From a virus (Duplodnaviria; Caudoviricetes): 39,870 nt of DNA. Position numbers and translations under genes: made by a program. The notes beneath the pieces were generated by a model, which saw nothing but the letters and a program-made list of their open reading frames with translations, was not told the DNA's origin and did not search any database. Shown here piece by piece: positions 1 to 39,870 of this stretch (its first letter is position 1; each line of letters starts with the position of its first letter). The stretch is taken from positions 1-39,870 of the IMG/VR virus record IMGVR_UViG_3300014656_000056; one strand, 5' to 3'.

Positions 1-441
1 CCAGTAGAACCCATTGACATATTGAAGCAAGAGCTTACCGAGGCGCTAGAGATGCTCAACCTGTCTAAAGTGGCGTATCAATCCGATCAAAGTGCTGACA
101 ACTCTACTGCATACACGCAAATACTACGGGAAGTGAAAACACTTATTAAGCAGATTGAGGCGTACAAAGACCCCGCGCAGGTTGCGGATGAGATAGCTGA
201 AATGGTACGCGACCTGTCGTCAGATTTCATACAACTGTACTTTGGCGCATTGCATGAATTGAAACCGTTTCTAACGACTGCTAGGAAGTCTGAAATAAAT
301 AGAAGCATTACAAAAATGGCGGTGTATGCTGAGAGGCGGTATAATACAGCGATACGTTCGATAAGAAAGGCGCTAGGGGCTACTGGAGACTATCTACCGG
401 ATGTAGATATTGATGCTATAAAGCGGGGACTAGATGGCTAG
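1..441 (+). CDS. Helical protein upstream of TerL, possible terminase small subunit (5'-truncated by the window edge)
   Basis: Frame is open from base 1 (PVEPIDILKQEL...). Its stop overlaps the TerL start. Function is inferred from position only. Confidence 0.45.
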   Translation, partial: PVEPIDILKQELTEALEMLNLSKVAYQSDQSADNSTAYTQILREVKTLIKQIEAYKDPAQVADEIAEMVRDLSSDFIQLYFGALHELKPFLTTARKSEINRSITKMAVYAERRYNTAIRSIRKALGATGDYLPDVDIDAIKRGLDG

Positions 442-2485
442 AACTCCCAATTTAATGGAGCTTGCCGAGAGGGCCATAGCCGCTGATTACGACCCATCAG
501 TACTAGACGCTATAGAGGAATACCGCCCGCCTACGGCGCCCAACATAGTTACATGGATGACAGATCCAAACTACATGTTGAAGATAAATCTGTTTCCTCG
601 TCAAGTGTATTTACTAGCTACGTTCACTGAAGATTACTGTCCTATGCGGTTTTGCTCAGATGTGCGGTGGTTCTCCAACCAGATTGAAGAAACCACTTTG
701 GATGATATCTACGAACGAGTTACGTTTCTTGAGCATGGGATATGCCCAAGATGCGGGGCTAATAGAGCGGAGCTTTACAAGGAAGGGCTGTTTAACAATT
801 ACACTGATTTCGTTGGTTGCGCGGGACAGCGTTCCGGTAAGACATTGATCACGGCAGGTGTACTAGCTACTTATCACCTACACCGCGTGTTGGCGCTTCC
901 CATGCCTTGGCGCTACTACGGGTTGGCGCCTAATCAGATACTGCATTTCACATTTGTGGCGACCACCAAAGGGCAAGCCAAAATGACGCTATGGGATGAG
1001 TTCATTGGCGCGTACAATGCCTCTCCGTGGTTTGCCGAGTACAATGCCTATCTGACCGCAGAAGGTAAGCGCCTGGGCAAAGAGTTGGTAAAGCCCCGAG
1101 AAACGTTTGTAGCTTATGTCAACAAAGCTATAGTGGTCACATACGCCGATTCACACAAACAGAAATTGCGCGGTTTGACGCGTATATTCGGGGCCGAGGA
1201 TGAAATTGGATGGTTCGACAGCAATGATGGAAAGAATAAAATCATAGCGAATCCCGACGAGACGTACAAGGCAATCGAGAACAGCCTAATGACCGTACGT
1301 TCCAAAGTAATGACGAAAATGCGCAAGGGTGAGTTCAATATACCTACGGCAATTCACGCTACAGTATCGTCTCCGTCTCGAAAAACCGACAAAATCATGC
1401 GGCTGGTTAGACAGGCGCATAAGGCACGTGGTATCTACGCATTCCACCACAGTACATTCGAGATAAATCCTACTGAAAACATAGATGCGTACGCTGATAT
1501 GCGGGTGAAAGAACCGTTGCAATTTGCCCGCGATTTCGAAGCTAATCCACTATATTCTTCCACACCCTACGTTGAAGATTACGGCATGCTGGAAAAGATA
1601 ACAGACATGCAGCCAGTATGCTCGGCAACGGTAGAGTACTATACGGATAAAAAGGGGGAATTCACTTACATCTACCAGAAGTTCGATAAAAAACTATCGG
1701 ATATCAAGGCCCCACTTTGCCTGTCAGTAGACGCGGGCGAAAAATTCAATCATTTTGCAGTAGTGTTGGCGTATCTCACTCCAGAAGGTGGCCTGCGCGT
1801 AATACAGGCATTTGACATTGCACCAGAAATCATAGACGGTGTTAGCATCGCCGTAAATATGCCCAAGGTTTTGAAGCACCTGATCAAGAAGCTGTTGGAC
1901 AATTTCTGTGTTAGGGATGTCGTATACGACAGATGGGAATCCGCGTTTCAAATTCAAGAAATTAGAGACTACTGTACGCCGTACGCAGACAAAGGTATGA
2001 GCGCCGTTAGAAACTCTCCTAAATACGCAGATGGTATGGAGTTTAGAGCGTCATTACCCACTGCGCGCCTGCCGTTAATGGAGCGCCCATTTTCCGAAAT
2101 GGATAGCGACCCTAAAACAGCTATAGTGAACGCACCAGGTACGCACTTGGTGTATCAATTGGTATCTGTTAGAGAGGTAGGCCGTTCCCTACCAAAAAAA
2201 GGTGTAGAATCTGATGATGATATTTTTAGGGCTGTGCTGAACGCGTTCGCCTGGATGACAGACGCAGAGAATATCAAATTCTACACAGACCATTCATACT
2301 ACTCATTATCCTCACCAAGTAGGGGTAAAGCCAAAGGGTTAACGGCTTTTGGTGCTGGTATGTCTGGTCCCAAGGTTACTTCAATAGGTAGTAGCGGTTC
2401 GGTAGGCGCAGGATTTAGTGACAAGGTTACCGGAGCAGCAGCCACAGGCAGCAAAGCAGGAGTCGGACATGGGTTCTCCAGTTGA
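434..2485 (+). CDS. terL: Terminase large subunit
   Basis: Walker A AGQRSGKT, Walker B RIFGAEDEIG, coupling motif VSSP, RNase H-like nuclease motifs SVDAG, VYDRWES and DDDIFRA. Lies upstream of portal/protease/capsid genes. Confidence 0.9.
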   Translation: MARTPNLMELAERAIAADYDPSVLDAIEEYRPPTAPNIVTWMTDPNYMLKINLFPRQVYLLATFTEDYCPMRFCSDVRWFSNQIEETTLDDIYERVTFLEHGICPRCGANRAELYKEGLFNNYTDFVGCAGQRSGKTLITAGVLATYHLHRVLALPMPWRYYGLAPNQILHFTFVATTKGQAKMTLWDEFIGAYNASPWFAEYNAYLTAEGKRLGKELVKPRETFVAYVNKAIVVTYADSHKQKLRGLTRIFGAEDEIGWFDSNDGKNKIIANPDETYKAIENSLMTVRSKVMTKMRKGEFNIPTAIHATVSSPSRKTDKIMRLVRQAHKARGIYAFHHSTFEINPTENIDAYADMRVKEPLQFARDFEANPLYSSTPYVEDYGMLEKITDMQPVCSATVEYYTDKKGEFTYIYQKFDKKLSDIKAPLCLSVDAGEKFNHFAVVLAYLTPEGGLRVIQAFDIAPEIIDGVSIAVNMPKVLKHLIKKLLDNFCVRDVVYDRWESAFQIQEIRDYCTPYADKGMSAVRNSPKYADGMEFRASLPTARLPLMERPFSEMDSDPKTAIVNAPGTHLVYQLVSVREVGRSLPKKGVESDDDIFRAVLNAFAWMTDAENIKFYTDHSYYSLSSPSRGKAKGLTAFGAGMSGPKVTSIGSSGSVGAGFSDKVTGAAATGSKAGVGHGFSS

Positions 2486-2771
2486 TAAAATCAAGTTACA
2501 GATGATACACGCACGCCGTGTAGAGGGCGATACTGTAGTAGTAACATCCAAATCTTTTCTGGATAAAGACGTTACGAAAGTGGTTAAAAAGACAGAAAAA
2601 AAGAAGAAAGACGCCGTTTCGGAGGTACTACAGCCTCCGACTACGACAGGTACCCCCTGTAGCAAGTGTCCTAGATGCGCAGGGAAGTTGACGCAGATAA
2701 AGCTAGCTGACAACAAACAGCACGGCTACTGTAATAAGTGTCGATTTGTGGATCCAGAGGTACGCAAATGA
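2469..2771 (+). CDS. Small basic Zn-ribbon protein
   Basis: ATG 2469 after AGGAG. CPRC...YCNKC pairs. Stop overlaps the portal start (ATGA). Confidence 0.65.
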   Translation: MGSPVDKIKLQMIHARRVEGDTVVVTSKSFLDKDVTKVVKKTEKKKKDAVSEVLQPPTTTGTPCSKCPRCAGKLTQIKLADNKQHGYCNKCRFVDPEVRK

Positions 2772-4747
2772 TCCGATACGCAGGCCGCAGAAGTTACGGT
2801 TATGGTGCGTCCAGGGGCGGACTAGTACGGACGGCTAGCGGGGCCCAGATGGAGGTATTCTCCCCAGCTACCGACAAGCTAGAGTGGGGCGGGATCATAG
2901 AGGATGAGATCCCAACTGATCCGGAACGGTTGAACAAGTTATTGCGGCTCATATATCTGAGGGATATCATATCCGGCGCTGCAATAGACATGTACGCTGA
3001 ATTTCCGTGGTCCGAGTACACTCTGTCTGGTGTTGACGAGAAGGCTGTGATGTTGTACGAAGAATCGGTTCAGGAGCTGAACATACCCACTTTAATGACT
3101 GACATTACCAGAGAGCAGTTAATGATGGGAAAGGTCATAGGATCTACTACGTGGGACTCTGGTGATGGTGTGTGGCTGGACTGTATCATTCATGATCCGG
3201 ATTACTGCAATATTTTTATCCGCCCTTTGCGAAATTACCCTCCGCGTATCGATCTGAAAGCTACTGACGCGTGGAGGGCGTTGCTATCCTCAGAAGACGA
3301 GCGAGATCAGGAGATCCTACAGGAACTAGATCCGGAACTGATAGAAGCTATGGAAACGGAGGGGCTTGTGCCTCTCTCTACGGAGAACACGATATACTTC
3401 CCTCGCAGGATAGCTCCATACGACTATCTGGGGACGTCAATTCTGTCTAGGATAATTCCCATCTATGCATTCGAGAAACAGCTACAGGATGCAACGTTAG
3501 CTGGTGTACGTAGGAAAGCGTTCGGTACCACACATGTCAAGATGGGCGAGTCCGAGAATTGGCTGCCAGGTCAAGACGAGATGCAAAGTATAGTTTCCGC
3601 GCTCCAGGTAGCGGAAGCCGACCCGTTGGGCGGTGTGGTAGTCACTGCCTATGGCACAGAGATTGACCGATTGGATAACGCATCCAGTATGTGGAAGTAC
3701 TCGGATGAGTGGTCTTACCTGCGCGAAGCAAAAATGAATGCGTTGGGTATCAACGATGCATTGCTGTCCGGTGATCAAAACCTTAGTACCAAAGAAGCGG
3801 CGTTGTCGATCTTTATTGATCGCCTGCGTTCGATGCGAGAGTATCAAACGCGCGAAGTGCTCGTCAATAAGCTGTTCGTTCCAGTGGCAAAAGCTCACGA
3901 GATATATAAGCCACTCCCAAAAGAGTTGGCGCATAAGTACCGCATGCGCGGAAATAGACGGCTGGACCTGCCAGACGTCAGCTATAAGAAAAAACTGCAA
4001 CCCATCGCTGATGACGACTGGTTGAACGTCTTAATGACGCTGAAAGAGGAGGGTGTGCCACTTACTTTACGTACGTGGGCGTCCGCTGGTGGCGTTGACA
4101 TGGATAGGGAAATAGCAGGGTTACCGCAGGACCTGAAAGATCGGGACGCACTAAAGGAGTGGAAAAGCAAGCTGAGCGGTGGGGGCGAAGAGGGGGAAGA
4201 AGGTATGTTTGGATCCGTTATAGATAGTTTTTCCAAAAATGCTTTACAGACCACGCCAAGTACACGTAACCGCATTTTAGCTAACACAGCTAGTGTGCGC
4301 TTCTTTAAAGAAGATAAATTCGTAGTACCCACGTTGACGAAAGAACGTATCGGTAAATCTATTGATCTGATCAACTTCTTACCTAGTACGGCTATACATG
4401 ATGAGGGTTTCGTTCGGCAGGTGTTAGCCGAGTACTATACTCCAACAGAAATGGACTATACTTTATACATACTAGCTAGATTGGGGCATATTCCGCCATT
4501 CAAAATATCAGACAAATCCGCAAAGAAGATCATAGCGCATATCAGATCACAAATAGATGCGAATACTTCATTGTTGCCAGAAATTCTATTGATTCGTAAA
4601 TGGTACTACGCGGGCGAGCACCCGGATGAAAGGAAATTGATCGAATCGATAGACGTTAGTCATATCAGCCCCAGGGACCTAGCCAAAGCGCACCTTCCAG
4701 AGCACGAATTACCTTCTAATCAATTCCTTTCGGGGCGTACAGCCTAA
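2768..4747 (+). CDS. Portal protein
   Basis: ATG 2768 after GAGG. Position between TerL and protease. Portal-like segments (GAAIDMYAEFP, YLGTSILSRI, NALGINDALLSG). About 660 aa with a C-terminal extension. Confidence 0.75.
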   Translation: MIRYAGRRSYGYGASRGGLVRTASGAQMEVFSPATDKLEWGGIIEDEIPTDPERLNKLLRLIYLRDIISGAAIDMYAEFPWSEYTLSGVDEKAVMLYEESVQELNIPTLMTDITREQLMMGKVIGSTTWDSGDGVWLDCIIHDPDYCNIFIRPLRNYPPRIDLKATDAWRALLSSEDERDQEILQELDPELIEAMETEGLVPLSTENTIYFPRRIAPYDYLGTSILSRIIPIYAFEKQLQDATLAGVRRKAFGTTHVKMGESENWLPGQDEMQSIVSALQVAEADPLGGVVVTAYGTEIDRLDNASSMWKYSDEWSYLREAKMNALGINDALLSGDQNLSTKEAALSIFIDRLRSMREYQTREVLVNKLFVPVAKAHEIYKPLPKELAHKYRMRGNRRLDLPDVSYKKKLQPIADDDWLNVLMTLKEEGVPLTLRTWASAGGVDMDREIAGLPQDLKDRDALKEWKSKLSGGGEEGEEGMFGSVIDSFSKNALQTTPSTRNRILANTASVRFFKEDKFVVPTLTKERIGKSIDLINFLPSTAIHDEGFVRQVLAEYYTPTEMDYTLYILARLGHIPPFKISDKSAKKIIAHIRSQIDANTSLLPEILLIRKWYYAGEHPDERKLIESIDVSHISPRDLAKAHLPEHELPSNQFLSGRTA

Positions 4748-4754
4748 GTAGCTC

Positions 4755-4765
4755 TATTTTAGTGG
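4755..4765 (+). promoter_or_regulatory. TATTTTAGTGG, variant of a candidate late-promoter motif
   Basis: Intergenic. Resembles TATTTTATGTG at 5538 and 14300. Confidence 0.3.
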
Positions 4766-4789
4766 GGAAGATCGTATAAGGAGTACTCA

Positions 4790-5527
4790 ATGAGTGATTT
4801 GACTACTTACAATAGAATACCATTATTTGTACAAGGCGAGACGGCGATTACTGGTGCCGCACATGAAACGTTCCGATGGAATGTATCAAAAACCAAAGTG
4901 GGCGGGTTATACATACCGTACATAGAAGGTAATGCTACAAGCCACCAAGTGGATATATCGTGGTTGGCAGATTGCGCAGACACCTACAAAATAAGTGCCG
5001 ATCCCAGTGATTACGTACTAGCAGAAGTACCGATAGTTACAGTAGACGTCCCAAATAGAAATATGGATTGCTTTCCGTACCAATCAGTTTCTGACTTTTC
5101 CACTTATCTGGGAAATATAGTATACAAAACGTTCATTCGAAAACCCACCTATTTGAATCACGCCAACAAAAATCCAGCGCTCGCAAAGGGGGTTAACTTC
5201 GATGCAGCAATGAAAAAGATTGGGAATGTGTGGAAGATAATTATCCTGTCGGGGTTCGATAGAACCAAAGATGCTAATCTCGCGCAAGCAATCGCAGACA
5301 GGAAGCGCACAAAGTTTTCTATGGGCGCTTTTGTAGATTACACAAAATGTAGTCTACATGGAAAACAAAATGGCCCCCCACCCGCCAGCTGTTGCAGATA
5401 CAAAAAATTCGATGTAGTGAATGGAAAACTACGTTATGACTTGTGCTATGGCGTGAATTTCATTGAAAATTCATCCGTAGACGATCCGGCTGACGTGTAT
5501 GCTGATGCTCCCGAGATATGGGCGTAA
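4790..5527 (+). CDS. Prohead (capsid maturation) protease, HK97/assemblin-type fold
   Basis: Motifs PNRNMDCF, PTYLNH (candidate His), FSMG (candidate Ser), FIENSSVDDPAD. Position between portal and scaffold. AAGGAG RBS. Confidence 0.75.
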   Translation: MSDLTTYNRIPLFVQGETAITGAAHETFRWNVSKTKVGGLYIPYIEGNATSHQVDISWLADCADTYKISADPSDYVLAEVPIVTVDVPNRNMDCFPYQSVSDFSTYLGNIVYKTFIRKPTYLNHANKNPALAKGVNFDAAMKKIGNVWKIIILSGFDRTKDANLAQAIADRKRTKFSMGAFVDYTKCSLHGKQNGPPPASCCRYKKFDVVNGKLRYDLCYGVNFIENSSVDDPADVYADAPEIWA

Positions 5528-5537
5528 TTAGTGAGTG

Positions 5538-5548
5538 TATTTTATGTG
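5538..5548 (+). promoter_or_regulatory. TATTTTATGTG candidate late-promoter motif
   Basis: Exact copy at 14300-14310. Both are in intergenic leaders of virion genes. Confidence 0.4.
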
Positions 5549-5643
5549 TGTAAGAATCTTTTGGTTCTGCACTAGGTGTTTTGATAAACGCGTCAGTAAC
5601 ATTATTTCAATAGACGCACAATCGCCATCCTTGGAGGTTTGAG

Positions 5644-7638
5644 ATGGATGAAATTCTAGACGCTCTATTAGAGCACGGTATGAGCCCACAAAGTAGTTTT
5701 GTGCGAAATGCAGAACTTTGCTTTTTGTACGACGATGATGCGGACGCCAAAGCTGCGGCACCGGTCATTATAGCAGCGTGTAGTGCAGGCACTACGGCGC
5801 TACTAGACTTAGACTTTATGCCATCTTGCGCGGTAGTAGTTACTGCTATGGGGGATGAGTCCGAAGACGAGGATTACGACGAAGACGACTTCGACTTCAG
5901 CGACGATGAGTTGGACGCACTTGAATTTACTGCAAGCGTTAAAGGCAGTGATGACGAGGATTACGACGAAGACGACGACGAAGACGATGATGATTACGAC
6001 GACGAAGACGATGATGATTACGACGATGATGATGAGGACGACGCTATTACAGCTAACGTAGATGGGTATGAGTTTGGCGAATTGTCGGATGATGAAGAGA
6101 TTGAGTTGTTGGCGTTTTTCGGCGAAGGTGCTGACGACTCCGACATGGTAGTGGTAGAGGCTAACGCCGAAACTATTTTCTGTATGTACGATACGTACCG
6201 AATCGCAGACGGCTCTACCATCGTTATCGCGGGTGTGGACGAAGACGAACGTATCAGCGTAATCCACAGGAATGAGGCTGGAGAAGAGACTGCAAGGTCC
6301 GCCATGCCTTATGACAAGTTAGTTAGTGCGATAGCAAATTCTGAAAAGACGGCCACCAACACTGAAGCGGAACTACGCTCTGCCAGAGCACAGTGCACCA
6401 ACGCAGAAGTAGCAGCTGAGTTGGATCAGCTAATCGAAGAGATATCGGCCACAACCCAGAAACCAAAACCCAGTACCAGTAAGCCTGGCACACCGTCCAG
6501 GGATCTTGGCGGACGAGAAGGCCGACCAGCAGACTTTGGAGGGTCATACGGGAGTAGCAAAAGAGGTAAGGGCATGAACGTAGCAGAGGTACTGAAAGCT
6601 TACGGATTCAGCTGTAAGCAGGGTAAGGACGGTATCACTACCGCCGAGAACGACGACGTCAAGATGCGTATTGAAGTTGTCGATGACGACAAAATGCAGC
6701 TAAAAGGTGAGGTCAAGGCTGGGTCTAAGATCAAGCACAAAACTCATCCTTTCTCAAAGGCTGTTGATTTTGCTACGCCGGAAGAACTTTCCGCGATTGT
6801 AGAGTCCATGGGATATAGCCGAGTAGCTAGCGCACGTCTGGCGCAGCTGGATAGCCTAGTGGCAACATCAGATACCGACGTTACCATGGATCTGTGGGAG
6901 GCGGATGACGGCCCCTTCTGGAGTATAGCTATCAACGGTTCTCCCGTTGGGCAGCTTCACCTGCAAGATCAGGGGAACCGCGAAGTGGTTGACGACCTAT
7001 TTTGCACCGATACATTCGCCTCTAGCTTGAAGTCCGCTATCGTGGCGTTTGGGCCAAAAGAGATGATGGAGTGCCACAATGTGCGCCTGTATGAGGCGGT
7101 GGTCCACGAGGCTGACGCCATTCAGCAAATCAAGCACGAGCTGGAAGAGACGTATGCAGCGAAGTATGCATCATTGGAAGATGGCTTTCGGGAGAGCTTC
7201 AAAAACACAGCGCAAGTGGCCATTACTGGCCTAGCGAAGAACTGGTGGATAGCCGAAGGCGGGGACCCACTGAAAGGTGCGCTGTATGATGCGATGACTG
7301 AACGTGGCGTGTCAAATTGTGTTGAAATTATCAACGCGGCTTACGCTGCTGGCGCTCCTCCGCTGATTGAGGCTTTGATTGCACGTACATACGCGCTGCA
7401 AGACCTTGAACCTGCCGCATTTGAACAGGTTACTGCGGCTATAATGGATTCGCCCATAAAGCCTATTGACGACCCATCCGAAACTATCGCGTCCACGCAG
7501 ACTGGCGCTGAGTATTCAGCTATGCTGGAGCGCGGTAACATGCCGCTGAACACAGCGTCCGCCAAGGACACTGATGATTCTGATTTTTCTAAACGGAGCA
7601 AGAAAGTTTTTGCCAATTATGGCCGAAACCGACGCTAA
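5644..7638 (+). CDS. Large acidic scaffold / head-core-like protein
   Basis: GGAGG RBS. Between protease and decoration/capsid genes. Asp/Glu tracts near the N-terminus, helical C-terminal half, basic C-terminus. Confidence 0.55.
   Translation: MDEILDALLEHGMSPQSSFVRNAELCFLYDDDADAKAAAPVIIAACSAGTTALLDLDFMPSCAVVVTAMGDESEDEDYDEDDFDFSDDELDALEFTASVKGSDDEDYDEDDDEDDDDYDDEDDDDYDDDDEDDAITANVDGYEFGELSDDEEIELLAFFGEGADDSDMVVVEANAETIFCMYDTYRIADGSTIVIAGVDEDERISVIHRNEAGEETARSAMPYDKLVSAIANSEKTATNTEAELRSARAQCTNAEVAAELDQLIEEISATTQKPKPSTSKPGTPSRDLGGREGRPADFGGSYGSSKRGKGMNVAEVLKAYGFSCKQGKDGITTAENDDVKMRIEVVDDDKMQLKGEVKAGSKIKHKTHPFSKAVDFATPEELSAIVESMGYSRVASARLAQLDSLVATSDTDVTMDLWEADDGPFWSIAINGSPVGQLHLQDQGNREVVDDLFCTDTFASSLKSAIVAFGPKEMMECHNVRLYEAVVHEADAIQQIKHELEETYAAKYASLEDGFRESFKNTAQVAITGLAKNWWIAEGGDPLKGALYDAMTERGVSNCVEIINAAYAAGAPPLIEALIARTYALQDLEPAAFEQVTAAIMDSPIKPIDDPSETIASTQTGAEYSAMLERGNMPLNTASAKDTDDSDFSKRSKKVFANYGRNRR
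5864..6042 (+). repeat. Low-complexity GAY/GAR codon repeats encoding DEDYDEDD units
   Basis: GACGAGGATTACGACGAAGACGAC occurs twice (~5866, ~5953). GACGACGAAGACGATGATGATTAC is tandemly duplicated at ~5974-6021. Confidence 0.8.
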
Positions 7639-7650
7639 ATTGTTTGTTTG

Positions 7651-7682
7651 TGGGTGAGAGCGAATTAGGTTGCTCTCACCCA
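7651..7682 (+). promoter_or_regulatory. Strong intergenic hairpin without U-tract (mRNA stabiliser or processing site)
   Basis: TGGGTGAGAGC (7651-7661) and GCTCTCACCCA (7672-7682) form a perfect 11-bp inverted repeat just before the AAGGAGG RBS of the 7705 gene. Confidence 0.55.
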
Positions 7683-7704
7683 ATACTCTAAGGAGGTTTA
7701 TACC

Positions 7705-8466
7705 ATGGCACTACTCGACAATACTGTTGATCTGGGCATGTGGGATCGCACCCGAACGCGCTGGAACGAGATGCGCGAGATGGATGTTCTCGCAGGACAG
7801 ACCATTGCAGAGGAAGGGTCCTGTTTGGTCCTAGTTGGATCAGGCTCGTCCGCTTTCGTTCGCGACGCTACAGGTACTGCTGCTGACGTTTGGTACGGAA
7901 TGTCCGTCAAAGACACCCGAGCTATTCTGACTGACGCTGCAAAGGAAACGCTGACCGTACCCGCAGCTGGCACGTATACACTAACTTTGTCGCGTTCGAA
8001 CCTGGTTGGTTCGTTTGCTGCAACATCAGTGTATGTTTACGACAACACGGCAGTAGCCGCGTTGGCCGAGAAAGCCGCTCTCCCAGCCGCTTCGGGCCAG
8101 TATGTTGTTAACTACACAACTGGCGTAATCACGTTCCATCTGGACGAGGCTGCGCACAGTGTAACGATTGCTTATCGTTACAACATGACTGTTGCTGAGC
8201 GTAATGCGCGTTTCGCGGAACGTCCCGCTAACACTGGCGCGTCTGACGCGTATGCGCAGTGTGGCGTAATGTGTGGTCCTGGCGTTATCTACACGAAGAT
8301 CTATGATACTGCGGTAGCATATGCCATTGGTGGTGCTATCTATACCGGCGCCAGTGGACGTTTTACGTCCGGTGCTGGTTCGACAATTATCATAGGCACA
8401 TGTGTGCAGATTCCGTCGACCACGAATTCGTTTCTCGGCATCGCTATCAAGGCTCCTGTGACCTGA
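7705..8466 (+). CDS. Head decoration / capsid cement protein with an inserted beta-sandwich-like domain
   Basis: Immediately upstream of MCP. Strong AAGGAGG RBS. Ala/Thr/Gly-rich. C-terminal YAIGGAIYTGASGRFT...IIGTC resembles decoration proteins. Central YVVNYTTGVITF...VTIAYRY looks like an insert. Confidence 0.6.
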   Translation: MALLDNTVDLGMWDRTRTRWNEMREMDVLAGQTIAEEGSCLVLVGSGSSAFVRDATGTAADVWYGMSVKDTRAILTDAAKETLTVPAAGTYTLTLSRSNLVGSFAATSVYVYDNTAVAALAEKAALPAASGQYVVNYTTGVITFHLDEAAHSVTIAYRYNMTVAERNARFAERPANTGASDAYAQCGVMCGPGVIYTKIYDTAVAYAIGGAIYTGASGRFTSGAGSTIIIGTCVQIPSTTNSFLGIAIKAPVT

Positions 8467-8623
8467 TAGTCGATAGTAGTAGTTCATCGGTATAGTATTA
8501 GGAAGCCTTAGAGTATTGTAATTGCTCAATGTTTGTTCCGATGGGCGGTATTCTAGCAACATTACGGACCAGAAGTTTGAACAAGTCCGGCTTTATAGAG
8601 CCGTCCTATTGGAGGTTTTGAAA

Positions 8624-9700
8624 ATGGGTACCAAGTTTAATCCGTTCACCAGCAAAGCGCGTCGAATCGCGCCTCGTACGGGTAGCGTCATCGAGTCGGC
8701 TACCGAGAATCACTTTGACGACGCAACTGATGAGTTGAATGCTTCGTCAAAAATAGACGCTATTCGCGCTCAGCACGCTATTATCAATGCGCTGCGCACC
8801 GGTCAAGTAGACCGCACCAATCCGCACCTTCGTGCCAACCAATATGACATGTTGCGTGAAGCCTCGGCTGATCGTACTGGCAAGTCTTGGCAGATCCTGG
8901 GGCAGCGTATGGGTGAGGGCATTTATGAGACCATGGATCGTCAAGGTCTCGCACGTCACGTCATGCAAACCATCGAAACGAACGAGGGCATCGCTCGCGT
9001 TCCCATTCACAAGAAGGACGTTGTTGGTTCTATGGCCACCACGTCTGGCAACTGGACCCCGTCTGTTGTGCAGAACCACGAGGTGTATCCCGAGTGGCTC
9101 AACATCGCAGTCAATGTCCACGTAGCTGAAGTGGAAATCGCTATGGCGTCGTATGACATGTTGGAAGAATCGTACAACAAGGCGCTTGAGCAATCAATGG
9201 TTGTTGAGGACCGGATTGCTAAGAGTCTGTGGGACGCTAACGCCAACATCGCCAACGCGTTGACTCTGTTCAACACGTTTACTCCAGCGGTCTTCTCCTC
9301 AGTTAAGAACCTGGTTCGGAACTGGGGCCTGAGTGTAACCTCAACGATTATCGCTGTGGACATTTGGGATGACATCGCAACCAGTACCGAGTTTTCTACC
9401 TGGTTCGACCCCATGACCAAGCGCGAGCTTATCATGGATGGCGAGCTTGGCTCTATCCTCGGCGTACAAATTTTCACAGATGCTACGCGCCCCAACACCC
9501 TCCAGGTGCTGAACGCTGGCGAAGTGTACATGTTTGCGGCTCCGTCGTCCACCGGCGCTATCGTGCAACGCGAGCCCTTCCGGATTCAGGCAACTGATCA
9601 GTACAACAACGGGTCCCCTACTCGTGGTTGGTTCGGTTGGATGATCGAAGCGCAGACGTGCCCCAACGCCCGCGCACAGGCTAAGGCGCAACGCATCTAA
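8624..9700 (+). CDS. Major capsid protein (HK97 fold)
   Basis: ATG 8624 after GGAGG, 358 aa. HK97-like segments (MVVEDRI, GELGSILGVQIFTD, GEVYMFA). Followed by a strong terminator. Confidence 0.85.
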   Translation: MGTKFNPFTSKARRIAPRTGSVIESATENHFDDATDELNASSKIDAIRAQHAIINALRTGQVDRTNPHLRANQYDMLREASADRTGKSWQILGQRMGEGIYETMDRQGLARHVMQTIETNEGIARVPIHKKDVVGSMATTSGNWTPSVVQNHEVYPEWLNIAVNVHVAEVEIAMASYDMLEESYNKALEQSMVVEDRIAKSLWDANANIANALTLFNTFTPAVFSSVKNLVRNWGLSVTSTIIAVDIWDDIATSTEFSTWFDPMTKRELIMDGELGSILGVQIFTDATRPNTLQVLNAGEVYMFAAPSSTGAIVQREPFRIQATDQYNNGSPTRGWFGWMIEAQTCPNARAQAKAQRI

Positions 9701-9721
9701 TACGTTGTTGTTGATTTGTCT

Positions 9722-9756
9722 AAGGGCGGGGGAGGTTTTGCCTCTCCCGCCTTTTT
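9722..9756 (+). terminator. Rho-independent terminator after MCP
   Basis: GGCGGGGGAGG-TTTTG-CCTCTCCCGCC followed by TTTTT. Confidence 0.9.
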
Positions 9757-9778
9757 AGTCGAATAGAGTGATTTCGTT

Positions 9779-10138
9779 ATGGCTATGCGTTTAGGCGTAT
9801 CTGCAACTAGGTGGGATAGTCATATTGAGGTAGAAGTATACTTCGTTGACAAGGATGTGACGCCTGTTGTTGTGCATCCGGAGTTGATCACCTCAGTTGA
9901 AATGTCGTTGCTGCATAACGAAAATACACTATTAACGGCTGTTGGTGATAAATACTATGGTAATGATGACGGCGCTATCCGCGCAGTATTTTTGAATACG
10001 AATCTGATGTTGAATAATTTGACTCTACGTGTGACGCTTACTGATACTTCTGATGTAGAGTATATACGCGATGTAATGGTAATTGATGGTGAGGATAATG
10101 AGACTGAACTAACCAACAATCGCATACACGGGTCCTAA
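9779..10138 (+). CDS. Hypothetical beta-rich virion-associated protein
   Basis: 119-aa ORF with alternating beta-strand pattern. TAATG coupling to the next gene. Confidence 0.55.
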   Translation: MAMRLGVSATRWDSHIEVEVYFVDKDVTPVVVHPELITSVEMSLLHNENTLLTAVGDKYYGNDDGAIRAVFLNTNLMLNNLTLRVTLTDTSDVEYIRDVMVIDGEDNETELTNNRIHGS

Positions 10139-10563
10139 TGTTGATATTTGCAGGTAAAAAGCCAAAAGCGGAAAAGAAGACTCCAGTGGTGGATCATATC
10201 GCCAGTTTGGTTTTTCCGAAGAATCTGAAAGGATTTGCGGCTCGGTACATACTGCTGAAACTCGTAAAGCAATTAGTGCAGTTTGGGTTTATGTCGGCTA
10301 CGCAAGGGCGCGCGTTAAAAAGTGATTCTATCGCACGCAAACGTGAGTTCAAAGCCTCCGTTGACTTGACCAAGATAGCTGATGAAGCATTCATGAAGGA
10401 AGATACTCCAAACAAAAAATCGTTGGTGGAGTATCTAACGGCTACCAAACAGGCAGGCATTAGCGAGAAACGTGCGTTAGACTTTTTGCGTGAACTTTTT
10501 GATCGGGCCACGCTGGATCTACTAGATATAACCGCGTCGGTAGATGACTACGACGTCTTATAG
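10138..10563 (+). CDS. Hypothetical protein (possible internal head protein)
   Basis: Translationally coupled ORF containing FKASV and ITASV motifs. Confidence 0.6.
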   Translation: MLIFAGKKPKAEKKTPVVDHIASLVFPKNLKGFAARYILLKLVKQLVQFGFMSATQGRALKSDSIARKREFKASVDLTKIADEAFMKEDTPNKKSLVEYLTATKQAGISEKRALDFLRELFDRATLDLLDITASVDDYDVL

Positions 10564-10575
10564 AAGGAGCTTACT

Positions 10576-11616
10576 ATGATTACGACCATACCTACCGATA
10601 TTTCGCAGCGTATCATGCTAGAGGCTGCGGCTGGTACTCCGCCAAAGGTGGGCTACTATCCCCGAGGAATCAATCCAGAAGGTAAATCCATATGGGACGA
10701 TGTTATTGATCAGAACATGGATACCTTTGTTTCGCGAGAGAAGCAATTCGATTTTACTCCGCACCCGGCAAACGACGTGTTGTGGGCGTACGGCATTTTG
10801 ACGTATATGGACGAAGCGCAAGACGCGGGTATGGTTCCGTTCGAAGGCGGGATGGCTCCTGATACTACTCCGGCAAAAGAACCCGTACCGGTGCCTGTTC
10901 CTACGCCGGTTCCTACGCCGGTTCCGACTCCGACTCCGACTCCGACACCGGCGCCTGTCCCGCCAGTAGACCCGTCTCCAGATCCGGAACCTGCGGATGA
11001 TGACGAGGACGCGGACGAACGCGAAGACGTTGTGTCGGAAGTACGCGATCGTCTCGGCAGTGTTAACAAGGGAATAAAGAAGCTTCACAAGGAAGCGCTT
11101 TCCTCTTTGAAAAAGGCAGGTCTCCCAGCCAAATTAAGTAAAATGAGCGCGCCTTACCCTGTTCCTGACAAACCTTTTTCCTGCTTCTATCACTCTGGGT
11201 CAAAACGTTTCTACATGGTTATTCTAGGAGAAATTGCCGCCAAACCAGAGGATCATCCCGATTTTGATTGGGATATCGTCATCGAAGAGGTAGCTAAGAT
11301 GGGGTGGGCTGCTATTGGTGAAGGGGACTCCGCAGAGTTCATGTTGCAGGACAAAACGCGCGGGGGCGACGGCGATGTTATCCTGTCCTATCAAGCTGAT
11401 GGTATATTTATCTATGATATCTATTGGATGAGCATGGATGAAGCGCGGGAGATAGCGGGTCCGGACGCAGGAAGTGTTCGAGAGGTGGCTGCTGGTTTGT
11501 GGGCAGCTAATGGCGCACTGCAAAGCACTGGCACGCTCCCTCCGGCGAGCGAACTGGACAGCCTACCGGATCCGAAATACAAGTTCACCAAAGATGGGCG
11601 CGGAGTCTATAGCTGA
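10576..11616 (+). CDS. Hypothetical two-domain protein with Pro-Thr linker
   Basis: AAGGAG RBS. PVPVPVPTPVPTPVPTPTPTPTPAP linker followed by an acidic patch. Confidence 0.7.
   Translation: MITTIPTDISQRIMLEAAAGTPPKVGYYPRGINPEGKSIWDDVIDQNMDTFVSREKQFDFTPHPANDVLWAYGILTYMDEAQDAGMVPFEGGMAPDTTPAKEPVPVPVPTPVPTPVPTPTPTPTPAPVPPVDPSPDPEPADDDEDADEREDVVSEVRDRLGSVNKGIKKLHKEALSSLKKAGLPAKLSKMSAPYPVPDKPFSCFYHSGSKRFYMVILGEIAAKPEDHPDFDWDIVIEEVAKMGWAAIGEGDSAEFMLQDKTRGGDGDVILSYQADGIFIYDIYWMSMDEAREIAGPDAGSVREVAAGLWAANGALQSTGTLPPASELDSLPDPKYKFTKDGRGVYS
10882..10965 (+). repeat. Short tandem repeats encoding a PT/PV linker
   Basis: GTTCCTACGCCG x2, then CCGACT x3 plus CCGACA. Confidence 0.8.
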
Positions 11617-11691
11617 TACCACAAACCTACTCATACCCACCCCACCTATAGCCGTATACTTATCACAGAAATTCTATTAGGAGCCTGAGTC

Positions 11692-12135
11692 ATGGCTATA
11701 GATCCAGTTCGCGTACATATCCCCAAAGAAGTCGATGATGGTGAATCTGTTGTGTTCATATTAGAAAACGAGTTGAACACTACATGTAATGACCCAGTGT
11801 GCTTTTTCTGGAACACTTCCGCTGAATCGATAACATTGCAGGTGGAGTATTTGTTGTCGTTCGGGGTTAGTGGTAACCCGCTGCAGGCAGGCGATTTCCT
11901 ATTCGACCTAGTTACGAGTCAAGTCGTCCTCACAGGGGCCAGGGTAGAAATTCCGATAAAAACGTACTCAAGTACACTCGTGAGCACTACTAGCACAGCT
12001 TCGCCTATCACTCATCGCATCACACTAACAAACGCATCGGGGAGTGATGTAATAGTGCGGTTTATTCTAAGTGGGTGGTTTGAGAACGATTTGCGTGCTG
12101 GCTCCAATTCGTTCATATATCGTCAAGGTGTGTGA
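11692..12135 (+). CDS. Hypothetical beta-rich protein
   Basis: AGGAG RBS, 147 aa, overlaps the next start. Confidence 0.65.
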   Translation: MAIDPVRVHIPKEVDDGESVVFILENELNTTCNDPVCFFWNTSAESITLQVEYLLSFGVSGNPLQAGDFLFDLVTSQVVLTGARVEIPIKTYSSTLVSTTSTASPITHRITLTNASGSDVIVRFILSGWFENDLRAGSNSFIYRQGV

Positions 12136-13964
12136 TGGAACCTAAACCGGCTGATATTGGTATCGCCGAAGAAGAGCGCAACCCAATAGATAAAGCTTCT
12201 GAGCTTGTTAACTTGGTTGTGTCCATGTTGAATTTGAAAGAATCCGACATTGACAAGCTCAAAAGTAAAAAAGCACTTCCCGCGCTCGTGCGGCTCGTAG
12301 TGCGTATACTGACGATAAAAAGTCGTATAGACAAATTGGACGAGCAGTTTCACAGCACGCACGACAGCACACTATCCTCCTTCTCAACCGAGTATGCTGC
12401 GATGTTGCGGGGCTATCTCAAGCTGCTGTCCGCTAAAGTCAAGGGTACCCCTAGTCGAGATGTATACGCGCTCAAAGCCATTCTGGAAGATAACAGAGAG
12501 GTATTTGACCAGCGCTTTAGAAAAACGGATGCGTTACTGCGTAGGCTGTATTACTATTACGCGTTTCATCTGTATAGGGATCGCATTCTGCCTAGGGGGT
12601 ATCCGAAGGACATTAGAAAAACTCCTAAATCAGAATACGACGCGTTTTCGTTATTGGACGCTATCGACGCAATCTCACGAGAGAAGGGGCGCCTTTATTG
12701 GTCGCTAGCTATCCCTTTCCTGACATCCAGTTTTACCAAGTTTTTTCGCAATTCCGGTGATGAAATGCACAGATTGACAGAAATGTTGAATACCGGTGAA
12801 GTTCCTATCTCCGATGGGCCATCCTACGTGTCCGCGTCCGTCCATAGATTGGAACTAAATAATGCCAAATTTGCCAAGTGGGCGATTGCTATTCTGGACG
12901 GTAACATACACAAAATGGCAGAGGAGATAGTTACCCCAAAAGCCTTTGCTGGGGTGGTATCGCCGGACACGCTAGGTGATGATTTATGGAAGATGCTAAC
13001 TTCCTACCGGCTGATAAAGGAGCTTGCCGACGAACTAGGCGCACCGTCACGTGATCTCAAAAAAAGCATAACAACGGCTTGGTACGCTTGGTTTGACGAT
13101 GTAGAAGACCGTAGGTTGCTGGGACGTAGGCTACGTGCTACCATGCGAGACGTGAAGTGTAAGCCCGGTAAGCTTAAGCATAAGCATTTGATCGTTGACT
13201 ACGAAATGCGCAATGGTACGTGCGTAATTGATATCGTGGTTAAGATAGATACTTTTGCAAATATGCTGATTGATTATTTAGGCGAACCGGAAAACTACCA
13301 TGTAGCTGATCAGGCTATGGAAAAAGGCGAACTGGAAGATAAATTGCGCAGAAAGCTTGAACAAAGCCGAGCAGCGTTCGATAATGTGCTGCGCTCCCGA
13401 GCGTTTCACAACTACGAAGTAAACGTAGAGGCCGAAGAGCATACGTTGGTACACGTAATCGTTATGACGCGCGACAACATACCGCAATGGGTATCTCAGT
13501 TTCCGGATAACATAGTAACTGGTTTGACGGACATGTTGGTAGAAAAGCAGCGTTCCTCCATTGGCGAGGAGCGTGACAATTTGATAGTGGCACATGATGT
13601 TGCTACAAAATACGCGGCACAAGTAGTAAACGTATCTGTAGATGTCGAAGTTAATGATCAATGGGTTACTACGGCATTGCACGCCGTTTACGCCATCGAT
13701 GCTGCGACGGAGGACGTGGTTGGCATAGTGCGCGAGACGATCGCAGAGGCTGGATCACGTAGTAGAACAAAAGCGTCCCGTAGAGAAATCATAAACGAGG
13801 TAAAGACACTACTAGATGGTTTGCAAAAACACCGACAAACAGTAGAGGTATCTGGAAAGATGCATTACGTGGTGTCACAAACTGATTACAGAATGCTTAC
13901 CATACCCATGGAAATGACTCCCAGAGAGTGGTTGAATTTAACCTACACGGAAATAGACGTATGA
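12132..13964 (+). CDS. Hypothetical 610-aa protein
   Basis: Long ORF coupled at both ends (GTGA, ATGA). Helical N-terminal half. No recognisable motif. Confidence 0.7.
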   Translation: MMEPKPADIGIAEEERNPIDKASELVNLVVSMLNLKESDIDKLKSKKALPALVRLVVRILTIKSRIDKLDEQFHSTHDSTLSSFSTEYAAMLRGYLKLLSAKVKGTPSRDVYALKAILEDNREVFDQRFRKTDALLRRLYYYYAFHLYRDRILPRGYPKDIRKTPKSEYDAFSLLDAIDAISREKGRLYWSLAIPFLTSSFTKFFRNSGDEMHRLTEMLNTGEVPISDGPSYVSASVHRLELNNAKFAKWAIAILDGNIHKMAEEIVTPKAFAGVVSPDTLGDDLWKMLTSYRLIKELADELGAPSRDLKKSITTAWYAWFDDVEDRRLLGRRLRATMRDVKCKPGKLKHKHLIVDYEMRNGTCVIDIVVKIDTFANMLIDYLGEPENYHVADQAMEKGELEDKLRRKLEQSRAAFDNVLRSRAFHNYEVNVEAEEHTLVHVIVMTRDNIPQWVSQFPDNIVTGLTDMLVEKQRSSIGEERDNLIVAHDVATKYAAQVVNVSVDVEVNDQWVTTALHAVYAIDAATEDVVGIVRETIAEAGSRSRTKASRREIINEVKTLLDGLQKHRQTVEVSGKMHYVVSQTDYRMLTIPMEMTPREWLNLTYTEIDV

Positions 13965-14296
13965 TTTCATGGTGTAATACACTGAAAGCTTGCGGAGATG
14001 TACGTACAGCTAACATGTTAAGGAGCGTTATAGGCGCTACAACGCGAATCAGGTTAGAGGGGTACCCTACGCTTGATTCGTGTATGCGTTATATATTGAG
14101 CAACTCGGTAACTCTGAGTGAGCACGCAGCAAATTTGCTGCGCTCGATCACAGCTAGCGTGGGTTGTACCTACGAACAAACGTATGATTGTGCGCTACGC
14201 ACACACGTAATACTTGTTGCATGCATGCAAGCTAATAGAGACGACTTGCTAGGCAGCATAGAAAACGATTTACAGCAAATCGATACGGTGGTTTGA
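13961..14296 (+). CDS. Hypothetical protein
   Basis: ATG 13961 overlaps the upstream TGA. Contains ITASV. Confidence 0.55.
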   Translation: MISWCNTLKACGDVRTANMLRSVIGATTRIRLEGYPTLDSCMRYILSNSVTLSEHAANLLRSITASVGCTYEQTYDCALRTHVILVACMQANRDDLLGSIENDLQQIDTVV

Positions 14297-14299
14297 GGT

Positions 14300-14355
14300 T
14301 ATTTTATGTGGTGTGATTGCTCTGTCGAGCATTCTATCAATAAGTACAGCTCGAC
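14300..14355 (+). promoter_or_regulatory. Candidate late-promoter motif plus leader hairpin
   Basis: TATTTTATGTG at 14300-14310. GTCGAGC/GCTCGAC stem at 14324-14355 with an 18-nt loop. Confidence 0.45.
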
Positions 14356-14387
14356 GAGTAGCTAGTTTAGCCTAACAGGAGGATACA

Positions 14388-15050
14388 ATGGCAAAGCAGC
14401 TGACAGTTTACAATATCGCGTCGGGCGGGTCTATCGTGCACTTAAGTAACGACAAGATCGCTAGTGGTGCGTCTCGTAGCTACGATCGTAAACAGGTGGT
14501 CATGGGGCGCTATGCTCCAGAAGACTCCTACGAAGCATCGCTTTATCGCGATCTTTTGGCCATGATTTCGGAGGCATCTCCAGTTATTCGCGTACTGTAT
14601 GACGGCATAACTTTAACAGCTACCACATTGGCTCTGTTGCAGGATACCGATGCGGAAGCGGATGACTCCATTCACGAATGGACAATTTCGTTTAATGACG
14701 GCGGTGCAGCGAACGCGTATGTGGCATACTGGATTTGCCCGCATGCCTTGCGTGTGACCGAAGTTACTTACTCAGCGGCAGTGGCAGTCACTGCCCACGA
14801 CACTAACTACGCAACCCTGTCGATATTCGATCGCACTGGAACAAAGACAGTGGCGCAACAGACTACGAAGATCACGGGCGGTTCTGGTAACGTTGCTCAG
14901 TACGCCAACACCAACCTGACGTTGTCAACCACAGCGGCAGATTTGGATTTGGCCGCAGATGACTTCTTGGAATTCGATTTGGCCAAGGCGGCTGCTGGTG
15001 TGGCTGTTGCTGGTGAATTGAAGGTGTCTTACAAGATGCTCGTCGGCTAA
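14388..15050 (+). CDS. Probable abundant virion structural protein (C-terminal beta-sandwich, head spike/decoration-like)
   Basis: AGGAGG RBS, own leader and own terminator like MCP. Ala/Thr-rich C-terminal domain (CPHALRVTEV...LAADDFLEFD). Confidence 0.6.
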   Translation: MAKQLTVYNIASGGSIVHLSNDKIASGASRSYDRKQVVMGRYAPEDSYEASLYRDLLAMISEASPVIRVLYDGITLTATTLALLQDTDAEADDSIHEWTISFNDGGAANAYVAYWICPHALRVTEVTYSAAVAVTAHDTNYATLSIFDRTGTKTVAQQTTKITGGSGNVAQYANTNLTLSTTAADLDLAADDFLEFDLAKAAAGVAVAGELKVSYKMLVG

Positions 15051-15071
15051 TACTTGAAATAGTAGCAGCAC

Positions 15072-15098
15072 AAAGGGGGCCGTATGGTCCCCTTTTTT
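15072..15098 (+). terminator. Rho-independent terminator
   Basis: AAAGGGGGCC-GTAT-GGTCCCCTTTTTT. Confidence 0.9.
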
Positions 15099-15136
15099 CA
15101 TCTTAACTTACCGCACCTATTTTGGAGATTGCTGCT

Positions 15137-18100
15137 ATGACATTGCAGGCACACCTTTCCTGGAACTCCCTGGACACTACGACGTTCTTCAATGACCGTT
15201 TGCGTTATAGATCGTTTCGTGGTATCTTTTCCGGGGGGCTCATTACGCCAGTAGCTGGCGCGCTACAGATAAAAGTAGGGGACGACGATTTTGGTGCGGT
15301 ATCGCATGATGGTATGGTTGTATGGGACGAGGGCGGTACTCCAACGACATTGAACGTCGGCTCTGCCCCCGCCGCCACGACGGTACTGTGGGTAGTGTGC
15401 TACGCAAAGTACAAAGCTCTGTACCCGCCCACATTAGCGTATCAGGTACTCACTGATGCTCAATACGCAGCACATCCAGAAAAAGATTATTTGATAGCGT
15501 TGGCTCGGTTGAATATGCCGCCAGCTGCCATAGACGTGCAACCGTCCTCGATAGACTATACGGTGCGCGATTCTCTTGACCGGCTCGGCAGACACACTTT
15601 TCGTGGCTCTGTTGCGAACGTGGCTGCGCTGCCTACCGGTACACCTACAGAAAACAGGGACGGAGATATCTACGTAGTTGTAGCTACGCACACTATGTAC
15701 TACTGGAATGAGAGTACCACTGCGTGGCTCACCTATTGTGGGCCATCCGGTCCCGCTGCTACCAGTATATCACAGTTTGGCGAGAATCACAAAACACGTA
15801 TTTCGGTGAAGTCCGGAGTGATAACCGACGCGTACTACGCGACTGGTACAGAGCTGGGCACGTTTGACGGACGCGCACTTGTAGTAGAGCAATCAACGTT
15901 GGCGGCTACGGTTGACATTCCTAATCTATGCGCTGTAGTGAATGGGCACATCGTCAATACCCCTTACACACGCATGGTGCTAGGCGCCGCAGGTGGTGCG
16001 GAAACATGGGATCTTATCTGGCTCGAAGTATGGCGAGAAAGCGTCGCAGACCCAACGGCTGAATTGTTTGCTCCCGGGGCAGGTCCAGGACAAACGTTCG
16101 CGCAAATGTCAGCCAAATTTGAAGCATTGACTATAGCTCCGACGCTATCCACCAGCTCGGTTGACGTGCACGCTATAGATGAGTTGGGCAGCGCTTGGGC
16201 AACCACAAAGTATCAGTTGCGCTACGCGTCTGGAATTACGGCTGCCGGTTATACCAGTAATGTAAATGCCATGTTGGATCCAGGAGTAAAGAATTTGGGC
16301 GGAAATGCGTTCACGTATCAGGGAATACAGGCGGCGCCACATTACCTGGATACTGTGTGGCATGCGGCCTACGCCGCAGCATACGACGGCCGTAGCTGGG
16401 CAATTCCTCTTTTTGTAATACGCAGAACGCCCACCGAGGCTGGACCTGCAAATCACATTAAGTGGACGCGTACAGACGACGGTAAACAGCAGATTTTTGA
16501 AGTTTATCCACGCACGCAAATAGATAAAAACAAAACAATCGAAAAGGCGGTGGATCGCAGCGCAGGTACTCGCACTAACTACGACGCCAGAGGCGGTACA
16601 AACGAGCAGTGGGCACAGCAAACACGTTTGGCGTCGGGTATTCTATCTGGTCATAACCTACCTATTGTAGGCAAACTTCGCACGGCCGCACTAGCGGCTA
16701 ATACGGTACGCATACCCGCCATGACTGTGTCTATTCACGGTAATTTGTTGGATATACCAGAAACTGATGTAGATTTGGGTACCGCTCCCGCAGGTACTAA
16801 GCGGCGGGATTTGGTGATTCTGTCATTGCAGTATGTCAAATATCCCACTGGGGATCACGTGTACGAGCCGTCTGATGCTCCGGTTGCTTGGAAAATCACC
16901 GATGATGAGGGCAGTATTTATCATCTATTTCTGAACTATGAAGTTATCAACGCGCTTACAACTACGGATCTGTTTACTGCTATAAATGGAAACGCCACCT
17001 GGGACTTTTCTAGCAAAGTTGTAACAGACACGAACACCGACCACGGACTGTTAGAGGCACCAACATACGCAGATAGCGCCTATCGCGTGATTAATTCCAT
17101 TGGGGTGTACGGGATACCGATAGCGTTGATACATCGACGAAACTCAGGCAACTACGATCCGGACACAAACGCAAATGGTGGAGGCGGCGGTGGAGCATAC
17201 GGGGCCCGTCCAGACGTGTTCACAGAAGCCGTGATAGAAAAAGATGACATACTAGACCTGCGTAGTTACGTGGTGCACAGAGACGGCGACCTCGCCCGTT
17301 TATGCGACGAAACGATGAACAGGGTAATGACCGGTAGTTTGCGCACGGCCATGGTGCCGCACCCGCTGATCCCTGACAGTGCTGGTGTGGTGCATCTATA
17401 TGCTGATTCTTTGACTTCCGGTGGTGCTGCTACTGCTGGATACCATCTGAATAGCGGGGCCTGGGATGGTGCGCGTACTATATGGTCCGAAGCGGAAGAG
17501 AACGAAGTAGTCGCCGCTAGTTTTATGCTGACCCCAGCTGCTGGTGGGTGGGAGTACATCGATCCTATAATCGGAACGACCCCTCCAGCTCCTATAATAA
17601 GTATGGAGTGGGATGGTAACCCAGCTAATCCTGGCGTTGTGACTATTACCGCACCAGTAAATGCGTTTCTGCCGCTGAACGCGTCAGACTCCCCTATTTG
17701 GGTGAACGGTGGATTCTACTATCAGAACACGATAGACATTGGTAACGCGTTGACTAATCTGAATGCCGCGTTCAATGGGTGGGGCTGGGCGATAATGGCA
17801 CTGGATGCCAGGGGGCAGGCACTCAATGTAAGTGTGGATATACCAGGCGCCTCGTGTGGGGCTATATTCACCGCAACTAATAGATTCTTCGTAGGATACA
17901 CAGCTACCTACCCAAGGGGGTATGCTGGGGACGCAGATGGTTACGACGCTAATGAAGGTACCTACGGAACACAGGATAAGCTCGTTCGAGCATACAGCGA
18001 CACCCTGTCTACCGACATACAAGTAAAGCCGCCCATTGCGTATTTACGGCAAGACGATGTAAGTGGCCTCACGGTAACATTCACCATAGGCGAGATAGAA

Positions 18101-19789
18101 GCCGCGTGTGGAGTACCTGCAGGTACTGTACGAGTTGTTGGACTAGACACGGATAGGGATCTACTTGCTCCGACATATGACCCGCTAGATTGGTACGCAC
18201 GCTTTCCCCGGCTTACCGTTGTAGGTATGGTTCCGAGCGCAAACGACATAGCTAGTGTAGTTCAGAACGCCGCTGGTGATTTGATATTTACATTGACAGT
18301 TCCGCTAGTCAAGGACGTGGTTGAATTTGTATTTCCATACATACGAATTGGCGCGGCCGAGGAAACTGCTAGTATGTGGGTGGAGCTTGGTAAAGGCAGT
18401 AAATCAATCCATGGCATATTCGCGTGGGCAGAGGCATCCATAACCGTTCCAGTGAGTCATACGGGCGCGGCGGATAAGTTTTACATAGGTATTGATGACT
18501 TTTCGATTCCTAGTTTTCCTGGCGCGGACCTATCTCACGCGTTCTTTCGTAGGGGGTCCGAAGGGCACGACGTCTACTGCTGGCTTGACACTGGCGCGGG
18601 CACCTACCAACTGTTACTAACGGGCGGAGTAGCTACCGACTATAGTTTGAATCTATCGTTCCCTGGGTTTGCGTTATTGTCCAACTATGGAACTGTGCTT
18701 GAATGGGTCGATGGTTCCATATACGCACCAGCCGATGTAATTCGTGTGTACGCTGTAGTATGGATTCCGCCTAATTCCGATTACGGCGAACTGTTATTGC
18801 ACTATCAGGGTACCCCGTACATGGGTCTGTATTCTGCGTTAGGGTGGGACGAAGAGCGTTTTTATGGCAAAGTTGAAGCCGTTTCCGACGTGGTTTACAC
18901 TACGTATGGACCAGGTATGCGCCGATTCAACGACTATTCAGTAGTCGTAGCGAACCCGCAAATATACTCAGCTAGTGACGAGAGCTACTACCCAGCTATT
19001 TGTCCAATACTTACCTATGGTGCGGAACTGCGCTCTCCCGATTTCTACGATTTCGATAAGAGAATAGAATCTGATCTGTATTTCCACACGCCGCAGTACT
19101 ACGCACCAAACGCGACAACAGGTACGGCCGAATCATGGTATATTATAGGAGACCCAATAGCATGGGAAGATCTGGCAACAGAACAGTCTACTTCGCAAAT
19201 GATTTGCAGACAGAGAGCCGACGCATATCGAGGAGGACCATCTAATCTGGCCAACCCGTCTGATCGTGGTCGGCTACTTCAGCCCGGTATATTGATTCGT
19301 AAGCCTGCTGGATTTGATGCTACCCGCACGGCAGGAGAGGTAAATGCCGGGGCTACCCAAGGTATGCACTATACGTACACTACTGTAGCTAACACGTGGT
19401 TGACACGGCATATCGCTTCAATAATTCCAGGCGAATCTGACTGCACAGCAGACTACCGCCAATACCTGCAAGGCCAGGCGAGCTTGAGAACTACGGGGGA
19501 GCTTATAGGCTGGGGCTACGAAAATAGATACAACACCGTATCTGTGTCAACGCTGCTGCAGTACACGGAAACTAAGGGCATATCTTTGGTAGGTTATCTA
19601 CTCAACACCTTTGAGGAAGTGTATGGCGCGGGTAATGGTCAGCCGGGTCTCGTGTTTATTGTTTTCAGTGATAGGATTGTACCCACGGTCACAGTACCAA
19701 AATCGCCAGGTTGCGTTTTTGATAGCTGGTTTCCCCTGTACCGTCCAGTATTACCAGCCGATCATACGGTCTACCCGAGTACACTGTAA
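15137..19789 (+). CDS. Large virion protein, tail-fibre/baseplate-like (paralog A)
   Basis: ATG 15137 after GGAG, about 1550 aa, beta-rich. GSVANVAALP...DGDIYVV fibre-type motif. IPIALIHRRN...RPD...DDILDLR motif. Confidence 0.65.
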   Translation: MTLQAHLSWNSLDTTTFFNDRLRYRSFRGIFSGGLITPVAGALQIKVGDDDFGAVSHDGMVVWDEGGTPTTLNVGSAPAATTVLWVVCYAKYKALYPPTLAYQVLTDAQYAAHPEKDYLIALARLNMPPAAIDVQPSSIDYTVRDSLDRLGRHTFRGSVANVAALPTGTPTENRDGDIYVVVATHTMYYWNESTTAWLTYCGPSGPAATSISQFGENHKTRISVKSGVITDAYYATGTELGTFDGRALVVEQSTLAATVDIPNLCAVVNGHIVNTPYTRMVLGAAGGAETWDLIWLEVWRESVADPTAELFAPGAGPGQTFAQMSAKFEALTIAPTLSTSSVDVHAIDELGSAWATTKYQLRYASGITAAGYTSNVNAMLDPGVKNLGGNAFTYQGIQAAPHYLDTVWHAAYAAAYDGRSWAIPLFVIRRTPTEAGPANHIKWTRTDDGKQQIFEVYPRTQIDKNKTIEKAVDRSAGTRTNYDARGGTNEQWAQQTRLASGILSGHNLPIVGKLRTAALAANTVRIPAMTVSIHGNLLDIPETDVDLGTAPAGTKRRDLVILSLQYVKYPTGDHVYEPSDAPVAWKITDDEGSIYHLFLNYEVINALTTTDLFTAINGNATWDFSSKVVTDTNTDHGLLEAPTYADSAYRVINSIGVYGIPIALIHRRNSGNYDPDTNANGGGGGGAYGARPDVFTEAVIEKDDILDLRSYVVHRDGDLARLCDETMNRVMTGSLRTAMVPHPLIPDSAGVVHLYADSLTSGGAATAGYHLNSGAWDGARTIWSEAEENEVVAASFMLTPAAGGWEYIDPIIGTTPPAPIISMEWDGNPANPGVVTITAPVNAFLPLNASDSPIWVNGGFYYQNTIDIGNALTNLNAAFNGWGWAIMALDARGQALNVSVDIPGASCGAIFTATNRFFVGYTATYPRGYAGDADGYDANEGTYGTQDKLVRAYSDTLSTDIQVKPPIAYLRQDDVSGLTVTFTIGEIEAACGVPAGTVRVVGLDTDRDLLAPTYDPLDWYARFPRLTVVGMVPSANDIASVVQNAAGDLIFTLTVPLVKDVVEFVFPYIRIGAAEETASMWVELGKGSKSIHGIFAWAEASITVPVSHTGAADKFYIGIDDFSIPSFPGADLSHAFFRRGSEGHDVYCWLDTGAGTYQLLLTGGVATDYSLNLSFPGFALLSNYGTVLEWVDGSIYAPADVIRVYAVVWIPPNSDYGELLLHYQGTPYMGLYSALGWDEERFYGKVEAVSDVVYTTYGPGMRRFNDYSVVVANPQIYSASDESYYPAICPILTYGAELRSPDFYDFDKRIESDLYFHTPQYYAPNATTGTAESWYIIGDPIAWEDLATEQSTSQMICRQRADAYRGGPSNLANPSDRGRLLQPGILIRKPAGFDATRTAGEVNAGATQGMHYTYTTVANTWLTRHIASIIPGESDCTADYRQYLQGQASLRTTGELIGWGYENRYNTVSVSTLLQYTETKGISLVGYLLNTFEEVYGAGNGQPGLVFIVFSDRIVPTVTVPKSPGCVFDSWFPLYRPVLPADHTVYPSTL

Positions 19790-19798
19790 GGACAACAG

Positions 19799-22700
19799 AT
19801 GAATCGAGATAATACGTTTCTGCACTACGGCGCGTTAGACAAAACAGTCAATTGGAATTATCGTCTTAAGGATCGCTCCCAGATGGGAATGTTCATGGGC
19901 GGATTCCTAACCACGGTAGCAGCTGAGCTTAGAGTGCTGGTAGGTGGGGATGTTGGCGCGGTCAGCGCAGATGGTATGGTCGTACTAGACAATAGTACGT
20001 CAACCACTTCCTTGACTGTTACGGCAGGTACAACGCAATGGGTGGTGCTGTACGTTAAGTATCATGTAAATGCTGACCCGACTGTCGAATACGCTGTTTT
20101 TTCTGATGTTGTATACCAAGCACACGTAGACAAAGCGTTCATGATCGTACTGGCCAAGATCACTCTTGGTGGTGGTGCGGTAGATGTACAACCGGCCGAT
20201 ATAGACTACACTGTTCGTCACGACATCGATACAATCGGGCGGTCTCAATTTCGCGGCTGCGTAGCCAACACAGGATCATTACCGATTCCTACTCCAACAA
20301 CAAACAGAGATGCTGATATCTATTTTGTTGTTGCCGAAGAGGTTTTTTACTATTGGGATGGCACTGTGTGGCTGCCAACTAATACGTTATCCTCCGCAGC
20401 ACACATAGCGGAGGCGGTATTTCAATTCGGTCAAATTCAAGCAGAGAGGTCATTAGAGTCGTCCGGTCTGATAACGGATATATACGTGCAGGTAACCGCT
20501 CCTACGGAAGACGGAACCTTTGAGGGCAGAAATCACATCGTACAGCAACCAGCGATAGTTGACCAGGTAGATATTGCTAACGTATCCGCGTACATGCATG
20601 GACACTTTATTCATGTACCGTATGTGCAACTTACGTTGGCTGCGCAGCCAGCTCCTGCCGCTCCCGATAGATATGATGGAATTTGGATTGAAGCCTACAG
20701 AATAGAAGTAGCAGACCCTACGGCTTACACTTTTGCGGTAGCGAACGGCGCGGCCCTAACGTTTGCACAGATGCGCGAGTTGTTCGAACAGTTCGATAAT
20801 CACGCTCTGTTTTCAGCAAATTCTGTGTACATATCATCTATTGAATACATCGAAGACAAAAAGTATCTGGCTACTGTCTACGTGATAAACACGCAAAGTA
20901 GCGTTGGTATCGCGTCTGTGTATGATCAAGGCGCAACGATGATGGGCGCCGTTACTAATGTGGATGGGAATGCTTTTGCACAAACTAGCGCAAAGGCCGC
21001 GCCTTACCCAGGCGACACAAACATTTGGTACTCTGCTAGTGCCACTGCGTATGACGGTATTAGTTGGGGATTGCCTCTATACGTTATTCGGCGAACGGCA
21101 AACGAAGATTTCACGATCGCAAACGCAATCAAATGGTTCCGCGCAGATGACGGTATGCAACAGATATTCGAGGTGTATCCACGAGTACACTCCGACATAG
21201 CAAAATACCATTCCAGGGCTAGTGAGCGTTCTCACACCATCGACACAGCTTCAGATGTGTATGGTGGAACAAACGTTGCCTGGGCGGAGCAGTATCGCAC
21301 CGCGTCAGGCGTGCTACGTGGTATAAACGAACCTATAGTAGGAAAAGACGAAAGCGCTGTCAGCCCCGTTGCTGCTAACTCCATTCGTATTCCGGAGATG
21401 AGTGTAGCAATTCGCGGGCGTATTTTTGAGATTCCCGAAACAGACCTTAGTTTAGGCGTCGCCCCCGGCGCTGGGGCGGAACGGTCATTGGTAACTTTGG
21501 CTGCTGAGTTTGTCAAATATCCAGCTGCTGGGCATCTGTATGATGGGACCAGTGCTCCACGTGCTTGGTCCGTAACGGACGCTGAGGGGAATCTGTACTA
21601 CGCAGCGTTGCGCTATGTAGTGGATACATTTGATGTAGCGGCGGATGATGTAATTGACGTGTACGAGGCGGTTGACGCGCTCACGGATATCGATTGGGTT
21701 ACGGATATCGACCCAACTAAGCAATCCAACGCTGACGTCGGTCTATTACGCAAACCCACCAGCACCAATCCGGCAGTGTATGACACGTTGCTCCAGGTCC
21801 CGCTGGGTGACTCGTTCTACATTCCCATTTGTTTTGTGCATCGGCTGAATCAGGCCGCGTGGCATGTTACAACTAATCACAATGGTGGTTCCGGCAGACC
21901 AGATAGTTACGTGCACGATGTGATAGAAAAAGACTATATCCTCGATAGTAGACGCCTGGTGTGTCAAAACGAAGAAGACGTGCAAATGGTCGTGGAACAG
22001 TCCATGGAACGGCTGATGCAAGGGCGTCTGCGTACACAGATGGTACGCCATCCAGTACAGGACCCAGTTGCGGGTGTGCTACACACATACAACGATTGGA
22101 TAGCTGACGGGACGGCTGTGCCCGGTACCGCGTATGTCGAGCGTCCGGGAATCGTCGATGGGGTACGCTCTATCTGGTCGGAGGCCGAAGAATTGATGGT
22201 GCTGGCCACAACGTTTACTTTGACGTTCGTTGGGCCAAACTACGTTTACGCGTGCCCAGAGTTGAGCTACCTAGGCGCTCCGATAATATACATGGCGTGG
22301 GATGGCAATGTGTTAAACGACGCCATTCTGTCTATCACGGCACCAGTCAACTGTCACCTGGTATTGGACCCGATTACTGATGAGCCTGTATGGGTGAACA
22401 ATTCGTTCTTCGGAACAAAGGCTACGGCAGACATTGAATACCTTGAAGATCTGCTGCCATTTCTAACGGCGGGGTGGACCGCTGGTGGTCCGGACTCACG
22501 AGGCAATCGTAGGGCAGTACAGACCACGTTCGACAACCAGATTGTCACCAAAGCCACGTACACGTACAACCTGGCCTTTCTGGTTAAATACCCGCGAGGC
22601 TACACTGGTGACGCTGATAGTTACGACAACAATCGTGGTACATTCGGTAACCAGGACAAGCTCATATCCGTTAATAGTACGAATTTATTCGGCGATGTTG

Positions 22701-24475
22701 GGGTAACTCCACGCATTGCTGAAATTTCAAAGGTCGTACTCGGCTCTCCGACTGCGGTTAGTGCTGCCGAGATAACAGCGGCTGCCGGAATAGCTTCGGA
22801 TTTCATGGGTATCCCTATCGGTGTAGATTCTATTCCGGATGTTAGAGGCGAGCCGCTTGACACGTCGGTAAAATATCCACGTATCAACAAAACTGGATCC
22901 ACACGAGCATCCTACACACCCACTGTTAGTAAGACCATCGCTACTGGAGACCTATCAGTAACGCACCCTGCCGGAGCATCAACATTCGAACTTGTGTTCC
23001 CCTACACACCCGTAGCAGCGTTAGGTCCCTACACCGATGTATGGGCGGAGCTAGGACGCGCGTCGAAAGCCTTTCAGGGGTATTTTGGATGGGCAAAATG
23101 CGTAGTCACTCTACCAGCAGCTTGGGTATCTGGAAACGAAGTTTACTTGGATATGTCACGATTCGTTACCAATCACAACATAGACCTTAGTCACGCGTTT
23201 TTCAGGCGCGGATTGTACGGTGCCGACGTTTATTTGTGGTACGATGACCCAGCTACTCCCGGAGATCGCCTCTTGGCCAATTCGACACAGGTACAAATAG
23301 ATTGGGATTTCCCTTGGGCGCCCGGACCACCGGAGTTGCCGGTTAACTACGGCACGATTATGCCCCTGGTTATCACAGAGGGTACCATGGTTCCTGGAAC
23401 GACGCAAATAGAGGTATGGGCGATCGTTTGTATACCACCAGAAAGTACTGAAAACATAGCGATAACGTATCAAGGTACGCCGTATCAGGGGTCGTCCAAT
23501 ACAGGCGCCTTGCTGGCTAATACCGCAGCCACTGAGGAGCATTTCTTTGGGCAGGTACGTGCCGTCTCTGATATGTACGTAACCTCTCAAGGGTCGGGCG
23601 TTCAACGACATGGATCCTACATAACTGTTGGCGCACATTTTATAGATACGCACCAATACGTAGGGCAATACAAAGGTATAAATCCAGCTTTGACGTACAT
23701 GCCTCGACTCGGATCGGCTAGTTTCAGAGATTTTGACATGTATGACGAAGGTGCTGTTTTTTGGCATACGCCGCAAATAGATCCAATATCGGTTGACGAT
23801 GCAATAGACCCATGGGACATCAAAGGTCAAACGTTGGTGTGGACAAATCTAAGCGAGGTAGGAGTTACTACTACGCGTTTCAAGCTGGACGGTTACAGGT
23901 ACAGTTCGACGGATGATGTATTTAGATCCCATGCTGACATTTTAAAGGCGGGTTTGGTACTGACAAAACCTGATATGTATGCGCTGGACACGTGGTCTAG
24001 TTTTGGGTGGATCAACGGGGATCCCACCATCGGTATTTATCAGGGTAAGTTTTTTGCGCACAACGTGTTGGTATCAGGTACACCCGCAGGGCGAAGAGTG
24101 CGCGATATAGCCGTTCCCATCCCACAGTACCTGGGTCACATGGTGAATTGGTTGAACCTAACTGGTTTGCATTCTATCAACAATGCCACGGATAATCTGT
24201 ACGGGTTTGACGGTGAGACCCGGGTGCGTCATGTGAGCGCCTCTCCGCATCAAACTACGTTGGTATCCACACCAGGTATTACACTAGTCGGGTATGTTGT
24301 AAAGACCAATGAGAGTGCCGCGTCTCCTCGGATAACGGAGAAGGGTAATTTGATGTTGGTCGTATTTTCTGATTTCGATAACACATCTGCAAGGGTTGGA
24401 TCCGCGTTTGACGTATTCTATCCATTGTACAACCCTGTGTTACCACTATACCCAGAAACGGGCCCATCGTATTAA
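19799..24475 (+). CDS. Large virion protein, tail-fibre/baseplate-like (paralog B)
   Basis: 1558 aa, collinear with paralog A end to end (GAVSxDGMVV, QQIFEVYPR, DLSHAFFRRG, YQGTPY, PLYxPVLP). Confidence 0.65.
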   Translation: MNRDNTFLHYGALDKTVNWNYRLKDRSQMGMFMGGFLTTVAAELRVLVGGDVGAVSADGMVVLDNSTSTTSLTVTAGTTQWVVLYVKYHVNADPTVEYAVFSDVVYQAHVDKAFMIVLAKITLGGGAVDVQPADIDYTVRHDIDTIGRSQFRGCVANTGSLPIPTPTTNRDADIYFVVAEEVFYYWDGTVWLPTNTLSSAAHIAEAVFQFGQIQAERSLESSGLITDIYVQVTAPTEDGTFEGRNHIVQQPAIVDQVDIANVSAYMHGHFIHVPYVQLTLAAQPAPAAPDRYDGIWIEAYRIEVADPTAYTFAVANGAALTFAQMRELFEQFDNHALFSANSVYISSIEYIEDKKYLATVYVINTQSSVGIASVYDQGATMMGAVTNVDGNAFAQTSAKAAPYPGDTNIWYSASATAYDGISWGLPLYVIRRTANEDFTIANAIKWFRADDGMQQIFEVYPRVHSDIAKYHSRASERSHTIDTASDVYGGTNVAWAEQYRTASGVLRGINEPIVGKDESAVSPVAANSIRIPEMSVAIRGRIFEIPETDLSLGVAPGAGAERSLVTLAAEFVKYPAAGHLYDGTSAPRAWSVTDAEGNLYYAALRYVVDTFDVAADDVIDVYEAVDALTDIDWVTDIDPTKQSNADVGLLRKPTSTNPAVYDTLLQVPLGDSFYIPICFVHRLNQAAWHVTTNHNGGSGRPDSYVHDVIEKDYILDSRRLVCQNEEDVQMVVEQSMERLMQGRLRTQMVRHPVQDPVAGVLHTYNDWIADGTAVPGTAYVERPGIVDGVRSIWSEAEELMVLATTFTLTFVGPNYVYACPELSYLGAPIIYMAWDGNVLNDAILSITAPVNCHLVLDPITDEPVWVNNSFFGTKATADIEYLEDLLPFLTAGWTAGGPDSRGNRRAVQTTFDNQIVTKATYTYNLAFLVKYPRGYTGDADSYDNNRGTFGNQDKLISVNSTNLFGDVGVTPRIAEISKVVLGSPTAVSAAEITAAAGIASDFMGIPIGVDSIPDVRGEPLDTSVKYPRINKTGSTRASYTPTVSKTIATGDLSVTHPAGASTFELVFPYTPVAALGPYTDVWAELGRASKAFQGYFGWAKCVVTLPAAWVSGNEVYLDMSRFVTNHNIDLSHAFFRRGLYGADVYLWYDDPATPGDRLLANSTQVQIDWDFPWAPGPPELPVNYGTIMPLVITEGTMVPGTTQIEVWAIVCIPPESTENIAITYQGTPYQGSSNTGALLANTAATEEHFFGQVRAVSDMYVTSQGSGVQRHGSYITVGAHFIDTHQYVGQYKGINPALTYMPRLGSASFRDFDMYDEGAVFWHTPQIDPISVDDAIDPWDIKGQTLVWTNLSEVGVTTTRFKLDGYRYSSTDDVFRSHADILKAGLVLTKPDMYALDTWSSFGWINGDPTIGIYQGKFFAHNVLVSGTPAGRRVRDIAVPIPQYLGHMVNWLNLTGLHSINNATDNLYGFDGETRVRHVSASPHQTTLVSTPGITLVGYVVKTNESAASPRITEKGNLMLVVFSDFDNTSARVGSAFDVFYPLYNPVLPLYPETGPSY

Positions 24476-24484
24476 GAGGAACCA

Positions 24485-25468
24485 ATGGCTGATTTTTATA
24501 GATTGAACGTAGCAGTAAGCTCGCACCAGGGTATTTTGGACGCAATCGAGGCGTTCGTTATATCGGCGGCTCCAGGTCCAGCGTGGACAGCTGCCGCTAT
24601 GGGGCCTGGGGAGGCTTTCTTCGAAACATCCGGAGTTACCAAGTGCTACCCATACCTGTGGACTACAGGCGCTAATCGCATGGTGCATGCTGGGCTGACT
24701 ACTTGTAGTGCGGCTACGTCTGGGTTCGCTGGCGCGACGGTAACTACTGCTACGCTAAACGCCGCCGAAGACGAGGGCTACTACGGCATGGGGCTGTGGT
24801 ACAATGCCAGTGGGACGAAGGTTACCGGCAACAAAGCTGTGATGCACTTCTTCGGCAACGAAGACCGTGTAATAATCCTCCTCAGAAACGAGTTTGGCGG
24901 TGCACACCAGATGCTGTATTTGGGTCTGTACACCCCGCATTGCGCAGCCTTGGATGATACATGTCCGCAGATAGTAGTTGGTAATTCTCCTGCAATGATA
25001 TATATGACGGAGCTAACATCATCGTCAGCGGCACAGTACAGCGTGCCTATCTACAACACATCTACTCCGGAAGAGCACTGGATGTCGTTTCCATTTGGTG
25101 TACTAAAAAGTTCTCCGCTAACGATGAGTACGCAGCCGGAACGTAGGTATTATGTGAAACAGCGGTTCGCGAATTTACGTCCCGAAGATGCGTTTTGTGC
25201 ATCGCCGGACGTAACGGCGAATATACCGCTCAACAATAGAGCCGCACCCACAGAGCTATTTTTCTATCAACAGTATCTGATGTTTGCCGAGAATGGTCGT
25301 GGAGAGGGGGCTACGCTGGATGGCATCTTCCGCTCAAGTGACGATCAAGCACTGGAAAGTACTATAACTGTAGGAGCGGACGACTACTTCATTTGGCCTA
25401 CGTCACTCCAGCCATCTGCGCGGCCGCGTGTGTTCGCTATTGGACCAATGGGTACAATCGTTCCATAA
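24485..25468 (+). CDS. Probable tail-associated structural protein
   Basis: GAGGA RBS. Follows the fibre-like genes. C-terminal LDGIF...ESTITVGADDY pattern resembles phage tail-associated proteins. Confidence 0.55.
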   Translation: MADFYRLNVAVSSHQGILDAIEAFVISAAPGPAWTAAAMGPGEAFFETSGVTKCYPYLWTTGANRMVHAGLTTCSAATSGFAGATVTTATLNAAEDEGYYGMGLWYNASGTKVTGNKAVMHFFGNEDRVIILLRNEFGGAHQMLYLGLYTPHCAALDDTCPQIVVGNSPAMIYMTELTSSSAAQYSVPIYNTSTPEEHWMSFPFGVLKSSPLTMSTQPERRYYVKQRFANLRPEDAFCASPDVTANIPLNNRAAPTELFFYQQYLMFAENGRGEGATLDGIFRSSDDQALESTITVGADDYFIWPTSLQPSARPRVFAIGPMGTIVP

Positions 25469-25481
25469 GGTGAGGGTAATT

Positions 25482-26501
25482 ATGTCAACTAAACTATGGC
25501 TAAAAGAGATCACTGCTGTAACCGACGCAGAAATAGTGATATCAGAAATTCTACACGATGTCGAAAGCAACATAATTCGGATGGTGCGGCAGGTGCGCAA
25601 GCATATTTCCGAAATGGATAAAAAGGAAATGCGCGAGCTACTCGTAGCCGCCAACAGCGCCAAGAAACACGGTACTGGTACACGCAAGTTAGCTGCCAAG
25701 ATCATGGTTGCCACGATAGATGGCGTCTTGCGCAAGAGCGGGGATAACCCCGATGAGAGCACCAATAACGACGAATCTACGGATGATACCGACAAGGATG
25801 AGAAGGATCAAAGCAAAGATACATCGGAAGATGAAGACCGCGCGGAGGACACTGAAGACGTGTCCGATTCCGAAGATGCGGAAGAAGGCGAGGACACCGA
25901 GGACACCGATTCGGAATCCGATGATAGGGATAAGTCTGAGGACGATGATACTGATTCGATGAGCGACACTGAGGATGACACGTCAGATGACGGAGACGAC
26001 TCCGATAATGAGTCCAAGGATGATGGAGACACTTCTGAAGACGAAGATGGGGGTACGTCGGACGATGAAACCTCCGAGGATGAGGATGAGGAAGAGGAAG
26101 ACGAGGAGGAAGACGAGGAGCCCGATCCTGAGTTGACTGACGAAGAAATAGAAATGTTCAAAGGCATTAACATAGATGAGGACATTCTACAGGCGAAGGG
26201 TATAACCAACCTGTTAGCCAAGGCTGGCCTAGATGGGACCTACATATTCCCTAACGCAGCGGTAGCAATGGGCGCGTTGAAAGAGGTTATCGGGACATAC
26301 CTCCGCTACGAGATAGTAGCTGGCGCTGACGATCCGTTTCCCGGACCGTTCGGGCACGAAATGGTGAAACTTTCGAGCAGTATGGGTTTGGCCTATGCCT
26401 GGAAGTGGTGTGAACTTACGGATACCGCGTACACAGGAAGCGGCATAATGGTTCACGCTAGTGTGAGCAATCTCGTACCAAACGTAGCTACAAAGATATG
26501 A
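25482..26501 (+). CDS. Highly acidic protein
   Basis: ATG 25482 after GAGG. About 135-aa D/E/S/T tract between two compact regions. VHASV near the C-terminus. Confidence 0.7.
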   Translation: MSTKLWLKEITAVTDAEIVISEILHDVESNIIRMVRQVRKHISEMDKKEMRELLVAANSAKKHGTGTRKLAAKIMVATIDGVLRKSGDNPDESTNNDESTDDTDKDEKDQSKDTSEDEDRAEDTEDVSDSEDAEEGEDTEDTDSESDDRDKSEDDDTDSMSDTEDDTSDDGDDSDNESKDDGDTSEDEDGGTSDDETSEDEDEEEEDEEEDEEPDPELTDEEIEMFKGINIDEDILQAKGITNLLAKAGLDGTYIFPNAAVAMGALKEVIGTYLRYEIVAGADDPFPGPFGHEMVKLSSSMGLAYAWKWCELTDTAYTGSGIMVHASVSNLVPNVATKI

Positions 26502-26507
26502 GGTAAC

Positions 26508-26927
26508 ATGCTTACCGTCGTCAAATTCTTTAGAAACCTGCGGAACAGTAATAGAAATCCGTTGATATCCAGGACGCTGCTCAAGATCGCGCATATAAAT
26601 CGGGATTGGGATGGAGAGCAGCCGCTGGATAACGAGATTTGGTTGGTGAAAATAGTAGCAGAAACGCATCACGGGAAACCACAAGGCTGCTTCATTGTAG
26701 ACCCGATTGATAAAGTCAACATTCAAGAGGATTTGTTGCATTTACCTCCTACTCTGTTTTCGATGAAAAAAGTACATGACACTCCTAACGGTCAGTGCAT
26801 TCTACTGGTCACTCCCGCCAAACCCGACAGTCTGTGGATACTGCCTAAAAGTCATAAAAGGATTCTAGCGAAAAACAATGGCGCGTACGCCGTGGTAGTT
26901 GATCACGGCGGGGCCGTCTGGTTTTAA
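26508..26927 (+). CDS. Hypothetical protein
   Basis: GAGG RBS, 139 aa. Confidence 0.65.
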   Translation: MLTVVKFFRNLRNSNRNPLISRTLLKIAHINRDWDGEQPLDNEIWLVKIVAETHHGKPQGCFIVDPIDKVNIQEDLLHLPPTLFSMKKVHDTPNGQCILLVTPAKPDSLWILPKSHKRILAKNNGAYAVVVDHGGAVWF

Positions 26928-26948
26928 GTACATAACAAGGTATAGTTA

Positions 26949-29900
26949 ATGGGAAAAGCAGCCATTGTGGCGGATAAGTCTTCGCGCGTCCTACGTCGTG
27001 AGCCAATAGATTCCGACCTGTGCAATATGTGTGGACTGTGTAACACTGTGCAGACCCACTATGTGCCTACCGAGCATGGGCGCAAGAGGCCGCGTGTGCT
27101 TATCGTAGGAGAAGCGCCCGGACAGAGCGAGGACGAAGAAGGTAAGCCGTTTGTCGGGGACGCCGGAAAACTACTACGTAAGGCGGTTGAGCGCGCGTAT
27201 GGTGGTGAGGACTACGTAGCCTACGCAAGTATAGTACGTTGCCGCCCTACCAACGATGACGGCGCTAACCGTAAGCCAATGGCAACGGAGGCTCGCCGTT
27301 GCGTACGTTATCTGCACAAAGACATACAACGCTTGCAGCCAAAAGTAATCGTGGCGCTCGGCGCAACGGCGTTACTGTATCTAACCGGCAAAAGTGGTGG
27401 CATTTTTAAAAACCGTGGCTCGCGTACCAACATCTTCGTCGGAGGCCAAAAGTACGTAGTTGTCTCCGCGCTCCACCCAGCCTACGTAGCTAACACGCAC
27501 GCGGCGTTTAATCTTCTGGTGTCCGACCTTAGAAAAGCGCATTGGGGTGACCCGCACGAAGGGGAAACTGTAGAGCTGTTGACCACGTTGAAAGACGTGC
27601 GCCGCATGGTACGCCATTACTTATCTGAGGAGTGCAACGTCGGGTTAGGTTTCGACATAGAAACCTATAATCTGAACAAACGGCATGGCAATCCCGTAAT
27701 CACTTTGCAGTTTTGCAACGGCAAACAAAGCTACGTCATTGCGCTGAATCATCCGGAGAGCCCGTTTGATACAGAGGTAAAGCGCAGAAAAGTAATCAAT
27801 CTGATTCGTCCGCTGTTCGAAACAAAAGATCCCGCGTTCAAGTTCATGCTAGGGCACAATATGCAGTTTGACTACCAAGGCGTTATGCGCCTTGGAATAA
27901 AAGTCAATGTGCCGATGGTATGCACTATCCTAACCATGCACATGATAGACGACAATAGAAAAAGTAGAAACGTATCGAACTCGATGCGGCCCTACTCGTT
28001 GGCCGTCTTAGCAGAAGAAATACTGGGTAGAAATAAATACCTGGACGCAGGTATAATAGGAAAGGTCAACGACCTCGTCAACCAGCCTTTGGATATGGTT
28101 ACCAAGTACGGCGGTAACGACGCTTTACTGACACGCGAACTGTTCTTGGAACAAGTGCGCATGGCGGAAAGGCAAAAATACAAAAAGAAATTCATGGGGC
28201 TGGTAAAGCACCTTGTACCACGTACAGTAACTGTGCTAGCTACTATGGAATACAGCGGGTTTCCGATTGATATGGAAGCCCTCGGTACCATGCACGATCC
28301 AAAGACATCGGCGATTCAAAAACGAATAGCTGAGATAACGGATACATTAAAAACGCTGGACACCGTACAACAGGCAAACAAGAAACTGGTAAAGCTCGAA
28401 ACTGGTGGTATGACTGGTCTGTTTTACACGCCGTACATATTCGATATCAACAAACGTTCTCACGCGGGTATGTTGTTTTTTGATTCGCTTAAACTAGCTC
28501 CTGTAGCAGATACGAAAAAGAAAGATGACTCCATTATGGAGTTCAATCCAGGTGATGGAAAGATACCTACAGTAGCTAAAGTATTTCAAGCGCATTACGA
28601 ACGAGAAACGTGGAGGCCTCCGGTCGATGTACCAAGTACTAAACGCTATGATGTAGAGGTGCAGATACCCGGTAAAGAAGGGATCTATTATAAGTACCCC
28701 GAAATTGGATTGTTTTCTGAATTCAAGGGGCTGATGCAATGCCAACGTACGTTTGTAAATGGTATCTGGAACTGCACGCATCCGGATTCTCCTCAATTCA
28801 GTCCCGATCACGTCGACGGTAGGGTGCGTGCTTCATTCACCGGGTACAACACAGTTACTGGCCGTACCAGCAGTAAGGATCCAGTAAACAACCAAAACAT
28901 TCCTCGTGGCGACTCCCCAGTAAAGAAATCAATCAAAAATCTATTCACTGCGCTTCCCAATTGCTGGCTGGTGAACGTTGACTTTGCCACTGCAGAGGTT
29001 CGCTGGTTAGCTATTATGGCTAAGGACGTGCGGTTATGTGAAGCGTTTTGGGCAGGCCACAAAGCACACAAAGCTTATCTGAAAGACCCCACCAACGCAG
29101 AGCTGCGAAAGATGGCAGCTATCGCTGGCGACATCCACATGCAGACCGCCTCACTTTTTCATCAAAAAGAAGTGTGGGATGTTACAAAGGCGGAACGACA
29201 AGACACCAAAACTATTGTATTTGGTTTAATCTACGGGCGCGGAGCGCGAGCCATTGCGCAGCAACTAGGCATAGAGGTAGATGAAGCCGAAGAGCTGATC
29301 GCACGTTTCTCCTCCCTGTACCCGGAGGCTTGGGAGTGCATAGCGTTCCTGGAAAGGAAAGCGCGCCGTTGCGGTTTTGTTGATTCCCCCATTGGTAGGC
29401 GCAGACGGCTGGATTGGTACTACGAAGACCCCCATGCGCGCGGACGTATGAAAGAGGGCGATAGGCGCGCTAGAAACAGCCCCATTCAGGCGATCGCGTC
29501 CGATGCAAACAACCTGGCGATAGCTGAAATCATAAATTTCGTGACTGAAAAGAAATTGAAGTGGACTTTTCACAATATCGTGCACGATTCGTTGATCATG
29601 TCGATTCCCAAGTCGTACGATTTGTACAAGAGCCTACGCCAGATAGAATGGTTCTATTCACATCGACTGAAGAAGATACTTACCGAGGACTTCAAGGTGG
29701 TTCTAAACGCGCCGCTAGCGGTTGACTTTGATATCGGACTACGTTGGGGTGACCTGAAGGGCTGGGACGGCACAGAAGAACACCTAGGTGCGGTAACTGG
29801 CGCGGCTGAGATACTCGGCGAAGCCTACGAAACGCGCCGGGCAGTCGACGTCAAAAGCTTACAAAAACATATCGCGGCAGGTATCGATTCGTTGATAGCG

Positions 29901-30071
29901 GCAAAGGATTACCGAACATGCGATAAATTGATGTCTGATTTGGACGCGTATCGCCCAACTCCAGAAACAACAACAGGTATGATCAAGAAACTTTCGAAAG
30001 TAAAAGATCAGCTCCCTAGTTGGGATAAAGCTATTGTTAGAATGAACCAAGAAATGCGCGCTTTCGCGTAA
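26949..30071 (+). CDS. polA: Family A DNA polymerase with 3'-5' exonuclease and N-terminal family-4 uracil-DNA glycosylase-like (Fe-S) domain
   Basis: UDG: CNMC, GEAPG, PFVG, CRP, HPAY. Exonuclease: FDIET, GHNMQFD, YGGND. Polymerase: TGRTSS..NQNIPR, motif A DFATAEVR, motif B RQDTKTIVFGLIYG, motif C VHDS. Confidence 0.95.
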   Translation: MGKAAIVADKSSRVLRREPIDSDLCNMCGLCNTVQTHYVPTEHGRKRPRVLIVGEAPGQSEDEEGKPFVGDAGKLLRKAVERAYGGEDYVAYASIVRCRPTNDDGANRKPMATEARRCVRYLHKDIQRLQPKVIVALGATALLYLTGKSGGIFKNRGSRTNIFVGGQKYVVVSALHPAYVANTHAAFNLLVSDLRKAHWGDPHEGETVELLTTLKDVRRMVRHYLSEECNVGLGFDIETYNLNKRHGNPVITLQFCNGKQSYVIALNHPESPFDTEVKRRKVINLIRPLFETKDPAFKFMLGHNMQFDYQGVMRLGIKVNVPMVCTILTMHMIDDNRKSRNVSNSMRPYSLAVLAEEILGRNKYLDAGIIGKVNDLVNQPLDMVTKYGGNDALLTRELFLEQVRMAERQKYKKKFMGLVKHLVPRTVTVLATMEYSGFPIDMEALGTMHDPKTSAIQKRIAEITDTLKTLDTVQQANKKLVKLETGGMTGLFYTPYIFDINKRSHAGMLFFDSLKLAPVADTKKKDDSIMEFNPGDGKIPTVAKVFQAHYERETWRPPVDVPSTKRYDVEVQIPGKEGIYYKYPEIGLFSEFKGLMQCQRTFVNGIWNCTHPDSPQFSPDHVDGRVRASFTGYNTVTGRTSSKDPVNNQNIPRGDSPVKKSIKNLFTALPNCWLVNVDFATAEVRWLAIMAKDVRLCEAFWAGHKAHKAYLKDPTNAELRKMAAIAGDIHMQTASLFHQKEVWDVTKAERQDTKTIVFGLIYGRGARAIAQQLGIEVDEAEELIARFSSLYPEAWECIAFLERKARRCGFVDSPIGRRRRLDWYYEDPHARGRMKEGDRRARNSPIQAIASDANNLAIAEIINFVTEKKLKWTFHNIVHDSLIMSIPKSYDLYKSLRQIEWFYSHRLKKILTEDFKVVLNAPLAVDFDIGLRWGDLKGWDGTEEHLGAVTGAAEILGEAYETRRAVDVKSLQKHIAAGIDSLIAAKDYRTCDKLMSDLDAYRPTPETTTGMIKKLSKVKDQLPSWDKAIVRMNQEMRAFA

Positions 30072-30080
30072 GGAGCCGTA

Positions 30081-30443
30081 ATGCAGCTTAAATGTGCTAA
30101 GCACGGAACAGTAAACGCAGACCCTGATAGAAATCACAACGTCATGTGCCCTATATGTCGAGAAACTGCACTTATCAGTTATTTGAAAAAGGAGTCCACA
30201 ACTCCGTTAGCGATTGACTTGCCGGATTGCCCTCCGTACTCGATCAGTTGCGCTCCACGTGTAGATGCTGATTGGGCGTGTTTCAACTGTGATTGCACTG
30301 AAAGAATTCCGCAACCGATCAAATCTATACCCGCGCACCTCGTAAAAGAGAGTAGTAGCTTTGATGTATGGGTAGTGATAATTACCATCGTCATCATAGT
30401 TACTTCATTAGTACTATTTAGTATGGGAGCGTGGCGTGGGTAG
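30081..30443 (+). CDS. Cys-rich protein with C-terminal transmembrane helix
   Basis: AAGGAG RBS. CAKH/CPIC and further Cys. Hydrophobic VWVVIITIVIIVTSLVLF. Confidence 0.65.
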   Translation: MQLKCAKHGTVNADPDRNHNVMCPICRETALISYLKKESTTPLAIDLPDCPPYSISCAPRVDADWACFNCDCTERIPQPIKSIPAHLVKESSSFDVWVVIITIVIIVTSLVLFSMGAWRG

Positions 30444-30488
30444 GAGTGGGTTTGGGGTAGCTCCTATTCCTGCCGTCCGGAGGTTACC

Positions 30489-31037
30489 ATGCGGTTTTTA
30501 CTATGCGTCGTTTCTGTTTTTATCTTATCCATACTTCTTGTTCCCACTAAACTGACGTATACCAGTACAAAAACCGCACCCTACGATATAGAGGTATTCG
30601 CCTCCTGGCAGTATGTTGGTACGTATGTGGAGGACCTTACACCACTAGCAAAATCCTACGAAACACAAGGGTACGAACTTATAATTCCGATCAAGCACTC
30701 GAATAAACCAGAATTCATTCATTCGTTATGGGTGAACTCGGATAGAACAATCAACGCTTTTTGGACGTTTAATTTGAATACGCAGCGTTTGATAAGTGTT
30801 TGTTTGTTTTTTGAAACGGAAGAGGGTTACGACGAATACTTGGACTGGTTTTCAAAGCAGCCTGTGATAGTCATGGAGCATCCAACCCACGAGAGAGCAA
30901 ATGCGGATCTACTCATCGTTAGAAACAAGTATTTCGAAGACGATGACGACGCGGAACCTGTGTGGATGGTACAAGCACGATCCGAGAAACTCATACAGGT
31001 AGTTACTCCGGACGATGATTGGTTTTCCAAAGAATAA
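30489..31037 (+). CDS. Secreted or membrane-anchored hypothetical protein
   Basis: GGAGG RBS. N-terminal hydrophobic signal/anchor MRFLLCVVSVFILSILLV. Confidence 0.65.
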   Translation: MRFLLCVVSVFILSILLVPTKLTYTSTKTAPYDIEVFASWQYVGTYVEDLTPLAKSYETQGYELIIPIKHSNKPEFIHSLWVNSDRTINAFWTFNLNTQRLISVCLFFETEEGYDEYLDWFSKQPVIVMEHPTHERANADLLIVRNKYFEDDDDAEPVWMVQARSEKLIQVVTPDDDWFSKE

Positions 31038-31052
31038 TCGCGTTAACGCCCC

Positions 31053-31081
31053 TTGACATTTTAGCACATTCTAGGTATGCT
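31053..31081 (+). promoter_or_regulatory. Sigma70-type (early) promoter
   Basis: TTGACA (31053-31058), 17-nt spacer, TATGCT (31076-31081), directly after the 31037 stop. Confidence 0.8.
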
Positions 31082-31090
31082 CGTTGTACC

Positions 31091-31342
31091 GTGCGGTATG
31101 ATCCGTACAATAGGAGTCTGACAAAGGAGCGTATCTGTCGTGATGCCACTACATTTTGGCGTGCGCACCAGGGGTATGTGGGTAAAGACCTGGTCTACCT
31201 GAATGAGTGTTGGTATGTCGCGCAAGATATCCTCTGCGGGCGCGTCAAAACTACCCCAACAGAAGCGGAATGTAAGGCCGTCACGGCTAAGCTGCGGGCG
31301 GCCTATATCGCCGCCAAAACGTTTTACGAAAACAGGAAGTAG
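31091..31342 (+). CDS. Hypothetical protein, probably nearly leaderless GTG start
   Basis: Same frame as track ORF 31019..31342, whose upstream part overlaps the promoter. Stop is 1 nt before the next ATG. Confidence 0.45.
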   Translation: MRYDPYNRSLTKERICRDATTFWRAHQGYVGKDLVYLNECWYVAQDILCGRVKTTPTEAECKAVTAKLRAAYIAAKTFYENRK

Positions 31343-31343
31343 C

Positions 31344-32141
31344 ATGAAAGTAGCGTGGTGCACGGATCTGCATCTGGATTTTGTGAGTTCGGAATACTTT
31401 ACGTCGCTTTTTGAACGGATCCGCAATGAATCCGATGCGCTGATAATCAGTGGCGACATCGGAGAGGCGGAAAGTACTCCGGCGCATCTAGCCAATATGG
31501 TTCACGTACTGGGGCTAAAATTCCCCGTGTATTTTGTGCTCGGAAACCACGACTACTACAAGTCCAGTGTAGTGGACGTGAGCTATTCTATTGGAAGTAT
31601 GCTGCGCGGTTTTCCGAAGATGACGTGGTTGACCTCTGCCGGAGTTCGGCAACTGCTACCCGGAGTGGGTATCCTCGGGCAGGATGGGTGGTACGACGGA
31701 GTTTTTGGTAACTGGAATGCGTCTACGGTACGCTTGCCCGATTATGACTGCATCCAAGACCTGGTGGGAAGGCCGAAACCGATTTTATTGCAGGCTATCC
31801 AAGCGCTGTCAAAGCGGTTTGCAGCTAACGCCAAAAGGGATCTGCAGATCGCGGTTAAGAAATACGCTACGCTGCTATTTGTGACGCACGTACCACCGTT
31901 TAGGAGTGCGTGTACCCACGAAGGCTTTCCTACGGACGACAAGTGGCTCCCGCATTTCAGTAGTGCCTACATGGGCGCCGCACTGACTAGCGTGATGGCA
32001 GATAACCCAGATACAGAGTTGTTGGTGTTGTGCGGACACACGCACAGCTACGCCTGGGCTGATGTGCTACCTAATCTACGCGTGCTGACCGGGGAAGCTG
32101 CGTACTACGCGCCGGATATCTGTCGTATTTTCGACCTGTAG
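31344..32141 (+). CDS. Calcineurin-like metallophosphoesterase
   Basis: All five motifs present: TDLH, SGDI, LGNHD, THVPP, CGHTH. Domain begins at MKVAW (ATG 31344). Confidence 0.9.
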   Translation: MKVAWCTDLHLDFVSSEYFTSLFERIRNESDALIISGDIGEAESTPAHLANMVHVLGLKFPVYFVLGNHDYYKSSVVDVSYSIGSMLRGFPKMTWLTSAGVRQLLPGVGILGQDGWYDGVFGNWNASTVRLPDYDCIQDLVGRPKPILLQAIQALSKRFAANAKRDLQIAVKKYATLLFVTHVPPFRSACTHEGFPTDDKWLPHFSSAYMGAALTSVMADNPDTELLVLCGHTHSYAWADVLPNLRVLTGEAAYYAPDICRIFDL

Positions 32142-32226
32142 GCGCTATCGAGACATGGAGCGTAGCTGTCGCGTGATGCTCTCACACAAATGACAGGCTA
32201 CGACTATCACATACTGGAGATATCTT

Positions 32227-32532
32227 TTGAGCTTCATCAGCTACTACGCCAAACGCAGCGGCCGCAGCATGCTTGAGCTGGCGGGCCCCAAAGACGAATT
32301 AGGCTTTCGCAACTTCTACAGACACTCGGGACACGGTGGCCAACCAAAACTCGTGCGCCTGTGTTCCAAGTGCTTGAAGGCTGGGTACACGTGTCCGAAT
32401 AATGACATTTGGAGCGACCGCTACAGCACAAATTCGTGCATTCGTTGTCCGCATTGTTTCGAAACGTTCGATTACGATGACATGGATATACGCAAAGAGT
32501 ACCGTAGAGTACGAGAGGTATCAGATGCTTGA
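32227..32532 (+). CDS. Small Zn-finger protein
   Basis: GGAG RBS before TTG. CSKC...CP...CIRCPHC. Confidence 0.6.
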   Translation: MSFISYYAKRSGRSMLELAGPKDELGFRNFYRHSGHGGQPKLVRLCSKCLKAGYTCPNNDIWSDRYSTNSCIRCPHCFETFDYDDMDIRKEYRRVREVSDA

Positions 32533-33472
32533 TTATATCGACCCCAAAGTCTACGCGCATAAAATCATCTACGATTTTGTAGACGGCATTCAAGGCGCCA
32601 TGCAGGAGAAAAACATCTCTGTCGAGAGTGTGGCCGCGCATATGGGCATAACTGCAAAATCAGTCAAACGCCTGTTGGAATCCATGACTCTGTCTCCGCG
32701 CACTATGGTTCGCCTAGCACAAGCTGTCGGTATGGGCGTGAGTTTCGTACCCTATGAAAGCCCAGATGGTTTTCCGCTCTTTGCCGAGCTGTTCACTGAT
32801 GCCTGGAAGGCGGTAGGAATGCCCGTAGACGGGTTTGACCGCTACCACAACCTCCCAGGCACATACATAGCGTTGGAAGGCCCTGACCTGGCAGGAAAGA
32901 CCGCGCAGATGGATAGACTGGAGCAGTGGCTCATCGAGGACGACATTCCATACTTACGCGTTGCCGAGCCCAGCTATGACGGTATTGGTGCTCTCATTCG
33001 CACATTGATCCGGACAGGAGAAACAAACGAGCGCAGCATTTCTATGCTGTACGCCGCTGATAGACTTGACCTGTGGGAACGTAAAATAGAACCAGCGCTT
33101 CGCGAAGGTAAGGTAGTTATTTCTGATCGCTGTTTTCTTTCGTCGATGGTGTACCAGGGGTCTGCCCTTGGCAACGAGTGGACGCGCTTTGTAAACTCGC
33201 ACATGACGTATCCGGACCTGATAGTTATTCTGGATATATCTCCGCAGGCTGCGCTTGCTAGGTTAGCCGTGAGAGGGGATGGAGAAGAGGCGGTTTACGA
33301 AAGAAAAGAGGCTATCGAAAATGCATGTGCACTGTACGCAGGCGGTAAGTACGGTGAGTGCTTTCACGTTGACGTGACAGGGGTAGAGTGGGTAAACGCG
33401 GAGCAAACTACTTTTGCTGTGTTTGAAGACATCAAAAAACGGATAGGCAGCAACCAACGGATCAAATTCTAG
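32525..33472 (+). CDS. tmk: Thymidylate (dTMP) kinase with N-terminal XRE-type HTH domain
   Basis: ATG 32525 after GAGG. HTH: MQEKNISVESVAAHMGITAKSVKRLL...TMVRLAQAVG. Kinase: IALEGPDLAGKT, DRCFLSSMVYQG, PDLIVILD. Confidence 0.88.
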   Translation: MLDYIDPKVYAHKIIYDFVDGIQGAMQEKNISVESVAAHMGITAKSVKRLLESMTLSPRTMVRLAQAVGMGVSFVPYESPDGFPLFAELFTDAWKAVGMPVDGFDRYHNLPGTYIALEGPDLAGKTAQMDRLEQWLIEDDIPYLRVAEPSYDGIGALIRTLIRTGETNERSISMLYAADRLDLWERKIEPALREGKVVISDRCFLSSMVYQGSALGNEWTRFVNSHMTYPDLIVILDISPQAALARLAVRGDGEEAVYERKEAIENACALYAGGKYGECFHVDVTGVEWVNAEQTTFAVFEDIKKRIGSNQRIKF

Positions 33473-33481
33473 GAGAATTAC

Positions 33482-33775
33482 ATGAAAAAGAAAACAGGTA
33501 CACTGACAACGTCGTGCGGGTTTTCCGCTGGCCAAGGCTACTACGTAACCACATTGAACCAGGGGGATACTGTAGACATCCTGGGTATAGGAACAGACTC
33601 CGTTTTGGTGTGCCCTCCCGACACGCCTAAGATGAAGCGGTACGTTGAGCGCGCTCAAGTAGTTTTTGATAACGACGTTCAATTCCTCCTAAACGAGGCG
33701 CTGGTTGCGTTATCCGTTAACGACACACACGCTTGTGCTACGGCTATTATGTCCGCAAAAAAGGAGCTGCTGTAA
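33482..33775 (+). CDS. Hypothetical protein
   Basis: AGGAG RBS, TAATG coupling to the next gene. Confidence 0.6.
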   Translation: MKKKTGTLTTSCGFSAGQGYYVTTLNQGDTVDILGIGTDSVLVCPPDTPKMKRYVERAQVVFDNDVQFLLNEALVALSVNDTHACATAIMSAKKELL

Positions 33776-34296
33776 TGGGTGCACTTATGGAATACATAGC
33801 TAGCAGCATCATAGAATACACACAGCCGTACCAGATGGCGCTCAAAATAGAAGTAGAAGGTGACGTCGTCTCACTATTCAGATGTGAGGCTTGGGCTGAC
33901 GCAGTCAAGCGGGAGTCACTGGGGGGAGAACCGCTGCCGCCAGTTGCCCCCGCACATACTTGTTGGCATTTTGATGCGGATACGGCCACACAACTGAAAC
34001 CTATTATAGCCGCGTCTGGGCGAAACATCGTCTGTATATTGGTCGGTTACAAGGAGAGTAAAGCGACTAATATGGATATACATATGGCCAGTTTAATCCT
34101 GCAAGTCCCCCATTCTATCGCTCGGCCAGTACGAGTGATAAAGAGTATGTATCCAAATTTCACGAGAGATAGTATAATACATATTCTCCGTTACAAACCC
34201 AACATTGCGGAGCCGTGTTGCCGGTTTTGTGGGCACCCTGGGACATTCGTTAACATGGGTCTGGTTTGTCCAGAACACGGGCCATTTCCAATATAA
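33775..34296 (+). CDS. Hypothetical protein with C-terminal Zn ribbon
   Basis: AAGGAG RBS. CRFCG...VCPEHG. Confidence 0.6.
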   Translation: MGALMEYIASSIIEYTQPYQMALKIEVEGDVVSLFRCEAWADAVKRESLGGEPLPPVAPAHTCWHFDADTATQLKPIIAASGRNIVCILVGYKESKATNMDIHMASLILQVPHSIARPVRVIKSMYPNFTRDSIIHILRYKPNIAEPCCRFCGHPGTFVNMGLVCPEHGPFPI

Positions 34297-34360
34297 GACG
34301 GAGCATAGAATGCTTAAAACAAAAGAAGTACTCGTTCTCGTAGACGACTAGGGTAACCGC

Positions 34361-34801
34361 ATGAACTATCAGGGCAGCTTGGACAAAAAAGACAAGGAGT
34401 GGAGTAAGCGAACACCTACGATTTTCGATCTGATGCCTCGCATTGAGTGCCACATCTGCGCGCAAATCCTCTCAGCTAAAAGGCGGAGATGTGATCACTT
34501 CGCCCTGTGCTCTGCAATGACTATGGGCGGGTGTGGCGGTCATCAGGTGGTCATAGCTGACTTATCGGATGTCAATGTCATAGGTGCTCTAATCTTCCAG
34601 TGTGACGACAACTCGGAAGTTGCAAACCTGTTAGCGCTTGGTTTCGCGCAGGCAAAGTCCGACGCAGATAAAGAAATAGTGTGCCGTTCTGTGCGGCCAT
34701 ACGCGCTTAAGCTGGCGAACGAAGACGTGCAGGAATTTGTAGTAGACTTTTGGGTGCGCTGGAAAGATAGCGAAAAACTCAGAATTTTTAACGGTAGGTG
34801 A
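34361..34801 (+). CDS. Cys-rich hypothetical protein (true start possibly 34310 across an in-frame TAG)
   Basis: CHIC...CDH...C...C. GTGA overlap with the next gene. Confidence 0.55.
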   Translation: MNYQGSLDKKDKEWSKRTPTIFDLMPRIECHICAQILSAKRRRCDHFALCSAMTMGGCGGHQVVIADLSDVNVIGALIFQCDDNSEVANLLALGFAQAKSDADKEIVCRSVRPYALKLANEDVQEFVVDFWVRWKDSEKLRIFNGR

Positions 34802-36969
34802 ACATGTACGAAATACCATATACAGGAAACCTCTCCTGGCTGGTGGACAACACCATTCTATACGTTCGACACGGGAGCCACGCCTACGGGCTAAATGGTC
34901 CGGGATCGGACGAAGATTTCAAAGGTGTAGCTATCCCGCCAATGAGATACTTTCTCGGATTTTCAAAGCGGTTCGATCAAACAGAAATAAAAACGGATAT
35001 GATAGATGCGACAATCTATGGTATCAAAAAGTTTTTCAAACTGGCGTCTGAATGCAATCCGAATATCATTGAAACTTTGTGGGTGGAACCGGAAGATCAA
35101 ATGTTGGTCACGCAGGTAGGGGAGCGGCTGATAGATATACGCGAAGAATTTCTATCAAAACGAGCATTGCATACTTTCACGGGGTATGCGATGAGTCAGC
35201 TCAAAAGAATCAAGTTGCACCGTCGATGGTTGCTTGAGCCTCCCACACACCAACCAACTAGGTGCGAGTTTGGTTTACCAGACAAGCCGGTAATGAAGCA
35301 AAATCAGATGGACGCCGCACTGTCCATGATATCAAAAAAAGTCGATAACTGGGAAATGAATCTACAGGATTTCAATCCGCCGCAACGACAATTTATCATG
35401 GATCTATTCGGGAAAATACTTTCGGAAATGAGCGTCAATCAAAATGAAAAGTGGCGCCGAGCCGCTGACCTGATGGGTTTCGAAAGTAATTTTTTGCAAG
35501 TATTGGAAAAAGAAAAACAGTACCGTTACGCTAGAAATGAATGGCGTAGTTTTCAGAATTGGAAAAAGAATAGAAACCCGGCTCGGGCTGCGAAAGAGGC
35601 GAAGTTTGGCTACGATTGTTACACCGATGATACGGAGTTTTTAACCGACAATGGTTGGAAACACTATGACGATATCACCGAAGGTGACCAACTCGCTACT
35701 GTGTATTTGGGCGACGCAACGCAGCGTAAATATCTAGGGATTGAGTATCAATCGTTTGTAGATCGGTATGAAGCCAACTACTCGGGCCCTCTGTATTCTT
35801 TTCGGGCGTATCATTTTGACGTCACCGTTACCCCCAATCACAGAATGCTATACCGCTACGTATCCAGAAAGAATAACAAAGCAGATACCAACGTTCAGTT
35901 TGGGCAGGCCGCAACGGTCCCGGATAGTTTTGAGTTTATCAGGCGGGTGTCTCCAAGAACGCATGCATTCCGGCAGAAAGATGTATTTGAAGGAATTCCG
36001 CTTCCATCGGCAGCGTACCTGACTCTAATGGGTTGGTATTTGTCTGATGGTTGTATGATGTTCAACGCCGCTGGTAAGCCAAAAGCAATCCGAATATCGC
36101 AGAAAGTGGGCGCAAAGCTGGCTTGGAAGATGGGACGCTTCGCATCAGATCACAAAAACAAAATATCAATATCTATAGCGACTTACCTTCAAAAACCAAC
36201 TGCGTGGCGTCCCTATGAAATTGATGAACGTGTGATGATTGCCTACGGCAAAGAATTCGCCCTCAGGATGTTTAACGATTGTGGTGCGTTGAAAGACAAA
36301 CACATCCCGCGCTGGGCATTTGGACTTACTAAACGTTTGCTGGAAAAGCTACTTTATGCGTTGATTGATGGTGACGGAACGGATCGTAAGAACGGCTCAT
36401 TTGTGTACTACGCATCACTTAAACAGCTGGCCGACGATGTACAAGAAGCCGCTTTATTCGCGGGTTGGGAAACTTCATTGAATGGCCCTTACGGCCCATA
36501 TGAGAGTAATCCTGAAGCTCCGCCTATGTATCAAGTACACCTACGTCCAAACGTTTCTCAGTTCAAGCGCCTGGTTCGGGGTACAAATGTGACTAAACGC
36601 GCGGTAACTGATCAGAGAATCGTGTGTTTTACAGTACCTAATGAAACGTTGATTGTTCGAAAAAACGGGTACATAGGTGTGCATGGAAATTCAAAGCACG
36701 CATTACACCTAGTTCGGTTATTATGTTCTGCAGAGGAAGTACTTACAACCGGTAAAGTGATCGTGAAGCGGCCAAACCGCGACGAGCTTCTGTCAGTTTT
36801 GAATGGAGAATGGAAGTACGAAGAGTTGATAGAATGGGCTGCGACAAAAGAGGCGGCTGCAGTGGCGGCAGCAAAAGTATCCAAGTTGCCTCACGGGGCG
36901 GATCAGTACGCGCTAGACGCATACTGTCAGTGGCTTGTGTCCTCCCACGAGAGGCAGCGTAATGCGTAA
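34798..36969 (+). CDS. Pol-beta superfamily nucleotidyltransferase (RlaP/Nuc-transf-like), intein-interrupted
   Basis: HGSHAYG...SDEDFKG catalytic signature, CNPNIIE, and a GYD|SKHALHLVRLL motif restored after removing the intein (about 365 aa spliced). Confidence 0.88.
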   Translation: MNMYEIPYTGNLSWLVDNTILYVRHGSHAYGLNGPGSDEDFKGVAIPPMRYFLGFSKRFDQTEIKTDMIDATIYGIKKFFKLASECNPNIIETLWVEPEDQMLVTQVGERLIDIREEFLSKRALHTFTGYAMSQLKRIKLHRRWLLEPPTHQPTRCEFGLPDKPVMKQNQMDAALSMISKKVDNWEMNLQDFNPPQRQFIMDLFGKILSEMSVNQNEKWRRAADLMGFESNFLQVLEKEKQYRYARNEWRSFQNWKKNRNPARAAKEAKFGYDCYTDDTEFLTDNGWKHYDDITEGDQLATVYLGDATQRKYLGIEYQSFVDRYEANYSGPLYSFRAYHFDVTVTPNHRMLYRYVSRKNNKADTNVQFGQAATVPDSFEFIRRVSPRTHAFRQKDVFEGIPLPSAAYLTLMGWYLSDGCMMFNAAGKPKAIRISQKVGAKLAWKMGRFASDHKNKISISIATYLQKPTAWRPYEIDERVMIAYGKEFALRMFNDCGALKDKHIPRWAFGLTKRLLEKLLYALIDGDGTDRKNGSFVYYASLKQLADDVQEAALFAGWETSLNGPYGPYESNPEAPPMYQVHLRPNVSQFKRLVRGTNVTKRAVTDQRIVCFTVPNETLIVRKNGYIGVHGNSKHALHLVRLLCSAEEVLTTGKVIVKRPNRDELLSVLNGEWKYEELIEWAATKEAAAVAAAKVSKLPHGADQYALDAYCQWLVSSHERQRNA
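35617..36690 (+). mobile_element. Intein (358 aa) with LAGLIDADG homing endonuclease
   Basis: Block A CYTDDTEFLTDNGWK, block B VTPNHRM, LAGLIDADG motifs LMGWYLSDG and LYALIDGDG, block F VCFTVPNETL, terminal HGN followed by +1 Ser. Confidence 0.93.
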
Positions 36970-37111
36970 GTTGAGCCCATTATCGCCAGAAGCGCAAGCG
37001 GCGCGGAGACCGCGCCCACCGGAAGAGTTGGTAGGCGCGTTACAGGATCGAGTACATATTGAAACTGGACGTTCGCGGCCCGCACGTGCAGTGAAAGCCA
37101 AAAGGAGAACA

Positions 37112-37297
37112 ATGAACAATGCACATCTGTATGACGACGTACAGACGTTGAAAGAGCAAGTCGAGAAACTAGCGATGACGGTAGACCACCTGAGAATTGA
37201 GGTAGCCGAGCAAGCGGAAAACTTCGAAACTTTGTGCACGCTGCTAGGCGGCATAGCTGCCCATTTTCCTCACGTGGGCGTGGAGGCTGGCTCATGA
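37112..37297 (+). CDS. Small coiled-coil protein (alternative in-frame start 36962)
   Basis: AAGGAG RBS before ATG 37112. Heptad pattern. Confidence 0.5.
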   Translation: MNNAHLYDDVQTLKEQVEKLAMTVDHLRIEVAEQAENFETLCTLLGGIAAHFPHVGVEAGS

Positions 37298-37530
37298 CGT
37301 GGCGATACACGAGCGGTTCAGTGTGGGTCTGTATGTGCGGCAACTCTGGGGTTGACAGCCGTTGTGCGTCGTGCATGGCCGACCTGTGGTCCGGCATTGA
37401 CTCGTTTGCAACTGCTGCGCGTGCCACAGCAGAGATCATCCACGAGGAGTTCGCCATCGCTCGCGCCACAGGCGACGCCGTTTCGGAACTAGACGCGCTC
37501 GAACGCCGGATACTCGCGAGGCTAGTATGA
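37294..37530 (+). CDS. Small Cys-containing protein
   Basis: GGAGG RBS, ATGA overlap. WVCMCG...RCASC. Confidence 0.55.
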   Translation: MTWRYTSGSVWVCMCGNSGVDSRCASCMADLWSGIDSFATAARATAEIIHEEFAIARATGDAVSELDALERRILARLV

Positions 37531-37823
37531 ATATGCAATACGTGCAACTCCTTTGTGGTTTGCGCACTCATAGAAATACTGGGAGTCTAGAAATGGACAC
37601 CAGGATTCATGAAGCGCTGCAAGAGTGCGTATATTGCGGCAGTAATTATGACGTACAGCCTCATTGGTCTCACACAGCATATTGCTGGGACGGTAAGGGA
37701 TGGGATCCTAACGGACCTACGTGGCTGTGCCCTGCGTGTAGACTGCAGGATGATGATTACTGGAACGAGATGTGGAACGACGCTTACGGAGGGATTTGCG
37801 AATACATGTCGACCACCTCTTAG
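37527..37823 (+). CDS. Small Zn-finger protein (start 37527 or 37593)
   Basis: ECVYCG...LCPACR...YWNEMW. Confidence 0.55.
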   Translation: MNMQYVQLLCGLRTHRNTGSLEMDTRIHEALQECVYCGSNYDVQPHWSHTAYCWDGKGWDPNGPTWLCPACRLQDDDYWNEMWNDAYGGICEYMSTTS

Positions 37824-38077
37824 CGCCCTTTCTCCTGGAAACCGAACAGGCTACTGAAGCTATAATTATGCAAACCATGCATGATAGGCTGGCTGCCTGC
37901 GTGGCGGACGGTCACATGATCGATACGTCTTTGAATTACTATGGAAATCGTATTCCGGAGGTCGTTACGACGTTGCGCCGGTGGACGTCTTGTGGTATAT
38001 TGAGTGTGGACAGCGCTCTTTTGTTTCGGGTGACATGCGCAAGTGCGTTGCAAATAATTCAGTCTAGTTACGAATAG
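37772..38077 (+). CDS. Hypothetical protein (start uncertain)
   Basis: Fills the gap on the coding strand and ends 4 nt before the next ATG. Confidence 0.4.
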   Translation: MERRLRRDLRIHVDHLLAPFLLETEQATEAIIMQTMHDRLAACVADGHMIDTSLNYYGNRIPEVVTTLRRWTSCGILSVDSALLFRVTCASALQIIQSSYE

Positions 38078-38081
38078 AGAT

Positions 38082-38294
38082 ATGATGGAAAAGGCAGTTA
38101 TAGCCCTCTACGGCGCTGGAACCAAGATCGATGAATTCGAAGCGCGTCTCAAAGATAAGGGCTTTGTAGTTCGTCGATTTTTGAACTCACCGTATTCGGA
38201 CGCCACTACCACGCTGTTTCACGGTATGCGGGTGTACACTGACGAGGGCGTTGATCGTCACATGTCCAGAATCGCGCCGAGAAAGGACGAGTAA
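38082..38294 (+). CDS. Hypothetical protein
   Basis: 70-aa ORF in a tightly packed array. Confidence 0.5.
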   Translation: MMEKAVIALYGAGTKIDEFEARLKDKGFVVRRFLNSPYSDATTTLFHGMRVYTDEGVDRHMSRIAPRKDE

Positions 38295-38296
38295 GT

Positions 38297-38632
38297 ATGG
38301 GATACTACTGCGGCCCCGCTACCGCAGCTGCAGCGGCTAAGCTCAATCTGACGTTGTGTAGCGGCAGGAATGACGACTGCCTCCACTTCTGCGCGTCCAA
38401 AATGACAGAGGCGGACCCGTGTACGCGTGGAGTCATTACACACATGCGAAAACAATCCGATCTAGTGGAAGTTGTTGTAGAGATGCTATTGGGTCCTCCG
38501 AAATGGTTGTGGGGTTGGGTATTGGATCAGATACCGGTTCGCACTAGGTGCCCAGCTAGAGGTTATTACACACACGGCCCGCCTCCGTCTGATACAGGTG
38601 AAGGGTATGGGGCACAAAAACAAGCGTGGTAA
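38297..38632 (+). CDS. Cys-rich hypothetical protein
   Basis: AAGGA upstream, six Cys. Confidence 0.5.
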   Translation: MGYYCGPATAAAAAKLNLTLCSGRNDDCLHFCASKMTEADPCTRGVITHMRKQSDLVEVVVEMLLGPPKWLWGWVLDQIPVRTRCPARGYYTHGPPPSDTGEGYGAQKQAW

Positions 38633-39038
38633 CAAAGGAAAAGAAACTATGATAAACGCACAAGTCCAAGGGGTATTCGCAATAACGGTTAGCTTAGTTA
38701 TGGTGGTGACGCATTTTACGGTGTTATCCTGTTACTACACGTCGCCCAATCTAGCAACCATACTCGTGGTAGCTTTTTGGTGCTCCCTGGTTGCTGGGGC
38801 GGCGCTTGGTGCTATCATCACTCGTAGTAAACACTCTGCGATACCTCGGTTAGAAAGCATTACCACGGAGGATGCAATAACGTGGCAATTTGTGGGAGAC
38901 GCGCTAATACAAGAACAGTGGGCAAATTTACACGAGTACGGATCAGATCCGCTTGCGTACGATGCACGGAGAGACGATATCGTAGATATCCAAAATAAGT
39001 GGAAAGACGTGCAGACATTTCTTAGAGGTACATCATGA
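38607..39038 (+). CDS. Membrane protein with two predicted TM helices (start 38607 or 38649)
   Basis: Hydrophobic GVFAITVSLVMVVTHFTVL and LATILVVAFWCSLVAGAALGAII. Confidence 0.6.
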   Translation: MGHKNKRGNKGKETMINAQVQGVFAITVSLVMVVTHFTVLSCYYTSPNLATILVVAFWCSLVAGAALGAIITRSKHSAIPRLESITTEDAITWQFVGDALIQEQWANLHEYGSDPLAYDARRDDIVDIQNKWKDVQTFLRGTS

Positions 39039-39253
39039 ATTGGAAGTGGATAGTAGTTATCGTTCTGATAATCGCGGGTTTGATCACGGTAATAGCTCTG
39101 GATGAAGTACGTAGTGCAGAATGCAATCAAGACTGTGACCAAGCCTGCGTAGAACTGGGTATGCAGTACGGTAGGTGTGACAGTTATGATAAATCGGGGG
39201 AGTCGTGCGTGTGCGGTATAGATCGCCCACCGAAAGGATACAATGAGAATTAA
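39035..39253 (+). CDS. Exported/anchored peptide with CS-alpha-beta (defensin-like) cysteine motif
   Basis: N-terminal hydrophobic segment, then C-x3-C-x3-C-x7-G-x-C-x9-C-x-C. GAGG RBS and ATGA overlap. Confidence 0.6.
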   Translation: MNWKWIVVIVLIIAGLITVIALDEVRSAECNQDCDQACVELGMQYGRCDSYDKSGESCVCGIDRPPKGYNEN

Positions 39254-39545
39254 ACTGAAATTATCAGACGCAGAACGCATGGCGTTGGGGCACCACCTCG
39301 CGCAGGGCTATGGTAATTATGCATCACAGGATGACGCCAACGCCTGGGCGGAAACGTTGATCTCCTCGGCGATGGATGACGTTATAGACGCGTTCACGAA
39401 CGCCGTCGAGATAGAAACTGTTCTCAAAACCGATACCACAAAGTTTTTTGTATTGTGTCCGGAGTGCGTTCATGGTATGAGTGAAGGTTGCGTGCTAGAG
39501 TTGACACCAACGGACGCCTGCGAGTGGTTTGAACCTATACCGTGA
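39243..39545 (+). CDS. Hypothetical protein with C-terminal Cys cluster
   Basis: AAGGA RBS. CPECVH...C...ACEWF. Confidence 0.6.
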   Translation: MRIKLKLSDAERMALGHHLAQGYGNYASQDDANAWAETLISSAMDDVIDAFTNAVEIETVLKTDTTKFFVLCPECVHGMSEGCVLELTPTDACEWFEPIP

Positions 39546-39552
39546 GGATAAC

Positions 39553-39870
39553 ATGCAACATAACTTGAAGATGGGGGATACCTGGACCCATAAATGCGAT
39601 TCGTGTGACGGTATTCTAATGTTCGCTGTACCTAAGCGCGAATGGAGTCACCCACCACAGCCACACGAGCTGACAGTAGCGAGTATCTGCACAGGCTGCA
39701 AGCGGGACACAGCGGCAAGGTTGATCGGAGATGGGGATACCTACACCTTGATTGCCTATGGGTTTCTGTGCGGCGCCAAGCTGACCCGCGTGTGGCAACG
39801 TGTCAGCGCGGAAGATGCGCAGGAGTTTTTGGATCAATGCGACGAAGCCTACGCCGCGCTTCGGAACGAC
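39553..39870 (+). CDS. Zn-ribbon hypothetical protein, 3'-truncated by the window edge (not in the ORF track)
   Basis: GAGGA RBS, ATG 39553, frame open to the end. KCDSC...ICTGC. Confidence 0.55.
   Translation, partial: MQHNLKMGDTWTHKCDSCDGILMFAVPKREWSHPPQPHELTVASICTGCKRDTAARLIGDGDTYTLIAYGFLCGAKLTRVWQRVSAEDAQEFLDQCDEAYAALRND

Follow-up and report, generated by a model that had tools for sequence, protein, structure and literature searches.

Cis-defensins occur in eukaryotes and, among bacteria, in a small number of groups. There is debate over their origin, and a survey of the bacterial proteins describes the role of the members that are not antimicrobial as open (PMC11561630). According to the same text, the CS-alpha-beta fold of these proteins is also a scaffold of enzyme inhibitors and receptor ligands. 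The survey, whose main text contains neither "virus" nor "phage", dropped proteins with predicted transmembrane segments, so that anchored defensins would have been missed there. Titles and abstract openings listed by literature searches reported no phage or viral defensin. Small phage proteins that are exported to the periplasm and act by binding a protein include two from T4: Spackle (gp61.3), which is disulfide-bonded and is described as binding the tail lysozyme at a basic patch (PMC7677548), and the periplasmic antiholin RI, which is described as carrying a cleavable signal and binding the holin (PMC8385771).

Here, we analyze ORF P0001, a gene at the right end of a 39,870-nucleotide stretch of viral DNA (the window), where it lies among small genes without assigned function (Table 1). 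Its start overlaps the stop of the upstream gene as ATGA, and the next gene begins 11 nt inside its end, so that the DNA of the C-terminal tail also holds the ribosome-binding site (39234-39238) and start of that gene. The codon-usage score is 0.137 in the frame of ORF P0001, none of the five remaining frames scores above -0.058, and the ORF is also predicted as a gene in public collections, which confirms it as a real gene. An antisense ORF of 181 aa (38735-39280) was ruled out as the gene by the codon score over this stretch. In the variant strain (record L001, runs X2 and X3), ORF P0001 differs by a single base, I17T; with only this one non-synonymous change, selection is unreadable. Five of the six strain differences in the downstream gene fall at third codon positions, indicating that the gene array is coding. 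Compared with the window, L001 lacks 141 nt (37794-37934) across the 37527/37820 gene junction and 25 nt (38211-38235) inside gene 38082-38294, the latter causing a frameshift; the small-gene cluster around ORF P0001 is therefore variable.

Table 1. Coordinates of ORF P0001, its parts and other features of the window
Feature	Position	Strand	Basis or remark
Terminase	434..2485	+	profile matches
Product with long Asp/Glu-rich tracts	5644..7638	+	
First tandem paralogue, ~1,550 aa	15137..19789	+	
Second tandem paralogue, ~1,550 aa	19799..24475	+	
Product with long Asp/Glu-rich tracts	25428..26501	+	
Family A DNA polymerase	26949..30071	+	
Acidic 182-aa product	30489..31037	+	
Thymidylate kinase	32402..33472	+	
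RlaP-type nucleotidyltransferase	34798..36969	+	Pfam PF10127 / phrog_388
Upstream 129-aa protein, two hydrophobic segments	38649..39038	+	sequence
Shine-Dalgarno-like GAGGT, 5 nt ahead of start codon	39025..39029	+	sequence
ORF P0001, 72 aa + stop (ATG to TAA)	39035..39253	+	translation, codon score
Hydrophobic segment W5-L22	39047..39100	+	possible signal peptide or type II anchor; charges favor N-in/C-out
Six-Cys core C30-C60	39122..39214	+	sequence and predicted structure
12-residue C-terminal tail, low model confidence	39215..39250	+	model and sequence
Downstream 100-aa acidic gene	39243..39545	+	overlaps ORF P0001 end

The protein begins with a hydrophobic segment, which the sequence-only reading had placed at about residues 5-22 and which is indeed an uncharged, strongly hydrophobic run of 18 residues. 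A single Lys precedes the run, and D23, E24, R26, and E29 follow it, a charge distribution that favors an N-in/C-out orientation. Judged by the hydrophobic segment and these flanking charges, the product is very probably exported. Candidate (-3,-1) cleavage sites lie after A21 (V-I-A) and after S27 (V-R-S). Processing at S27 would place the first Cys behind a two-residue N-terminal stretch, an arrangement known from class I bacterial defensins. By its length, the segment could just as well be an uncleaved anchor, and we regard a cleaved and a still anchored product as equally probable. Bacterial cis-defensins of the Cardoso classes I-V are expected to have a cleavable signal peptide and no transmembrane segment. 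Lipoproteins carry a lipobox at the modified Cys; S-A-E ahead of C30 is not one, and the lipoprotein reading was ruled out.

The six cysteines lie at residues 30, 34, 38, 48, 58, and 60, and G46-R47 directly ahead of C48 forms the GxC of a gamma-core, exactly as had been read from the translation. This array fits the published CS-alpha-beta filter C..CxxxC..C..CxC, applied here as CX(2,18)CX3CX(2,12)CX(4,17)CXC (PMC11561630). When residues 23-72 were shuffled (n = 500,000), 1,100 of the shuffles (0.22%) fitted the filter and 95 (0.019%) fitted it together with GxC. ORF P0001 is the sole match among the 327 ORFs of 30-130 aa in the window. In 150 simulated windows, which represent simulated DNA and not real Cys-rich phage proteins, 77,995 ORFs contained four loose matches and one strict match, and none combined a match with a hydrophobic N-terminus. 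By a rough product estimate, about 250,000 windows would yield tens of chance patterns, mostly in non-coding frames.

Two single-sequence structure models (pLDDT 64.5 and 79.5) contain one helix (residues 32/34-40) and a beta-hairpin (strands 45/47-52 and 55/57-61), which corresponds to the CS-alpha-beta layout and to the helix packed with a hairpin that the sequence-only reading had expected. In the predicted structures, CxxxC lies on the helix and CxC on the last hairpin strand. The disulfides C30-C48, C34-C58, and C38-C60 would be expected from the family, the pairing being taken from its known members and not from the models. Family searches point in the same direction at sub-threshold scores. 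The closest Pfam model is Toxin_3 (PF00537; E 0.005-0.009; 16.7-17.6 bits versus a curated cut-off of 21.5), and the further fold and family matches, whose scores are likewise not significant, include PDFL2.1, Ah-AMP1, heliomicin/ARD1, the Art v 1 domain, and AtLURE1.2, the last also as AtLURE1.2-PRK6. The CS-alpha-beta reading is thus backed by both models and by weak matches, most of which point the same way, although no single match is significant. We consider it likely that the product adopts a helix-on-hairpin CS-alpha-beta fold. Alternatively, the product could be a genuine membrane protein whose Cys-rich domain is merely defensin-like, being either another fold held by disulfides or metal or a convergent small alpha/beta module. 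Every family and fold score is sub-threshold, one PDB match is the Zn2Cys6 protein Leu3 (E 0.37-1.1), and small Cys proteins are common in this phage, seven of 13 surveyed genes having CxxC; but ORF P0001 itself contains no CxxC, several methods agree on one superfamily, and the pattern together with a hydrophobic N-terminus was absent from the simulated ORFs, which makes this alternative unlikely.

Among described proteins of the CS-alpha-beta kind, to which ORF P0001 probably belongs, the closest are bacterial cis-defensins of classes I-II (corallosins and xanthusin-1; PMC11561630) and the actifensins (PMC12284004). As described in these sources, they share with it a signal-like N-terminus, six cysteines that fit the filter, GxC, and a short n-loop. 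Acidic residues before the first Cys are likewise described for bacterial classes II-IV (PMC11561630). Unlike these bacterial proteins, to which it has no detectable sequence homology, ORF P0001 is phage-encoded and has a strongly acidic core, a 9-residue hairpin spacing, a 12-residue C-terminal tail, and an unusually hydrophobic 18-residue segment that may be kept as an anchor. Compared with plant and insect CS-alpha-beta defensins, it lacks the fourth disulfide and is acidic.

The core C-x3-C-x9-C-x9-C-x-C of long-chain scorpion toxins (PF00537) aligns with ORF P0001 without gaps. This C34-C60 spacing and the rank of Toxin_3 as the closest Pfam model would fit a released peptide that acts on eukaryotic grazers of the host as a scorpion-type channel ligand. 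However, the alignment is confined to positions 19-48 of a profile with 55, and ORF P0001 has six cysteines where these toxins have eight; it has neither their fourth disulfide nor the remaining parts of a long-chain toxin. The KCxN motif that is described in the gamma-core of alpha-KTx potassium-channel toxins (PMC5116183) is also absent. We therefore regard an action on grazers as extremely improbable.

The mature part of the protein, in which the earlier count of 11 D/E versus 5 K/R was reproduced for residues 23-72, has a net charge of -6 and a pI of ~4.2; it contains no His, and its core holds only two Tyr and two basic residues. Lipid II-binding defensins are described as having a GXGCP or XTCD start and a His before the third Cys (PMC12284004), all of which are absent from ORF P0001. 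Together with the missing KCxN motif, the acidity and the missing lipid II motifs make an attack on membranes or lipid II unlikely and disfavor the cell-wall interference that the sequence-only reading had considered. A lipid II binder of the plectasin or actifensin type, slowing host wall synthesis or killing neighboring cells, would have the same predicted fold and gamma-core. Lipid II is exposed at the periplasmic face of the inner membrane, where the product would be located. A bacterial actifensin is reported to bind lipid II (PMC12284004), but for a core as acidic and as poor in Tyr and basic residues as this one we judge such a role very improbable. The acidic surface could also allow a defensin-fold protein to chelate or buffer periplasmic metal ions, and metal chelation is among the cis-defensin activities listed in the literature (PMC11561630, PMC5569111). 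However, His is missing, the cysteines would be engaged in disulfides, and no metal-handling genes were recognized nearby, so that metal binding appears decidedly improbable.

Relatives of ORF P0001 in all collections searched were limited to a 99%-identical variant. The sequence-only reading had proposed a profile search in viral metagenomes, and no diverged homolog was found there: IMG/VR contained one locus, 99% identical, and the two metagenome loci are the contig of the window and the same variant. A word-index protein search returned only the query, and 12 longer candidate proteins gave nothing at E<=10. HMMER over 1.84 billion representatives returned the query and four long proteins, which were rejected as summed weak repeat matches (TPR, Ig-like, other). 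No match was found in GTDB genomes or NCBIfam, none at E<=10 among 50,697 annotated phages, whether the query was the full-length protein or its core, and none in the five capsid-related cultured phages; six plasmid matches at E 8-9 were disregarded, and PHROGs gave only E 0.17-0.32. With PF00537 as query, none of four cultured phages matched and only the record of L001 itself did, while seven of 14 control genomes also matched at E<=1, none above the cut-off. Structure comparison with BFVD gave nothing at E<=0.001, the top row being an 80-aa protein (E 1.7, TM 0.54). In the Atlas feature search, the core alone gave no usable match, and the whole protein matched unnamed 77-78-aa viral and bacterial clusters at 0.78-0.84 (bar 0.9). 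These collections were searched by sequence and structure, and diverged viral relatives may exist.

The genomic context confirms that the gene is of phage origin. In addition to the terminase, the plus strand of this tailed-phage fragment encodes a portal, a head protease, a major capsid protein, a family A polymerase, a thymidylate kinase, and a nucleotidyltransferase. The capsid protein is ~30% identical to capsids of PaBG, Motura, and Erwinia jumbo-type phages, and for its relatives (96 records, all below 60% identity) the hosts named are Gram-negative. A near-identical record of 29,603 nt (L001/G001) has a CheckV completeness of 8%, which by simple arithmetic gives a rough estimate of 370 kb for the genome; the phage carrying ORF P0001 is probably very large (jumbo). 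A contig of 64,650 nt is also recorded. At least half of the sampled words were present in four runs, three of which are labelled groundwater metagenome, one of these perhaps the source itself. Synteny queries with the capsid, the polymerase, and one downstream gene returned only the phage itself or nothing. As host clues, the best relatives of the phosphoesterase are 35-42% identical and spread over many phyla, and the thymidylate kinase had one 38% match besides itself. The window contains no tRNA genes, promoter-like sites are as frequent as expected (12 observed vs 12.2 expected), and none of the listed runs that contain the sequence is an RNA dataset.

Other genes of this phage were also noted. 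The polymerase carries a uracil-DNA-glycosylase-like domain at its N-terminus, and the thymidylate kinase is fused to an N-terminal Cro/C1-type helix-turn-helix domain. The nucleotidyltransferase is split at residues ~274-631 by an apparent intein, which begins with Cys, finishes with His-Gly-Asn ahead of Ser, and has weak PHROG matches; these motifs and matches would fit an intein. The tandem paralogues, 37% identical over their full length and without a Pfam match, probably represent a new type of virion or tail protein. One of the two products with Asp/Glu-rich tracts is encoded at the scaffold position, between the protease and capsid genes. The 182-aa product (net -13, two Cys, no family match) has an N-terminal hydrophobic segment and is probably exported. 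Past the end of the window, L001 contains an ORF of 467+ aa (6219-7619, plus strand) without a Pfam or NCBIfam match.

Within the gene cluster, the upstream membrane protein is a possible partner of ORF P0001. If it were a holin, the product could be a lysis-timing factor that restrains it, like T4 antiholin RI. The ATGA coupling of the two genes and a faint match of the upstream protein to Phage_holin_3_6 (E 0.026) are in line with such a role, as are the periplasmic location and cleavable signal described for RI (PMC8385771). However, the holin match reaches 15 bits versus a cut-off of 28.4, a permease match of the upstream protein is just as weak, this protein seems to expose just a short loop between its helices, and no endolysin was recognized nearby; an antiholin role is thus improbable.

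We instead tentatively favor a defensin-fold periplasmic inhibitor that would act in superinfection exclusion or envelope protection. The hydrophobic start would send the acidic six-Cys domain into the host periplasm, where, assuming a diderm host, the oxidation system of the host would form the three disulfides. The domain would then most likely bind and block a protein, for example a basic cell-wall hydrolase or the entry machinery of a second phage, and so shield the infected cell. This reading follows from the use of the fold as a scaffold of inhibitors and ligands and from the precedents of Spackle and RI. The analogy is one of function: Spackle, which also binds a basic surface, has no sequence or fold match to ORF P0001 and is an alpha-helical bundle, whereas the models of ORF P0001 contain one helix and a hairpin. 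Given the fold, an inhibitor role has about an even chance. The receptor blocking or superinfection exclusion suggested by the sequence-only reading is plausible by the same analogy, while a specific Spackle-like lysozyme target appears rather unlikely, and no gene for a Spackle-type target was recognized in the window.

ORF P0001 is likely to represent, as far as its models indicate, a defensin fold in a type of carrier, a phage, for which we found none described. More speculatively, it could be the first phage-encoded CS-alpha-beta protein, a three-disulfide envelope inhibitor used by a jumbo phage in phage-phage conflict, and might belong to a dispersed set of 70-80-aa proteins. The unnamed Atlas clusters of viral and bacterial proteins (TM 0.68-0.70) would form this set and are possibly related to ORF P0001 but too diverged for sequence searches. 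The protein is a single orphan of an uncultured phage, and its domain of ~35 residues is within reach of structure work. If the proposal is true, viruses of bacteria would be added to the carriers of the cis-defensin fold, and envelope conflict, not killing, would be a prokaryotic use of it. The acidic and possibly anchored phage version would thereby lead to a specific hypothesis for non-cationic prokaryotic defensins, namely that they inhibit proteins in the periplasm.
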